A stretch of 64,000 nt of DNA from an uncultured Thiotrichaceae bacterium (GCA_964651445.1 CAZYYW010000002.1:66-64065), one strand, 5' to 3'. Shown: positions 1 to 64,000, counted from the first letter of the stretch. Numbers and translations are program-made. Notes: generated by a model not told the origin, from the sequence alone.

Positions 1-144
1 CTGTTGGAAAAACAGGGTAACATTATTGGTGGTAATGATCTGTGGATTGCCGCACATGCGTTGACGCTGAATTTGACTGTCATCACTAACAATACTAAAG
101 AATTTAGCCGTGTTGAAAACCTGAGTATTGAAAACTGGGTGTAG
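1..144 (+). CDS. vapC: PIN-domain toxin VapC, C-terminal part (5' end lies outside the window)
   Basis: Frame 1 is open from base 1 to TAG at 142-144. The translation LLEKQGNIIGGNDLWIAAHALTLNLTVITNNTKEFSRVENLSIENWV has the typical VapC C-terminus (G-x-N-D-L-W-IAA-x-A, then (V/I)T-x-N-x-x-EF, then W). Confidence 0.6.
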   Translation: MLEKQGNIIGGNDLWIAAHALTLNLTVITNNTKEFSRVENLSIENWV

Positions 145-422
145 CCTCCTATCATCCATTTTGTCTGGCTCGCCTGTTGGACCGCACCAAACATAAAATC
201 CAGTGCTTTATGTTTGGTGAAGTTTTGTAAACATTGCTGGCGAAATTCCTGTTCGGTTGCGCCTTCTTTGGCGCAGATAAATGCCCACGGCAGTATCAAC
301 GTGTCTTTGATTAAGTCGGCAACATCAAATACTAATGCACCGCGTCGGGTTATACATTGCCATGTACTATCTGATGGTGTCAATTTTGTTATTATGTGCG
401 CTGAGACGTATCTTTCTATCCA
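145..422 (-). pseudogene. cas1: relic of a type I-F cas1 gene (only about 55-65 C-terminal codons recognisable; no start codon, native stop lost)
   Basis: The minus-strand frame is open from 422 downwards and has no start codon, so it is absent from the ORF track. It reads ...ITRRGALVFDVADLIKDTLILPWAFICAKEGATEQEFRQQCLQNFTKHKALDFMFGAVQQ. The recalled C-terminus of P. aeruginosa I-F Cas1 is ...KTRRGGLVFDVADLIKDSLILPQAFLSAMRGDEEQDFRQACLDNLSRAQALDFM.... Core similarity spans about 192-350. The roughly 260 N-terminal codons are missing. Confidence 0.6.
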
Positions 423-453
423 TCACTGTCAATAATCGCTGTACCAATAAGCC

Positions 454-642
454 ATGATAAAAAAATCAACGCCCGGTGTTTCACGAGAAGATCGCATTGC
501 CGATGAAGGTTTGGCGCGTCTGGAAAAGCACCTGAAAATGGGCAGTAAAATTAGCAAATCTGTATTACAGCAATGGATACGGCGTTATGGCGACGATGCG
601 CGGGCATTATTGCAACGCTATGATTACGCTTTTGAAGACTGA
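454..642 (+). CDS. hypothetical small protein (62 aa)
   Basis: An ATG ORF with no recognisable family. It lies between the cas1 relic and the Crp/Fnr gene. Confidence 0.3.
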   Translation: MIKKSTPGVSREDRIADEGLARLEKHLKMGSKISKSVLQQWIRRYGDDARALLQRYDYAFED

Positions 643-727
643 ATGGTTTTGTAATATCAAATAATGGTCGGTTACAGGGTTTAAAGAGAGTATTATTCGG
701 TTTAATGAAATTATCTGGGATTCGACG

Positions 728-1432
728 GTGGTTAAGCGAGTGACACTTACGCAATCATGGCAAAAAAATGCTGATTGCTTCAATTGTTCAATACGAAGCT
801 CTGCGCTGTTTAGTGGCTTAACAGCGCAAGATTTCGATCTTGTACATGCCACGGTTGAACAAGTCGATATGAAACCTGGTGATGTGCTTTACAAAGTGGG
901 TGATGTGGGTAACCACTTGTTTACTGTGCGCAGTGGTTTAATAAAGTTGGTACGGTATTTACCGGATGGAACACAGCGCATTGTTCGTCTTATGCATAGC
1001 ACCGATGTGATTGGTCTGGAAGCGTTGGTCGGTTCGAAATATGAACACGAGGCTGTTGTTTTGAGGCGCACACAACTGTGCCGCTATCCGCAGACGGCGG
1101 TTAAAAAGTTATGTCAGGACAACCCAGAGTTTCGTAAAGACCTGATGCAGCGATGGCAAAAAGCGCTGTCCGATGCAGATGCCTGGCTCACACAATTATC
1201 CACAGGCTCAGCAAAAAAACGCATGGCAAATCTGTTGCTGCGTCTACTCGAAGAGGGCAGCAGTGAGTGCCATTTGTTTGGTCGTGAAGATATTGGCTCG
1301 ATACTGGGCATCACGATTGAAACCGCCAGCCGTACTATTTCTGAGTTCAAGCGTCTGAACTTGATACAGGAAATTCGCTCTAATTACTTTAACCTTGATA
1401 TTGCCGGTTTAAATAAAGTCATTGAATCATAA
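728..1432 (+). CDS. Crp/Fnr-family transcriptional regulator
   Basis: A 234-aa ORF. It has a cNMP-binding-like beta-roll (GDVLYKVGDVGNHLFTVRSGLIKL) and a C-terminal HTH (REDIGSILGITIETASRTISEFKR). An N-terminal CFNC cysteine pair is present. The GTG start at 728 is uncertain. Confidence 0.75.
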   Translation: MVKRVTLTQSWQKNADCFNCSIRSSALFSGLTAQDFDLVHATVEQVDMKPGDVLYKVGDVGNHLFTVRSGLIKLVRYLPDGTQRIVRLMHSTDVIGLEALVGSKYEHEAVVLRRTQLCRYPQTAVKKLCQDNPEFRKDLMQRWQKALSDADAWLTQLSTGSAKKRMANLLLRLLEEGSSECHLFGREDIGSILGITIETASRTISEFKRLNLIQEIRSNYFNLDIAGLNKVIES

Positions 1433-1617
1433 AATCCAGCCGCAACCTTGGTCTGAAAGTTCGACCTGTTAGATCACCTCTTGAAACGTATAAGCTTGCT
1501 GCTTGCTGCATGACAATTATCAATGTCTATATTATGCGACGCTTATAAAATGTATTTGTGGGATTCCCTGGTTTTAACCCATTCCCGCGACCGACTCGAT
1601 ATTTGGAAAGATAAATA

Positions 1618-2040
1618 ATGTGTGCAACAGACGACCTATATTCTCGACTTGGCGGTGAGCCAGTACTGCGAACATTTGTCACTCAGCTCTATAATTTTAT
1701 GGATGCTAATACCGACGTCGCGCATGTGAGAAAAATGCATTCGACAGATTTGTCGCATGCGCGTGAGCGTTTGTTTATGTTTTTGAGTGGTATGTTAGGC
1801 GGGCCGGCATTGTATGTTGAAGCGTTTGGTCACCCACGGCTGCGTCGCAAACATATGGCTTTTCAAATAGGTGACGCAGAGCGAGACCAGTGGTTGATGT
1901 GCGCACAGTACGCCACTGATCAACTGAATCTATCGGGTCATCTTGCTGAAGAATTGATGAGCGCGCTAACCGTTATGGCAAATCACCTGCGTAATAAAAA
2001 TGTAAGCCATCAAGTTTCACCAGCGGCTGAAAACGGCTAA
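1618..2040 (+). CDS. glbO: group II truncated hemoglobin (2-on-2 globin)
   Basis: 140 aa. The stretch LYSRLGGEPVLRTFVTQLY...FLSGMLGGPALY...GHPRLRRKHMAFQIGDAERDQWLMC matches the trHbO signature (GGP..Y, P.LR.RH..F.I, RD.WL.C). Confidence 0.8.
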   Translation: MCATDDLYSRLGGEPVLRTFVTQLYNFMDANTDVAHVRKMHSTDLSHARERLFMFLSGMLGGPALYVEAFGHPRLRRKHMAFQIGDAERDQWLMCAQYATDQLNLSGHLAEELMSALTVMANHLRNKNVSHQVSPAAENG

Positions 2041-2079
2041 CTTCTTCTACAAAGCCATGCAATTACCACAGGAACAACG

Positions 2080-4752
2080 ATGAGTGCCAGCAGTACCAAA
2101 ACGACCTGTCCCTATTGCGGTGTTGGTTGTGGCGTTATTGTTACCATGCATGAGAGCGGTCGTGTGGAAGTGCAGGGTGACCCAGACCACCCCGCCAATT
2201 TTGGACGTTTATGTTCCAAGGGTTCGGCGTTAGGTGAAACGGTGCATCTGGCTGAGCGTTTGTTATACCCTGAAATGCACGGTGAGCAGATTAGCTGGGA
2301 ATATGCCTACGCACAGATGGCGGCTAAATTCAGCGAAGTCATTGAACAGCATGGCCCTGACGCGGTGGCATTTTATGTTTCCGGACAGTTGCTGACAGAA
2401 GATTATTACGTTGCCAATAAATTGATGAAAGGCTTTATTGGCTCTGCCAATATCGATACCAATTCGCGCTTGTGCATGTCATCGGCGGTTGCCGCGTATA
2501 AGCGTGCTTTTGGCGAAGACGTGGTGCCCTGTAGCTACGATGACTTGGAACGTGCGCAATTGGTTGTACTAGTGGGCAGCAATACTGCCTGGTGCCACCC
2601 GGTTTTATATCAGCGTATAGAACACAGCAAGCAGACAAACCCGAACGTAAAAATAATCACCATCGATCCACGGCGTACGCAGACCACCGATATTAGTGAT
2701 CTGCATTTGCCGTTGCGCCCTGGTACTGATGGCATTTTGTTTAATGGTTTGCTGGTATGGTTAGAAGCGGCGGGTGAACTGGATCAACATTTTGTTAGCA
2801 CTTCAACTGCCGGGGTAGAACAGGCATTGGCTGCTGCACGTTTGTCATCGCCTGATGTGAATACGGTTGCGGCTGCATGTGATTTAACGCTTGACGATGT
2901 TGAGCAGTTTTACCGTTTGTTTGCCCGTACTGAACGAGTAGTGACGGTTTTTTCTCAGGGAATAAATCAATCCAGCAGTGGTGTGGATAAGATTAACAGC
3001 ATCATTAATTGTCATCTATTGAGTGGACGAATCGGTCGCAAAGGCATGGGGCCGTTTTCCCTTACCGGTCAGCCCAATGCTATGGGTGGACGCGAAGTGG
3101 GTGGGCTGGCGAATCAGCTTGCCGCGCACATGGAAATTGATAACGAAACTCACCGAGACATCGTTGCACAGTTTTGGCAAACCACAACACTGGCAAAAAA
3201 ATCTGGGTTTAAAGCCATTGATTGTTTCGACGAGATAGAAAAAAATAACATCAAGGCAATCTGGATTATGGCGACAAATCCGGTGGTCAGCATGCCCGAT
3301 GCTGACCGTGTAAAAGCCGCGTTGGAAAAATGTGAGTTTGTTGTCGTTTCTGATTGCGTTGCGGATACCGATACGGCGAGGCTGGCGGACATTTGCCTAC
3401 CGGCGACTACATGGGGAGAACGTGATGGAACGGTGACTAATTCGGAGCGCCGCATTTCACGTCAGCGGCCTTTCTTAAGTACGCCAGGTTTGGCAAAACA
3501 TGATTGGCAAATTATCACCGAGTTTGCACAAGTAATGGGATACAAAGAGGCTTTTCCTTACCGTTCTACAGCGGAAATATTCGATGAATATGCCAGACTG
3601 ACTGCCTATAAAAAAGATGACAAACGCCAGTTAGACTTGTCCGGTCTGGTTGATATGACACTGCGTGAATATAACAATATGCAGCCAGTGCTGTGGCCCA
3701 TCACAGACAGAAAAAAACCACAAGTAAGCCAACAGATGTATCACGATAGTCTGTTTAGTACGGCGGATCGCCGTGCCCAGTTTATTGCGATTACTCCCAG
3801 ACCTCCCGCCGTTGCGGTGAGCGATGAATTCCCGTTGATCTTAAATACCGGTCGTGTGCGCGACCAATGGCACACCATGACCCGCACCGGCATGTCGCCA
3901 AGATTATCTGCGCACCGGATAGAACCCTTTGTCGAAATTGACCCCGATGATGCGGCGCGGTTTAATTTGGAAGACGGCAAGTTAGCGCAGATTAGCAGTG
4001 AAACAGGCGCTAGTATTTTTGTTCGAGTACGACTGACAAAACGCCAGCAAACCGGTTCTATCTTTGTGCCGATGCATTGGAACTTACAATTCAGTGGCAT
4101 GGCAAGAGTGGGCAGTTTAATCAAAACCGTGGTCGATCCGATTTCTGGTCAGCCCGAATTTAAACATGCGGTCGCCTGTATTAAACCTTGTGATGCGCGT
4201 TGGTATGGTTTTATTATTTCTCGGCATAAGCCCGCATTGAAATATTCACGCTACTGGGCGCGTTCGCGAGGCAAGGGTTTTTGGCGTTACGAAATTGCGG
4301 GTAAAGAGCAACCAGAAGACTGGGCGCTGCACGCTAAAACCTTGCTCAATGTAGAAGATGGTGAGGAATGGATAGAGTTTTATGACAAGACTGATGGTCA
4401 TTATCGTGCGGCACGGTTTATTGATGGCTGTTTAGACAGCGTGATATTTATTGATTCTTCAATATTGTTACCACCCAGAGACTGGTTGATTAGTCTGTTT
4501 CAGAAGGCGACTATTTCGCCAAAAGAGCGTGCCAGTTTGTTAATGGGATTGCCACCAGCAGATGTGGACGACACCGGTAGAATAATCTGTGCCTGTTTTA
4601 ATGTGGGTGAAAAAACCATCGCTAAGGTGGTGGCAACGCAGGGTGTAAACAGTGTCGAAGCGGTCGGAGAAATCTGTCAGGCGGGTACCAATTGCGGCTC
4701 CTGCCGACCAGAAATTGCCGATATCATACGACAGTGTGTCAGTCAGAATTAA
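2080..4752 (+). CDS. nasA: assimilatory nitrate reductase catalytic subunit (molybdopterin oxidoreductase) with a C-terminal BFD-like 2Fe-2S domain
   Basis: 890 aa. It has an N-terminal 4Fe-4S motif (CPYCGVGCG...C), a bis-MGD oxidoreductase body, and a C-terminal CACFNV...CGSCRPE motif. Confidence 0.85.
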   Translation: MSASSTKTTCPYCGVGCGVIVTMHESGRVEVQGDPDHPANFGRLCSKGSALGETVHLAERLLYPEMHGEQISWEYAYAQMAAKFSEVIEQHGPDAVAFYVSGQLLTEDYYVANKLMKGFIGSANIDTNSRLCMSSAVAAYKRAFGEDVVPCSYDDLERAQLVVLVGSNTAWCHPVLYQRIEHSKQTNPNVKIITIDPRRTQTTDISDLHLPLRPGTDGILFNGLLVWLEAAGELDQHFVSTSTAGVEQALAAARLSSPDVNTVAAACDLTLDDVEQFYRLFARTERVVTVFSQGINQSSSGVDKINSIINCHLLSGRIGRKGMGPFSLTGQPNAMGGREVGGLANQLAAHMEIDNETHRDIVAQFWQTTTLAKKSGFKAIDCFDEIEKNNIKAIWIMATNPVVSMPDADRVKAALEKCEFVVVSDCVADTDTARLADICLPATTWGERDGTVTNSERRISRQRPFLSTPGLAKHDWQIITEFAQVMGYKEAFPYRSTAEIFDEYARLTAYKKDDKRQLDLSGLVDMTLREYNNMQPVLWPITDRKKPQVSQQMYHDSLFSTADRRAQFIAITPRPPAVAVSDEFPLILNTGRVRDQWHTMTRTGMSPRLSAHRIEPFVEIDPDDAARFNLEDGKLAQISSETGASIFVRVRLTKRQQTGSIFVPMHWNLQFSGMARVGSLIKTVVDPISGQPEFKHAVACIKPCDARWYGFIISRHKPALKYSRYWARSRGKGFWRYEIAGKEQPEDWALHAKTLLNVEDGEEWIEFYDKTDGHYRAARFIDGCLDSVIFIDSSILLPPRDWLISLFQKATISPKERASLLMGLPPADVDDTGRIICACFNVGEKTIAKVVATQGVNSVEAVGEICQAGTNCGSCRPEIADIIRQCVSQN

Positions 4753-4774
4753 TCTGATATTGCTTAACTTTTAT

Positions 4775-4975
4775 TTATACTTCCAAATACCACTTGATGA
4801 CATATTTGGCAGCAAAGCCAAATATTCCCAGCCCCAAAGCAAAAAATAAAATCATCATGCCATAACGCCCGGCTTTCGATTCTTCTGCCAGTTTATAGAC
4901 AATAAACAGCATATAGCCAATGCCAAAGGTTAGCCCCAGCGTCAGTGAAATTTCGGTGAATTCTTTTTCAGTCAT
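4775..4975 (-). CDS. DUF2788-like small membrane protein (66 aa from the internal ATG)
   Basis: The track ORF 4775..5137 is probably over-extended. MTEKEFTEISLTLGLTFGIGYMLFIVYKLAEESKAGRYGMMILFFALGLGIFGFAAKYVIKWYLEV is a two-TM protein typical of DUF2788. The ATG is at 4973-4975. Confidence 0.55.
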   Translation of the reverse strand: MTEKEFTEISLTLGLTFGIGYMLFIVYKLAEESKAGRYGMMILFFALGLGIFGFAAKYVIKWYLEV

Positions 4976-5041
4976 AATGGTCGGTAGTATGCAGCACAGG
5001 ATAGACAGGCACAAACTATTATAGTTTCCTTCTGTTACAAA

Positions 5042-5202
5042 GGGCACCTCTAATAATTCATGGATTGGCATCTTGAGCCCAGAATTTCCAATAGTTACGT
5101 TACTAAGTACTTGCCATAGAATAACTATTACAAGCACTTAGCGCCTTGTTCTTGAACATCCCGAATCTCAATCTGCTCAAACCAGAATTAATAGAGGCAC
5201 CC
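5042..5202. repeat. 161-bp element bounded by 18-bp inverted repeats GGGCACCTCTAATAATTC / GAATTAATAGAGGCACCC (family C, short copy)
   Basis: The left IR is at 5042-5059 and the right IR at 5185-5202, with 15 of 18 positions complementary. The same IR motif brackets 7560-7923. Confidence 0.55.
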
Positions 5203-5320
5203 ATAACAGAATCAATTTGTTATAGTTAGCGGGCTTTCACTTGCCTTCGGTCTTTCGTCGAGCGATTGATTAACCTCAACTATCAACTACCGATTAACCA
5301 CCAACCAGCAATAAATTTTA

Positions 5321-6355
5321 ATGGATCCTTTATCGCAAGCCAGTTTCGGCGCCAGTCTTTCGCAATCGTTTGCCAGTAATAAGTCACAACAGCGTAGCGC
5401 CTTAGTTATTGGTGCAGTGTCAGGTATGGCGCCTGATCTCGATATACTTATTCGTTCTGCCGAAGACCCGATGTTATTTTTAGAGTTCCATCGCCAGTTT
5501 ACGCATGCACTGATTTTCATTCCAGTGGGTGCGCTGATATGTGCTTTGTGTTTTTATGCGGTGATGTCATCCGGCTGGTTTTTAAGAAAATGGCCGGCGG
5601 CTAAATTATCTTTTCGTCAGGTATATTTATTTTCTTTTCTGGGTTATGCCACACATGGTTTCCTAGATGCCTGTACCTCGTATGGTACGCAGTTGTTATG
5701 GCCGTTTTCATCACAGCGTTTTGCTTGGAATACAGTGTCAATTATCGATCCGCTCTTTACGTTACCGATTGTTGCGCTGGTATTATTTGCTGCCTACCGA
5801 AAAAATGCGCGCTATGCCCGGTTTGCTTTTGCCTATGCCATCATCTTTTTAAGTCTGGGTTTGGTGCAACACCAACGCGCTGAAAACATGCTGCATCAAC
5901 TAGCAGAACAGCGTGGTCATCAGGTAGAGCGTATGCAGGTAAAACCGAGTTTTGGTAATCGCCATTTGTGGCGAATGATTTATGAGTACGATGGTCGTTA
6001 TTACGTGGACGCGGTTAAATTGTTATGGCAGTCTGAAATAATAAACGGTACTTCTATTCAGAAACTAAATGTAAAACGTGATTTCCCGTGGCTGCCAGTT
6101 GAAAGTCAGCAAGCGAAAGACATCGAACGTTTCCGCTGGTTCTCGGACGATTTTCTTGCTGTAAGCAGGAAAGATCCAAATTTAATTATGGATGTGCGCT
6201 ATTCATTATTGCCAAACCGTATCAATTCGATGTGGGGTATAGAGTTAAGCAGGCAATTGATTAATGAAGGTAGGCTGGATATGCATGTGGGTTATGTCAT
6301 GAAAAGAGACACCAGCGAAGAAAAAATGAAACAATTTAAGGAGATGTTATTTTGA
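5321..6355 (+). CDS. YdjM/DUF457-like membrane-bound metal-dependent hydrolase
   Basis: 344 aa and multi-TM. The N-terminal MDPLSQASFGA and FTHALIF motifs resemble the YdjM family. Confidence 0.55.
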   Translation: MDPLSQASFGASLSQSFASNKSQQRSALVIGAVSGMAPDLDILIRSAEDPMLFLEFHRQFTHALIFIPVGALICALCFYAVMSSGWFLRKWPAAKLSFRQVYLFSFLGYATHGFLDACTSYGTQLLWPFSSQRFAWNTVSIIDPLFTLPIVALVLFAAYRKNARYARFAFAYAIIFLSLGLVQHQRAENMLHQLAEQRGHQVERMQVKPSFGNRHLWRMIYEYDGRYYVDAVKLLWQSEIINGTSIQKLNVKRDFPWLPVESQQAKDIERFRWFSDDFLAVSRKDPNLIMDVRYSLLPNRINSMWGIELSRQLINEGRLDMHVGYVMKRDTSEEKMKQFKEMLF

Positions 6356-6378
6356 AGTTTTTTGTCGCTGCTTGCCTA

Positions 6379-6912
6379 CTAGGGTTGCGATAGTTTTTTG
6401 AGAAAATCAATGTACTTGGTGTTGTCCCACTCACGTCCACCGATTGCCTGATATTTCACTTCACCTTCAGGGTTAATTAAAAAAGTGGTTGGCAAACCTC
6501 GCGGCTTCCATACTTCGGTCACCTGTCCATCAACATCCATTAAGCTGTTTAGTTCAACATCAATCGTCGCTAAAAATTCAAATACGGTATCTTCGTCTTC
6601 TGCGGTGTTGACCATCACAATCTGAAAATCACTTTCCTGCATTGCATCGGCGAGTTTTTGTATAACCGGCATCTCCTTTCGACAAGGGCCACACCAGCTA
6701 GCCCAGAAGTGCAGAAATACCCAGTTGCCTTTAGTGCTTGCTAGTTCAAATTTTTCACCATCAAGATCATACAAATTGAAATTTTGTGCCGCCCCGATGT
6801 CATAGTGGCGAATACCGAAGGGAGGCGTCATCTCATTTGCACTAATTGCATAGCTAACACACAAGCTGCAAATGATGAGTAAGAGCTTTAAAATACCTGT
6901 CGTTTTTCTCAT
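6379..6912 (-). CDS. TlpA/ResA-family periplasmic thiol:disulfide oxidoreductase
   Basis: It has a signal peptide and the thioredoxin motif WASWCGPC. The probable ATG at 6910-6912 overlaps the upstream gene's stop as ATGA. Confidence 0.8.
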   Translation of the reverse strand: MRKTTGILKLLLIICSLCVSYAISANEMTPPFGIRHYDIGAAQNFNLYDLDGEKFELASTKGNWVFLHFWASWCGPCRKEMPVIQKLADAMQESDFQIVMVNTAEDEDTVFEFLATIDVELNSLMDVDGQVTEVWKPRGLPTTFLINPEGEVKYQAIGGREWDNTKYIDFLKKLSQP

Positions 6913-7439
6913 GGTGTATCCTCGGCACAAAAAAGTTTATCGGTGCGAATGGTAATGGTTTTCCCCTGCTGCTGGTCGCCGGTGACAAATGTTGCGCGGA
7001 TGCTGATAGCTTTATTTGTAAAAGGTAAAGCTATGTTGCCGCCTTCACGTTCACCGGGAAGATAGTCCAATGCTTCAGGCAGCAAGGTCCAACGAAATGT
7101 GGATTGTTTGCTTAAAGGTATGTTCATCTCTTGCCAGCGTTTTTTCCAGTAGTCACGGTGCTCGCGGTGTATTGGTTTATCATTAGAGAAAAATTCCCAG
7201 TTTTTCAGGTCCAGCCATATTTTATTTTGGCTGGTATTTAAAATTCTGACGGTAATAATACATTGTTGTTTAAGAATACTGCGCATTTCTGCAGGAAAAC
7301 CGCGTGCTTCGTAAAATGATCCCATTTGGTTCGGTGTTCGCGGCGTGAATTGAACTTCCAACTCAGGGGTGGTGATGGTCACAGGCTGTGCCACCTGCAT
7401 AGTCGTGACTACCAGTAGCATGGGGATGATATTAATCAT
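6909..7439 (-). CDS. hypothetical exported protein (176 aa), translationally coupled to the TlpA-like gene
   Basis: It has an N-terminal hydrophobic signal-like segment and no family I can name. Its stop overlaps the tlpA-like start by 4 nt. Confidence 0.5.
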   Translation of the reverse strand: MINIIPMLLVVTTMQVAQPVTITTPELEVQFTPRTPNQMGSFYEARGFPAEMRSILKQQCIITVRILNTSQNKIWLDLKNWEFFSNDKPIHREHRDYWKKRWQEMNIPLSKQSTFRWTLLPEALDYLPGEREGGNIALPFTNKAISIRATFVTGDQQQGKTITIRTDKLFCAEDTP

Positions 7440-7559
7440 GATAAATTCTCAGGTTTAAGCGTGCTACAACCATGTTATAAATGTATGAACTGCATTTTTC
7501 TGGTTAAGGGTGGTTTTTACCATTGATGCGGATGCAAAGGATACCGATTACCTACTTTA

Positions 7560-7923
7560 GGGCGCCTCTATTAATTAGGTGTAGATTAGCATGCTCATGA
7601 CCTTACTCAACAATATTTGGCTAGTATTCCTTGATATGGCTTTTTGGCTACTGCTTGGGTTATTTGCTGCGGGTTTCATAAAATCATTTATTGCTGAAGA
7701 TACTTTGTTGCTTTTAGTTTGGTAATGGATTTCTTACTGGAATGGTTGTTGCGTACACAGCAATGGCAGATTACTGTAAATATGGGCGAAGCGCATACCA
7801 TGCTGCCAGGCATTGTTTCGTGGGTAAGCACCTTCATTTTACTGATACTGGCGATAAAACCGTTGCGCCGTAGGCTGCTTCCTCAATTGTCTTAAGGGTA
7901 CAAGCAATTATATAGAGGTGCCT
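7560..7923. repeat. 364-bp segment bounded by family C inverted repeats (GGGCGCCTCTATTAATT / AATTATATAGAGGTGCCT) that enclose a gutted permease
   Basis: The left IR is at 7560-7576 and the right IR at 7906-7923. The motif is the same as at 5042/5185. Confidence 0.5.
7591..7895 (+). pseudogene. COG0701/ArsP-like permease remnant with a large internal deletion (N-terminal 44 codons plus C-terminal 56 codons)
   Basis: 7591-7725 encodes MLMTLLNNIWLVFLDMAFWLLLGLFAAGFIKSFIAEDTLLLLVW*, which resembles the N-terminus of the permease family. 7725-7895 encodes MDFLLEWLL...VSWVSTFILLILAIKPLRRRLLPQLS* in another frame, joined through a TAATG junction. Full-length relatives are roughly 300 aa or more. 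Confidence 0.45.
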
Positions 7924-8047
7924 TTAAGCCTGCTATAAAAAAACTTGTAAATAAATTTCTTTATCATGCAATCAAATCACTGTTTTGTTCGTATTAGTGT
8001 TTAGGCACACATTTGTGTCTAAATATTAACCATAACGTGAGAAAAAT

Positions 8048-8338
8048 ATGAAAGATAAAGATCAAATACTCAAATCAACACTGGCAGGTGTACTGGCGCT
8101 AAGTGCAACCATGATGGCGAGTAGTGCTAATGCCGTACCGGAGACACCGAAACAATGGGAAAAATGTGCTGGTATAGTAAAAATTGGGATGAATGATTGT
8201 GGCTCACTGGACGGTAAACATAAATGTTCTGGTCAGGCAAAAATTGATAATGACGACAAAGAATGGGTTTATGTTCCTAAAGGCACTTGTACCAAAATTA
8301 CTGGTGGTTTTGTTGCTGCGGTTAAACCTGCGAAATAA
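8048..8338 (+). CDS. bufA: DUF2282-family secreted RiPP precursor (BufA1/GigP-like bufferin precursor)
   Basis: 96 aa with a Sec-type signal peptide (...[11 protein letters not shown]). Four Cys sit in the DUF2282 pattern: [41 protein letters not shown]. Confidence 0.8.
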
Positions 8339-8359
8339 TATAGCAACGTATTCGCGAGT

Positions 8360-8390
8360 CGGATGAAAGGGCTAGCCTTTTCATCCGTTT
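8360..8390 (+). terminator. imperfect hairpin plus TTT between the precursor and enzyme genes (possible partial terminator/attenuator)
   Basis: CGGATGAAAGG-GCTAGC-CTTTTCATCCG followed by TTT. The stem carries one bulge. Confidence 0.4.
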
Positions 8391-8415
8391 AGTCGCCATA
8401 TGAAAACCCCGTAAT

Positions 8416-9279
8416 ATGAAAAATCAGTCAGTCACCTTGCAAGAATGTAGTGTAGGTTTAGGTCTGCGTTCGGCGCACATCAAACAGATTATCCAGCAGC
8501 AACCCGACGTGTCATGGTTTGAAGTGCTATTGGATAATCATACTGCGCAAGGCGGTCTGATACCCCAACAATTGGCGGCAGTGCGAGAGTACTACCCATT
8601 AAGCTTTCATTGTGTTGACATGTCCCTTGCTGGCGTTGACGCGCTGGATAGAAATTATCTTTCTACAGTCAAACGTATGATTGTGGAATATGATCCGGTA
8701 TTGATTTCAGATCACCTGTGTTTTACACAACACGGTGAGCATCATTTTAATGATTTGCTACCTTTTCCTTATACTGAGGAATCTTTGCATCATGTCTGTC
8801 GTCGTATTGATGAAGTGCAAGATTTTTTAGGCAGAAAAATGCTAATTGAAAATGTATCAATGTATTTGCAATTCAAAAACTCTGTTTTGACTGAGGCAGA
8901 ATTTCTGTCTGAACTTGTCAGTCGCACCGGCTGTGGCATATTGCTGGATATTAATAATGCTTATGTGAATGAGTTTAATCACGGTTACGCTGCCAAAGAT
9001 TTTATCGATGCACTGCCTTTAGCATCGGTTGGTGAAGTTCATCTGGCCGGTTTTGAGGATAAAAAAGACTATCTTATCGATGCGCACAATAATAGTGTGA
9101 GCGAACCCGTGTGGGATTTATTTAAATATTATATACAGCAAGGCCACTGTGCTCCGACATTAATTGAATGGGACAACGATATTCCAAGCTTCGATGTTTT
9201 ACTTGGCGAAAGACAATCAGCAAAAAATATTATTGCTGAAAACCTAGAAGGTTTATCAACAGTCGCATCATGTCTCTGA
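8416..9279 (+). CDS. bufB: DUF692 / MNIO-family (MbnB-like) multinuclear non-heme iron oxidative enzyme
   Basis: 287 aa. GLGLRSAHI...WFEVL, ISDHLCF, LIENVS, LLDINNAYVN, EVHLAG and TLIEWD are the TIM-barrel DUF692 signature blocks. Confidence 0.85.
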   Translation: MKNQSVTLQECSVGLGLRSAHIKQIIQQQPDVSWFEVLLDNHTAQGGLIPQQLAAVREYYPLSFHCVDMSLAGVDALDRNYLSTVKRMIVEYDPVLISDHLCFTQHGEHHFNDLLPFPYTEESLHHVCRRIDEVQDFLGRKMLIENVSMYLQFKNSVLTEAEFLSELVSRTGCGILLDINNAYVNEFNHGYAAKDFIDALPLASVGEVHLAGFEDKKDYLIDAHNNSVSEPVWDLFKYYIQQGHCAPTLIEWDNDIPSFDVLLGERQSAKNIIAENLEGLSTVASCL

Positions 9280-10088
9280 CCTTACTGCAACATATCGATG
9301 TGTTTACCTCTGTTTTGGTGAAACCCGCACAGGAGACAGATTGTTTTGTTCAAACAATAGAATTGTCATCAAAAATTTCACCGCAACTTGCCATTAAAAT
9401 ATATCAGAATAATGTGAATGGCTCGAAAATAAATGCGCTAAAAGTTATTTATCCCGCTTGTGAAAAAATACTGGGCAGTGATGCGTTTTGCGCAATTGCC
9501 AAAGCGTACGTTAGTGCTGATGTAAGCGGTTCGTCCGATTTGAATAGATATGGTGCTACCTTTAGTCAGCATTTAAATTCGATTATTGAAACAGGGCGGC
9601 TGCCCGCGGAGTATAGCTACTTACCAGATCTTACCAGCCTGGAATTTTTGGTACATGCCGCCTACTACGCAGAAGATGACGCGGTATTTGACTTTAATTT
9701 ATTTGCAGACCGTATGAAAAGCCAAAAGCCATTGTATTTTCAACTCAGTAAATCCTTAGCACTGTTTTGTTTTAAATTTCCGATTCATCAAATATGGTTG
9801 CGTAACAATAATGAGTCATCGTCTGAATCAAAAAATATTCAGGCCGGTATTCATGACAGTATTCAGGCGCTAACAGAGTCGCAATACTTACTGGTGTACC
9901 GTGAAAAAAACACGCCAGTGGTTATTCAGGTTAGCCAGTGTGTATATCAATTACTCCATAATTTTATTGGTCAGCAATCATTGCAAAAGACCATCGAGTC
10001 TTGCCAGTTAAATGTAAACGAGCAGTGTAATGTGGATGAATTACTACCCGGATTAATTGCTAACGGCTGGATTACCGGTGTCCTGTAA
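9270..10088 (+). CDS. bufC: DUF2063-family partner protein (BufC/MbnC-like)
   Basis: 272 aa. Its start overlaps the bufB stop by 10 nt. The YQNNV motif near the N-terminus and its position immediately after DUF692 are typical. Confidence 0.7.
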   Translation: MSLTLLQHIDVFTSVLVKPAQETDCFVQTIELSSKISPQLAIKIYQNNVNGSKINALKVIYPACEKILGSDAFCAIAKAYVSADVSGSSDLNRYGATFSQHLNSIIETGRLPAEYSYLPDLTSLEFLVHAAYYAEDDAVFDFNLFADRMKSQKPLYFQLSKSLALFCFKFPIHQIWLRNNNESSSESKNIQAGIHDSIQALTESQYLLVYREKNTPVVIQVSQCVYQLLHNFIGQQSLQKTIESCQLNVNEQCNVDELLPGLIANGWITGVL

Positions 10089-10089
10089 T

Positions 10090-10614
10090 ATGAATGATTC
10101 AGAAGTATTTGATAAGCATGTGCTGCACAAGCTTTTTCGTTATGCCTATTCCCTCTGTGTAAATGAGGATGATGCTTATGATTTGTTGCATTATGCGCTA
10201 GAGAAATATTTACACAATCAGTCTAGCAGTAAGCAAGGTGGTGCAGTAGCGTATGTACGTACAATTATACGTCATCGATTTATTGATGAATATCGAAAGA
10301 AAAAACGCTTTCCTGAAGAAGTTTTTGACGAGGAAAGTGCTGTTGCTATAGACGTGTCCTCGCTCGAAGACATTGTATTGGCGCAAGTTGAACTTGAAGC
10401 AGTGTGGCAAAAAATTGATCCGTTCGAACGAGAAATTTTATATTATTGGACAATAGAGGGAATGACGGCGCAAGAGATTTCGCAGCAGATTGGCGTGCCA
10501 AGAGGCACTGTATTGTCTAGGATTTATCGATTAAGGAAAAAAATACAATTGGCGAACAACGATGTTGTTTCAAAAAACCTGAACGATAATATATCGAGAG
10601 GTAATAAGAAATGA
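10090..10614 (+). CDS. ECF-type RNA polymerase sigma-70 family factor
   Basis: About 174 aa from the ATG at 10090. Region 2 (AYDLLHYALEKYL...IIRHRFIDEYRK) and region 4 HTH (MTAQEISQQIGVPRGTVLSRIYRLRKKI) are present. Confidence 0.8.
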   Translation: MNDSEVFDKHVLHKLFRYAYSLCVNEDDAYDLLHYALEKYLHNQSSSKQGGAVAYVRTIIRHRFIDEYRKKKRFPEEVFDEESAVAIDVSSLEDIVLAQVELEAVWQKIDPFEREILYYWTIEGMTAQEISQQIGVPRGTVLSRIYRLRKKIQLANNDVVSKNLNDNISRGNKK

Positions 10615-11219
10615 GTAAGCCATTGAAGAATTCTGTACGAGAGCATCTCGAATCAAAATCACTCACTGCTATTCAATTACAGAAACTTGAGTCGCTGGTA
10701 GACAATGTTGAGCAGGAAAGCGCACCGCGGAATTTTAAATACGCTTTGCTTGTTTCTACGGTGCTTGCAGTTTTTGTGTTGGCATTGTTCGTTTTACCTC
10801 AAGTCACGGAACAGCCTGATATGCGCGAAAAGATTGCATTGGAGGTGGCGAGTCATCATCTCAAACTAAAACCATTAGAGATTGAAACCAGTAGCATAAA
10901 GAGCATTCGTGATTATTTTACAAGGCTGGACTTCCTGCCGATGAATAGCCAATTGATTAGTGATGCAGGGCTTGAATTAGTAGGAGGGCGTTATTGTTCT
11001 TTGCAGGGTATAACCGCCGCTCAACTGAGAGTGAAAAAACCAGGCTCGGATGTAGTGCAAATGTTGTATCAAGTAGAATATCGAAAAGATGTATTCGATA
11101 AAATGCCGTTAATAGAAGAGGGTGAATTACCGGTCGAAGTTTATGTCAAAGGTATCAAGGTGAAAATCTGGGTAGAAAAAGGATTGTTATTTGTACTTAG
11201 TGATGTGCCGGAAGCCTAA
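10611..11219 (+). CDS. putative anti-sigma factor (single-pass membrane protein)
   Basis: 202 aa with an ATGA overlap to the sigma gene. It has one TM (YALLVSTVLAVFVLALFVLPQV) about 45 aa from the N-terminus and a periplasmic C-domain. No ZAS motif was seen. Confidence 0.5.
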   Translation: MSKPLKNSVREHLESKSLTAIQLQKLESLVDNVEQESAPRNFKYALLVSTVLAVFVLALFVLPQVTEQPDMREKIALEVASHHLKLKPLEIETSSIKSIRDYFTRLDFLPMNSQLISDAGLELVGGRYCSLQGITAAQLRVKKPGSDVVQMLYQVEYRKDVFDKMPLIEEGELPVEVYVKGIKVKIWVEKGLLFVLSDVPEA

Positions 11220-11464
11220 ACACAGGGTGAGCGAGAAAACAAACGAGCCAAGCGCAGCGCACCTGAGTAATCTACCAGCCCTCGATTACGACTCCCGCCA
11301 GTCAACCTCCAGGGTGCCGCCAAGCTGTGCTCAAGCAGCAACACTGTCGGTTTTATCGGCGAATTCCGGGTATAAAACAGGGTAATTCATAAGGAAATAA
11401 GTTATGGTTGGACAAGATTTGTAGAGTACATTAATTTTTAGGCTGAATTTTCTGGGGAAAAAAT

Positions 11465-11956
11465 ATGAAAAGTTTATTTAAGACGTTGCTAATGGCTGTT
11501 TTTTTGGCGACAAGCTTTACCGGTTCGGCAGTATTGGCAGATGACGATGACATGATAAAAGTGGTTTATCATGCAGATTTTTCTGACCCAAGAAGGTTTA
11601 GCGCGATGTTAACCAGTATCAATAATATGATGTTGTATTATCAGAATGAGATGGTGGATTACGATGTGCGCATTGTTTTTGTCGCCCATGGCATCCGCTT
11701 TCTAACGGATGAAAAGCTAAAAAATACACCTTTTGCAGAAGACAAAGAAATGGCAGAGCGGCGTGAAAGCAATACTGGCAGACTTTCGAGCCTGGCTTCT
11801 TTGTATGATGTCAAACTAGAGTTGTGCGATATTACTCGTACAGGTATTAGTCTGGATAAAGCCAAAGTAATGGATGCTGTGGAATTGGTGCCTTCAGGCG
11901 TGGTAAGAATCGCAGAGCTTCAGTCACAAGGTTTTTCGTATATTAAAATTGAGTAA
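11465..11956 (+). CDS. secreted DsrE/DsrF-like (COG1416-type) protein
   Basis: 163 aa with a signal peptide. The pattern IKVVYH...MLTSINNMMLYY...RIVFVAHGIRFL...LELCDITR...VPSGVVRIAELQSQGFSYIK is typical of the DsrE-related family. Confidence 0.5.
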   Translation: MKSLFKTLLMAVFLATSFTGSAVLADDDDMIKVVYHADFSDPRRFSAMLTSINNMMLYYQNEMVDYDVRIVFVAHGIRFLTDEKLKNTPFAEDKEMAERRESNTGRLSSLASLYDVKLELCDITRTGISLDKAKVMDAVELVPSGVVRIAELQSQGFSYIKIE

Positions 11957-11975
11957 TGACGGGGTATTAATAGCT

Positions 11976-12029
11976 TGTAAATAGTTCTGCGTAACTGGCC
12001 GTGGCATGTGTTTCGCAGAACTATTTACA
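11976..12029. terminator. long perfect hairpin (16-bp stem, 22-nt loop) between the convergent dsrE-like gene and fabV; possible bidirectional terminator
   Basis: TGTAAATAGTTCTGCG (11976-11991) pairs with CGCAGAACTATTTACA (12014-12029). No clear T-tract follows. Confidence 0.35.
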
Positions 12030-12061
12030 GCTCAGTGCTATCACTATTTTCAAGATTATTC

Positions 12062-12231
12062 TTTAAGGAGCTTCTGAACAAGTCTGGGTCGAGCAGATTG
12101 CAGATTAGCTTGTTCTGGTTCAAGGCGTGGAACGCGCGTAATAGCTGGCTATTGCGAAGTTTCACAACGCGGAAGCAGGATAAGCTAACCTGCAAGATGC
12201 CGATTCACGACTTATTCAGAGGTTCCTTAAG
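12062..12231 (+). mobile_element. 170-bp MITE-like element, family A, copy 1
   Basis: It is 168/170 identical (hand alignment) to the reverse complement of 24701-24870. The terminal inverted repeats are TTAAGGAGCTTCTGAACAAGTC and TTAAGGAACCTCTGAATAAGTC. The whole element is an imperfect long hairpin, and TTAA occurs at both ends. Confidence 0.8.
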
Positions 12232-13437
12232 GGATACAGGCTCAAAAGTAATGAGCGTGTCCACTTCTGCTTCATAGTCTACGTCATTTAATCCAAAACC
12301 AAACAATCTTAAAAACTCATCTTTATAACCCTGATAATCGGTTATTTCAAAAAGGTTGTCGTTAGTGACCTGCGGCCAAAGTGCTTTGACTTCGTTTTGT
12401 ACATCGTCGCGTAACTCCCAGTCATCCATGCGGATGCGCGCTGTGTCGTCGAGGTCAGCGCCACCTTCTTTGTATAATTGCGTGTGAAACAAGCGGTTTA
12501 TTTGTTCAATGCAACCTTCGTGAACACCCAGTTCTTTCATAACTTTAAAGCCGATGGCGATGTATAAAGGCATCACCGGTATCGCAGCCGACGCTTGTGT
12601 GACTACGCTTTTAAGTACCGCAACATTGGCTGTACCGTTAATGTCAGCCAGTGTAAGGCGCAGATCAGCGGCGGCTCTATCCATATCTTCTTTGGCTTTG
12701 CCTAGTGCACCGTGCCAGTAGATAGGCCAAGTTATATCGGTGCCAATATAGCTATAAGAAACGGTTTTTACACCATCGGCTAAAACGCCGGCTGTCGCCA
12801 GTGCCGTCATCCATAATTGCCAATCTTCGCCGCCCATAACGGTTACGGTATTTCGTATCTCGTCCTCACTGGCAGGTTCTATTTCGGCATCGATAAGAAT
12901 ATCTTTGCTGGTGTCCACCGCGGTGGCTTTATAAGTGTCACCGATAGGTTTTAAAACCGAGCGAATGAGCTCGCCGGTATCCGGTAATTTGCGTACCGGT
13001 GAGGCAAGGGAATAAACCACTAGGTCGATCTGCCCCATGTCTTGTTTAATTATTTCGATGGCCTGCGCACGCATTTCATTGGAGAAGGCGTCGCCATTAA
13101 TACTTTTTGCATACAGACCTTCCGCGTGCGCGGCTTTTTCAAAAGCCCCAGAGTTATACCAGCCAGCAGAACCTGGTTTTTTCTCAGTGGCGGGTTTTTC
13201 AAGAAAAACACCCAAGGTGGCAGCGCCAGAACCAAAAGCCGCCGTTATCCGTGAAGCCAGACCATAGCCAGTGGAAGCGCCAATGACCAGAACATTTTTT
13301 GGGCCATTCGCCACCATGCCATCCGCTTTCACACGTGCAATCTGGTTTTTAACATTGGTCTCGCAGCCAGTAGGGTGTGCCGTGGTGCAAATGAATCCGC
13401 GCGTTCTTGGTTTGATAATCACGTTAGTTGTTCCCAT
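12205..13437 (-). CDS. fabV: trans-2-enoyl-CoA/ACP reductase FabV
   Basis: [21 protein letters not shown]...[16 protein letters not shown] is the FabV signature. The likely ATG is at 13435-13437, since the track ORF is extended. The last 8 codons and the stop lie inside MITE A. Confidence 0.85.
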
Positions 13438-13650
13438 TTTGATTGATCTAAAAGTAAGTCTGTGAATTCTAACCAAAAAGACGCTTTCAAGTTCAAAAAT
13501 TTCATCACTGCATTGCTTATCGCTGTTTCCCTACTTGCCGATAGCGTATGTTTACTGCGTATGCAGTTGTTACGCGATGAAGAATATTTCTCCTGCGCCG
13601 CAATCGCAGCGCATGTATAATTCCCGCATTAAAACTCACTGGGAAATACA

Positions 13651-14883
13651 ATGCCTCTAATTAAACCCTTCACTGGTCTGCGACCGGTTCCTGAACGTGC
13701 TGAAGAAGTTGTGGCGCCACCTTATGATGTGTTAAATACGGCTGAAGCGCGGTTACGTGCTGCTGATCGTCCGTGGAGTTTTCTGCATATTTCAAAAGCC
13801 GAGATTGATTTGCCTGAAGGTACCGACCCTTATGACCCGACGGTATATGCTAAATCGGCTGAAAATATGCAAAAAATGATGGCAGAAGGCATTTTGATGC
13901 GTGAAGAGAAACCCTGTTATTACGTCTACCGCCTGATTATGGATGGCCATTCGCAGGTGGGTTTGGTCGCTGTTGCTTCTGTTGCTGACTACGATATTAA
14001 TCGTGTGCGCAAACATGAATATACCCGACCGACGAAAGAAGACGACCGTGTTCGCCAGATTGAAGCGTTAAATACGCAGACCGGTCCGGTGCTACTGGCG
14101 TATAAATCGCAGGCGGATATGGACGCTATTTTGCAACAAACCACTCAGCAAACACCGCTGGTTGATGTTACCGCGGATGACGGCGTGCAGCACACATTTT
14201 GGATTATTGATGATGAAACCACCGTAGAGGAAATCAGTGTGGGCTTTGATGCTATGGATGCCATTTATATTGCAGATGGTCACCACCGCTCGGCGTCTGC
14301 GTCAAGAGTGGCTAAAAGCCATGCCATGAATGATGGCAATGGTGATTGCAGCAGTGACTACTTTCTGTCCGTTATATATCCGCATAATCAGATGAATATT
14401 CTGGATTACAACCGTGTGATTTGCGATTTGAATGGCTTAAACAAAGACCAGCTATTGCAGAAAATAAAAAATTCTTTTAGTGTAAGCGAGGTGGCCACCG
14501 CCGTTAAACCGACGCAAGCAACAGAGTTTGGTATGTACCTTGATGGTCAGTGGTATCGTTTGTCCATTAATACTGAACTTGTCCCCAATGACCCTGTGGC
14601 TTCGCTTGACGTGAGTTTATTGGCAGACAATCTGATCGAACCATTGCTGGGTATAGCCGATCAGCGCACCGATACACGGATTGATTTTGTCGGCGGTATT
14701 CGTGGTCTGGCTGAGCTGGAAAAACGTGTCGATAGCGGAGAAATGGCAATTGCCTTCTCGTTTTACCCAACCAGCATGGAAGCATTGATGGCGGTGGCCG
14801 ATGCCAACGAAGTGATGCCACCAAAATCGACCTGGTTTGAACCCAAACTGGCGGATGGCTTGATTTCGCATGTATTGGACTAG
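13651..14883 (+). CDS. DUF1015-family protein
   Basis: 410 aa. MPLIKPFTGLRPVPERAEEVVAPPYDVL...ADGHHR is characteristic of DUF1015. Confidence 0.7.
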   Translation: MPLIKPFTGLRPVPERAEEVVAPPYDVLNTAEARLRAADRPWSFLHISKAEIDLPEGTDPYDPTVYAKSAENMQKMMAEGILMREEKPCYYVYRLIMDGHSQVGLVAVASVADYDINRVRKHEYTRPTKEDDRVRQIEALNTQTGPVLLAYKSQADMDAILQQTTQQTPLVDVTADDGVQHTFWIIDDETTVEEISVGFDAMDAIYIADGHHRSASASRVAKSHAMNDGNGDCSSDYFLSVIYPHNQMNILDYNRVICDLNGLNKDQLLQKIKNSFSVSEVATAVKPTQATEFGMYLDGQWYRLSINTELVPNDPVASLDVSLLADNLIEPLLGIADQRTDTRIDFVGGIRGLAELEKRVDSGEMAIAFSFYPTSMEALMAVADANEVMPPKSTWFEPKLADGLISHVLD

Positions 14884-14925
14884 TAGTCCTGGTTCATTAA
14901 TGCTTGAAGTCGCATGCTGACACGA

Positions 14926-15060
14926 AAGGGAAGTTGACAGTTATTAGTTTGCAGTAGGCAGTTAAAAACAAAACCATCGCCAACATCATATAAGTAGACG
15001 TTATTTTTAGTTGTTATGCTTTAACTGCCGACTGATAACTGCCTACTGCCAACTTCCCTT
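14926..15060. repeat. 135-bp palindromic element: 41-bp imperfect inverted arms built from GGCAGTN heptamers, flanking a spacer of about 52 bp
   Basis: The left arm is AAGGGAAGTTGACAGTTATTAGTTTGCAGTAGGCAGTTAAA. The reverse complement of the right arm is AAGGGAAGTTGGCAGTAGGCAGTTATCAGTCGGCAGTTAAA. Confidence 0.6.
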
Positions 15061-15227
15061 AATGCCGATAAAGAGACCTTTGCACCAATAGCTTACGTTG
15101 ACCCAGCTTAATTTTCACCGGTAAAAAATAGAGAGTAGCGCCTGGTTTTTTTATTGTGTTTTGTATGATATTAATGTATATATTAATTATTAATGTTTAT
15201 ATTTATTTATTGCATGAGGTATGTATT

Positions 15228-15500
15228 ATGAGAAACTCAACCTGGATTCGCCATATGCGCAAAAAACAGGGACTAAAAGGTTTTCAGCTTGCTGAGCGCA
15301 TGCAGGTCAGTGCGGCAAGAATTTCGGTGCTGGAAAAAGATGAAGGTCGCGGGGCTGTTACTTTGAAGATGATGGCTCGGGCAGCAAAAGCGATGGGCTG
15401 TAAGTTCGAATATCGGATAGTACGGCAGAACGACAACGACAATGTTGCTTCGAAAAGCAGTAAGCCGCGCTTTCGAGTGGTGCTTAGTGACAGCGATTAG
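15228..15500 (+). CDS. XRE-family helix-turn-helix transcriptional regulator (orphan)
   Basis: MRNSTWIRHMRKKQGLKGFQLAERMQVSAARISVLEKDEGRGAVTLKMMARAAKAMGCKFEYRIV has an HTH_XRE layout. The track ORF start at 15156 lies in very AT-rich DNA and is probably promoter. Confidence 0.6.
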   Translation: MRNSTWIRHMRKKQGLKGFQLAERMQVSAARISVLEKDEGRGAVTLKMMARAAKAMGCKFEYRIVRQNDNDNVASKSSKPRFRVVLSDSD

Positions 15501-15593
15501 TGAAAAAGGTCGTGCATAAAGAAAGGTATCGGCCTGTTAGTACTCGATAAAGTAGTATAATTAAACCCTTATCTAGTCACGCTAATAATAATC

Positions 15594-17183
15594 TTGAATC
15601 AGCTACTCCAACAACGCCTATCACTGCTGGTTGCTTCCGATATTGAAGCAGCACTGGCAGAGTCCAAAATTGGTCTGGAAAAAGAGAGTCTGCGGGTGTT
15701 GCCAGAAGGCGGTATTGCACAGACATCGCATCCTGTCGCCTGGGGCTCTGCTCTGACGAATCCACAAATAACCACAGATTTTTCAGAAGCCCTAACAGAA
15801 CTGGTAACACCACCCTGTGATTCGGTGACCGAGGTTATTCAGTCATTGGATGATATTCAAAATTTTATTTACCGTAGTTTAGACAATGAAATTTTATGGG
15901 CAACCAGTATGCCCTGTGTGGTTTCCGGTGAAACCAGTATTCCTTTGGCGCATTATGGTTCGTCCAATGCTGCGCAGATGAAAACAGTCTATCGCTGTGG
16001 TTTGGGTTTGCGTTACGGTCGTTCCATGCAGGTGATTGCTGGCGTGCATTTTAACTATTCATTTTCGGATGCCTTTTGGTCGCGTTACCAGCAGTTGCTG
16101 AAAAATAATGAACCGATACAGGATTTTATCTCCGATCAATACATGGCACTGGTGAGAAATTTATTGCGTTATGGCTGGTTGGTGCCGTACTTGTTTGGTG
16201 CGTCGCCAGCCGTTTGTAAATCATTTTTAAACGGCCAGCGCACAATGTTGCAATCATTTAACGACAATACTTATTTCGAACCTTATGCGACATCCTTACG
16301 TCTGGGTGATATTGGTTACCAGAATAATAAAGAAGATTTAGCCGGCATAAAGGCGTGCTACGATTCACTGGACGCCTATGTTGAAAGCATGCAGTGCGCG
16401 ATCAATACACCGTGTACGGCGTACCAAGAAATAGGCGTAAAAGACAATGGCGAGTACCAACAATTAAATGCCAATATCCTGCAAATTGAAAATGAATACT
16501 ACAGTACCGTCAGGCCAAAACAAATTTTGCTGGAGGATGAAAAACCATCAACAGCATTGCGAAAAAGAGGCATCGCTTATATTGAACTGCGCTCACTAGA
16601 TGTTAATGCCTTTGACCCGCATGGTATCAATTCAGAGCAGCTACATTTTCTTGAAGTCTTCATGTTATTTTGTTTGTTGGAACACAGCCCTGCTTTGACC
16701 TCAGCAGAGGTGACGGCCATTGATGAAAATCTACTACTGGTTGCGCATCAAGGCAGAAGCCCCGGCCTTGATTTACAACGCAGCGACCATCAGCAAAAAC
16801 TGGAAAAAATCAGCTTGCAGGACTGGGCCAGTGAGTTATGTAATAAAATGCGCCCCGTTGCCAGTTTGCTCGACCGAGCTAATTACTGTGAAAATTATTT
16901 TTCCAGTGTAAAGTCTCAAATTGCCAGTGTGTTCGACCCGGAGCTGACGCCTTCTGCAAGAATGCTGGCAGAGATGGAAGAAAATGATGAAGGTTTCTTC
17001 CATCATGCACAAAGAATGTCCAAGCATCACTACCAGTATTACCGGACGCATGATTTACCTGAAAAAAAGATTAAATTTTTTGAAGACATGGCGGCTGAAT
17101 CATTGGCTAAACAACAACAAATTGAAGCTGATAGCACTATTAGTTTCGATGAATACTTACAGAATTACTTTAGTGGAGAGTAA
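15594..17183 (+). CDS. gshA: glutamate--cysteine ligase
   Basis: 529 aa and collinear with E. coli-type GshA (GLEKESLRV, HFNYS, YIELRSLD). It has a TTG start, as in E. coli gshA. Confidence 0.9.
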   Translation: MNQLLQQRLSLLVASDIEAALAESKIGLEKESLRVLPEGGIAQTSHPVAWGSALTNPQITTDFSEALTELVTPPCDSVTEVIQSLDDIQNFIYRSLDNEILWATSMPCVVSGETSIPLAHYGSSNAAQMKTVYRCGLGLRYGRSMQVIAGVHFNYSFSDAFWSRYQQLLKNNEPIQDFISDQYMALVRNLLRYGWLVPYLFGASPAVCKSFLNGQRTMLQSFNDNTYFEPYATSLRLGDIGYQNNKEDLAGIKACYDSLDAYVESMQCAINTPCTAYQEIGVKDNGEYQQLNANILQIENEYYSTVRPKQILLEDEKPSTALRKRGIAYIELRSLDVNAFDPHGINSEQLHFLEVFMLFCLLEHSPALTSAEVTAIDENLLLVAHQGRSPGLDLQRSDHQQKLEKISLQDWASELCNKMRPVASLLDRANYCENYFSSVKSQIASVFDPELTPSARMLAEMEENDEGFFHHAQRMSKHHYQYYRTHDLPEKKIKFFEDMAAESLAKQQQIEADSTISFDEYLQNYFSGE

Positions 17184-17185
17184 GC

Positions 17186-17413
17186 ATGCTTAAATTTATT
17201 GATAAGATTCCATTAATACCATTGGTTGTTGTCGCGGTGTTTATGGCGCTGGCACCGTTTGTGCCCGAGCCGCATTTGCAAGAAAAGTTACGCATGTTAA
17301 GCCAAGGTGAATTACGCAAAGCTATCGACATTTTTGATTTGTTGTGGCACAGTTTCCCTATCGTTTTATTAGTGATACGCTTAGCAAGAATGAAAAAACA
17401 CGGCAACTCATGA
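17186..17413 (+). CDS. small membrane protein (75 aa), hypothetical
   Basis: Two hydrophobic segments. It starts 2 nt after the gshA stop, and its stop overlaps the next gene's ATG. Confidence 0.45.
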   Translation: MLKFIDKIPLIPLVVVAVFMALAPFVPEPHLQEKLRMLSQGELRKAIDIFDLLWHSFPIVLLVIRLARMKKHGNS

Positions 17414-18102
17414 TAGTGAAAAATAGCCACTCGCTTACACGCTTGTTGCTGTTCGCTTTGTTAGCGACATTTAATTATGGCAATGCCAATGCGCAGAATA
17501 TTGAAGATGCTGTAGAAGCCATGCGTTCGGGTGACTTTGCCATCGCATATTGTATTATGCGACCCATTGCAGAACAGGGTGACGCGGATGCGCAATACAA
17601 TCTTGGTTGGATGTATGTCAATGGTTACGGCTTACGCGTAAATGATAGTCTGGCGCTGGATTGGTGGAAAAAAGCATCGCGACAAGGTCATGTCGATGCT
17701 AGTTTTTCGATTGCCATGTTATACAGTTTGGGCGAGGGTGAGGTGCGTAAAGACACCAATGCCGCAATCGACTATTACCTGAAAGCCGCCGATGCTGGCC
17801 ATGAAGATGCTCTCTCAATTCTGAAATTCAAGATCGTCAGCAATGATCGATTTGTTGACGGTCGTATGCACTCCATTATTCGTGGTCGTGAGACCCAGTT
17901 TGGCATCGAACGGCAGGTGAAAACAGAAAGATTGAATGCTCGAAGTGAACCCACGACGGAATCGAGAGTGGTGGGCAGACTATTAAAAGGTGATACGGTT
18001 CTGGAGCTTAAAAAACAGGGGCGTTGGAGTCAGGTTATTATTTTGGGTAACGAAGAGATTGAGCAAGCGGTCTGGGTTTATAATCCCTTGTTAGTCAATT
18101 AA
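17410..18102 (+). CDS. Sel1-repeat (TPR-like) protein with a C-terminal SH3-like domain, exported
   Basis: It has a signal peptide (LLFALLATFNYGNANA), repeated GDADAQYNLGWMYVNGYG / GHVDASFSIAMLY / GHEDAL Sel1 motifs, and a C-terminal LNARSEPTTESRVVGRLLKGDTV SH3b-like segment. Confidence 0.7.
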   Translation: MIVKNSHSLTRLLLFALLATFNYGNANAQNIEDAVEAMRSGDFAIAYCIMRPIAEQGDADAQYNLGWMYVNGYGLRVNDSLALDWWKKASRQGHVDASFSIAMLYSLGEGEVRKDTNAAIDYYLKAADAGHEDALSILKFKIVSNDRFVDGRMHSIIRGRETQFGIERQVKTERLNARSEPTTESRVVGRLLKGDTVLELKKQGRWSQVIILGNEEIEQAVWVYNPLLVN

Positions 18103-18130
18103 TAGAGCTGTCCTTTAGCCTACACACCGC

Positions 18131-18703
18131 TTAATATTCTCCCATCAGTTTGCGAATACGGCGGACATAACCGCGCGTTTCACTTGGTACGAATGGCTTT
18201 ATATCTTCCCAGTTTTTTTTCTCAACATTGGCACGTTTAGCGGCTCTTAGAATACGACCATAGCCTGCATTATAACTGGCGAATGTTAAATACAGTTTGT
18301 CTTGCGCGGCGACTTTTTGAAACTTCCTATACAGCATGCGATTGTAATAAATACCCGCAGCGATATTTCTCTTGTGCGCTTCCAGTTTACTAAAATGCGG
18401 ATTTTTTTCATTAATTTCAGCATATGTCGCGGGCATAATTTGCATCAGGCCTCGTGCACCAACGTGACTTTCCGCGTCGCGTAACAGGGCTGATTCGGCA
18501 ATTGCCTGCGCTTTAAACCAGTGCCAATCGAATAAGGGGCCAAAGTAACGTTTGCTGTATTTTTTAAAATAGCGATCGTATCGGTCGGTCCATTTGTCTG
18601 AATGTACTGGGGGGTCAATGAAACGCGCGTGGACACTTTGTGTATTTAGGCTTAACGCCAACGACACCGATAAAATAAAAACAGTAAAACGCATGGTTTT
18701 CAT
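18131..18703 (-). CDS. lytic transglycosylase (SLT domain), exported
   Basis: AIAESALLRDAESHVGARGLMQIMPATY...SYNAGYGR is the SLT catalytic signature. A signal peptide is present. Confidence 0.8.
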   Translation of the reverse strand: MKTMRFTVFILSVSLALSLNTQSVHARFIDPPVHSDKWTDRYDRYFKKYSKRYFGPLFDWHWFKAQAIAESALLRDAESHVGARGLMQIMPATYAEINEKNPHFSKLEAHKRNIAAGIYYNRMLYRKFQKVAAQDKLYLTFASYNAGYGRILRAAKRANVEKKNWEDIKPFVPSETRGYVRRIRKLMGEY

Positions 18704-18723
18704 CGAGTGATTAGTGGCGGTTA

Positions 18724-18951
18724 TTAACTTAAACCAAGACCAATGACCAGTCCCATCGATGTGCCTACACCAATGAAAATACCCATCACCATTAAACCGA
18801 CCGCAACATTGCCTTTGCCTAATTCGTCACTGATGCTAAATGTAACCATCTTGTTTAGCATGGTGCAACTGAACTTCATAAAAAACAGGGTTAATAGACC
18901 GCCAAGTACAACATAAATGAAATTTAATATTATCGGTGGGATGTCAATCAT
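18724..18951 (-). CDS. DUF350-family small membrane protein
   Basis: 75 aa with two to three TM segments and a NVAVGLMVMGIFIG pattern. Confidence 0.5.
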   Translation of the reverse strand: MIDIPPIILNFIYVVLGGLLTLFFMKFSCTMLNKMVTFSISDELGKGNVAVGLMVMGIFIGVGTSMGLVIGLGLS

Positions 18952-19079
18952 AATAAAACCTGCCTACGTTATGTTGTATGTGTTTAATCGTTGTATTTGA
19001 ATTCCATATTGTTGTCGCCGTCCGGTTGTTTTTTACCGCTCACTCAGTTTCCAGTGCCTATTTTTTTCACACCATCCAC

Positions 19080-19403
19080 TTATTTTCCGCCACCAAGGCA
19101 CTGCGGTGAATCGGGAGATTTGCCTTTTTTAAACCATTCTTCCATGGTCATTGTGTGCAGCGCCAGTGCATGGATACCGCCTTCGTCGCGCTCTTTTTGC
19201 AATTCTTCCGCCAACACTTTGTTGACCAGACGATGACGAGAAATGAGCATTTTGTCATTAAACTCGTCGCACACAATGGTCACCTTAAAATGCGATTCTG
19301 AACCTGTTGGCACATTGTGCATATGGCTTTCATTGACCACTTCAAGGTGTTCTGGGGTAAAGGCGCTTTGCAGTTTTTGCGTGATGTTGTCTTGTATACT
19401 CAT
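19080..19403 (-). CDS. bolA: BolA-family transcriptional regulator
   Basis: MSIQDNITQKLQSAFTPEHLEVVNESHMHNVPTGSESHFKVTIVCDEF...RHRLVNKVLAEEL...IHALALHT is collinear with E. coli BolA. Confidence 0.85.
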   Translation of the reverse strand: MSIQDNITQKLQSAFTPEHLEVVNESHMHNVPTGSESHFKVTIVCDEFNDKMLISRHRLVNKVLAEELQKERDEGGIHALALHTMTMEEWFKKGKSPDSPQCLGGGK

Positions 19404-19472
19404 GTTCTCATCATAGCACAATGTCTATCCGCCCAAAACGAATTAAAAGTCACCAATTAAAACCGGTTTTGT

Positions 19473-20180
19473 TTAGTTTTCTGCTGTTTGCCAGCGTTCA
19501 TCACGGTAAAACTGCAGCGGTTTGAAATTGCTTTTGTAGTGCATTTTGGCGTGGTTTTTAATCCAGTAACCAAGGTAGACATATTCCAATCCCAGACCTT
19601 TCGCATACTCAATCTGTTTGAGAACGCAGTAGGTGCCAAGGCCATCTTTTGCCATTTCTGGATCGAAAAAACTGTAAACCGCGGAGACCCCATCGCTGAC
19701 AACATCGGTAACAGCAAGGGCGACCAGATGGCCATCAAGACGATACTCCAGAAACTGAGTATGGCTCCATTTACAGTATAAAAATTGTTTGAAATCATCT
19801 TCTGTTGGGTTAGACATGGAGCCGTCAGTATGCCGTGAATTTAAGTATCGACGGTAAAGCGAAAAATATTCTTGGTTAAAACCTGCGCTAACAGCGGTGA
19901 GTTTTAGCGCATTATTTCGTTTCAAGCAACGCTTTTGTGAACGGTTGGGTTTGAATGTATGAACCGGAATGCGGCAGGCGACACAGGCCTGACATTGCTT
20001 GCAGTGGGGGCGGTAACAGTAGCTGCCGCTGCGACGAAAGCCGTGTTGAATTAATTGATTGTAAATCGGCATAGTCAGCCGTAATTCGGGGTCTGGTACC
20101 AAATTGCAGCTTGTTCTGTCGTCATAATAACTACAAGGCGAGTCGGTGGTGGTGTAGAGCTGTAGATGCCGAGAGGTCAT
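19473..20180 (-). CDS. bpt: arginyl-tRNA--protein transferase / Asp-Glu leucyltransferase
   Basis: 235 aa. The CSYYDDR...HGFRRSG...YRPHCKQCQACVACRI and YVYLGYWI motifs belong to Bpt/ATE. Confidence 0.85.
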   Translation of the reverse strand: MTSRHLQLYTTTDSPCSYYDDRTSCNLVPDPELRLTMPIYNQLIQHGFRRSGSYCYRPHCKQCQACVACRIPVHTFKPNRSQKRCLKRNNALKLTAVSAGFNQEYFSLYRRYLNSRHTDGSMSNPTEDDFKQFLYCKWSHTQFLEYRLDGHLVALAVTDVVSDGVSAVYSFFDPEMAKDGLGTYCVLKQIEYAKGLGLEYVYLGYWIKNHAKMHYKSNFKPLQFYRDERWQTAEN

Positions 20181-20328
20181 GGTTTTAAGTTTAGCGTGAG
20201 CTGAACAAAAGGCAACGCCTACTGCTGCCTGTTAGCTACATAAATGGTCGTTGGTTATCACCATTTCAAGGCATCCTAGGCATAAAATGCTATAATCGTC
20301 CGTTATTTTTTATAGTCGTTATAATATT

Positions 20329-23300
20329 ATGGCATCAAATTCTGATCAACACTCAGCGGCACGCGAACAGCGAATCGCCCAGCTTAAGCAAGCGCTGGAA
20401 CAGCGCATATTAATTCTTGATGGTGCTATGGGTACAATGATTCAGCGCCATAAGCTGGATGAAACTGCCTATCGTGGTGAGCGTTTTGCTGACTGGCACA
20501 GCGACTTAAAAGGCAATAATGACTTGCTAGCGATTACTCAGCCGGACATTATTCAGGGCATTCACGAAGATTATCTTAACGCTGGCGCAGATATTTTGGA
20601 GACCAATACCTTCAACTCCACGCGCGTTGCCATGGCCGATTACGACATGGAAGATATTAGTTATGATATTAATGTTGCTGCCACCGTACTGGCGCGAAAA
20701 GCAGCGGATAAAATTGGCAGCAAGGATAAGCCGCGTTATGTTGCCGGCGTATTAGGTCCGACCAACCGCACCTGTTCGATTTCGCCAGACGTGAATGACC
20801 CCAGTTTTCGAAATATCACCTTTGCTGAGCTGGCATCTGCCTATGCCGAATCAACACGTGCGCTGATTGAAGGTGGCGCAGACATTATTCTGATTGAGAC
20901 TATTTTTGATACGCTAAATGCCAAGGCAGCTATTTTTGCCGTTAAACAGGTGTTTGCCGAAGACGGTGTTGAATTGCCGATAATGATTTCAGGCACCATT
21001 ACCGACCAATCGGGCCGTACTTTAACCGGCCAATTAACGGAAGCGTTTTATAACTCATTGCGCCATGCCGACCCGATTTCCATAGGCTTGAACTGCGCGT
21101 TAGGGCCAGACGATTTGCGTCAGTACGTGGAAGAAATGTCACGCATTACCGAAGTCTATACCTCGGCGCATCCCAATGCTGGTTTGCCCAATGAAATGGG
21201 TGGTTATGATTTAGATGCCGACGATATGGCAGTAGCGATTGGTGAATGGGCAGACCGAGGTTTTCTTAATATTGTTGGTGGTTGTTGTGGCACCACGCCG
21301 GATCACATCCGCGCTTTTAGCAAAATTGTTGCCGACAAAAAACCACGGTTAAAACCAGACTTGCCTGTGCAGTGCCGATTGTCTGGTCTGGAGCCATTCA
21401 ATATTGGTGAGAATTCCTTATTTGTTAATGTTGGAGAGCGCAATAACGTCACTGGTTCGGCGATGTTCAAACGCTTAATCAAAGAAGAAAAATATGAAGA
21501 AGCGTTAAGCGTTGCCGCTGAACAAGTTGACAACGGCGCACAGATTATCGACATCAACATGGATGAAGGCATGTTGGAATCGAAAGAAGCGATGGTTAAA
21601 TTTTTGAATCTGATTGCTTCAGAGCCAGACATTTCGCGTGTGCCGGTCATGATCGACTCCTCTAAATGGGACATCATCGAAGCGGGTCTGCAATGTGTGC
21701 AGGGCAAATCCATTGTTAACTCCATCTCGCTAAAAGAAGGTGAAGTAAGCTTTATCAAATATGCCCAGTTGGTGCGCCGTTACGGTGCCGCCGTTATCGT
21801 TATGGCATTCGATGAAGACGGGCAAGCCGACAGCTATGAGCGCAAAGTTGAAATTTGCACACGCTCCTACAAAGTGCTGACCGAAGTGGTTGGTTTTCCG
21901 CCGGAAGATATTATTTTTGACCCCAATATTTTTGCCGTGGCAACCGGCATTGACGAGCACAATAATTACGCGGTCGATTTCATTGAAGCCACGCGCACCA
22001 TAAAACAGACATTGCCACACGCAATGATTTCTGGCGGTGTGTCAAATGTTTCGTTTTCGTTTCGCGGCAATAATCCTGTACGTGAAGCCATTCACTCGGT
22101 TTTTTTATACCATGCAATAAAAGCCGGCATGGACATGGGTATCGTTAATGCTAGCCAGCTAGCCGTTTACGATGATTTACCCAAAAATCTTCGTGAGGTG
22201 GTGGAAGACGTTATTCAAAACAAAGACGATCAGGGCACCGATCGCCTGCTGGATATTGCGCCACAGTTTTTCGGTGGTGGCAGCAGTGCCAAAGAAAGTA
22301 AAAAAGATTTAACGTGGCGCGAACTACCGGTAAATAAACGTCTGTCGCATGCACTGGTAAAAGGCATCACTGAATTTATTGATGAAGATACCGAAGAAGC
22401 CCGTTTACAGGCAACGCTAACCTTGCATGTAATTGAAGGCCCGTTAATGGACGGCATGAATATTGTCGGCGATCTATTCGGTGAAGGCAAAATGTTCTTG
22501 CCGCAGGTAGTGAAGTCAGCACGGGTCATGAAAAAAGCAGTGGCTTATTTAATGCCTTACCTTGAAGCTGAAAAAGGCGGCGAGATAAAAACCAATGGCA
22601 AAATTTTAATGGCGACTGTGAAAGGTGATGTACACGACATTGGTAAAAATATCGTCGGTGTCGTATTGCAGTGTAACAATTACGAAGTCATTGATATTGG
22701 CGTCATGGTGCCGGCAGAAAAAATTCTCAGCGAAGCGAGACAACACGATGTTGATATCATCGGCTTGTCGGGTTTAATAACGCCATCATTGGATGAGATG
22801 GCGCACATGGCGGCAGAAATGCAGCGTCTGAATATCAAGGTTCCCTTGCTTATTGGTGGCGCGACTACATCGCGTATTCATACCGCTGTAAAAATAGATC
22901 CCAAGTATGATAATGCCGTGGTCTATGTGCCAGATGCCTCACGCGCGGTGGGTGTGGTTGGCGATCTGCTGAGTAAAGAGCGCAAAGTCGCGTATATGAA
23001 AAACATCAAAGATGAATATGAAGAAATGCGTATTCAACGCGCAAAGCGCACCTCGAAAAGAAAAACCTTTAGCATTCAGCAAGCACGTGACAATGCCTAC
23101 AAAGGTGATTGGGAAAATTACACGCCACCAAAACCTCGCTTTCTCGGCATAAAAACGTTTGAAGATTATTCACTGTCTGAATTAACCGCCTACATTGACT
23201 GGACACCCTTTTTTCACGCCTGGGAACTAGCCGGTAAGTACCCCAAAATTTTAAGCGATGAAGTAGTGGGTAAAGAAGCCACTACATTATTTAATGATGC

Positions 23301-24045
23301 AAAAGAAATGTTGCAGAAAATAGTCGATGAAAAATGGCTGAGTGCGCGAGCCGTCATTGGCTTTTTCCCTGCCAACAGCGTGGCGGATGATATAGAAATT
23401 TACACGGACGATGAACGAACAGAAGTTCGAACCGTGTTGCATCACCTGCGCCAGCAAATGGCAAAGCCATCGGATAGACCCAATAGTTGCATCAGCGACT
23501 TTGTTGCGCCAAAAGATTCTGCCAAGCAAGATTATGTCGGCGCATTTGCAGTGACGGCTGGCATCGGCATCGATGCGCATGTGCAGCGTTTTGAAGATGA
23601 CCATGATGACTACAACAGTATTTTGCTAAAAGCACTGGCGGATCGTCTCGCCGAAGCATTTGCAGAACGTATGCATCAACGTGTGCGCAAAGAGTTCTGG
23701 GCTTATGCTGATGATGAAGGTTGGTCCAACATCGAGTTGATTGCGGAAAAATATCAGGGTATACGTCCGGCACCGGGTTACCCTGCTTGCCCAGATCACA
23801 CCGAAAAAGCGACCTTGTGGTCATTGATCGAACCGGAAAAAAATGCCGGTATCAGTATTACCGAAAGCTTCGCCATGTTGCCCACGGCGGCGGTATCGGG
23901 GTTTTATTTCTCGCATCCAGACGCGAAATATTTTGGCACCGGAAAGATACAGCGCGACCAAGTAGCAGACTACGCCAAACGCAAAGCGGATGAATTGTCG
24001 GTAACCGAGCGTTGGCTTTCACCAGTATTGGATTACGACACATGA
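20329..24045 (+). CDS. metH: cobalamin-dependent methionine synthase
   Basis: 1238 aa and full-length collinear. It has the Hcy-binding, pterin-binding, B12-binding ([11 protein letters not shown]) and AdoMet activation domains. Confidence 0.95.
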
Positions 24046-24171
24046 TAATCTGTCGGTTTGTTTAACGAGTAGTATTTTTTATATAAATGCCTGAATTCAA
24101 GTAATAAGTGCATAACCGATTGTTTTAAAGGATAAATATAGTTGCTAGAGTCGCAGTGTTTTATTGGTGGA

Positions 24172-24188
24172 TGTCAGAATTATTGACA
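24172..24188. promoter_or_regulatory. palindrome TGTCA-N7-TGACA, candidate enhancer (bEBP) site about 150 bp upstream of a sigma54-type promoter
   Basis: It is a perfect 5+5 palindrome. The distance and geometry fit an upstream activator sequence. Confidence 0.3.
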
Positions 24189-24329
24189 GATTGAAATTTC
24201 GAGTCTTTTTTTGCAATAGCGTGCAAGCATCAACGTAAATGAATAAAACGCGATATATCGGCTATATATCAACGATTTAAGTTGCATTATTTACAGCTAG
24301 CCAGTGACTTGGCATCAAATTAATTATAT

Positions 24330-24345
24330 TGGCACGATTGCTGCT
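24330..24345 (+). promoter_or_regulatory. sigma54 (-24/-12) type promoter TGGCAC-GATTG-CTGCT
   Basis: GG at 24331-24332 and GC at 24343-24344 give the exact GG-N10-GC spacing, with a perfect TGGCAC -24 box. Confidence 0.45.
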
Positions 24346-24355
24346 TACTATTTTA

Positions 24356-24515
24356 TGTGCTCAATTGATTAAACGATTAATTGCTTCGATTAATTGCTTG
24401 GGGGCAAGGCTCATGGCTGAACATGGAGTGTTATATGTGTTTTGCGGTTTTCCTGAGTTAAGACTCTTTCATCTATTAACCGGTGCCATTGATAACTTTG
24501 GCGCCGGTTTTTTTT
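24356..24515 (+). ncRNA. candidate sigma54-dependent small transcript of about 160 nt (small RNA, or mRNA for a 38-aa peptide)
   Basis: It is bounded by the sigma54 motif and an intrinsic terminator. It contains a perfect tandem 13-mer CGATTAATTGCTT x2 (24374-24399) and a possible ORF at 24413-24529 that runs through the terminator. Confidence 0.3.
24478..24515 (+). terminator. rho-independent terminator
   Basis: AACCGGTGCC-(12-nt loop)-GGCGCCGGTT forms a 10-bp stem with one G-U pair, followed by a T-run (TTTTTTTT including the stem Ts). Confidence 0.6.
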
Positions 24516-24550
24516 GGTCTATGCCATAACAAAAGGACATAAAGATATGA

Positions 24551-24705
24551 CACAGAGTCACAGAGTGTGTTTAAAGTTACGCACGGCTACTACAGATAAC
24601 TCTCAATAGCATCAAGATTGGTGACTCTATATAAACGTTATAAATTATAACTCTGTGACCTCTGTGGTCTCTGTGTCTATAAAAATAGATGTACTGCCCA
24701 CTTAA
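24551..24705 (-). mobile_element. MITE-like element of about 155 bp, family B, copy 1 (CACAGAG-repeat ends)
   Basis: Its reverse complement aligns with 57041-57202 (TTAAGTGGGCA.TACATCTA...TATAGACACAGAGACCACAGAGGTCACAGAGTTAT...CACCAATCTTGATGCTATTGAG...TTTAAACAC.CTCTGTG). It directly abuts MITE A copy 2. Confidence 0.7.
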
Positions 24706-24870
24706 GGAACCTCTGAATAAGTCGTGAATCGGCATCTTGCAGGTTAGCTTATCCTGCTTCCGCGTTGTGAAACTTCGCAATAGCCAGCTATTACGCGCGT
24801 TCCACGCCTTGAACCAGAACAAGCTAATCTGCAATCTGCTCGACTCAGACTTGTTCAGAGGCTCCTTAAA
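24701..24870 (-). mobile_element. 170-bp MITE-like element, family A, copy 2
   Basis: 168/170 identical to 12062-12231 in reverse orientation. It ends 79 bp upstream of the uup ATG. Confidence 0.8.
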
Positions 24871-24949
24871 TGACACCGATCTTTTTTTGGCGTAAATATT
24901 TGTGTGGCACATCACTAGTAAGTCGCCAGCGATGCTGTAAAATCCGCCC

Positions 24950-26839
24950 ATGTCACTCATTCGATTACGCAATATCCAGGTTAGTTTTGGCGGTCCTGCC
25001 ATTTTAGAAAGCATCAGTGTGTCCATAGAAGCCGGCGAACGCCTGTGCTTGCTAGGCCGAAACGGCACAGGGAAATCCACCTTATTAAAAGTCATCTCCG
25101 GTGAGATAAAAGCCGACAGTGGTGATTTTGAAAGTAAGCAGAATCTAAAAATTGCCGTGCTAGACCAGGAGCCGCGGGGCGATTTAGAAGGCAGCATTTT
25201 TGATGTGGTGGCAATGGGCTTAGGTAAAAATGCAAAATTGCTGCAAGATTATCACCATGCCCTGCATAACTTTACTGAAAATCATAACGATCAGACCACG
25301 GCTGAGTTGGGGCGGGCGCAGAATCAGGTGGATATTCACAACGCCTGGCAGCTGAACCAGCAGGTCGAAGAAGTATTAAGCCGTATGCAACTCGATGGTG
25401 ATGCGGATTATGGCTCACTTTCCGGCGGCATGAAACGTCGCGTTCTGCTGGCAAAAGCGCTGGTCATAAAACCCGATATTTTGCTACTGGACGAACCCAC
25501 CAATCACCTTGATCTAGCTGCCATTCAATGGCTGGAAGAGCAGTTGCTGAACTACAAAGGTGCGCTCATGTTCATTACTCATGACCGCTCGTTCATGCGT
25601 AAATTATCCACCTGTATTATTGAACTCGACCGCGGTCGCCTGACCAGTTACCCCGGTAATTACGATACCTATCTACGGCGAAAAGCCGAAGCGTTGCATG
25701 CCGAAGAAATGGAAAATGCGCATTTTGACAAAAAATTAGCACAGGAAGAAGTCTGGATTCGTCAAGGAATCAAAGCGCGTCGTACACGAAATGAAGGCAG
25801 GGTACGCGCATTGGAAAAAATGCGGTCAGAACGTAACCAGCGACGCAATCAGGTGGGCAAGGTTAACATGAACGTAGCGCAGGCTGATCGTTCGGGCAAA
25901 CTGGTTGCCGAAGCGGAAAATGTTAGTTTTGATTATGAGGGTAGAGTACTCATACAAGGCTTAACTGCCACCATTTTACGCGGCGATAAAATAGGCATTA
26001 TTGGTCCCAACGGCGTTGGCAAAACAACCTTGCTGCGCTTGCTGCTAGGTGAACTGGAACCCAGTGCCGGCAGTATTAAAAATGGCACAAAACTCGAAGT
26101 TGCCTATTTCGATCAGTTTCGCTCACAATTAGATGATAATGCCAGTGTTATTGATAACTTGTCGCAGGGCAGAGAATTTGTCGAAATCAACGGCAAGCAG
26201 AAACATGTTATCGGTTACCTGCAAGATTTTCTGTTTGCGCCAGAACGCGCGCGTTCGCCAGTGAGTATGTTATCCGGCGGTGAGCGTAATCGTTTGTTGC
26301 TGGCACGGTTATTTTCCAAAGCATCGAATATATTGGTGATGGACGAGCCAACCAATGATCTTGATATTGAAACGCTAGAGTTGCTTGAAGAACTGGTGAT
26401 GGACTACAAAGGAACCGTACTACTGGTGAGCCATGATCGCGAGTTTGTTAATAATGTCGTCACCAGTACCCTGGTTTTTGAAGGTGATGCCCAGGTTAAT
26501 GAATATGTCGGTGGTTATGATGACTGGTTAAAACAATCTCAGTCTAGTAATAAAAAGGCAAAGCAGTCGAAAAAAAATGAGTCGGATGCCGCATTGAGAA
26601 CAACGGACAAAGCCAAATCAGAGAGCAAGAAGCTGAGTTACAAAGATCAGCAAGAATTGGATGCGCTACCGGCACAGATTCAAACATTGGAAGGTGAAGT
26701 AGAAGTTTTACAGAGCGCCATGGCTGATGAAGCCTTTTATAAGCAGGAAAAGCAACAGATTATGAAAGTGCAAAAACAAATGGAAGATTGTCAGGCTAAG
26801 TTGGCGCACTGCTATACTCGTTGGGAAGTGCTGGATTAG
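24950..26839 (+). CDS. uup: ABC-F family ATPase Uup
   Basis: 629 aa and collinear with E. coli Uup (MSLI..., two ABC cassettes, KLAQEEVWIRQGIKARRTRNEGRVRAL linker, C-terminal coiled coil). Confidence 0.9.
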   Translation: MSLIRLRNIQVSFGGPAILESISVSIEAGERLCLLGRNGTGKSTLLKVISGEIKADSGDFESKQNLKIAVLDQEPRGDLEGSIFDVVAMGLGKNAKLLQDYHHALHNFTENHNDQTTAELGRAQNQVDIHNAWQLNQQVEEVLSRMQLDGDADYGSLSGGMKRRVLLAKALVIKPDILLLDEPTNHLDLAAIQWLEEQLLNYKGALMFITHDRSFMRKLSTCIIELDRGRLTSYPGNYDTYLRRKAEALHAEEMENAHFDKKLAQEEVWIRQGIKARRTRNEGRVRALEKMRSERNQRRNQVGKVNMNVAQADRSGKLVAEAENVSFDYEGRVLIQGLTATILRGDKIGIIGPNGVGKTTLLRLLLGELEPSAGSIKNGTKLEVAYFDQFRSQLDDNASVIDNLSQGREFVEINGKQKHVIGYLQDFLFAPERARSPVSMLSGGERNRLLLARLFSKASNILVMDEPTNDLDIETLELLEELVMDYKGTVLLVSHDREFVNNVVTSTLVFEGDAQVNEYVGGYDDWLKQSQSSNKKAKQSKKNESDAALRTTDKAKSESKKLSYKDQQELDALPAQIQTLEGEVEVLQSAMADEAFYKQEKQQIMKVQKQMEDCQAKLAHCYTRWEVLD

Positions 26840-26883
26840 AATTGTGAGCGGGATCTGCACGTGCTTTTTATAATACAGGGTGA

Positions 26884-27657
26884 ATGATGAGAAAAATCAA
26901 AATAACCATCATGTTTATTGCTTGTGCGTTTATTTGTTTGCCGTCATTTAATTTAATGGCCGAGCAAACAGGTTTTCGCGGTAAGGTATTAAAGTTTAAC
27001 GGCGATGTTGAAATCATTAACGCCAAGGGCGAGAAACGCATGGTTAATAAAATTAATCAGCCGTTAAATGAAATGGACACCATTGTGACTAAAAAAGGCG
27101 CGCGTATTGTCGTGCAATTTGATGATGGTTCGCTCTCTGTACTCGATGAAAAAAGCCGTTTGCGGGTAGAGCAGAGCAGTTGGTTTTCTTACCTTGGTGG
27201 TAAGGTCTACTTCACCTTTAAAAAAGTGTTCGGTAAACCTCGTCACGTCAAAACACGCGCCGCTACTATTGGCATTCGCGGCACAACCTTTATTATCAGT
27301 GAGACTGAAAACCAAGGTGGCGAGTCAGTGGCATTAAAAGAAGGTCTGTTAGATATAGAATCCACCGGTCCGGCATTTGAAATTCACAAGAAAAAAGTTG
27401 TCGATGAATTTGCACAGTTTAAGCAGCAGCACCAGCAGGCAAAACAGGCAATGAACAACGAATTTGAACAGTACAAACAACAAACACAAAAAGACTTTGT
27501 CGAATATCGCCGCCAGTTTACATTGCAGCCAAATCGCGTAATCAGCCTGTCAGGTTTTCGCGTAGACGAAACCGCAATGACCGATACCAACCGTGCCGAC
27601 TTCGCAGCGTTTGAAGCAGAAGCAGAAGATTTACTAAGGCAGTTCAGATCGCAGTAA
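26884..27657 (+). CDS. exported FecR-domain protein with a Q-rich coiled-coil tail
   Basis: It has a signal peptide. The pattern GDVEIINAKGE...GARIVVQFDDGSLSVLDEKSRLRV...IGIRGTTF resembles a FecR domain. Confidence 0.5.
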   Translation: MMRKIKITIMFIACAFICLPSFNLMAEQTGFRGKVLKFNGDVEIINAKGEKRMVNKINQPLNEMDTIVTKKGARIVVQFDDGSLSVLDEKSRLRVEQSSWFSYLGGKVYFTFKKVFGKPRHVKTRAATIGIRGTTFIISETENQGGESVALKEGLLDIESTGPAFEIHKKKVVDEFAQFKQQHQQAKQAMNNEFEQYKQQTQKDFVEYRRQFTLQPNRVISLSGFRVDETAMTDTNRADFAAFEAEAEDLLRQFRSQ

Positions 27658-27709
27658 AACGATTAGAAAATGTGCTATATCCGGCCTAGCTTTAAGATAT
27701 TGTTTGACG

Positions 27710-28642
27710 TCACTCACTGGCTGTAAGCTTAAAAGCCTCGCGCTGTTTTTTTGTGCCGTGCAACAACACCCAATCCTCCTCAAAAATCGGCGCATCCATA
27801 TCAAAATACTGACAGTATATTTCAATCAAGGGTGTAGCCTGTTCTCTTAATATGCCCGATAAAACAATGTCACCATTCGCCTGTGTGTGCTGTGCCAATG
27901 TGGGTGCCAGTTCAGCCAACGGGCCACTGAGGATATTGGCGAGTACTAGCGGGTACTGTGTGTTTGCGTGTTGTGCAAAGTAGTCATCGACCCGATAGGT
28001 GATGATTTTGTTGTTTACCTGATTCACTTTTGCATTGCTGTGCGTGGCGAGTAAAGCCTGTGGGTCTATATCAACCGCATCAGCGTGTGCAGCGCCTAAC
28101 ATACAAGCTGCAATGGCTAAAATGCCTGAGCCACAACCATAATCCAGAACGGACGTTTGTTGCTGAATGTTTTGATCTAACCAGCGTAAACATAATGCAG
28201 TGGTGGGGTGGGTGCCAGTGCCAAAGGCAAGGCCGGGGTCGAGTCGCAGGTTGACGGCGTCTGCTTGTGGCGGTTCAATGTGTAGCGGGCATACCCATAA
28301 GCGGCTGCCAAATTGCATTTCGTGGTAGTGCTCCATCCAAGCGCGTGTCCAGTTCTGGTCTGGTAAAATTTCGCCGTGACAACTAAATTCTGTGACTGTT
28401 TGATGTTGCTTTAGGCATTGCTCTAGACTGCTCAACAAGCTTTGCTGATTGTCCTGAAAATCGAACAAACCGGTTAGGGTAACCGACTCCCAAACCGGGG
28501 TTTCGTCAGGTGCCGGTTCCAAGATAGGCTGATTAGCCGCATCGGTTAGGGTGACGGTATGTGCGCCGATGGAAAACAAACAGTCCTCCGTCGATTCGGC
28601 GTGATTTTTTGTGGTGTTAACGGCAATTTGCAACCAGTTCAT
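27710..28642 (-). CDS. prmA: ribosomal protein L11 methyltransferase
   Basis: MNWLQIAV...LDPGLAFGTGTHPTTALCLRWL...VLDYGCGSGILAIAA is the PrmA signature. Confidence 0.9.
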   Translation of the reverse strand: MNWLQIAVNTTKNHAESTEDCLFSIGAHTVTLTDAANQPILEPAPDETPVWESVTLTGLFDFQDNQQSLLSSLEQCLKQHQTVTEFSCHGEILPDQNWTRAWMEHYHEMQFGSRLWVCPLHIEPPQADAVNLRLDPGLAFGTGTHPTTALCLRWLDQNIQQQTSVLDYGCGSGILAIAACMLGAAHADAVDIDPQALLATHSNAKVNQVNNKIITYRVDDYFAQHANTQYPLVLANILSGPLAELAPTLAQHTQANGDIVLSGILREQATPLIEIYCQYFDMDAPIFEEDWVLLHGTKKQREAFKLTASE

Positions 28643-28780
28643 GGGGTTTCTACTTATAGTAATTGATGGATGATCGGTGTAGCCTAACTGATAGTTTGCA
28701 GTGCGTAATTAAAAAATTCTGCCATGATACATATAGGTATTAGGGTAAACCGTGCTGCGGAGTGATTGTTGGAGAGATTT

Positions 28781-29248
28781 ATGGATACACAGACCTATCA
28801 AAAAGCGAAGGATGCACTTAAAGTGAAGGATTATAAAGCCGCTGAACGTGCTTTTAAAACCGCATTAGAATCTATTGATGATGGTCATAAGCAGTACAGC
28901 AACGTGCTTTCATATTATGGTTTGGCGCAGGTGCTCAATTCTAACAGTAATGGTTTGTTGATGTGCCGTGACGCTGCCAGTAATGAAGTTTTTGAAGGTG
29001 AAGTGTTTTTGAATCTGGCTTGTGCAGAATGGCAAAGTGGTAATCGAAAACGCGCTGTAGATGTTATTCGCCATGGCGTGAAAATTGATGCAGACAATGA
29101 GCAATTAAATCGTGCCTGTGCAAAACTCGACTGCCGCCGAAAATGTTGTTTTGGTTTTTTACCGCGTGGTCACAAACTTAACCGCTTGGTGGGGCGCTTA
29201 TTTCGTCGCCCGAGCCCTGTCACTACGGTACATAGTCTGTTGTATTAG
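28781..29248 (+). CDS. hypothetical TPR-like protein
   Basis: MDTQTYQKAKDALKVKDYKAAERAFKTALE... has a helical-repeat character and an Arg/Cys-rich tail. The family is not recognised. Confidence 0.4.
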   Translation: MDTQTYQKAKDALKVKDYKAAERAFKTALESIDDGHKQYSNVLSYYGLAQVLNSNSNGLLMCRDAASNEVFEGEVFLNLACAEWQSGNRKRAVDVIRHGVKIDADNEQLNRACAKLDCRRKCCFGFLPRGHKLNRLVGRLFRRPSPVTTVHSLLY

Positions 29249-29374
29249 TCGCCGCCGTTTTTGTTGTCTGTCTGGTTTCTCCGTAAAGCGTTTTTTTAAA
29301 AATTGCCCTGATTATGGGTAGTAGTTACTGCTTTAAAAATGCAAATGAAGTGAAATTTGTGTAAAATCTAGCCT

Positions 29375-29750
29375 GGGAGTTGGCTAGGCAATCGCGCTGG
29401 ATAATATTCGTATTATTCGGGGAGGAAAGTCCGGGCTCCGCAGGACAGAGTGCCAGGTAATGCCTGGGGGGTGAAAGCCTACGGAAAGTGCAGCAGAAAA
29501 TAAACCGCCCAGTCTCTAAATCACTTAGTGATTTAGAGACTGGGTAAGGGTGAAATGGTGCGGTAAGAGCGCACCGCGCAACGGGTAACCGCTTGTGGCA
29601 AGGTAAACCCCACTCGGAGCAAGACCAAATAGGGGAACATAATGCGTGGTCCGCGCTGTTCCCGGGTAGGTTGCTTGAGGTGCATGGTGACATGTTACCC
29701 AGATGAATGATTGCCCACGACAGAACCCGGCTTATCGGCTGGCTCCCTCC
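29375..29750 (+). ncRNA. rnpB: RNase P RNA, bacterial type A
   Basis: Universal blocks are present: GGAGGAAAGTCCGGGCTCC, GTGCCAGGTAATGCCTGGGGGG, GGTAAGGGTGAAATGGTGCGGTAAGAGCGCACC, AGCAAGACCAAATAGGGG, AGATGAATGATTGCCCACGACAGAACCCGGCTTATCGG. P1 pairs GGGAGTTGGCT with GGCTGGCTCCC. Confidence 0.95.
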
Positions 29751-29986
29751 AAATTAAGATTATCAGTAAGGTGGAAATAACACCGGCATAACCAGAGCTT
29801 CTGGGTTTGCCATTACTGATAGTTGCCGTCTGCATATCCCTTCTATACTTAAAGTAAAACGTTAGCTTTGACAATCAAGCTAATGATTTAATAAGCATAT
29901 CCTGTATTAGTTCTTCCTGTTTTTCTTAATTACCCGCTAAGTTGCTGGCAGCTATAGATTTTTTTACATTTGATGGCAGAAAAAGG

Positions 29987-30016
29987 CTTGCATTAGGGGG
30001 GCAAAATACCTATAGT
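29987..30016 (+). promoter_or_regulatory. candidate sigma70 promoter of the dcw cluster (Pmra): TTGCAT-N18-TATAGT
   Basis: The -35-like box is at 29987-29992 and the -10-like box at 30011-30016, directly upstream of the MraZ repeats. Confidence 0.45.
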
Positions 30017-30024
30017 GTCAATAT

Positions 30025-30049
30025 GTGGGGGAAAGTGGGGAATTGTGGT
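30025..30049 (+). promoter_or_regulatory. MraZ operator: three direct GTGG(G/T) repeats with exact 10-bp periodicity
   Basis: GTGGG at 30025, GTGGG at 30035 and GTGGT at 30045. This matches the published E. coli MraZ binding architecture of GTGGG repeats with 5-nt spacers. Confidence 0.65.
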
Positions 30050-30109
30050 TTTTGTTGCTTATCTCATCCCTGTACCGGTTTGGCAAGATAAAGGAAACAA
30101 TAGCAAAAA

Positions 30110-30568
30110 ATGCACTTCCGCGGTATCAATAATATAACGCTCGACGCTAAAGGCAGAATGGCACTGCCGGCGCGTTATCGTGAGCGCCTGCTGGAAAGCT
30201 GTGGCGGCCGCCTGATTGTTACTGTTGATCAGGATCATTGTTTGCTGGTGTACCCTCTGCCTGAGTGGGAAGTCATTGAAGAAAAATTAATTAACCTGCC
30301 TAGCTTAAACAAACAGTCACGTCTATTGCAACGTTTATTAATTGGTCACGCCACTGATTTGGAAATGGACGGTCAGGGCAGGATATTGTTACCAGCAATG
30401 TTGCGTGAATATGCAGGTTTAAAGAAAAAAGCGGTTTTGATTGGCCAGGGCAAAAAACTGGAAATCTGGGACGAGGATACTTGGGCGCAGAGTCAGGAAG
30501 AATGGGTGGCGGCTGTGCAGGCTGATGAAGGCGGACTTCCGGCGGCGCTGGAAGAATTGTCACTTTAG
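30110..30568 (+). CDS. mraZ: transcriptional regulator MraZ
   Basis: 152 aa. [24 protein letters not shown] and a second SpoVT/AbrB-like repeat ([18 protein letters not shown]). Confidence 0.95.
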
Positions 30569-30575
30569 CTTAGGC

Positions 30576-31508
30576 ATGGACGAATTTAACCACCAGCCAG
30601 TGCTTTTAGATGAGGCGCTGGTGTCGCTGAATATTCGTCCATCGGGTAATTATATTGATGCAACGTTTGGTCGAGGTGGTCATAGCCGCGCCATTTTGCA
30701 GCAGTTAAATGAATCGGGAAGACTGATCGCGTTGGATCAGGATCCAGAGGCCGTCGCTTTTGCCCGTCAGGCATTTGCAGACGAGCCGCGTTTAACCATT
30801 GAACACTGTAACTTCGATCAGGTGGCAACCGTGGTTGAGGAAATTGGGCTGAGTGGAAAAATTGATGGCGTTTTAATGGACCTTGGGGTTTCATCGCCAC
30901 AGCTTGATGACGCGCAGCGCGGATTCAGTTTTTTACGTTCAGGGCCATTGGATATGCGTATGGATACGGAGCAAGGAGTAACCGCCGCGCAATGGCTGGC
31001 CAGAGTAAAACTGGCAGACCTCATAATTGTTCTCAAAAAATACGGTGAAGAAAAATTCGCCAAAAGAATTGCAACAGCAATTATAGAAATCCGTGAGCAG
31101 CGTGAAATTACGCAAACCGTCGATCTAGCTGAGATCATTTCAAATGCAATTCCTGTAAAAGAAAAACACAAACATCCTGCGACAAGAAGCTTTCAGGCGA
31201 TACGGATTTACGTGAATCAAGAATTACATTCAGTTGAACAAGGTTTGAAAGAGGCGGTTTCAGTGCTGGCAAAGGGCGGGCGTTTGTCCGTTATTAGTTT
31301 TCATTCACTGGAAGACCGAATCGTGAAACGATTTATGCGTGATCTCTCCAGCCGGCCAAAACTTCCGGCTGGACTGCCTGTTATGGAAGCGGATATAGAA
31401 GTGCCTTTTCGCCTGATAGCAAAACCTGTGGTCGCGGGCAAACAGGAACTGGCAGTTAATCCAAGAGCAAGAAGTGCGCGATTGCGCGTATTGGAGAGGC
31501 GAAAATGA
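30576..31508 (+). CDS. rsmH: 16S rRNA (cytosine1402-N4)-methyltransferase
   Basis: [10 protein letters not shown]...[12 protein letters not shown]...[10 protein letters not shown]. The start is ATG at 30576, and the track ORF is extended upstream into mraZ. Confidence 0.95.
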
Positions 31509-31783
31509 TCGAAAGACAAGGTGCATTAATAGTGGTTACGCTTATATTTAGTCTGGTTTTGGCTTCGGCAATATTGCTGGTTTACAGCAAGCATCAAAGC
31601 CGCAAACTTTTTGTTGAAGTGCAACAGCTTCGTTATGAAATGGATGCTTTGAATACCGAATGGAGTCAGTTGCAACTGGAGCAAAGTGCCTGGTCGGGAC
31701 ACGGTCGAATAGAACGAGTGGCCAGGAAACAGTTATCTATGATAATGCCAGAAGCTGGCGATGTGGTGTTTGTAAAACAGTGA
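31505..31783 (+). CDS. ftsL: cell division protein FtsL
   Basis: 92 aa, single TM plus coiled coil, at the conserved position. ATGA overlap with rsmH. Confidence 0.85.
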
Positions 31784-33594
31784 AAACATACCGTCATAAT
31801 AAACCGCAAGCAAAACCGTTGGCCGCATGGCGACGTGTTTCTGTGGCTGTGGTTTTTATGATGTTCGCCACAGCCTTGTTAGCAAAAACGCTGGATATGC
31901 AGATATTACGCAGTGAGTTTTATCAGCAGCAAGGTGATGCGCGCCAGTTGCGAACGGTTGCTATCTCAGCAGTACGTGGCGATATTGTCGATAGAAATGG
32001 TGAGCCACTGGCAATCAGCGCACCGGTGCATAGTGTTTGGGTAAATCCTCAGGTTACAAAAGATCACTTGAGTGAACTAGTGCCAGTAGCAGAGCTGTTG
32101 TCACTGGACGTTAATAGTTTGAAGAAAAGAATAAAGCGCAACAGCTCGCGTGAGTTTTTATATTTAAAACGACATGCGACACCCGAGCTGGCTGAAAAAG
32201 TTAAGGCATTAAATGTGCCGGGCCTTGCCTTGTTAAATGAGTATCGCCGTTTTTATCCGGCAGGTGAGGTGGCAGCGCATGTGGTTGGTTTTTCGGATAT
32301 TGATAACAATGGACAGGAAGGCATGGAGTTGGCGTTTGACGACTGGCTGACAGGTCATACCGGAAAGAAGCGGGTAATACGTGATCGTTTAGGCCGCGCG
32401 TTTGATGATATTGAGCGTATAAAACCAGCGCGACCAGGTAAAACGTTAACATTAAGTTTGGACAAGCGCCTACAGTATTTGACCTACCGCACGTTAAAGG
32501 CGGCGGTTTTAAAACATAATGCGGTGGCGGGTTCTGCAGTGGTACTGGATGTGCGTACCGGTGAAGTGCTGGCGATGGTCAATCAACCATCATTCAATGT
32601 GAATGACAGAAGGCAGCTAAGGCCTCATGCCACAAGGAATCGTGCGGTGACCGATGTGTTTGAGCCGGGTTCAACCATGAAACCTATCACTGTCGCTGCA
32701 GCTTTGGAAAGCGGTCGCTGGAAACCATTTTATAAAGTAGAGACCGCGCCAGGTCATATGAAAATTGGCGGCAATACCATTCGTGATCATAAAAATTATG
32801 GCGACCTGGATGTCGGCGGCGTGTTGGAAAAGTCCAGTAATGTTGGTATTACAAAAATTGCATTATCGATGGACGCTGAGCAGCAATGGTCTATGTATCA
32901 GAGTCTTGGCATGGGCGCTGTTACCGGCAGTGGGTTTCCGGGTGAAGCCAGTGGTCAGCTTTCTTTGGATACATTAAACAGTGATTTTGCCCGCGCTTCT
33001 ATGGCTTTTGGTTATGGCGTATCGGTAACGCCATTGCAACTGGCGCATGCTTATTCTGCGATTGCAGCGGATGGCATTTTACGCCCGGTTAGTTTTCTAT
33101 TCGATGAAACGAAAGCAGGTAATGAAGAAGTTGAAGGTCGGCGAGTAATGTCAGTTGAAACCGCTCGTGCGTTACGAAAAATGATGCAGCGTGTGGTTTC
33201 AGATGAAGGTTCCGGCAAACGTGCGAGAGTCGCTAATTACAGTGTTGCAGGCAAAACTGGCACCGTGCATAAATATATAGCTGGTGGTTATGACCGGGAT
33301 CGTTACTTGTCGATTTTTTCCGGCATGGTGCCCGCTGACAATCCTGAATTAGTGATGGTGGTGATGATTGATGAACCTCGCAATGGTGAATACTTCGGCG
33401 GTCTGGTAGCTGCACCTGTCTTTAGTAAGGTGATGTCCGGTGCCATGCGCTTACTGGACATTGCGCCTGATCGGATTTCCAGTGAGCAATTAATGAATAC
33501 TGATGTGAAAATATCAGTACCAAGCTTGGTACCCATTCCAACTCCAACGGCTGTCGTCGATGATAATAAAACAATGACGGGCGGGCGGGCGTAA
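31780..33594 (+). CDS. ftsI: peptidoglycan D,D-transpeptidase FtsI (PBP3)
   Basis: Transpeptidase motifs STMKP, SSN and KTGT are present. The likely GTG start at 31780 overlaps the ftsL stop, since the track ORF start at 31660 lies inside ftsL. Confidence 0.9.
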   Translation: MKTYRHNKPQAKPLAAWRRVSVAVVFMMFATALLAKTLDMQILRSEFYQQQGDARQLRTVAISAVRGDIVDRNGEPLAISAPVHSVWVNPQVTKDHLSELVPVAELLSLDVNSLKKRIKRNSSREFLYLKRHATPELAEKVKALNVPGLALLNEYRRFYPAGEVAAHVVGFSDIDNNGQEGMELAFDDWLTGHTGKKRVIRDRLGRAFDDIERIKPARPGKTLTLSLDKRLQYLTYRTLKAAVLKHNAVAGSAVVLDVRTGEVLAMVNQPSFNVNDRRQLRPHATRNRAVTDVFEPGSTMKPITVAAALESGRWKPFYKVETAPGHMKIGGNTIRDHKNYGDLDVGGVLEKSSNVGITKIALSMDAEQQWSMYQSLGMGAVTGSGFPGEASGQLSLDTLNSDFARASMAFGYGVSVTPLQLAHAYSAIAADGILRPVSFLFDETKAGNEEVEGRRVMSVETARALRKMMQRVVSDEGSGKRARVANYSVAGKTGTVHKYIAGGYDRDRYLSIFSGMVPADNPELVMVVMIDEPRNGEYFGGLVAAPVFSKVMSGAMRLLDIAPDRISSEQLMNTDVKISVPSLVPIPTPTAVVDDNKTMTGGRA

Positions 33595-35174
33595 TGCAAA
33601 AACAAGCTGCACTGGATTTCTTACTGGAAGGTTTTATTGATGATGCGCTAATTGAACGTTGCCGTGAAATTACAATTAATGCGCTGGTGCAAGATAATCG
33701 CAAAGCCCGTAGTGGTGATTTATTTATCGCGCATCAGGGTTATAACACGCATGGTCTGTTATATGCGCAGGATGCTGTAGCAAAAGGTGTTAGCGTCGTG
33801 TTATGGGATGGCAATCTTGAAAATCGTGATGAGATTCTTGATTCGATTTCCAATAAAGTTTTATGTTTGCATTGTGAAAATCTCAAATTCAAAGTAGGCG
33901 CCATCGCTTCACGTTATTACGATCAGCCATCGTTATCACTGAACACAATCGGTGTTACCGGTACCGATGGCAAAACATCTATTGCACATTTTTTAGCGCA
34001 ATGTTTGGACGCTTATGATGTGCCCTGCGGCGTATTAGGGACCCTTGGTAATGGTTTCATTAATGACCTTCACCCCACGGGATTGACCACAGCAGATGCT
34101 TTACTGGTGCATAAAACGCTGGCCGATATACAGCAAGCCGGTGCCAAACATGTGGTAATGGAAGTGTCGTCACATGGGCTTGATCAGGGTCGGGTTAGCG
34201 GCGTTGCTTTTACTACGGCAGTGTTCAGTAACTTGGGTGTTGACCATCTTGACTATCATGGCACGCTGGAAAATTACGCGGCTGCGAAACGGCGTTTGTT
34301 TTATACCCCTGGGCTGAGTGCGGCAGTGCTGAATCTTGACGATGAATTTGGTCGCAAGTTGGCAGCAGAGATACGCGAGCATGTATGTGTTTGGGGTTAT
34401 AGCATGGAAAGCGATATTTCGGCATATCAGGGACTTGCTGATTATTATGTTCATGCAAAAGAAATAAAAGCTTTTGATTGTGGCTATCACCTTGAAGTGC
34501 TCACGCCAAAGGGCGAAGCCTGTTTTGATATTCCTTTGTTGGGTCGCTTTAATGCATCCAATGCATTGGCGGTGTTATCAACCTTACTGGTCAGTCAGCT
34601 CTCATTGACGCATTCAGTTAGTAGTTTGTCTGCAGTGCGTCCAGTTGATGGCCGTGTTGAAATTATTGCCGAGCCAGGAAAACCTGTGGTGGTGGTTGAT
34701 TTCGCGCATACAGAACAGGGATTGGCAGCCGTGTGTCAGTCCATGCGCGAGCATTTTAAAGGTGATGTCTGGTGCGTTTTTGGTTGCGGTGGTGACCGTG
34801 ATCGCAGTAAGCGACCGTTAATGGCAAAAGTGGCAGAAGCATATGCCGATAGAATTATCGTAACCACAGACAACCCACGCCATGAAGATCCGCAGGCTAT
34901 TATTAATGAAGTGATGACGGGCTTTGCATCACTGGACAATGTTGAAGCTGTGCTTGATCGCCGCCAGGCAATTGATATAGCGATTACCAACGCGCAGCCT
35001 GGCGATGTTGTATTACTGGCAGGCAAGGGTCATGAGACCAGCCAGATTGTTGGTGATGTGCAAATTGCGTTTGATGATCGCCGCGTGGCTCGTGAATTTT
35101 TATCTGCTAGAGCGGCGAGTCGTTCGCAGGATAAAAAGGCAGCAGGCGATAGCGGTAAGGAGTTGGACGCGTGA
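33594..35174 (+). CDS. murE: UDP-N-acetylmuramoyl-L-alanyl-D-glutamate--2,6-diaminopimelate ligase
   Basis: GVTGTDGKTS, a Mur ligase fold and the DNPR motif (TTDNPRHEDP), at the conserved position. Confidence 0.95.
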   Translation: MQKQAALDFLLEGFIDDALIERCREITINALVQDNRKARSGDLFIAHQGYNTHGLLYAQDAVAKGVSVVLWDGNLENRDEILDSISNKVLCLHCENLKFKVGAIASRYYDQPSLSLNTIGVTGTDGKTSIAHFLAQCLDAYDVPCGVLGTLGNGFINDLHPTGLTTADALLVHKTLADIQQAGAKHVVMEVSSHGLDQGRVSGVAFTTAVFSNLGVDHLDYHGTLENYAAAKRRLFYTPGLSAAVLNLDDEFGRKLAAEIREHVCVWGYSMESDISAYQGLADYYVHAKEIKAFDCGYHLEVLTPKGEACFDIPLLGRFNASNALAVLSTLLVSQLSLTHSVSSLSAVRPVDGRVEIIAEPGKPVVVVDFAHTEQGLAAVCQSMREHFKGDVWCVFGCGGDRDRSKRPLMAKVAEAYADRIIVTTDNPRHEDPQAIINEVMTGFASLDNVEAVLDRRQAIDIAITNAQPGDVVLLAGKGHETSQIVGDVQIAFDDRRVAREFLSARAASRSQDKKAAGDSGKELDA

Positions 35175-36562
35175 TCAAGTTATCGCGGTTAGCGGCAGCA
35201 CTCAATGGCAGCTTCTATGGCGATGATGTATTGCTGACAGGTGTGTCCAAAGATACCCGAGAAATTAAAGCTGGCGATCTATATGTTGCGCTAAAAGGTG
35301 AGAATTTTGATGGTCATCAATTTGTTGCCGAAGCTGGATTGTCAGGCGCAGTTGCGGCTTTAGTGAGTGAAGAGGTGCCAGTCGACGTGCCGCAGATCCA
35401 GGTTGCCGATACCCGTATAGCGTTCGGTGAATTTGCGGCTTACTGGCGTCAAATGTGGGGCACGCAACAGCCAGACAGAAAAATGATTGGCATTACCGGC
35501 AGCAATGGTAAAACTTCAGTCAAGGAAATGTGCAGTAAGATTCTAAATGATTATGTTGGCAGTGAAAAAGTACTGGCGACAATAGGTAACCTCAATAACG
35601 AAATTGGGGTGCCGATGACACTGCTGGAGTTAAAGCCGCAGCACCAGTTTTCCGTTATTGAAATGGGGGCGAATCATGTCGGCGAAATAGCCTATCTAAG
35701 CAATATTGCAAAGCCAGATGTAGCGTTGGTGAACAATGTTGGCCCGGCTCATTTAGAAGGTTTCGGTTCACTGGAAAATACGGCTAAGGCTAAAGCGGGT
35801 ATTTACGATGGATTGCCTGCCGATGGCATAGCCGTGATTAATTATGATGACGGTTTTACTGCTTATTGGATTGATTACTGCGCCGGCATGGAAACCGCTA
35901 GTTTCTCTATGCAGAATAAAAACGCCGATGTGTATGCAGCGTTAATAAAAAATAATCAGTATTTGGTTTCTGTGGCTGGGGAAAAAGTAGAATTAACACT
36001 TAAAGTACCCGGGCAACACAATGTGATGAATGCCTTAGCTGCCATCACGCTAACCTATTCACTGGGTTTGCCGGTATCAAAAATCGTGTCTTCACTGTCT
36101 GCATTTGAAAATATTCAGGGCCGGTTAGCCATTAAAAAATCAGCAGTGGGTTATCAATTGATTGATGATACTTATAACGCTAATCCGAGCTCTGTTGCGG
36201 CAGCAATTGATGTGCTGGCAAATATGTCTGGCAATAGCGTTTTGGTGCTAGGTGATATGGGCGAGCTAGGTGCCGATGCAGAAAAAATGCATGCTGAAAT
36301 AGGTGAAAAAGCAAAAGCAGCAGGCATCAGTGCGCTGTATGGCACTGGTAAGTTAACAGCGTCTACAGTGGCTGCGTTTGCTGAAAACGGCTTTCATTTC
36401 AAAGAAAAAAATGAATTAATTAAAGCATTAAATAAGAAATTAACAGCAGATGATGTTGTGTTAGTAAAAGGTTCTCGCAGTGCGGCGATGGAAAAAGTAG
36501 TTGAACGGATACTCACCCATAAAAGTAATGCCCATAAAAATAATAATAAGAGGGTGACCTAA
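35171..36562 (+). CDS. murF: UDP-N-acetylmuramoyl-tripeptide--D-alanyl-D-alanine ligase
   Basis: [14 protein letters not shown] and [13 protein letters not shown] start overlaps the murE stop. Confidence 0.95.
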
Positions 36563-37644
36563 TGTTTTTAACATTAGCGGAATATCTACAGCAATTTGAA
36601 AGCGGTTTTTCCGTATTTCAATATATTACTTTACGCGCCATTCTTGGCACCATAACCGCACTGATTTTATCCCTGGTGATCGGACCAATCATGATACGTA
36701 AACTGTCGAGTTACAAAATCGGGCAGCAAATACGTGAAGATGGTCCGCCGTCACATTTATCGAAAGCCGGTACCCCAACCATGGGTGGTGCGCTGATACT
36801 GGTTTCCATCTCTATAAGTACGCTGTTATGGGCGGATTTATCCAATGAAAAAGTATGGGTAGTGCTGTTGGTCACTTTGGCCTTTGGTCTTATTGGTGGC
36901 GTCGATGATTATCAAAAATTGATTTATGGCAATGCTAAAGGCATGCCGGCTAGAGTCAAATATTTCTGGCAAACCGTGGTCGGTTTTTCGGCAGCCTATT
37001 ATATGTATAGTAGTGCGGTCAGTCCGGTAGAAACAACCTTGATTATTCCCTTTATGAAAGATGTGATGGTGCCGATGGGCGCTGGTTTTATTTTTATGAC
37101 CTATCTGGTGATCGTCGGCAGCAGTAATGCGGTGAATTTAACAGATGGTCTAGATGGTCTGGCGATCATGCCAACCGTTATGGTTGCAGGTGCACTCGGT
37201 GTTTTTGCATATCTTTCTGGGCATATAACGTTTGCCAACTATTTGGGCATTCCACATGTTGTCGGTGTTGGTGAACTCACTATTTTCTGCGGCGCATTAG
37301 TGGGTGCAGGTCTGGGGTTTTTATGGTTTAACACTTATCCCGCAATGGTTTTTATGGGCGATGTCGGTGCTTTGGCATTGGGTGCAGCATTGGGCGTGGT
37401 CGCCGTTTATGTGCGACAGGAACTAGTGCTGGTTATTATGGGCGGGATTTTTGTCATGGAAACAGTCTCTGTGATTTTGCAGGTGGCGTCCTATAAATTA
37501 ACCGGTAAACGCATTTTTCGCATGGCACCTATCCATCACCATTTTGAATTGAAAGGTTGGCCAGAGCCGCGCGTTATCGTGCGCTTTTGGATTATTACCT
37601 TTGTGTTAGTGCTGATTGGTTTAGCTTCGCTGAAACTTAGATAG
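36562..37644 (+). CDS. mraY: phospho-N-acetylmuramoyl-pentapeptide transferase
   Basis: 360 aa and polytopic. [20 protein letters not shown] and PIHHHFE motifs. Confidence 0.95.
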
Positions 37645-37663
37645 GTATATTGGTTAACAGATA

Positions 37664-39010
37664 ATGAGTGCAATGACGATTCAACCTGAACAAGCTGTTT
37701 ATACACTGGTCGTAGGCCTGGGTAAAACCGGTTTGTCTGTGGTGCGTTATTTACGCGCTCTGGGTGAAGCTATCATTGTGGTTGATAGTCGCGATGCGCC
37801 ACCGGGTTTGAATGTATTAAAAAGTGAATACAGTGATGTAAAACTGGTAACAGGTGCTTTTGATAGCGCTTTGTTTGTCAATGCGCACCGCATCATTGTA
37901 AGCCCGGGTGTTGCCCTATCAGAGCCCGCGTTGATTGCCGCGAAAAAAAATAACATTGAAATTATTGGCGATATTGATCTGTTCGCAGACGAAGTTAAAG
38001 CCCCCGTCGTTGCTATTACCGGTTCCAATGGGAAGTCTACGGTGACCACGCTGTTGGCATTAATGGCATCACAATCAGGTTTGAAAACAGTCGCCAGTGG
38101 CAATATCGGTAGACCCGTTCTGGAATCTCTGGCTGACGACATAGAATTGTATGTGCTTGAATTGTCCAGTTTTCAGTTAGACACTTTGCACTGTTTGCCA
38201 ATGAAAGCAGCCGTGGTGCTAAATATCAGTGCCGATCATATGGATCGTTATGAGAATCTTGCGGCTTATGTCGCAAGTAAACATACGATTTATAAACATG
38301 CTGAAGTACTGGTAATAAATAAAGACGATAGCCTCGCTAATCAACGAATTCAACCATCAGAAAAAAGTCTGTATTTTACGCTGGGGATACCGGCAGAAAA
38401 TGAGTTCGGGCAGTGTGGTGATACAACCGAACATTTGTGTTTTGGAAAGAAATCATTGATCGATATCGATCAGCTAAAATTCAGGGGTCGGCACAATGTT
38501 CAAAATGCACTGGCGGCTCTGACCTTGGGTCATGCTATTGGTTTGCCTATAGATGACATGCTAAAAGCACTAAAACAATTTACTGGGCTGGCGCACCGCA
38601 CACAATATGTGGCGCAGATAAAAGGTGTCAATTGGATCAATGATTCCAAGGCAACCAATGTCGGCGCGGCCATTGCAGCACTTGTCGGGCTGCCGGGTAA
38701 ACATGTGTTGATAGCAGGTGGTGTCGCTAAAGGCGCAGATTTTTCTGAATTGGCGACGGTGGTTAAACAACATTGTCGAGCGGTGGTTCTACTGGGCCAA
38801 GATGCAGCGTTGATAAATGCAGTGATGCCTGAGGACGTGACTGTTAAGTGTGTCAATGATATGCATGCGGCGGTTGCAGCGGCGGCAGCGTTAGCGCAGC
38901 CGGATGATAATGTGCTATTGGCACCGGCTTGCGCCAGTTTTGATATGTTTAAAAGTTTTGAACAGCGCGGTGAAATATTTATTAAAGAAGTAGAGGCATT
39001 GCAGTTATGA
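37664..39010 (+). CDS. murD: UDP-N-acetylmuramoylalanine--D-glutamate ligase
   Basis: ITGSNGKSTV and NDSKATN motifs, at the conserved position. Confidence 0.95.
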   Translation: MSAMTIQPEQAVYTLVVGLGKTGLSVVRYLRALGEAIIVVDSRDAPPGLNVLKSEYSDVKLVTGAFDSALFVNAHRIIVSPGVALSEPALIAAKKNNIEIIGDIDLFADEVKAPVVAITGSNGKSTVTTLLALMASQSGLKTVASGNIGRPVLESLADDIELYVLELSSFQLDTLHCLPMKAAVVLNISADHMDRYENLAAYVASKHTIYKHAEVLVINKDDSLANQRIQPSEKSLYFTLGIPAENEFGQCGDTTEHLCFGKKSLIDIDQLKFRGRHNVQNALAALTLGHAIGLPIDDMLKALKQFTGLAHRTQYVAQIKGVNWINDSKATNVGAAIAALVGLPGKHVLIAGGVAKGADFSELATVVKQHCRAVVLLGQDAALINAVMPEDVTVKCVNDMHAAVAAAAALAQPDDNVLLAPACASFDMFKSFEQRGEIFIKEVEALQL

Positions 39011-40344
39011 GTCACTCTACAACTATGTCAACTGAAGCAAATTCAGAACTGTGGTCGATGAAGGATGTTGCTGGGCGCTTAGTAAAACTCTTTACCTTGA
39101 AACTAGAAGACCTTGACCCAGTTTTACTACTAGCATTTATTTCCCTGTTAAGTCTTGGTGTCATTATGGTGGCGTCAGCGTCTATTAGTGTTGCCGATCG
39201 AAATTATTTAAACCCGTTTTATTATTTACAGCGTCAGTTGGTGTTTGTTGTTATTGGTTTGGCTGCGGCTTTGGTGGTATTTAAAATTCGCCTGGTGCAA
39301 TGGGAAAAATCAGGTATGGCATTGCTGATTTTTTCACTGTTTTTATTGATACTCGTATTGTTACCTGGTGTAGGGAAGACAGTGAACGGCAGTACGCGAT
39401 GGATACCACTGGGTGTGTTTAATCTGCAAGTGTCTGAGTTGGTAAAACTTTTTTTAGTTATCTATGTTGCAGGTTATCTGGTGCGGCATGGTGACGCGGT
39501 ACGCAGTTCATTAACAGGTTTCCTAAAACCTATGTTGATGGTAGGTCTAGCGGGTATTTTATTACTCATGCAGCCGGACTTCGGCGCTACCGTGGTTATC
39601 ATGGGTACCGTGCTGGCAATGACATTTTTAGCGGGTGTACGATTTATACAGTTTATCTCCTTTGTGTTTATTTTTGCCAGTGCGGCAATGTTGCTGGTTG
39701 TTACCTCGCCTTATCGTCTGCAACGTTTAACATCATTTACCAACCCCTGGGCAGATCCCTTTGACAGTGGTTTTCAGTTAACGCAATCATTGATAGCCAT
39801 TGGCACGGGCGGCTGGTTTGGTACGGGTCTGGGTGGTAGTGTACAAAAACTATTTTATTTACCTGAGGCACACACTGACTTTTTATTTGCAGTGCTATCG
39901 GAAGAACTGGGTTTTATGGGTGTATTCGTGGTGATTGCACTGTTTTCTGTGTTGTTTTACAGGGCGTTTAAAATTGCCATGCAAGCTGAAAAATTAGGCA
40001 ATTATTTTTCTGCTTATCTGGCGTACGGCATAGGCATTTGGTTGTCGATGCAGGCGGTAATCAACATCGGTGTGAATATTGGTCTGCTGCCCACGAAAGG
40101 ATTAACACTGCCATTAATGAGTTATGGTGGTAGTAGTCTTATCGTTACCTGTATTGCCATAGGTTTGTTGATGCGAATCCACTATGAAGTTAGTGGCATT
40201 ACGAAACAGGCCAGTACGCGCCAAACTCAAAGAAGTCAGAACAAAAAAAATCAGAGCGGAAAAGATAAGAGCGAAAAAAATCAGAGAAAAAGCCGTCGCG
40301 CTAAAAGAACGACGCACATTACCAAAGGCGGGGCATTGTTATGA
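39007..40344 (+). CDS. ftsW: lipid II flippase/peptidoglycan polymerase FtsW, with a Lys/Arg-rich C-terminal tail
   Basis: SEDS family (PEAHTDF, LPLMSYGGSS). It has a tail of about 45 aa: QASTRQTQRSQNKKNQSGKDKSEKNQRKSRRAKR. Confidence 0.95.
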   Translation: MSHSTTMSTEANSELWSMKDVAGRLVKLFTLKLEDLDPVLLLAFISLLSLGVIMVASASISVADRNYLNPFYYLQRQLVFVVIGLAAALVVFKIRLVQWEKSGMALLIFSLFLLILVLLPGVGKTVNGSTRWIPLGVFNLQVSELVKLFLVIYVAGYLVRHGDAVRSSLTGFLKPMLMVGLAGILLLMQPDFGATVVIMGTVLAMTFLAGVRFIQFISFVFIFASAAMLLVVTSPYRLQRLTSFTNPWADPFDSGFQLTQSLIAIGTGGWFGTGLGGSVQKLFYLPEAHTDFLFAVLSEELGFMGVFVVIALFSVLFYRAFKIAMQAEKLGNYFSAYLAYGIGIWLSMQAVINIGVNIGLLPTKGLTLPLMSYGGSSLIVTCIAIGLLMRIHYEVSGITKQASTRQTQRSQNKKNQSGKDKSEKNQRKSRRAKRTTHITKGGALL

Positions 40345-41426
40345 TGGATGTCCGTCCAATATTAATTATGGCAGGTGGCACCGGTGGTCATGTTTTTCCA
40401 GCACTGGCAGTCGCCGATGAATTACGCGCCCGCGGTATCCCCGTCATTTGGCTGGGTACGAAAGCGGGCATTGAATCAAGATTGGTGCCACAGGCTGGCT
40501 ACCCCATCGAGTGGATGAGTATCACCGGTCTGCGCGGAAAAAATAGCTTAACCTTGCTGTTAGCACCGGTGCGTATAAGTCTGGCTTGTTGGCAGGCACT
40601 GTCTGTATTATTGCGTAAAAAACCCTGCGCTGTTTTGGGTATGGGTGGCTTTGCCTCTGGCCCCGGTGGTTTAATGGCATGGTTGATACGAAAACCATTG
40701 TTGGTACACGAACAAAATGCAGTTGCCGGCTTAACCAATAAAATATTGGCGCGTTTTGCCAGTGTCGTGATGCAGGCTTTTCCTAATGTATTCAAACAGG
40801 CATTAACAACCGGTAATCCCGTCAGGCAATCAATTTGCGCTATCGAAGAACCGGCGATGCGAATCAATGAAAAATCGTCCGAAAAACTTCGCATATTGGT
40901 AATTGGTGGTAGTTTGGGTGCAGTGAAACTAAATGAAATTATTCCTTTAACGCTTAACAAAATGCAGCCTGTGCAGCGTCCAGAAATTATTCATCAAACC
41001 GGTATGAAAAATATCGAAGCCACCACTAGTGCCTACAACAGTGCAGGTGTCGAAGCGAAAGTGGAAGCATTTATTGATGATATGCCAGCGGTTTATCAGT
41101 GGGCCGATCTGGTGATTTGTCGCGCCGGTGCGATGACAGTATTTGAACTGGCGGCTGCTGGCATCGCCTCCATTTTGGTACCCTATCCACACGCCGTTGA
41201 TGACCACCAAACACATAATGCCTTCTACCTTGAAAAAAATGGCGCGGCCATCATTCGCCAGCAACATGAATTGTCAGTCGACTGGTTGTTAGAAGTCATT
41301 AATGATTTTTCAAACAATCGAAAAAAATTATTGGAAATGGCTGTCGCCGCACGAAAATTAGCGATACCCGGTTCGGCAAAGACCATTGCCGATGCCTGTG
41401 CCCGTGCCGGAGGATTGCTAAAATGA
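40341..41426 (+). CDS. murG: undecaprenyldiphospho-muramoylpentapeptide beta-N-acetylglucosaminyltransferase
   Basis: MAGGTGGHVFPALAVA and GGSLGA motifs. Confidence 0.95.
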   Translation: MMDVRPILIMAGGTGGHVFPALAVADELRARGIPVIWLGTKAGIESRLVPQAGYPIEWMSITGLRGKNSLTLLLAPVRISLACWQALSVLLRKKPCAVLGMGGFASGPGGLMAWLIRKPLLVHEQNAVAGLTNKILARFASVVMQAFPNVFKQALTTGNPVRQSICAIEEPAMRINEKSSEKLRILVIGGSLGAVKLNEIIPLTLNKMQPVQRPEIIHQTGMKNIEATTSAYNSAGVEAKVEAFIDDMPAVYQWADLVICRAGAMTVFELAAAGIASILVPYPHAVDDHQTHNAFYLEKNGAAIIRQQHELSVDWLLEVINDFSNNRKKLLEMAVAARKLAIPGSAKTIADACARAGGLLK

Positions 41427-42850
41427 AAGCCGCAGTCAGTCCCAAAGAATTTATGCGACGTATTCGTAAGGTACACTTCGTTGGTATCGGTGGCGCGGGT
41501 ATGAGCGGTATAGCGGATGTGATGAATACTTTAGGCTACCAAGTTAGCGGTTCAGACATTGCCAGTAATGCAGTGACTCAACAGTTGGAAGAATCTGGGG
41601 TAACGGTTCATTACTCGCACACGGTGGAAAATGTTCGTGATGTAGATGTGGTAGTCACATCAACCGCCATCAGCAGCGATAACATTGAAGTTGAAGCTGC
41701 CAAAGATCAGCGTATACCAGTCGTGCCACGGGCAGAAATGTTAGCAGAGTTAATGCGCTTTAGTCATGGTATTGCCGTCGCAGGGACACACGGTAAAACC
41801 ACGACAACATCATTGGTTACCTGTGTGCTGGAAGAAGCGGGTCTGGATCCAACCTATGTTATCGGCGGCAAGCTAAACAGTTCATCGACACATGCGCGTT
41901 TGGGCAAAGGAAAATATTTAATCGCTGAAGCGGATGAAAGTGATGCTTCTTTTTTATACCTGCAACCGATGATGTCGGTGGTCACCAATATTGATGCAGA
42001 TCACCTGCCCACTTATGGCGGCGATTTTTCACGGCTGAAACAGGCTTTTGTTGAATTTTTACATCACCTGCCTTTTTATGGTCTTGCCATTGTCTGTGTT
42101 GATGATGAGCAAGTCAGAAATATATTGCCAGAAATAACCCGACCAATTATTCGTTATGGAATTAATTTCGATGCGGATGTGACTGCTTCAAATATTTGTT
42201 ATAAGGGTTCAACCACTAGTTTTGATGTGATGTTGCCGGATGAGAAATCGACATTCCCCGTTATTTTAAATATGCCGGGTCGGCATAATGTGATGAACGC
42301 ATTGGCGGCGATTTGTGTTGCATATGAATTGGGCATTACCAGTGATCACATGCAGACGGCATTGAAAAAATTTGCCGGTATTGGTCGTCGCATGCACATG
42401 TATGGTGAAATCAAAATAAAGCAGGGTGCAGTGACATTGATTGATGATTACGCACATCACCCAACGGAAATTGCAGCAACACTGCATGCGGCAAAAAATG
42501 CATGGCCGGAGAAACGTCTGGTCGCCGTTTTTCAACCTCACCGTTTCACACGTACGCGCGATTTATTTGAAGATTTTTCACACGTATTGGCTGACTGCGA
42601 TGTGTTAATGGTGACCGAGGTTTATGCCGCTGGTGAAGACGTTATTGCTGGGGCAGACAGTCGCGCACTGTGCGCGGCAATTCGAGCACGCGGAAAAGTT
42701 AACCCTATTTTTGTTGAAGATGTCGAAAAGCTTGATGAAGATCTAGCTGCCATGTTGCAGGACGGTGATCTGGTACTCACCATGGGTGCAGGCAGTATCG
42801 GTAGAGTAGCGTCACAGTTGACACAGACGCTGGAGAAGTTGGCTCAATGA
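41423..42850 (+). CDS. murC: UDP-N-acetylmuramate--L-alanine ligase
   Basis: HFVGIGGAGMSGIA and GTHGKTTTTS. Confidence 0.95.
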   Translation: MKAAVSPKEFMRRIRKVHFVGIGGAGMSGIADVMNTLGYQVSGSDIASNAVTQQLEESGVTVHYSHTVENVRDVDVVVTSTAISSDNIEVEAAKDQRIPVVPRAEMLAELMRFSHGIAVAGTHGKTTTTSLVTCVLEEAGLDPTYVIGGKLNSSSTHARLGKGKYLIAEADESDASFLYLQPMMSVVTNIDADHLPTYGGDFSRLKQAFVEFLHHLPFYGLAIVCVDDEQVRNILPEITRPIIRYGINFDADVTASNICYKGSTTSFDVMLPDEKSTFPVILNMPGRHNVMNALAAICVAYELGITSDHMQTALKKFAGIGRRMHMYGEIKIKQGAVTLIDDYAHHPTEIAATLHAAKNAWPEKRLVAVFQPHRFTRTRDLFEDFSHVLADCDVLMVTEVYAAGEDVIAGADSRALCAAIRARGKVNPIFVEDVEKLDEDLAAMLQDGDLVLTMGAGSIGRVASQLTQTLEKLAQ

Positions 42851-43842
42851 AAATGAATGTTATGAAAAAAATTGAAGACATAACCATTGTAAAAAACGAG
42901 CCGATGGCGAAACATACAAGCTGGCGCACGGGTGGTTTTGCGCGTCAATATGTACAGGCATCTTCGTTAACGACACTGTCAGAATGTATAGCGCAACTAC
43001 CTGCTGATGAGAAACTACTCTGGCTGGGATTGGGCAGTAATACCCTGATACGTGATGGCGGTTTTAACGGCACAGTGATTGCGACACAAGGCGTTATGAC
43101 GCAATTAGAAGTTGCTGAAAACTCCGAAGATGAAACCATAATATATGTCGGTGCGGGTGTTGCTAGTGCAAAACTCGCTCGCTTTTGTAGCAGGCTGAGT
43201 TTGTCCGGTGCGGAATTTTTTGCGGGTATTCCAGGGCTTGTTGGTGGCGCACTGGCAATGAATGCGGGCGCTTTTGGCGGCGAAACATGGCCGTTGGTTC
43301 GCGCTGTTGAAACCATGAATCATAAAGGTGAAATAAAACGCCGTGACGCGAAAGAATTTGAGTATGGCTATCGTTTCGTAAACGGCCTCAACAATGAATG
43401 GTTTATTAGTGCCACGCTTTGCCTGCAAAAAAATAAAAGCAATCTGCCGGATAGCAATATACTGGATATTAAGCAGTTATTGGCAAAACGTGCAGCATCG
43501 CAACCAACAGGTGTGGCAAGTTGTGGCAGCGTGTTTCAAAACCCTAAGGCTGGTTTTGCCGCACAATTAATTGAAACTTGTGGTTTAAAAGGCAAGCGTA
43601 TAGGCGGAGCGATTGTTTCTGAAAAACATGCCAACTTTATTATTAATGAAAATAATGCAACAGCGACAGATATTGAAGAGCTGATTTTATTTGTTCAGAA
43701 AACCGTTAAAGATGAACATAACATCGAATTGCAAACAGAAGTAAAAATTGTTGGGGATCGGCTGAATGATTATAAGCCAACTCGCAACAATCCGCCTGAA
43801 AATACTTCGACAAGTGATGGTTTAGCCGGAGAAAAAAAATAA
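42847..43842 (+). CDS. murB: UDP-N-acetylenolpyruvoylglucosamine reductase
   Basis: An FAD-binding PCMH-type domain, and the GSVFQNP and SEKHANFIIN motifs. It has a C-terminal extension of about 30 aa. Confidence 0.9.
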   Translation: MKMNVMKKIEDITIVKNEPMAKHTSWRTGGFARQYVQASSLTTLSECIAQLPADEKLLWLGLGSNTLIRDGGFNGTVIATQGVMTQLEVAENSEDETIIYVGAGVASAKLARFCSRLSLSGAEFFAGIPGLVGGALAMNAGAFGGETWPLVRAVETMNHKGEIKRRDAKEFEYGYRFVNGLNNEWFISATLCLQKNKSNLPDSNILDIKQLLAKRAASQPTGVASCGSVFQNPKAGFAAQLIETCGLKGKRIGGAIVSEKHANFIINENNATATDIEELILFVQKTVKDEHNIELQTEVKIVGDRLNDYKPTRNNPPENTSTSDGLAGEKK

Positions 43843-44777
43843 TGGATGTCGATGTGAAAAAATTTGGCAAAGTAGCGGTGCTAATGGGTGGCCTATCTGC
43901 CGAGCGAGAGATATCTTTGTTAAGTGGTAACGCGGTTTTGAGCGCATTAAAAAATAAAGGTGTTGATGCCCATGGTATTGATGTTGACGAAAATATTGTG
44001 CAGCAACTGGCGAGTGATAATTATCAAACAGCTTTTATCGTATTGCATGGCCGTGGTGGTGAAGACGGATCAATGCAAGGTCTGCTGGAACTAATGTCCA
44101 TGCCCTATACCGGTTCAGGTGTTATGGCATCGTCGCTGGCGATGGATAAATTAAAAACCAAACAGATTTGGCTAGCGATGGGTTTGCCAACACCGGATTT
44201 TCGCATTATTGATTCACCGAAAAGTTGTCAACAAGCACTGCATGAATTGTCTTTACCGTTGATTATAAAACCTGTTCTTGAAGGTTCAAGCATAGGCATG
44301 AGCAAGGTCGAATGTGAAGAAGAAATGTTACCAGCGTGGCAAAAGGCGCAGCAATGTGGTGGTATCGTCATTGCTGAGAGCTGGGTTGAAGGTGAGGAGT
44401 ATACCGCCGCGATGCTGGACGATCAGGTGCTACCTATGATTAAGCTTAAAACCACACATAAATTTTATGACTACGACGCCAAGTATGAAACCAATGATAC
44501 GCAGTACATTTGTCCTTGCGGTTTATCCGAGCAAGAAGAAACGGAGTTTTCACAGTTGGCAACCCAGGCATTTAATGCAGTAGGCGCTACCGCATGGGGA
44601 CGAGTTGATTTCATGGTGGATGAAAATAATAAACCTTGGCTGATAGAAGTGAATACAGTACCGGGCATGACGGATCATTCATTGGTGCCGATGGCAGCAG
44701 AACAGGCAAATATAAGGTTTGATGATTTGGCGGTACGCATATTATCGTTGGCAGAATGCGAACGTTGCGCGAACTAG
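43842..44777 (+). CDS. ddlB: D-alanine--D-alanine ligase
   Basis: GGLSAEREISL, HGRGGEDG and EVNTVPGMT motifs. Confidence 0.95.
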   Translation: MDVDVKKFGKVAVLMGGLSAEREISLLSGNAVLSALKNKGVDAHGIDVDENIVQQLASDNYQTAFIVLHGRGGEDGSMQGLLELMSMPYTGSGVMASSLAMDKLKTKQIWLAMGLPTPDFRIIDSPKSCQQALHELSLPLIIKPVLEGSSIGMSKVECEEEMLPAWQKAQQCGGIVIAESWVEGEEYTAAMLDDQVLPMIKLKTTHKFYDYDAKYETNDTQYICPCGLSEQEETEFSQLATQAFNAVGATAWGRVDFMVDENNKPWLIEVNTVPGMTDHSLVPMAAEQANIRFDDLAVRILSLAECERCAN

Positions 44778-44806
44778 ATTGCTGAAATAAATAATAAAAA
44801 ATAATA

Positions 44807-45667
44807 ATGAAAAGAAATAATAAAAAATCACTGATGAGCCAGACACTGAAAGCATTGTCTACGGTGTTGCCGGTGCTATTGCCGGTAGTATTGCTGGCGG
44901 TAGCTCTTGTATATTCTTTCATGTTTATAAAAGATGCAGAGCTGCCAACGGTATTGCCAATCAGTGATGTTGCAGTGATTGGCGAGCTACGTTTTCAGGA
45001 TAAATCAGCGGTAGAGAATATTGTTAAAAACACTATTAATGGTGGTTACTTTACACTGGATTTAAAAATTATCCGTGACAGTCTATTGGAACAACCGTGG
45101 ATAAAAGATGTCTCTTTAAGAAGGCGCTGGCCGACGAATCTGGATGTCATCATAACTGAGCATGTGCCGGTGGCATACTGGAATGATGATGCTTTTATAA
45201 GCAGTAGCGGTGAAGTCATTAAGCCGCAAAAAATTGACAAAAATTTAAACCTGCCAGTGCTAAATGGCCCTGATGGTTTGCATAATGATGTATGGCAGTT
45301 TATGAATGTGCTTTACCAGGAAATGGCATTGCTTGAATTTGAAGTGGTGCAATTGGATCTTGATAACCGTCGCTCATGGCAGTTGGTCATTGTCGAAGAA
45401 AATAGTGCAGTGCCGGCGGCTACTAGTGCACAACCAATAGCGGTGAAACTCGGGCGTTTTGAAACAGAGAAACGTGTGCAGCGTTTTGTCCAGATACTGC
45501 CAGCACTGACACTAGAAAATAAGTTTACCGGCAAACCTGCAACTGGCCATGCAGTTGGCCATACAGCAGACAATGCCATAGCAAACAATAATATTAAGGT
45601 TATCGATATGCGTTATCCAAACGGTTTTTCTATACAACGAGTTGATGCGCAGCGGGTGGGAGCTTGA
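44807..45667 (+). CDS. ftsQ: cell division protein FtsQ
   Basis: Single TM plus a POTRA domain (WIKDVSLRRRWPTNLDVIITEHVPVAYW), at the conserved position. Confidence 0.85.
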   Translation: MKRNNKKSLMSQTLKALSTVLPVLLPVVLLAVALVYSFMFIKDAELPTVLPISDVAVIGELRFQDKSAVENIVKNTINGGYFTLDLKIIRDSLLEQPWIKDVSLRRRWPTNLDVIITEHVPVAYWNDDAFISSSGEVIKPQKIDKNLNLPVLNGPDGLHNDVWQFMNVLYQEMALLEFEVVQLDLDNRRSWQLVIVEENSAVPAATSAQPIAVKLGRFETEKRVQRFVQILPALTLENKFTGKPATGHAVGHTADNAIANNNIKVIDMRYPNGFSIQRVDAQRVGA

Positions 45668-45668
45668 A

Positions 45669-46907
45669 ATGATGACTAAAAAGTCTGACAGAAATATGAT
45701 TATTGGCCTTGATATTGGTACTTCCAAAGTTGTTGCCATCGTCGGTGAAGTGAATGACGAAGGTGAAATAGAAATTATCGGTTTGGGCTCGCACCCTTCG
45801 AATGGTCTAAAAAAAGGCGTAGTGGTAAACATTGAATCCACCGTGCAATCAATACAGCATGCTGTAGAAGAAGCTGAATTGATGGCAGGCTGTGAAATTA
45901 ATGCGGTCTATGCTGGCATTGCTGGCAGCCATATACGCAGTCTCAATTCGCATGGCATTGTCGCGATACGCGAACGTGAAGTGACCAATGGTGATTTGGA
46001 TCGGGTGATTGATGCGGCACGTGCAGTGGCAATACCTGCCGATCAACGTGTACTGCATATTCTGCCGCAGGAATTTATTATTGATGATCAGGAAGGCATC
46101 CGTGAGCCGATTGGAATGTCGGGTGTGCGATTGGAAGCCAAAGTACATCTTGTTACCGGTGCTGTGGGTGCAGCGCAAAACATCATTAAATGTGTACGCC
46201 GCTGTGGTCTAGAGGTGGATGATATTATTCTTGAACAATTGGCCTCTAGCTATTCGGTTCTTACCGAAGACGAAAAGGAGCTGGGCGTTTGCTTGGTTGA
46301 TATTGGTGGCGGCACGACTGACATCGCGGTATTTTCAGAAGGCGCAATTCGTCACACGGCTGTTATTCCCATCGCTGGTGACCAAGTAACGAATGACATC
46401 GCGGTGGCGCTGCGCACACCAACGCAGTATGCCGATGAGATAAAAATTAAATATGCTTGCGCATTGCGACAGTTAGCCAACCCGGAAGAAACCATCGAGG
46501 TGCCCAGTGTAGGTGATCGGCCACCACGAAAACTTTCACGGCAAACGCTGGCGGAAGTTGTGGAACCGCGATACGAAGAATTGTTAAGTTTGGTACATGC
46601 CGAATTACGCCGCAGTGGTTTTGAAGAGATCATCGCTGCTGGTGTGGTATTAACTGGTGGCAGTTCAAAAATGGAAGGGGTCATCGATTTGGCGGAAGAA
46701 ATTTTCCATGCGCCGGTACGGCTTGGTTTGCCACAATACGTGTCTGGTTTGTCAGATGTGGTAAAGAATCCGATTTATGCGACGGGTGTTGGTCTGTTGT
46801 TATTTGGTCATCAACATCGAAATAGCGGCACCAGTCACATCATGATGGAAGGTGGTGTTAAAGGAGTTTTTGAACGAATGAAAAACTGGTTTCAAGGGAA
46901 TTTTTAG
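45669..46907 (+). CDS. ftsA: cell division protein FtsA
   Basis: IIGLDIGTSKVVAIVGE and VDIGGGTTDIAVF, an actin-like fold. The ATG at 45669 lies just after the ftsQ stop. Confidence 0.95.
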   Translation: MMTKKSDRNMIIGLDIGTSKVVAIVGEVNDEGEIEIIGLGSHPSNGLKKGVVVNIESTVQSIQHAVEEAELMAGCEINAVYAGIAGSHIRSLNSHGIVAIREREVTNGDLDRVIDAARAVAIPADQRVLHILPQEFIIDDQEGIREPIGMSGVRLEAKVHLVTGAVGAAQNIIKCVRRCGLEVDDIILEQLASSYSVLTEDEKELGVCLVDIGGGTTDIAVFSEGAIRHTAVIPIAGDQVTNDIAVALRTPTQYADEIKIKYACALRQLANPEETIEVPSVGDRPPRKLSRQTLAEVVEPRYEELLSLVHAELRRSGFEEIIAAGVVLTGGSSKMEGVIDLAEEIFHAPVRLGLPQYVSGLSDVVKNPIYATGVGLLLFGHQHRNSGTSHIMMEGGVKGVFERMKNWFQGNF

Positions 46908-47040
46908 GGTAATTTTTAGGAAAACTTTCTAGCAAGGTTTTGCAAGCACAGAGAAAATAGATAGCGATAACAGATAGCCATATTTAGATAAGAATAAACG
47001 AAATATAAATTAATTAATAAAACAAAAGAGGAGAAGTATC

Positions 47041-48207
47041 ATGCCTATGTTCGAATTGATGGATTCTGGTGCACAAGAAGCAGTAATCAAAGTTATTGGC
47101 GTTGGTGGCGGTGGTGGTAACGCCGTTCAACACATGGTAAATAGTGGAATCAACGGTGTTGATTTTATTTGCACCAATACAGACGCGCAGGCACTGAGCC
47201 GTTTTGATGGTTGCAAGTCATTACAAATTGGTAGCAACATAACCAAAGGATTAGGCGCTGGCGCGACACCTGAAGTTGGTCAGCAAGCCGCGCTGGAAGA
47301 TCGCGAGCTAATTCAGGAGGCCATTTCAAATACTGACATGTTGTTTGTAACAGCGGGTATGGGAGGCGGCACGGGTACGGGTGCTGCGCCTGTGGTTGCA
47401 CAAATCGCGCGCGAAATGGGCATACTGGTTGTTGGCGTTGTCACCAAACCTTTTGCTTTTGAAGGTTCAGCGCGAATGAAAATTGCGATGAACGGGATTA
47501 AGGAATTAAGTTCGCATGTGGATTCTTTAATCACTATTCCAAATGATAAATTACTGGATGTTTACGGTCGTGATTTCGATTTGATGAATGCCTTTAGAGG
47601 CGCAAACGATGTCTTATGCGGAGCAGTGCAGGGCATTACCGAGTTGATTACAAATCCAGGTGTTATCAACGTCGACTTTGCTGATGTTAGAACCGTAATG
47701 TCAAAAATGGGTATGGGCATGATGGGTTCTGGTCGCGCCACCGGTGATGAGCGTGCCAAAGAAGCCGCAGAAGCGGCTATCGCAAGCCCACTGCTTGAAG
47801 ATGTGAATCTTTCCGGTGCGCGCGGTATTCTGGTTAATGTTACCGGTGCCAATATGACCTTGGGTGAGTTCCAAGACATCGGCGCTGTAATCAACGGTTT
47901 TGCCTCGGAAGATGCCACCGTGGTTATGGGTACCGCTATCGATGAATCACTGGAGGGTGAAATTCGCGTTACCGTGGTTGCAACCGGTTTAGGTAATTGT
48001 GTTCAAACGCCTGTTGCCACGCCTGCACCTGCTGAAATAAAAGTGGTGAGAGCGGCAGTGTCCGATGAAGCACCGGATTACGGTGAATTGGCGAAACCCG
48101 CTATTACTCGAAATACCAAAGCACATGAGGAACCTGTTTCGGTTAATGGTGGTTACAATGAAGAAATGCTGGATATTCCTGCCTTTTTACGCAGACAGGC
48201 AGATTAA
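47041..48207 (+). CDS. ftsZ: cell division GTPase FtsZ
   Basis: GVGGGGGNAV and GGGTGTGAAPV tubulin signatures, and a C-terminal DIPAFLRRQAD peptide. Confidence 0.97.
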   Translation: MPMFELMDSGAQEAVIKVIGVGGGGGNAVQHMVNSGINGVDFICTNTDAQALSRFDGCKSLQIGSNITKGLGAGATPEVGQQAALEDRELIQEAISNTDMLFVTAGMGGGTGTGAAPVVAQIAREMGILVVGVVTKPFAFEGSARMKIAMNGIKELSSHVDSLITIPNDKLLDVYGRDFDLMNAFRGANDVLCGAVQGITELITNPGVINVDFADVRTVMSKMGMGMMGSGRATGDERAKEAAEAAIASPLLEDVNLSGARGILVNVTGANMTLGEFQDIGAVINGFASEDATVVMGTAIDESLEGEIRVTVVATGLGNCVQTPVATPAPAEIKVVRAAVSDEAPDYGELAKPAITRNTKAHEEPVSVNGGYNEEMLDIPAFLRRQAD

Positions 48208-48453
48208 TCCGGTAAAGCAAAGGCGTAATACTTTAAATCATTGATTTAATTTATTTTTCCCCAGCTTTTCACTGATTGATGGCAGGTTATTTTGATAAAA
48301 AGTCAGCTTGTTTAAACACCGATTTAACGGCGAGCTTTCAATTTAGGTCGTAAATATGTGATAATACGGCGTTTTTTATCAAACTTTCAGCCACAACTGA
48401 AATGTTTAGCGGTAATTATTGAGCCGTAATTATTGAACATAGGATTGGACAAA

Positions 48454-49368
48454 TTGATTAAGCAAAGAACATTAAAAAATGTCATACGCGCTACTGGCGT
48501 GGGATTACATTCGGGCAAAAAAGTCTACCTAACACTGCGTCCGGCTCAGCCAGACACGGGTGTAATATTTCGTCGAGTTGATTTAAATGAACCGGTTGAA
48601 ATAAAGGCAACGGCTTCCAATGTTGGCGCCACCATGCTGTCAACCACTCTTGAGCAGGACGGTGTTACCGTCTCGACGGTTGAACATTTGCTGTCTGCGA
48701 TGGCGGGTTTAGGCATTGACAATGCTTATGTTGATGTAAGTGCCTCTGAAGTCCCCATTATGGATGGTAGCTCGGGTCCTTTTGTGTTCTTGATTCAATC
48801 TGCCGGCATTGTCGAACAGGAAGCGCCGAAACGGTTCATCCGCATTAAAAAATCTGTGGTGGTAGAAGAAGAAGGCAAGTGGGCGCGTTTCGATCCATTT
48901 GACGGCTTTAAAGTTAGTTTCGCCATTGATTTTGATCACCCCGCATTTAAAGATGCACCTTGTACCGCTGAAATCGATTTTTCCACAACGTCCTTTGTCA
49001 AAGAAGTGAGTCGCGCACGAACTTTTGGTTTTATGCGTGATATCGAAGCCCTGCGCAAAAATAATCTAGCGTTAGGTGGCAGCATCGACAACGCTATCGT
49101 GGTTGATGAATACCGTGTTTTAAATGAAGACGGTTTACGTTATGAAGATGAATTTGTTAAACACAAAATTTTAGATGCCATTGGTGACCTTTATTTATTA
49201 GGTCACAGTTCCATTGGCGCTTTTTCTGGTTATCGCTCTGGTCACTCACTCAATAATAAATTACTAAAAGCCTTATGTGCCGATAAAGATGCTTGGGAAC
49301 AAGTAACCTTCGAAGGCGACAAGGCTTTGTCTCCCATTTCGTACGCGACTCCACTGCAGACTTTTTAA
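48454..49368 (+). CDS. lpxC: UDP-3-O-acyl-N-acetylglucosamine deacetylase
   Basis: (L)[30 protein letters not shown] aligns with the E. coli LpxC N-terminus MIKQRTLK. This implies the TTG start at 48454, because the track start at 48433 adds 7 residues. Confidence 0.9.
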
Positions 49369-49379
49369 GAGCAGCCGAT

Positions 49380-49865
49380 TTAGCTGGTTTTGTCGTCGCT
49401 GGGTTTAGCATGGCGGGCTATTTTCAATAAGGATGTTTTTAATAACGGGTGAGTCATGCTGTTGGCCGATTGTGTCAACAGCGTTGCTGTACTCTCACTA
49501 ATTTGAAGTTTGTCGCGCCTGGCTTTATTTACGTTGGCTTTATTTAAGTTTTTCTGCTTTTGGTCGTTAGAAACATTGTAGCGTGTGCTTATTTGAATAT
49601 GGTGAATAAGCGGTGAGTTGTCGGTATCGTCATTTTCTGCTTGCTCGCGGATAAATTGCAGAATTTGAGGATTTAACTGGCGTAAACGGGTAGTCCATAC
49701 CGGAGAATCAGTGATAAGCATCAAATTTTGGTCACGAATATTGGCGACTTTGACGTGTGACAGGCATTCCACGGGTAATATTTGCTGCAGAAGACGGGTG
49801 AATTTTGCCAGTTTTTTGGCCTGAATCACAAAATTGGGGTTAATTTGTTCATTAATTAACTTCAT
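49380..49865 (-). CDS. DUF721/DciA-like protein
   Basis: 161 aa. VKVANIRDQNLMLITDSPVWTTRLRQLNPQIL is the DUF721 core, and the lpxC-secA neighbourhood is typical. Confidence 0.55.
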   Translation of the reverse strand: MKLINEQINPNFVIQAKKLAKFTRLLQQILPVECLSHVKVANIRDQNLMLITDSPVWTTRLRQLNPQILQFIREQAENDDTDNSPLIHHIQISTRYNVSNDQKQKNLNKANVNKARRDKLQISESTATLLTQSANSMTHPLLKTSLLKIARHAKPSDDKTS

Positions 49866-49935
49866 TATGCTAAAAACTCGATGAATTGACTATAATTATC
49901 ACTGTTGCAAACGTTGAGCGAATAGAAATCCAAGT

Positions 49936-50841
49936 ATGAATATCATTTTTTTAGGAAAATTTAGAGGCAGACCGCTTCGCTGCCAGTTAGACGGTAAGCG
50001 TCAGTTAGTCACCGTGTCTGTCATTATAAGTCTTTTTGCGGGTCTACTGGTGACTTCTGGTTATTGGTACGGAAAGACTCATGCCGCCGCCAATGAACTG
50101 GCGACATTGCAGACCGATATTAGCAAACAAAAAAGTCTCATTGTGGAAGCACGTGACTCCGCTGAATTTGAGATGGATGCGCTGGCGGCGCGTTTAGGAA
50201 AAATGCAGGCGAATGTGATTCGCTTAAATGCCCTTGGTCAGCGCTTGGTAAAAGTCTCAAAACTAGACGCCAAAGAATTCAATTTTAACGATGCGCCTTC
50301 TTATGGCGGACCGAAAGAAAGCAACAGTGTTGTCAGTATGGATTTTGACAGTGTTATAACGGATTTGGATAAACAACTGAACAGCCGCGAGCAACAGCTT
50401 GCGGTATTAGAAGAAGTGCTGATGAATCGTCAGCTAAGAAAGCAATCTAAACCCCGTGGTCGTCCCATTGTAAAAGGCTGGACGTCTTCATATTACGGCA
50501 AACGTACAGACCCTTTCACCGGCAAATTGGCGATGCATAAAGGCATGGACTTTGCGGGCAAAGAAGGCAGCGAAGTTGTCGCAGTGGCAACTGGCGTAAT
50601 AACATGGGCGGGTAGACGCTTCGGTTATGGTGAGCTAGTCGAGATAAATCATGGTAACGGTTACACCACTCGCTATGGCCACAATGCAACAATACTGGTA
50701 AAAATGGGTGACACAGTAGAAAAAGGTCAGGCAATTTCACTTATGGGTTCTACTGGGCGTTCTACCGGCCCACATGTTCATTTTGAAGTGCTTAAAAATG
50801 ACCGTCAGGTTAACCCTGCTAAATATGTCGCTTTGCGCTAA
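49936..50841 (+). CDS. M23-family peptidoglycan DD-metalloendopeptidase
   Basis: An N-terminal TM and coiled coil, then HKGMDFAG...GYTTRYGHN...STGRSTGPHVHFEV. Confidence 0.85.
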   Translation: MNIIFLGKFRGRPLRCQLDGKRQLVTVSVIISLFAGLLVTSGYWYGKTHAAANELATLQTDISKQKSLIVEARDSAEFEMDALAARLGKMQANVIRLNALGQRLVKVSKLDAKEFNFNDAPSYGGPKESNSVVSMDFDSVITDLDKQLNSREQQLAVLEEVLMNRQLRKQSKPRGRPIVKGWTSSYYGKRTDPFTGKLAMHKGMDFAGKEGSEVVAVATGVITWAGRRFGYGELVEINHGNGYTTRYGHNATILVKMGDTVEKGQAISLMGSTGRSTGPHVHFEVLKNDRQVNPAKYVALR

Positions 50842-51145
50842 AACAGGTTCCTTAGCCTCAAAATAGCCGAGTTTATAATGTTGAGCAAGCTTGGCAATCC
50901 GTAGTACAATTCTGATTGATTCATAACACGTCGTCGATTCGGCTTATCGGACGCAGCTTTCAGGCATGGCTTTCGAAAGGCATGACCCGCCAGCGGTTCT
51001 CAGGCATAATATGCGCTAGTTTTTATAGAATGTCTGCTGGCATATAAAGCAGAGGTTTCTCTTTTATTATTATGGTTTTATTTTGGCGGAATGCCTTCTG
51101 TCAAAAAAGACACATTAATTATTGTCACAGGTTTAAGTAAGCAAA

Positions 51146-53911
51146 ATGATTTTGAATGCAGTTAAAAAAGTGTTTGGCAGTCGTAATGAACGACTGATAA
51201 AAAAGCACCTTAAAATAGTCAAACAAATTAATGCACTGGAAGCCGAGTTTGAAGCACTCAGCGACGAGCAGTTGGCGATGAAAACACAGGAGTTTCGCGA
51301 CCGCTTGCAAAGTGAAGCGAACCCCAAAGGTGAAACGGTAGACCAGTTATTGCCAGAGGCATTTGCTGCGGTAAGAGAAGCGAGCCGCCGAGTGTTGGAT
51401 ATGCGTCATTTCGATATGCAAATGGTTGGTGGCATGGTATTGCACAGCGGAAAAATTGCCGAGATGAAAACCGGTGAAGGTAAGACCCTGGTGGCAACTT
51501 TGGCGGCTTACCTGAATGCCTTGCCAGGCAAAGGCGTGCACGTGGTAACGGTAAACGACTACCTGGCGACACGTGATGCAGAGTGGATGGGGAGACTGTA
51601 CAACTTTTTAGGCATGACCACGGGTATCAGTGTTTCCGGCATGGATCCGGTAGCAAAAAAACAGGCTTATGCTGCCGATATAACCTACGGCACCAATAAC
51701 GAATATGGTTTTGACTATCTGCGTGACAACATGGCGTTTACCGCAGCAGAAAAAGTGCAACGTCAGCCGTTTTTTGCCATTGTCGATGAAGTCGATTCTA
51801 TTTTAATTGACGAAGCCAGAACCCCTTTGATTATTTCGGGTTCTGTTGGTGAAAGCAGTGATCTACACATCAAGTTCAGAGACATTGTTAAACGACTGGA
51901 GCTAGGCGAAAAAACAGAAAAAGATGAGCCTGAAGATGGCGATTTTTCTATTGATGAAAAAAATAAAAGCGTTCATATCAATGAGCAAGGCCATCAACAT
52001 GTTGAAGAAATTCTGGTTGAGGTTGGTCTTCTGGAGGCGCATGATTCTTTGTACAGCGCGGCAAACATCAATCTAGTTCATTACCTGAATGCAGCATTAC
52101 GTGCATCAGTGTTGTTTGAAAAAGATGTACACTACATTCTGCGCGATAATCAAATTATTATCGTTGATGAATTTACCGGTCGTACGATGGATGGGCGACG
52201 CTGGTCAGAAGGTTTGCATCAGGCAATCGAAGCAAAAGAAGGTGTGGAAATTCAAAGCGAAAACCAGACCTTGGCTTCTATTACTTTTCAAAACTACTTT
52301 CGGTTATATGACAAGCTTTCCGGCATGACCGGTACAGCGGATACAGAAGCTGAAGAATTATTGCAGATATACAAGCTTGAAGTTGTCATCGTACCAACCA
52401 ATAAATCTATGGCGCGCAAAGACAATACTGATTTGGTATTTCTTAGTCCCGAAGAAAAATATATTGCCATCGTTGAAGATGTTAAAGATTGTGTCGAAAG
52501 AAAGCAGCCGGTACTTGTTGGTACTGCCTCCATTGAAGTTTCAGAACATATATCAACACTACTAAAACAAGAAAAAATAGAACACAGTGTTTTAAACGCT
52601 AAACAGCATGAGAATGAAGCGCAAATTATTGAGAATGCGGGCCGCCCAGCAGCAGTAACCATTGCGACTAATATGGCAGGTCGTGGTACTGACATTGTGC
52701 TTGGTGGCAATCTTGAGGCTGAACTTAAGCAGCAGCAAGACAGCGATGAAGCAGAAAAGCAGAAAACAAAACAGCAATGGGAAGTCCGTCACCAGGATGT
52801 ATTAGACGCGGGTGGTTTGCATGTTATCGGCAGTGAACGCCATGAATCAAGACGCATCGATAATCAACTACGTGGTCGCTCTGGACGTCAGGGCGACCCC
52901 GGTTCTAGTCGTTTTTATCTGTCATTACAAGATGATTTGATGCGCATTTTTGCGTCGGATAAAGTCGGCTCACTAATGAAAAAGCTTGGCATGGAAAAAG
53001 GTGAAGCCATCGAGCATCCCTGGGTCAATCGTGCCATTGAAAACGCGCAACGAAAAGTTGAAGGCCAGAACTACGATACACGTAAACAATTATTGGAATA
53101 CGATGATGTTGCGAATGACCAACGTCGTGTAATTTACGGACAACGCAATGAGATGATGGCGGAATCTGATTTATCCGTGACCATTAAGGACATTCGTGAA
53201 GAGATCATCAAAAATCTCATTACCACTCATATTCCAGAGGGCAGCCTCGATGAACAGTGGGATATCGAAGGGCTCGAAAAATCGTTAACAGAAGAATTCG
53301 CACAAGATTTACCCGTTGCAAAATGGTTGGATGAAGATAATCTTCTTGATGAAGCCGGTGTGCGCAGAAAAGTACACGCTGCCATTGTTGAAGAATTCGA
53401 AGCAAAAGAAGTGATGGTTGGTGCAGAAGGCATGCGCAATTATGAAAAACACGTGATGTTAAACGTGTTGGATAAATTGTGGAAAGAGCATTTAGCGGCA
53501 ATGGATTATCTACGTCAAAGTATCGGCTTACGTGGTTACGCACAAAAAAATCCCAAGCAAGAATATAAACGCGAAGCGTTTGAGATGTTTACTGAATTGC
53601 TGGAACGCATGAAGTATGAAGTGATTTCGGTGCTTTCAAAAGTAAGAATTCAATCAAATGAAGAAGTAGAACAGCTTGATGCGAATCAAAATGCGAGCGT
53701 TTCCAATGTGAACTATCAGCATGCCGATGCTACTGGTATGCCACAAGCACCGGCGACTGGACAGGCTGGTGACCAAACGGCGAATCCGGTGGATAGTGAC
53801 GGCAAAGCCATTCAACCGTTTCACCGTACACAGAAAAAAATTGGTCGTAATGACCCCTGTCATTGTGGTTCCGGTAAAAAATTCAAGCAATGTCATGGCA
53901 AGCTTAATTAA
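51146..53911 (+). CDS. secA: preprotein translocase ATPase SecA
   Basis: 921 aa, full-length collinear. MKTGEGKT and a C-terminal zinc motif [14 protein letters not shown]. Confidence 0.97.
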
Positions 53912-53956
53912 GTTGTTCGTTTAGTCAATGCTCAATAGCTGTTTGGTATCCCTTTG

Positions 53957-55162
53957 ATGGCACAGACTCAGGCCGTTCTACCTATTGCTGGTATCCAGCT
54001 TGCCTCACTGGCGGCAGGCATTAAAAAAAATGGCAAGCATGATCTCGTCGTTATCACTATTGATGAAGGTGCAAGTTGTGCTGCGTCCTTTACTCAAAAT
54101 GCGTTTTGCGCCGCGCCTGTAACACTCGCTAAACAACATTTATCGCAGCAAACACCTCGCGCCTTACTGATTAATTCCGGCAACGCCAATGCGGGTACTG
54201 GTGATATCGGAATGCTCAATGCAAAACAAAGTTGCGTTTGGTTAGCGCAGGTTTTGCATTGTTTACCTGAGCAGGTGCTACCATTTTCAACCGGCGTCAT
54301 CGGTGAGCAATTACCGATGACGGTGTTACATTCAGGCATTAAGCAGGTGGCAGAGGGGCTGACGGAAGACAACTGGTTGGCAGCCGCCAAAGGCATAATG
54401 ACCACCGACACCGTTGAAAAAGTTGTAACAAAAACGCTAATGATTGACGGTGAACCGATTTGCATCAGTGGCATTGCCAAAGGCTCAGGTATGATCTGCC
54501 CGAACATGGCGACCATGTTGGCATTTATTGCCACTGATGCAAAAGTTGATGATGCATTTCTACAGCAAAGTTTATCTGACGCTGTTGAAAACAGCTTTAA
54601 CGCGATTACCGTCGACGGCGATACTTCGACCAATGACGCATGCGTTCTTATTGCCAGCGGAAAAGCGGGCAATAAAAAAATTGATCAACATTCGACGTAT
54701 GCCGAGCCGTTTATCGAGGCACTAAACGAAGTCTGCCTGCAACTGGCTCAGGCGATTATTCGTGATGCAGAAGGCGCAACAAAATTTGTTGAAGTGGTGG
54801 TTAAGCAGGCGTCATCAAAAGCAGAAGCCAAAGAAGTTGCCTATACCATCGCGCATTCGCCCCTAGTAAAAACCGCTTTGTTCGCCAGTGATCCAAACTG
54901 GGGACGAATACTGGCAGCGGTAGGTCGTGCAGGTGTGCAGCAACTGGACATAACGGGCGTTAATATATTTCTTGGTGATGTCTGCATTGTTCGCCACGGT
55001 GGCATCGACGAACAGTACAGCGAGGAGAAAGGTCAGCAGGTGATGGATCAGCAGGAAATCAGCATCACCGTGGAATTAGGTCGAGGTGAAAATTCAGCAA
55101 CGATTTGGACCTCTGATTTATCACCTGAGTACGTGCGTATTAATGCAGAATATCGCACTTAA
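53957..55162 (+). CDS. argJ: bifunctional glutamate N-acetyltransferase / amino-acid acetyltransferase
   Basis: KGSGMICPNMATMLAFIATDA contains the autoprocessing ATML site, and the end is INAEYRT. The ATG is at 53957, one codon inside the track's TTG. Confidence 0.92.
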   Translation: MAQTQAVLPIAGIQLASLAAGIKKNGKHDLVVITIDEGASCAASFTQNAFCAAPVTLAKQHLSQQTPRALLINSGNANAGTGDIGMLNAKQSCVWLAQVLHCLPEQVLPFSTGVIGEQLPMTVLHSGIKQVAEGLTEDNWLAAAKGIMTTDTVEKVVTKTLMIDGEPICISGIAKGSGMICPNMATMLAFIATDAKVDDAFLQQSLSDAVENSFNAITVDGDTSTNDACVLIASGKAGNKKIDQHSTYAEPFIEALNEVCLQLAQAIIRDAEGATKFVEVVVKQASSKAEAKEVAYTIAHSPLVKTALFASDPNWGRILAAVGRAGVQQLDITGVNIFLGDVCIVRHGGIDEQYSEEKGQQVMDQQEISITVELGRGENSATIWTSDLSPEYVRINAEYRT

Positions 55163-55182
55163 CAGCTAACCGGCTATTTTCT

Positions 55183-56136
55183 GTGTCCGATATTGTTCAT
55201 GTGGCTGTCGCGGTTATCGTCAATGAAGATAATCAAGTATGCATCAGCTTGCGCCACGAAAACGCACACCAAGGTGGTCTATGGGAATTTCCAGGTGGCA
55301 AGGTCGAGCTTGATGAAACCATTGAACAAACGTTGCAGCGTGAAATCAAGGAAGAATTGAATCTAGAAATAAAAACCTCGCGTCCGTTCATCAGCATTAA
55401 ACATGACTATCAAGATAGAAAAGTCTGTCTACATGTCCACAAGATTTTGAGCTATGACGGACAAGCTATCGGCCTTGAAGGTCAGCAAATAAAGTGGTTG
55501 CCCATTAGTCAGTTATTACCCGATCAGTTTCCAACAGCCAATATTTCAATTATTAAAGCACTTCAACTACCCGATAAATATTTAATAACGGGAAAGTTCG
55601 CCTCTGAAACTGAGTTTATAAGTAAGCTAAAAAATGCACTAGAGGGTGGCATCCAGTTGGTGCAACTGCGCTTAAAGGATGGTGATATTAGTATCAAAAA
55701 GGCACAGAGCTTAATACAGCAGAGTGCAACTCTGTGTACAGCAGCAGGGGCGTGTTTATTATTAAACGTGGCGCAATGTTATCTGCGAGTGCTTGATCTG
55801 TCGAAAATAGAATTCGATGGTTTCCATGCTGACAGCCAAACATTAAAGTCATTATCTGTGCGCCCACAAGGGCGGCTTTTTTCTGCTTCTTGTCATAACC
55901 AGCAAGAATTGCAAAAAGCCGTGCAATTAAAAGCGGATTTTGTGGTTTTGTCTGCGGTACAAAAGACGGCAAGTCATCCGCAGATGGCGGCCATGGGATG
56001 GCCGGTTTTTTCTGCCCTAGTAGAACAATGTAATATACCGATTTATGCGTTGGGCGGCGTTTCAGAAGCTAATCTGAACGACGCCTGGTTACATGGAGCG
56101 CAGGGTGTGGCGGCAATCAGTGCCTTTTGGCATTAG
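55183..56136 (+). CDS. mutT: Nudix 8-oxo-dGTP diphosphatase (MutT) fused to a ThiE/TenI-like domain
   Basis: N-terminal Nudix box GGLWEFPGGKVELDETIEQTLQREIKEELN. The C-terminal 190 aa or so has a thiamine-phosphate-synthase-like fold (LVQLRLK..., YALGGV). Confidence 0.75.
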   Translation: MSDIVHVAVAVIVNEDNQVCISLRHENAHQGGLWEFPGGKVELDETIEQTLQREIKEELNLEIKTSRPFISIKHDYQDRKVCLHVHKILSYDGQAIGLEGQQIKWLPISQLLPDQFPTANISIIKALQLPDKYLITGKFASETEFISKLKNALEGGIQLVQLRLKDGDISIKKAQSLIQQSATLCTAAGACLLLNVAQCYLRVLDLSKIEFDGFHADSQTLKSLSVRPQGRLFSASCHNQQELQKAVQLKADFVVLSAVQKTASHPQMAAMGWPVFSALVEQCNIPIYALGGVSEANLNDAWLHGAQGVAAISAFWH

Positions 56137-56139
56137 ACG

Positions 56140-56910
56140 CTAGATAGTACACATCATCAACTTAAAGGGAACATCATCCTTGCATTGTTCGGGACGTTCT
56201 GCGGGATCATCATTTTTCATAAAGCGGACAGAAAAGCGGTGCTTACCGGCGCTGATTTCCGGGTAACATTGACTATCTATTGGAATGGAAATTCGCAGTA
56301 GTTGAATCGCCTGATTGGTATCAAGTGATTGTTGAAAGAAACCATTTTGTGCTATTTCATCGGTGTCTTCGGCGCTGTGACGTAATACATCCAATATTAA
56401 TTGCACCGCTCGATCAAGGTAGCCAAAGGGCTGGAACCACTTTTCGATATCTTTCTGCCGTTTTTCTTTCGGTAATGTCATCCAGTGCTTCATTGCCGGT
56501 AAATCAAAGTCGCAGATGCAACCGGGCACAGAGTTTTTTTGCGCAATCGCACTAAGTAACTCGACGTTTTTTGCACTTTGTCCGACCGGGCCTTTAATCG
56601 CTTGCAATTCACCGATGCGTTTTTGTATGTTTTTGAGAATGGACGACAGTTGTGATTGATCGATTTGGGGGCGTTTAGAGAGTCTATCGAGCCGAGTATG
56701 TTGGCGTTCCAGCTCTTTTAATACTTCGAGTTTAATATCACTGCGTGTGGTGTATGACAAGATTTCTAAAATAGAGTCAATGGCAATGCGGTTATTCCAG
56801 TCCGAACCGTGTTTCAGGTGGAAACTATATTGCTGGAACAGGTTCTCAAGGCGCAAGAAAGCGCGCACTTTTTCATTGAGTGGTTGTTCGTAAACGTGGT
56901 TTTCGGTCAC
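56140..56910 (-). CDS. zapD: cell division protein ZapD
   Basis: YEQPLNEKVRAFLRLENLF... and a length of 256 aa. It neighbours coaE. Confidence 0.85.
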   Translation of the reverse strand: MTENHVYEQPLNEKVRAFLRLENLFQQYSFHLKHGSDWNNRIAIDSILEILSYTTRSDIKLEVLKELERQHTRLDRLSKRPQIDQSQLSSILKNIQKRIGELQAIKGPVGQSAKNVELLSAIAQKNSVPGCICDFDLPAMKHWMTLPKEKRQKDIEKWFQPFGYLDRAVQLILDVLRHSAEDTDEIAQNGFFQQSLDTNQAIQLLRISIPIDSQCYPEISAGKHRFSVRFMKNDDPAERPEQCKDDVPFKLMMCTI

Positions 56911-57040
56911 AGCGAAGCTTCTTATTCTCGATAATGTTTGTTGGCAATCTTGTCGGTAAACGCAGGCTAAATTAGCGTTATCTAATGTTTAATCGATTTT
57001 ACACTTTTTTACGAATTATGGCGTCAGTATTTTTTTGGGT

Positions 57041-57202
57041 TTAAGTGGGCAATACATCTACTTTTTATAGACACAGAGACCACAGAGGTCACAGAGTTAT
57101 CGTTTATAACGTTTAATAGATTCACCAATCTTGATGCTATTGAGGTTTATCAGCAACCCTGTGTAGTCGTCGTATTAATTTTAAACACGCTCTGTGGTCT
57201 CG
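57041..57202 (+). mobile_element. MITE-like element, family B, copy 2, between zapD and coaE
   Basis: It is homologous to the reverse complement of 24551-24705. It has the tandem 9-mers CACAGAGAC CACAGAGGT CACAGAGTT at one end and CTCTGTGGTCTC at the other. Confidence 0.7.
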
Positions 57203-57275
57203 GCAACTGCTCCATGCGTTGCCCTACCTTCTGCATCCATGCAGTCGTCTGTGTCTATATCTTTATGCCCACTCG

Positions 57276-57884
57276 TTATGGGCATAGACCCGTATATTTG
57301 TCGTGCAAAGCACTCACCTGGGGCTTTAGACTTTTGAGAAGGCTGTTATTTTCGATTATGTCATCTGCTTTCTTTAGCCGCACTTCATCGCTTGCCTGCT
57401 GGCTGATTATTGCGCGAATCTCGTCTCGCGTTCTGTTATCGCGCTGCTGAACACGCTTAATTCTATTTTCCTCATCCGCCATTACCAGCAGAATACGGTC
57501 AGTAATGTTTGCAAACCTTGTCTCGATCAGTAATGGCACAACTACGACGGTGTAATCAGGCGGGGTTTGGCTATTGGTGAGCTGCTGCAGTTGCTCTAGT
57601 ACTACAGCTTGTATTTTTGGGTGCAGGATATCTTCCAGACGCTGTTTGTCTGCTTTTACATTAAAGACAATTTTAGCCAGTTTTTTACGGTTTAACTGAC
57701 CATTGAGTTCGAGCACATCCTGACCAAAAGTGTTGCTAATTTTCTGCAATACATCGGCATCATTTTCGACCAGTTGACGAGCAATAACATCGGTGTCAAT
57801 AATTGGTATGCCCAACTGTGCAAATAAATCTGAAACTGCTGTTTTACCACTGCCGATGCCGCCGGTTAAACCTATTCGCAACAT
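57276..57884 (-). CDS. coaE: dephospho-CoA kinase
   Basis: MLRIGLTGGIGSGKT P-loop start. The ATG at 57882-57884 lies directly after the pilD stop, and the track ORF is extended. Confidence 0.9.
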   Translation of the reverse strand: MLRIGLTGGIGSGKTAVSDLFAQLGIPIIDTDVIARQLVENDADVLQKISNTFGQDVLELNGQLNRKKLAKIVFNVKADKQRLEDILHPKIQAVVLEQLQQLTNSQTPPDYTVVVVPLLIETRFANITDRILLVMADEENRIKRVQQRDNRTRDEIRAIISQQASDEVRLKKADDIIENNSLLKSLKPQVSALHDKYTGLCP

Positions 57885-57885
57885 G

Positions 57886-58764
57886 CTAAAGAAACGATAA
57901 ATAAGTGGTGTTGATGGTTTCACCCCATAACAGTGCAACCCAACCGGCAATCGCAAGATAAGGGCCAAAGGGAATAGGCTGTTGTTGTTTGGTTTTACCG
58001 ATAAGCAGCATGCTGATGCCGATAATAGAACCCACCACAGACGAGATCAGGATGACTTGTGGCAAGTAGGCGTAACCAAGCCAGGCACCCAGTGCAGCAA
58101 GCAGTTTGAAATCACCAAAACCCATGCCTTCTTTGCCAGTAACCAGTTTGAATAACTGATAAACCGACCACAAAATTAAATAGCCGGCAATGGCGCCAAT
58201 TACGCTGCCATTAAGATCGGCAAAAACATCAAAGAAACTTAACGCTATGCCCGCCCATAACAAGGGAAGGGTAATGGTATCGGGCAGTAGTTGTTTTTTT
58301 AAGTCGATTAAAGTGAGCGCGATAAGCACCCAAGTGAAGCACAAAGCAGCAACAGTTTGCACGGTAACGCCAAAGGTATAAGCGACGGTAAGTGATGCAA
58401 TGGCGGTAACGGCTTCGACAACAGGGTATTGAATTGAAATGGAAGTGGCGCAGGATGCGCATTTGCCTTTTAACAGCAAATAGCTGAGCACAGGAATATT
58501 TTCCCAGAAGCGTATTTTGTGCCCGCAGTTTGGACAACTTGAAGCAGGTGTTGCCAGTGTTGTTGATAACAGGGTTGCTTCTATTTGAGGCGGGTCTAAT
58601 TCCAGGAATTCATGACATTCGAGTTTCCAGTCGCGCTCCATAATAAGTGGCAGACGATACGCCACAACGTTTAAGAAACTACCTATGGATAGCCCTAAAA
58701 ACACTACAGTAGAATAGAAAAGCCACGGTGTGGATTGAAAAACAAGCGTTACGCTTTCCAGCAT
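57886..58764 (-). CDS. pilD: prepilin peptidase / N-methyltransferase
   Basis: CPNCGHKIRFWENIP...CASC zinc motif, and the GMGFGDFKL aspartyl protease motif. Confidence 0.92.
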   Translation of the reverse strand: MLESVTLVFQSTPWLFYSTVVFLGLSIGSFLNVVAYRLPLIMERDWKLECHEFLELDPPQIEATLLSTTLATPASSCPNCGHKIRFWENIPVLSYLLLKGKCASCATSISIQYPVVEAVTAIASLTVAYTFGVTVQTVAALCFTWVLIALTLIDLKKQLLPDTITLPLLWAGIALSFFDVFADLNGSVIGAIAGYLILWSVYQLFKLVTGKEGMGFGDFKLLAALGAWLGYAYLPQVILISSVVGSIIGISMLLIGKTKQQQPIPFGPYLAIAGWVALLWGETINTTYLSFL

Positions 58765-58784
58765 AATATTACCATTCTTTGATT

Positions 58785-60026
58785 TTAAACCACTTCGCCC
58801 ATTTTGAAGATAGGCAAGTACATGGCAATAACTAGGCCGCCGATTATTACAGCAAGGAATGACATAATCAGCGGTTCCAGCATTGCTGTCAGGTTGTCGA
58901 CGGCATCATCAACGGCCTCTTCGTAATATTCAGCAACTTTGTTTAGCATTTCATCAAGAGCGCCGGATTCTTCACCAATGCCAACCATTTGAATGAGCAT
59001 ATTGGGAAACAGTTTTTTATTTTGACCAAGGCTAATCTGTAATGTTGTACCCGAAGAAATGTCATCTCTTACTTGTAGAATGGCTTTTTTATATACACTA
59101 TTACCGGCTGCACCCGCCACAGACTCCATGGCTTCTACTAGCGGTACACCGGCGGCAAACATGGTGGCGAGGGTTCGAGAAAAACGTGCAATGGCAGCAT
59201 TCGTTGTTAATGCTCCAACGCCAGGTAAGCTAAGTGCAAGTTTGTCCAGTGACTCTCTAAAGGCTTTAGATCGGAGTTTTGCCTGCTTAAAGGCATAGAT
59301 TGCCCCTATAATGCCACCAATAAATAACCAGATATTGTCCACCAGGGTATCGGATAATCCCACAACAAATAGTGTAAATGCTGGTAATTCAGCACCAAAA
59401 CCTTCAAACATATCGGCAAAGGTCGGCACTACAAAAATTAACAAAATAGCCGAAACGACCACTGCCACAATAAGTACAGAAATCGGGTAGGTCATGGCTT
59501 TTTTAATTTTGTTTTTTAATGCTTCTGATTTTTCTTTGTAAGTTGCAACTTTTTCCAGCAGTGTTTCCAAGGCACCGGACTGCTCACCGGCATCCACCAG
59601 ACTGACAAATAATTCATCGAAGTGAGCAGGGTGTTGTGCAAGTCCACTCGCGAGTGTCCCGCCTGCTTCAATATCGAGCTTGATCCGCATGATTAGCTTT
59701 CCCATGGTGGGGTTGGAGTGTCCCTGTCCAACAATATCAAACGCTTGTACCATAGGAACGCCAGCCTTCAGCATGGTGGCTAGTTGGCGGCTAAAAACGG
59801 CAATGTCTTTTGTGGTTATAGCCTGCGCTCTTGGTGCGAAGAGGCCTCCACCCTTTTTCTTTATTTTGCCTTTTTTAGGAACAATGCCCTGTTTGCGTAA
59901 ATGAGCTTTTACCACATCGGCACTGGCGGCTTCAGTTTCACCTTTTATGGTACCACCTCTGGCATTGGTACCCTCCCATGCGAAGGTGAAACTTTTAGCT
60001 TTTTTTTCTTTTTTTGGCTTAGCCAT
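58785..60026 (-). CDS. pilC: type IV pilus platform protein PilC
   Basis: 413 aa with two GspF repeats, collinear with PilC. Confidence 0.92.
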   Translation of the reverse strand: MAKPKKEKKAKSFTFAWEGTNARGGTIKGETEAASADVVKAHLRKQGIVPKKGKIKKKGGGLFAPRAQAITTKDIAVFSRQLATMLKAGVPMVQAFDIVGQGHSNPTMGKLIMRIKLDIEAGGTLASGLAQHPAHFDELFVSLVDAGEQSGALETLLEKVATYKEKSEALKNKIKKAMTYPISVLIVAVVVSAILLIFVVPTFADMFEGFGAELPAFTLFVVGLSDTLVDNIWLFIGGIIGAIYAFKQAKLRSKAFRESLDKLALSLPGVGALTTNAAIARFSRTLATMFAAGVPLVEAMESVAGAAGNSVYKKAILQVRDDISSGTTLQISLGQNKKLFPNMLIQMVGIGEESGALDEMLNKVAEYYEEAVDDAVDNLTAMLEPLIMSFLAVIIGGLVIAMYLPIFKMGEVV

Positions 60027-60073
60027 TGTTTATGTCCTGATAAATATATTCTTATAGTATTGTTGTTTGGTGA

Positions 60074-61786
60074 TTAGTCTTTAGTAACACGGTTGATTTC
60101 TTCCAAGCTGGTTAAGCCGGCAACAACCTTCTTTATAGCGGACTGGCGTAAATTGGCAATACCATCTTTTTCTGCCTGATCGGCAACATCAATCGCAGTG
60201 CCGTTGTCCATTATAATACGGCCAATTTCATCGGAAATGGGCATTACTTGATAAATACCAACGCGACCTTTGTAACCGTCACTGCATTGGTCACAACCAA
60301 CTGGTTTGAATAACTCTGGCTTGCTCGCAATTTGTTCCGCGGTAAAACCTTCTTCTTCCAGCGCGGTCTGCGGAATATCAACCTTCTCTTTGCAGTGACT
60401 GCATAAGCGGCGTGCGAGGCGTTGTGCAATAATCAGGGAAACGGCCGATGCGATATTAAACGGCGGCACCCCCATATTTACCAAGCGAGCCAATGTTAAC
60501 GGTGCGTCATTGGTGTGTAGGGTAGACATTACCATGTGTCCGGTTTGTGCCGCCTTGATGGCAATTTCAGCGGTATTGAGGTCACGAATCTCACCGACCA
60601 TAATAATGTCCGGATCCTGACGTAAAAAAGCGCGCAATGCCGCCTCAAACGTCAGACCAACTTTCTCATTGACGTTGACTTGGTTTATGCCTTCAAGGTT
60701 AATTTCTACAGGGTCTTCGGCGGTCGAAATATTGGTATCAACGGTATTTAAAATATTCAGTCCAGTATACAAAGATACAGTTTTACCACTACCGGTTGGC
60801 CCAGTGACCAGAATCATGCCGTAGGGATTGGCAAGCGCACTCAAATAGAGCTCTTTCTGGTCTTCCTCATAACCCAATGCATCAATGCCTAGCGAGGCAC
60901 TGGAAGGGTCGAGAATACGCAAAACAATTTTCTCACCAAACAGTGTTGGGCAGGTGTTCACACGAAAATCAATAGCCTTGGTGCGGGAAATTTTAAGTTT
61001 TATGCGGCCATCCTGCGGCACCCTTTTTTCCGCAGTGTCCATGCGTGACATGACTTTAATACGGGCGCTCAATTTGGGGCTCATGGCGACAGGCGGTCTA
61101 GAAACCTCACGTAAAACACCATCAATACGAAAACGTACACGGTAAGTTTTTTCGTAAGGTTCAAAATGAATATCAGACGCACCTTTTTTAATGGCATCCA
61201 GTAACATTTTATTGACAAAACGTACCACGGGGGTGTCATCAACTTCAGAGCCGGACTCTTCCTGTTTTTGCTCTGCGTCTGGGTCAGCAAAATCCAAGTC
61301 ATCAAGATCATCATCGCCGCCCATCATTTCATCCATGGCGGCTTCCTGCTCTTCCAGCAGTTTTTCGATCATTCTCCCCAGTTTATCTTCTTCGACCAGT
61401 ACCGCTTCCGTGTTTACCCCAGTCTGAAATTTTATATCATCGACCGCAGCGACATTAGTGGGGTCGGATATACCAATGTATAAGCGTTTTCCGCGTTTAA
61501 AGAGAGGGAAAGCCTGATGTTTTTTTATGAGTTTATCGTCGACAACGTCCCGTGGAATGGTTTCCGTATCAATAGCGTCAAGGTCGAAAACCGGCAAGCC
61601 AAATTCTTTGGAGGCTTCCATGGCAATTTTAGTAGCAGAAAGGATCTTGTGACTGACCAGGTAGCTGGTGAAAGAGACTTTTTCTTTAAGCGATGCCTGC
61701 ATCGCCTGAATAGCCGCTTTTTCCTCTAACAAGCCATCAGCCACCAACTTGCGTGGTAGCCCGTTTAAATTTACTTCTGCTGCCAT
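60074..61786 (-). CDS. pilB: type IV pilus assembly ATPase PilB
   Basis: Walker A GPTGSGKT, Asp/His boxes and a tetracysteine CSHC...CDQC motif. The start is ATG at 61784-61786. Confidence 0.93.
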   Translation of the reverse strand: MAAEVNLNGLPRKLVADGLLEEKAAIQAMQASLKEKVSFTSYLVSHKILSATKIAMEASKEFGLPVFDLDAIDTETIPRDVVDDKLIKKHQAFPLFKRGKRLYIGISDPTNVAAVDDIKFQTGVNTEAVLVEEDKLGRMIEKLLEEQEAAMDEMMGGDDDLDDLDFADPDAEQKQEESGSEVDDTPVVRFVNKMLLDAIKKGASDIHFEPYEKTYRVRFRIDGVLREVSRPPVAMSPKLSARIKVMSRMDTAEKRVPQDGRIKLKISRTKAIDFRVNTCPTLFGEKIVLRILDPSSASLGIDALGYEEDQKELYLSALANPYGMILVTGPTGSGKTVSLYTGLNILNTVDTNISTAEDPVEINLEGINQVNVNEKVGLTFEAALRAFLRQDPDIIMVGEIRDLNTAEIAIKAAQTGHMVMSTLHTNDAPLTLARLVNMGVPPFNIASAVSLIIAQRLARRLCSHCKEKVDIPQTALEEEGFTAEQIASKPELFKPVGCDQCSDGYKGRVGIYQVMPISDEIGRIIMDNGTAIDVADQAEKDGIANLRQSAIKKVVAGLTSLEEINRVTKD

Positions 61787-62102
61787 GTTGATTCTTTTCC
61801 CCAAAGTGTAAGACCAAACCTACACAAACACAATTTTTATTTTGTTATTGCAATAGCATATAAAACATAGTCTATTTTAACAAAATGTCTACTTTTTATG
61901 ATCGCTATAATTCAGGGTTGAAATTAGATTGTGAGTATTGATTAGTTGTAAAACTTCTAGCAGGTAAGAGAAATCAAAGGTGCAGCCTCTTGTCTTACAA
62001 AACTGTCACAACCTGACATTTTATGCATTATGTCACGCTAAGCGATCATTGCAATAAAATATAAGCTGTTGATTTATCTGAGATTAAAAAAATAATATAA
62101 TT

Positions 62103-62118
62103 TGGCATAGTCCCTGCA
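62103..62118 (+). promoter_or_regulatory. sigma54 promoter of the first pilin gene: TGGCAT-AGTCC-CTGCA
   Basis: GG at 62104-62105 and GC at 62116-62117 give GG-N10-GC. The motif lies about 85 nt upstream of the pilin ATG, as in PilS/PilR-dependent pilA promoters. Confidence 0.65.
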
Positions 62119-62203
62119 TAATCAATATTAGTCTTCAAATGAAAGACCTAAATTAACAAAAATAAAAAGTAGTAACTTACCTATTCTCTCGGAGAGATTT
62201 ATT

Positions 62204-62629
62204 ATGATGAACATAAAACAAAAAGCACAACAAGGTTTTACTTTAATTGAATTAATGATTGTTATCGCCATTATTGGTATTTTGGCTTCTGTGGCATTGC
62301 CTGCTTATCAGACTTATACCAAAAAAGCACAGTTTTCTGAAGCTGTTTTAGCGGCAACACCTTTTAAGAGCGCATTTGAAGTTGCTGCTCAAACAGGTCG
62401 TTTGACTGCTATTGGAGATGCCGATCATGGTGTAAATGGCATTCCTGTTGCAGCAGGCGCGAGTGGAGTTATTACATCCGTAGGAATGGTGAATGGTGTT
62501 ATTACTGTAGTCAGTACCATTACTAATGCTGCCGGCACTGCCGTCAACTACACGCTTACACCTGGTGGCATTGTAGCACCTATTCAGTGGACTGAAGGTG
62601 GTACCTGTCAAGCAGAAGGTATTTGTTAA
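62204..62629 (+). CDS. pilA: type IVa major pilin, copy 1
   Basis: Leader [11 protein letters not shown] / [17 protein letters not shown], a class III signal with G-1, F+1 and E+5. The mature protein is 130 aa with a C-terminal Cys-x5-Cys. Confidence 0.9.
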
Positions 62630-62642
62630 AAACCATGTCAGA

Positions 62643-62677
62643 GAAAACAATGCCCGTGTGGGCATTGTTTTCTTTAA
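62643..62677 (+). terminator. rho-independent terminator after pilin 1
   Basis: GAAAACAATGCCC-GTGT-GGGCATTGTTTTC forms a perfect 13-bp stem, followed by TTTAAT. Confidence 0.7.
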
Positions 62678-62765
62678 TGAGTATTTACATAAATATTTAT
62701 TAAAGAAAGCAAAAAATCACTGATAATAATTATTCACATTACTGTACAGATTTGCAGGTTTTAAC

Positions 62766-63176
62766 ATGAAAAATAGCCGTGGTTTTACGCTCGTTGAGTT
62801 AATGATTGTTATTGCAATAGTCGGAATCCTGTCTTCTGTCGCAATACCTGCATATCAAACTTATACTAAACGCTCACAATTCAGTGAAGTTATTTTAGCT
62901 ACCACCCCATTTAAAAATGCCATTGAAACAGCTATACAAACCGGTAGAATTACTGCGCTTGTCGGTGCGAATGCTGGCTCTTTAGGTATTCCTGCTGCTG
63001 TTGGAAGCACTGGCGTAGTTGCAAGTGTCAGTGTTGCTAATGGTGTCATTGAAGCTGTTAGCACTATTACGGATGGTGGTGGTAGTGCTGTCACTTATAC
63101 CCTCACACCCGATGGCGTCATTCCACCTATCCAATGGACAGCAGGTGGTAGCTGTAAAGTAGAAGTTTTATGCTAA
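62766..63176 (+). CDS. type IVa pilin, copy 2 (tandem paralogue)
   Basis: Leader MKNSRG / [17 protein letters not shown]. The mature protein is 130 aa. It aligns without gaps to pilin 1, with 83/130 identical by hand count. Confidence 0.88.
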
Positions 63177-63325
63177 GAAAACCCGAAAAAAGGGAAAGAT
63201 CGGCTAGCTATAGGTTACTGATCTTGTAGAAATGAGCAGTTACACAGAGTTATTTACACTCTCAACTTACAGCTAAAGCTAATTCTCACACACTTCATTT
63301 AATCACATAAAAAAACAACAAAACA

Positions 63326-64000
63326 TTGGAATCAAACCTAAAAAATAAATTTACCGCCTCCTTTTACCACTTTTTGGCTAGCCTTTTAATTTTCAGCATC
63401 TTTGTATTCATACTGTTCAACTTCTGGTATCCCAGTCCTTATTTTTCTGCTTCTGGTGGTTGGCAAGGGCTTAAAATTGTTGCTGCTATAGACCTAATTA
63501 TGGGACCCGTTCTAACATTTGTTGTATACAATATTAATAAACCAAAAAAGGAATTTTATACCGACTTTTCGATTATTGTTTTCCTGCAACTAGCCGTATT
63601 GTGGTGGGGTATGGCAACCGTTTACAGTCAAAGACCTGTTGCCGTCGTATTCTGGGAAAACGGTTTTTACACAGTGCCCGCCAGTGCTATAGAAGACCAG
63701 GAAATAGACCTTAGTAAATTAGATAAATTTGGCTCCAAAAAACCTGTATATATTTTTGCTGAACCACCTCAGACTGATAAAGACAGAGAACAGATGCTTT
63801 CAACTATACTTCAAAAACAGATCCCACCCCATCATCAACTAGAACTCTACAGACCTATTGAACAGCACTATGACGATATTTTTAAATACAACGTCGATAT
63901 TTTAGAGATTATCTCAAATAATCGTGATATGAAAAGTGATATTAATGCAATATTAAAACAGTCGAATACCTCTATAAACGATAATTACTACATCAAACTG
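63326..64000 (+). CDS. membrane protein downstream of the pilins, possibly a pilin accessory protein (TfpY/TfpZ/FimB-like); 3' end outside the window
   Basis: The frame is open from 63311 to the window end, and it is absent from the track because no stop is reached. The only start candidate is TTG at 63326. Several TM segments are present (FLASLLIFSIFVFILFNFWYPSPYF, LKIVAAIDLIMGPVLTFVVY, FSIIVFLQLAVLWWGMATVY). The family assignment rests on position and vague recall only. Confidence 0.5.
   Translation, partial: MESNLKNKFTASFYHFLASLLIFSIFVFILFNFWYPSPYFSASGGWQGLKIVAAIDLIMGPVLTFVVYNINKPKKEFYTDFSIIVFLQLAVLWWGMATVYSQRPVAVVFWENGFYTVPASAIEDQEIDLSKLDKFGSKKPVYIFAEPPQTDKDREQMLSTILQKQIPPHHQLELYRPIEQHYDDIFKYNVDILEIISNNRDMKSDINAILKQSNTSINDNYYIKL

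What the first reader, a model, noticed from the sequence alone, without database searches (positions are those of the whole stretch)
8048..11219. Bufferin/gig-type periplasmic RiPP operon with built-in ECF sigma/anti-sigma pair and no DoxX gene
Five co-directional, tightly packed genes make up the operon.
- A 96-aa precursor with a Sec signal peptide and four Cys in the DUF2282 spacing (EKCAG, NDCGS, HKCSG, GTCTK...GG).
- A DUF692/MNIO (MbnB-like) enzyme.
- A DUF2063 partner whose start overlaps the enzyme gene by 10 nt.
- An ECF sigma factor.
- A single-pass membrane protein joined to the sigma gene by an ATGA overlap (anti-sigma candidate).

This is the gene content of the only recently characterised bufferin family, in which Cys residues of a secreted small protein are oxidised by an MNIO enzyme and the product is involved in copper stress. 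It also matches the Cupriavidus gig cluster, which is controlled by an ECF sigma. Two things differ here. The DoxX-type membrane gene (bufD/gigT) usually found in these operons is absent. The sigma/anti-sigma pair sits at the 3' end of the same operon, as I recall for the Neisseria sigmaE operon. The product chemistry, metal specificity and inducing signal are unknown for this organism.
Basis: partly seen in the sequence, partly recalled or inferred. Interest (0 to 1): 0.8.

Follow-up and report, generated by a model that had tools for sequence, protein, structure and literature searches.

The report
Self-regulated copper-peptide (bufferin) operon
This is an intact operon for a bufferin, a known kind of secreted, enzyme-modified copper-binding peptide; its gene layout is common among relatives, and the only new part is its built-in membrane regulator, which belongs to a large protein family nobody has described.

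Summary
Five co-directional genes at 8048-11219 encode:
- a DUF2282/BufA1 precursor with a signal peptide and 4 Cys;
- an MNIO enzyme that passes NCBI's BufB equivalog cutoff;
- a DUF2063 partner;
- an ECF sigma factor;
- a single-pass membrane protein whose start overlaps the sigma stop (ATGA).

DoxX accompanies only 40% of MNIO loci in the published survey, is dispensable in Caulobacter, and is present in about 7 of the 80 closest BufB loci. A 3'-terminal sigma/anti-sigma pair is the known Neisseria sigmaE layout. The exact five-gene order recurs in 43 of those 80 loci.

What is new is the fifth protein.
- It is neither NrsF nor a ZAS protein.
- It has no Pfam, NCBIfam or PDB match.
- It defines a family of about 1,200 clusters at 50% identity.
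- It is almost always translationally coupled to the sigma gene.
- Its periplasmic domain models at pLDDT 96.5 and has no significant solved structural relative.
- It shows only a faint relationship to DUF3379.

A conserved ECF-type promoter (TGCAATCAAA-N12-TCGT; window 7967-7992) precedes bufA in 41 of 42 five-gene loci (39 within 220 nt, two about 300 nt upstream). This implies autoregulation.

Verdict: a known system carrying an undescribed regulatory module. Interest is moderate.

The parts
7967..7994 (+). ECF-type promoter. The -35-like element is TGCAATCAAA (7967-7976). The -10-like element is TCGTAT (7989-7994). It lies about 55 nt upstream of the bufA start.
   Evidence: - The dyad GCAAT-N16-TCGT occurs in 32 of 42 five-gene loci, against at most 4 in shuffles.
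- The motif lies about 50-160 nt (mostly 75-100 nt) upstream of bufA in 39 of 42 loci; two more have it about 300 nt upstream.
- It occurs in only 5 of 27 three-gene loci, and four of those five are contigs cut at or just after bufC or sigma.
- It is retained in front of stand-alone sigma-fifth pairs.
- It matches once in the whole window, with 0.09 expected by chance.
8048..8338 (+). bufA1: the bufferin precursor (96 aa). It has a Sec signal peptide (residues 1-29, ...SANA|VPE) and a 67-aa core with four Cys.
   Evidence: - PF10048 DUF2282, E=3e-22, 78.7 bits.
- All 44 BufA sequences from five-gene loci have exactly 4 Cys and a near-identical core.
8361..8386 (+). Stem-loop in the 77-nt bufA-bufB spacer: a 12-bp stem with no T-run after it. 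It may be a partial attenuator or an mRNA-stabilising hairpin that favours the precursor over the enzymes.
   Evidence: - RNA fold -26.3 kcal/mol, z = -3.5, with 0 of 200 shuffles as stable.
- It is unique in the window.
- Most relatives have fewer than 30 nt between bufA and bufB, so this feature is specific to this lineage.
8416..9279 (+). bufB1: the MNIO (DUF692) bufferin maturase (287 aa).
   Evidence: - PF05114, E=1.3e-101.
- NCBIfam NF050167 MNIO_BufB equivalog, 345.8 bits against a cutoff of 310.
9270..10088 (+). bufC1: the DUF2063 / PME-type-1 partner protein (272 aa). Its start overlaps bufB by 10 nt.
   Evidence: - PF09836, 56.5 bits against a cutoff of 27.2.
- Weak sub-cutoff HvfC match.
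- No PDB sequence match at E<=0.01.
10090..10614 (+). ECF (group IV) sigma factor, 174 aa from the ATG at 10090.
   Evidence: - Sigma70_r2 and r4_2 are present.
- TIGR02937 scores 65 bits against a cutoff of 42.9. No specific NCBIfam equivalog is reached.
- Gene callers place the start at the position equal to window 10090.
- The closest solved relatives are M. tuberculosis SigH and SigE, E about 1e-9.
10611..11219 (+). Anti-sigma candidate of an undescribed family (202 aa). It has a short cytoplasmic N-terminus with two helices (about residues 5-31), a TM helix at about 43-64, and a conserved periplasmic alpha/beta domain (about 70-200). H83 is invariant and C129 is nearly invariant.
   Evidence: - No Pfam, NCBIfam or PDB sequence hit.
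- Family size: at least 851 clusters at 90% identity and 1,199 at 50% identity.
- Its start overlaps the sigma stop in 41 of 45 loci.
- AF2 models: full length pLDDT 76; the domain alone pLDDT 96.5.
- Foldseek against the PDB gives nothing at E<0.01.
- There is a sub-threshold DUF3379 signal.

Best explanation
**What it is.** A self-contained, autoregulated Buf1-type bufferin (gig-like, 'captophorin') operon: P(ECF)-bufA1-bufB1-bufC1-sigma-antisigma.

**Shown here**
- Family membership of the first four proteins.
- Tight coupling of the genes.
- Recurrence of the same five-gene module in many Gamma-, Beta- and Alphaproteobacterial genomes.
- A conserved ECF-type promoter in front of bufA that travels with the sigma gene.
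- Near-obligate pairing of the fifth gene with the sigma gene.

**Inferred from published work on the family**
- BufB (an MNIO enzyme) and BufC act in the cytoplasm. They convert the two central Cys of BufA (NDCGS and HKCSG) into 5-thiooxazoles.
- The outer Cys pair forms a disulfide.
- The Sec signal peptide exports the small protein to the periplasm, where it chelates excess copper.

**Inferred here**
- The fifth protein is the cognate anti-sigma factor.
  - Its approximately 40-residue cytoplasmic N-terminus holds the sigma at the membrane. This is the geometry of CnrY and AabA.
  - Its conserved periplasmic domain receives the inducing signal, most likely copper or copper-caused envelope damage.
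- On signal, the sigma is released and transcribes the whole operon from the TGCAATCAAA...TCGT promoter. That gives positive feedback on the sigma, negative feedback through the anti-sigma, and a burst of precursor.
- The hairpin after bufA may further raise the precursor-to-enzyme ratio in this lineage.
- DoxX is simply not part of this version of the module.
For: **Core families**
- The four core proteins pass their family thresholds.

**Layout recurrence**
- 43 of the 80 closest BufB loci in species-representative genomes have the same five-gene row.
- These include the cultured Halochromatium glycolicum DSM 11080 (L042), Ca. Thiodiazotropha (L066), Betaproteobacteria MAGs (L017, L020) and Hyphomicrobiales (L072, L079).

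**Sampling from the fifth-protein side (metagenomes)**
- 62 of 67 loci with usable upstream DNA have the sigma directly upstream.
- 17 of 19 loci with at least 2.9 kb upstream have full bufABC.

**Promoter**
- The motif is present in 39-41 of 42 five-gene loci, against 5 of 27 three-gene loci.
- It is retained in the deletion derivatives L118, L120 and L149, which keep only the sigma and the fifth gene.

**Coupling and topology**
- The sigma stop and fifth-gene start overlap as ATGA, GTGA or TTGA in 41 of 45 loci.
- The topology and the short N-terminus with a TM helix at 43-64 mirror AabA. AabA has its TM helix at 42-64, is CnrY-like, and belongs to a copper-responsive system (PMC12153292).

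**Remote DUF3379 signal**
- DUF3379 proteins carry a ZAS motif and are encoded next to an ECF sigma in other buf loci.
- 23 of 143 diverse family members hit PF11859 at E<=1 (best 8e-5), against at most 5 for any other family.
- hhalign gives E=2.4e-4 over 181 columns.

**Metal context**
- A remnant of a Cu/Zn efflux permease lies just upstream.
- CopA-like and CusAB genes lie next to the operon in L001.

**Chemistry and function**
- PMC11626156, PMC12452194 and PMC13097082.
Against: - No experiment exists for this organism or for this anti-sigma family.
- The fifth protein has no recognisable anti-sigma domain and no ZAS motif. Its N-terminal helices are modelled with low confidence (pLDDT 50-58).
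- The DUF3379 relationship is sub-threshold.
  - The window protein itself gives no DUF3379 hit.
  - The shallow-profile comparison was not significant (E=0.12).
  - Some HMM alignments cover mainly the TM region.
- The inducing signal is not known. The related Neisseria and Haemophilus sigma systems respond to oxidative or HOCl stress rather than demonstrably to copper.
- No sigma-70-type or intrinsic terminator signals delimit the operon clearly. It is therefore unknown whether the downstream DsrE-like gene is co-transcribed.
Confidence: 0.72

Rival explanations
1. The module is regulated as described, but the signal is oxidative, hypochlorite or thiol stress in the envelope rather than copper itself. 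This is what is reported for the Neisseria sigmaE and Haemophilus RpoE2 systems that control the homologous operons.
For: - Neisseria sigmaE and H. influenzae RpoE2 control msrAB together with the doxX/DUF2282/DUF692/DUF2063 operon. RpoE2 is induced by HOCl and H2O2.
- The sigma here is closest, among solved structures, to the SigH, SigE and SigR-type redox-stress sigmas.
- A TlpA/ResA-like thiol-disulfide oxidoreductase is encoded divergently upstream.
- The periplasmic domain has a single nearly invariant Cys and an invariant His. These could be redox-sensitive.
Against: - Those systems use cytoplasmic ZAS anti-sigmas whose Cys residues do the sensing. This protein lacks the ZAS motif and senses on the periplasmic side.
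- The characterised function of Buf1 is copper chelation, and Caulobacter buf operons are copper-induced (PMC11626156).
- Copper genes flank the operon in L001, and a Cu/Zn efflux remnant flanks it in the window.
- No msrAB gene or second promoter copy was found in the window.
Confidence: 0.25
2. The fifth protein is not an anti-sigma factor. It is instead a periplasm-facing accessory of the bufferin itself, such as a membrane-anchored receptor, chaperone or redox partner that functionally replaces DoxX. On this view the sigma would be controlled in some other way.
For: - It has no detectable anti-sigma domain and no Pfam, NCBIfam or PDB match.
- The periplasmic domain is much better conserved than the N-terminus.
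- DoxX is nearly absent from loci that have this gene.
Against: - It is positioned after the sigma, not after bufC, with start-stop overlap in 41 of 45 loci.
- It stays paired with the sigma and the promoter when bufABC is deleted (L118, L120, L149).
- In L047 it moves together with the sigma to the other strand.
- An ECF sigma with no adjacent anti-sigma would be atypical.
- Its N-terminal geometry matches proven short anti-sigmas.
- There is a weak DUF3379/ZAS-region alignment.
Confidence: 0.1
3. One reading: this is an exceptional bufferin operon, remarkable because DoxX was lost and the sigma/anti-sigma pair was recruited into the operon.
For: - The founding examples, the Caulobacter buf1ABCD and Cupriavidus gig operons, do include DoxX (PMC11626156).
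- Published text calls DoxX part of the 'core'.
Against: - DoxX co-occurs with only 40% of MNIO loci, and ECF sigma domains with 23%.
- DoxX is dispensable.
- 43 of the 80 closest loci share this exact layout, and plain bufABC loci also lack DoxX.
- Neisseria already shows the 3'-terminal sigma pair.
Confidence: 0.03

Closest known systems
Caulobacter vibrioides buf1 operon (bufA1B1C1D1, CCNA_03363-03366) with SigF/NrsF; equivalent to the Cupriavidus and Legionella gig operons
   Same: - A DUF2282 precursor with a Sec signal peptide and four Cys, an MNIO BufB and a DUF2063 BufC, in the same order.
- Control by an ECF sigma factor.
- Expected 5-thiooxazole chemistry and periplasmic copper chelation.
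   Different: - There is no bufD/DoxX here.
- The sigma and its partner are inside the operon at the 3' end rather than nearby.
- The partner is a single-pass protein with a folded periplasmic domain, not the multi-pass NrsF (PF06532 was not hit).
Neisseria meningitidis / gonorrhoeae sigmaE operon (NMB2140-2145; NGO1948-1943)
   Same: - DUF2282-DUF692-DUF2063-ECF sigma-anti-sigma in one autoregulated polycistronic operon.
- The sigma pair is at the 3' end.
- The -10-like element (CGTCT) is similar.
   Different: - Neisseria has doxX as the first gene.
- Its anti-sigma MseR is a small cytoplasmic ZAS protein that senses through Cys residues.
- Here the partner is membrane-anchored, lacks the HxxxCxxC motif, and has a 130-aa periplasmic domain.
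- The -35 element differs from the one published for Neisseria.
Short single-pass (class II, CnrY-like) anti-sigma factors: Cupriavidus CnrY and Acinetobacter AabA
   Same: - A cytoplasmic N-terminus of about 40 residues followed by one TM helix. AabA's TM helix is at residues 42-64; here it is at about 43-64.
- The gene overlaps the 3' end of an autoregulated ECF sigma gene.
- Both are metal-responsive systems: Co/Ni for CnrYXH and copper for SigAb.
   Different: - No sequence similarity was detected.
- CnrY and AabA have only a short periplasmic tail and need a separate periplasmic partner (CnrX, AabB).
- Here a large conserved periplasmic domain is fused to the anti-sigma candidate, and no third gene is present.
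Pfam DUF3379 (PF11859) proteins next to PRK12517-type ECF sigmas
   Same: - Overall architecture: an N-terminal cytoplasmic segment, one TM helix and a periplasmic domain of about 120 aa.
- They are also found beside bufABC operons (L026, L058, L062, L076).
- There are weak but consistent profile similarities. These include alignment of the GGRYCSxQG motif with YAGxCxI, and of the juxtamembrane IAxEVxxNHL helix.
   Different: - DUF3379 proteins carry a ZAS-like HxxxCxxC motif. They are encoded divergently with a different ECF sigma subgroup.
- The window protein itself gives no DUF3379 hit.
- The relationship is sub-threshold (best single-sequence E=8e-5; hhalign probability 44%).
- DUF3379 is itself uncharacterised.

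Membership tests
Buf1-type bufferin biosynthetic gene cluster | Precursor of the DUF2282 family with a Sec signal peptide and four conserved Cys | tested here: met
   - PF10048, E=3e-22.
- AxA cleavage site and four Cys are read directly from the sequence.
- The four Cys are conserved in 44 of 44 relatives.
Buf1-type bufferin biosynthetic gene cluster | MNIO (DUF692) maturase of the BufB type, encoded next to the precursor | tested here: met
   - NF050167 MNIO_BufB, 345.8 bits against a cutoff of 310.
- PF05114, E=1e-101.
Buf1-type bufferin biosynthetic gene cluster | DUF2063 / PME-type-1 partner encoded directly after the MNIO gene | tested here: met
   - PF09836, 56.5 bits against a cutoff of 27.2.
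- The gene overlaps bufB by 10 nt.
Buf1-type bufferin biosynthetic gene cluster | DoxX-type membrane protein (BufD). It is frequent but not obligatory: 40% co-occurrence, and dispensable in Caulobacter. | tested here: not met
   - No DoxX-like ORF in the operon or in the 64-kb window.
- The rest of the genome could not be searched.
- Literature.
Buf1-type bufferin biosynthetic gene cluster | Product carries two 5-thiooxazoles and one disulfide (-10 Da) and binds copper | not testable with these tools
   Known only from Caulobacter Buf1 (PMC11626156). Testing it here needs expression and mass spectrometry.
ECF (group IV) sigma factor | Sigma-70 regions 2 and 4 only, about 170-200 aa | tested here: met
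   - PF04542 and PF08281 are present.
- TIGR02937 scores 65 bits against a cutoff of 42.9.
- No specific ECF subgroup model reaches its cutoff.
ECF (group IV) sigma factor | Autoregulation from a conserved -35/-10 promoter upstream of its own operon | tested here: met
   - A conserved TGCAATCAAA-N12/13-TTCGTCT motif co-occurs with the sigma gene.
- This is comparative evidence only; no transcription was measured.
NrsF-type anti-sigma factor (PF06532) | Multi-pass membrane protein matching PF06532 | tested here: not met
   No PF06532 hit at E<=10, and only a single TM helix.
ZAS-type anti-sigma factor (RsrA, MseR, HrsE) | HxxxCxxC zinc-binding motif in an N-terminal anti-sigma domain | tested here: not met
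   - There is no Cys in residues 1-128. The only Cys (C129) is periplasmic.
- No zf-HC2 hit.
Pfam DUF3379 | Match to PF11859 above the gathering score (33.2 bits) | tested here: not met
   - The window protein gives no hit.
- 23 of 143 relatives give sub-threshold hits, best E=8e-5.
- hhalign gives E=2.4e-4, probability 44%.
- This suggests a distant relationship, not membership.
Class II (CnrY/AabA-like) anti-sigma factor | Short cytoplasmic peptide that spans sigma regions 2 and 4, followed by one TM helix | tested here: inconclusive
   - The length and the TM position match (against PMC12153292).
- Binding to the sigma could not be modelled, because no multimer prediction was available.

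The most novel reading that the evidence does not exclude
The fifth protein founds a new class of anti-sigma factor. Its periplasmic domain has a confidently predicted fold with no solved relative, an invariant His and a nearly invariant Cys. On this reading the domain directly senses periplasmic copper, or the copper-loading state of the bufferin the operon produces. The five genes would then form a portable, closed-loop 'sense, buffer, reset' copper module. That module has spread across Gamma-, Beta- and Alphaproteobacteria, mostly uncultured marine and sulfur-oxidising lineages.
Probability: 0.25. Interest if true: 0.6.

Novelty: new variant of a known kind. Interest (0 to 1): 0.4.

Why it matters
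- Bufferins are the largest family of MNIO-modified RiPPs and a recently recognised, widespread copper-defence mechanism. How cells decide when to make them is known only for the SigF/NrsF and ZAS-type systems.
- The published survey found ECF sigma genes at 23% of MNIO loci but NrsF at only 12%. That left a large share of the regulators unnamed.
- This window, with its relatives, identifies one such missing partner.
  - It is a family of about 1,200 clusters of single-pass membrane proteins with no annotation.
  - They are strictly coupled to an ECF sigma and to Buf1 operons.
  - The work also identifies the promoter the sigma probably uses.
- This gives a directly testable sensor candidate. 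It also gives a cultured organism in which to test it, Halochromatium glycolicum DSM 11080.
- The biosynthetic part adds nothing new beyond one more member.

Tried and rejected
1. **Sequence searches of the fifth protein.** Pfam and NCBIfam at E<=10, and a PDB profile search, gave nothing meaningful.
2. **Foldseek of the full-length model and of the high-confidence domain model against the PDB.** There was no hit at E<0.01. The weak top hits (RseB/MucB, APH(3') and kinase N-lobes, TM1622) have TM<=0.40 and were not taken as homology.
3. **First hhalign of the shallow 21-sequence profile against DUF3379.** It was not significant (E=0.12). Only the deeper 143-sequence profile gave a weak signal. 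HMM alignments of DUF3379 to family members mostly cover the TM region, so they were not counted as proof.
4. **Exhaustive profile search to see remote relatives.** The top 150 hits were all in-family, so the tail could not be inspected.
5. **Metagenome scan with the 143-sequence alignment.** It was repeated with the 21-sequence alignment.
6. **DoxX downstream of bufC in plain bufABC loci.** None was found. The downstream genes are unrelated.
7. **Conserved flanking genes that might belong to the module.** None is shared by more than about 7 loci, so the module is five genes.
8. **Sigma-70 promoter and terminator scan.** It was uninformative, with fewer hits than in shuffles.
9. **The Microbulbifer RiPP paper.** It proved irrelevant, because it concerns no DUF2282 or sigma content.
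10. **A fused sigma-linker-anti-sigma construct for AF2.** It was considered but not submitted.

Full report
**1. The observation**

- bufA is at 8048-8338, bufB at 8416-9279 and bufC at 9270-10088. bufB and bufC overlap by 10 nt.
- An ECF sigma gene ends at 10614.
- A 202-aa ORF at 10611-11219 has a start that overlaps the sigma stop as ATGA.
- The sigma gene most likely starts at the ATG at 10090, 1 nt after the bufC stop. Gene callers place it there on an identical public contig.

Profile searches confirm the families.
- Precursor: DUF2282/BufA1, E=3e-22.
- Enzyme: MbnB_TglH_ChrH, E=1e-101, and NCBI's BufB equivalog model at 345.8 bits against a cutoff of 310.
- Partner: DUF2063, 56.5 bits against 27.2.
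- Sigma: regions 2 and 4, and TIGR02937 at 65 bits against 42.9.
- Fifth protein: nothing in Pfam or NCBIfam even at E<=10, and nothing in PDB sequences.

No DoxX-like ORF exists in the operon or anywhere in the 64-kb window.

**2. How common the layout is**

A scan of one genome per species with a BufB alignment returned the 80 closest loci, at 44-74% identity. I classified them with HMMs built from the window clade.
- 43 loci carry the same row: BufA-BufB-BufC-sigma-fifth protein.
- One more locus is cut inside the sigma gene. One has the sigma-fifth pair nearby on the other strand.
- Ten of the remaining loci end right after bufB or bufC, so they cannot be scored.
- Carriers include uncultured Thiotrichaceae (the nearest relatives of the window), Arenicellales, Methylococcales, Chromatiales, Ectothiorhodospiraceae, Cellvibrionales and Woeseiaceae. 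They also include Ca. Thiodiazotropha, the cultured Halochromatium glycolicum DSM 11080, Betaproteobacteria MAGs and Hyphomicrobiales.
- DoxX-like genes appear in only about 7 of the 80 loci. Loci without the sigma pair are plain bufABC followed by unrelated genes.
- Flanking genes are not conserved. The five genes are therefore a self-contained module that sits in different contexts. In one Thiotrichales MAG it lies next to a CopA-like ATPase and CusAB.

**3. What the literature already says**
- Bufferins were defined in 2024. BufB and BufC convert the two central Cys of BufA1 to 5-thiooxazoles (-4 Da each) and the outer Cys form a disulfide, for -10 Da in total. The Sec-exported product chelates copper. 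DoxX is needed neither for the modification nor for the copper phenotype (PMC11626156).
- The 2025 landscape paper counts, among 13,976 MNIO loci: DUF2063 71%, DoxX 40%, DUF2282 39%, ECF sigma 23% and NrsF 12%. It states that sigma and NrsF anti-sigma genes occur in Buf1 clusters (PMC12452194). It describes no family resembling the fifth protein.
- The Neisseria sigmaE operon is doxX-DUF2282-DUF692-DUF2063-rpoE-mseR. It is autoregulated, with a small cytoplasmic ZAS anti-sigma (PMC2893595). Haemophilus RpoE2/HrsE is similar (PMC7907618).
Lack of DoxX is common, and a 3'-terminal sigma pair is documented.

**4. The promoter**

Upstream regions of bufA from five-gene loci share a striking motif, TGCAATCAAA-N12/13-TTCGTCT.
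- The dyad GCAAT-N16-TCGT is in 32 of 42 loci, against at most 4 in shuffles.
- The motif lies about 50-160 nt (mostly 75-100 nt) upstream of bufA in 39 of 42 loci. Two more have it about 300 nt upstream.
- Among three-gene loci only 5 of 27 have it. Four of those five are contigs truncated at or just after bufC or sigma.
- In the window it is at 7967-7992 and occurs nowhere else in the 64 kb, with 0.09 expected by chance.
- Three metagenomic loci have lost bufABC but keep the sigma and the fifth gene. All three still carry the motif, and L118 retains a bufB fragment.
- The motif thus travels with the sigma gene. That is what autoregulation predicts. No transcription was measured.

**5. The fifth protein**

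Size and conservation of the family:
- At least 851 clusters at 90% identity and 1,199 at 50% identity, 348 of them at E<=1e-30. Nearly all are about 200 aa and all are unnamed.
- The periplasmic part is far better conserved than the N-terminus. H83, G125 and G181 are invariant. N82, R127, Y128, C129, Q138, R140, W187 and E189 are nearly so.

Predicted structure:
- AF2 predicts two short low-confidence N-terminal helices, a TM helix at 43-64 and an alpha/beta domain.
- Modelled alone with a 110-sequence alignment, the domain reaches pLDDT 96.5 and pTM 0.90.
- Foldseek finds no PDB match at E<0.01. The best TM-score is 0.40, and the weak hits are to RseB/MucB and kinase N-lobes.

Linkage to the sigma gene:
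- Its start overlaps the sigma stop in 41 of 45 loci.
- Sampling from the fifth-protein side in metagenomes, 62 of 67 loci with usable upstream DNA have the sigma directly upstream. Of 19 loci with at least 2.9 kb upstream, 17 have full bufABC.

Possible relationship to DUF3379:
- Some bufABC loci that lack the pair have instead a divergent ECF sigma plus a DUF3379 protein. That protein has a ZAS motif, one TM helix and a periplasmic domain.
- The fifth family shows a faint but specific relationship to it. DUF3379 is the most frequently matched Pfam family among 143 diverse members: 23 members, best E=8e-5, with the next family at 5 members.
- A deep profile aligns over 181 columns at E=2.4e-4, probability 44%.
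- This is a lead, not membership. The window protein itself gives no hit, and the shallow comparison failed.

Functional precedent:
- Acinetobacter AabA has a TM helix at 42-64 and a CnrY-like cytoplasmic peptide. It belongs to a copper-responsive system and shows that such a short N-terminus can be a working anti-sigma (PMC12153292).

**6. Mechanism proposed**
- Shown: family memberships, gene coupling, module recurrence, and linkage between the promoter and the sigma gene.
- Inferred from the family: cytoplasmic thiooxazole formation on the NDCGS and HKCSG cysteines, Sec export, and periplasmic copper chelation.
- Inferred here:
  - The fifth protein sequesters the sigma at the membrane.
  - A periplasmic signal, most probably copper, releases the sigma.
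  - The sigma then transcribes the whole operon from the motif at 7967-7994.
  - A strong, lineage-specific hairpin between bufA and bufB (8361-8386; -26 kcal/mol, z -3.5) may bias expression toward the precursor.
- The main open question is the signal. An oxidative or hypochlorite signal, as in Neisseria and Haemophilus, is a serious alternative.

**7. Verdict**
- The biosynthetic core is one more member of a well-described family.
- The regulatory partner is an undescribed, large family with a confidently predicted but structurally unmatched sensor domain. That is why I rate the locus as a new variant of a known kind, with moderate interest (0.4).

Noticed in passing
window 7591-7895 (+): Two small ORFs (44 and 56 aa) match the N-terminal positions 2-31 and the C-terminal positions 307-350 of the 351-aa SO_0444-family Cu/Zn efflux transporter model (NF033936; E=1.4e-5 and 5e-3). 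This looks like an internally deleted remnant of a metal efflux permease directly upstream of the buf promoter.
   Followed up: partly
window 8361-8386 (+): A perfect 12-bp stem-loop lies in an unusually long (77-nt) bufA-bufB spacer. Most relatives have fewer than 30 nt there. It is unique in the window. It may be an attenuator or stabiliser that sets the precursor-to-enzyme ratio.
   Followed up: partly
window 8003-8020 (+): An imperfect palindrome, AGGCACACATTTGTGTCT, lies between the -10 element and the bufA start. A GGCAC-like block recurs at the same distance downstream of the -10 in many related loci (alignment). It could mark the transcription start region or a second regulatory site.
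   Followed up: no
window 6379-7439 (-): A gene pair is transcribed divergently from the buf operon. It consists of an unannotated 176-aa protein (6909-7439, no Pfam or NCBIfam hit) that overlaps a TlpA/ResA-like periplasmic thiol-disulfide oxidoreductase (6379-6930). The pair is not conserved next to the module in other loci.
   Followed up: partly
window 11465-11956 (+): A DsrE-like protein with a signal peptide is encoded 245 nt downstream of the fifth gene on the same strand. No clear terminator lies between them, so co-transcription is open. It is not conserved in related loci.
   Followed up: no
L156 3587-4264, L160 5848-6519, L163 (metagenome contigs): These are decayed copies of the module. 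bufA is intact, but an internal deletion fuses the first approximately 70 residues of BufB in frame to the periplasmic domain of the fifth protein. This removes bufC, the sigma and the anti-sigma N-terminus. An ArsR-like regulator gene lies just upstream.
   Followed up: partly
L118, L120 5525-6630, L149 5525-6584: Stand-alone sigma-fifth pairs without bufABC still carry the TGCAATCAAA...TTCGTC motif upstream. L118 retains a fragment encoding the BufB '...PWFEILA' motif. These are deletion derivatives that kept the regulatory loop.
   Followed up: yes
L015 10759-11595 and two other loci: A formylglycine-generating-enzyme-like gene (FGE-sulfatase, PF03781, E=1.6e-55) starts 4 nt after the fifth gene in three loci. 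FGE enzymes are copper enzymes, and Buf1-FGE fusions are mentioned in PMC12452194.
   Followed up: no
L026, L058, L062, L076: bufABC operons without the 3' pair have instead an upstream ECF sigma (PRK12517 subfamily) plus a DUF3379 protein with a ZAS-like HxxxCxxC motif. The pair is divergent from the operon in L026, L058 and L076, and on the same strand in L062. This is a fourth type of sigma/anti-sigma pairing with bufferin operons. I did not see it mentioned in the papers read.
   Followed up: partly
L021 6197-8540 (-), L141, L145, L150: Some genomes carry a second, divergent MNIO gene with a DoxX-like gene on the opposite strand about 3 kb downstream of the five-gene module. A DoxX-containing cluster and the DoxX-less module can therefore coexist.
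   Followed up: no
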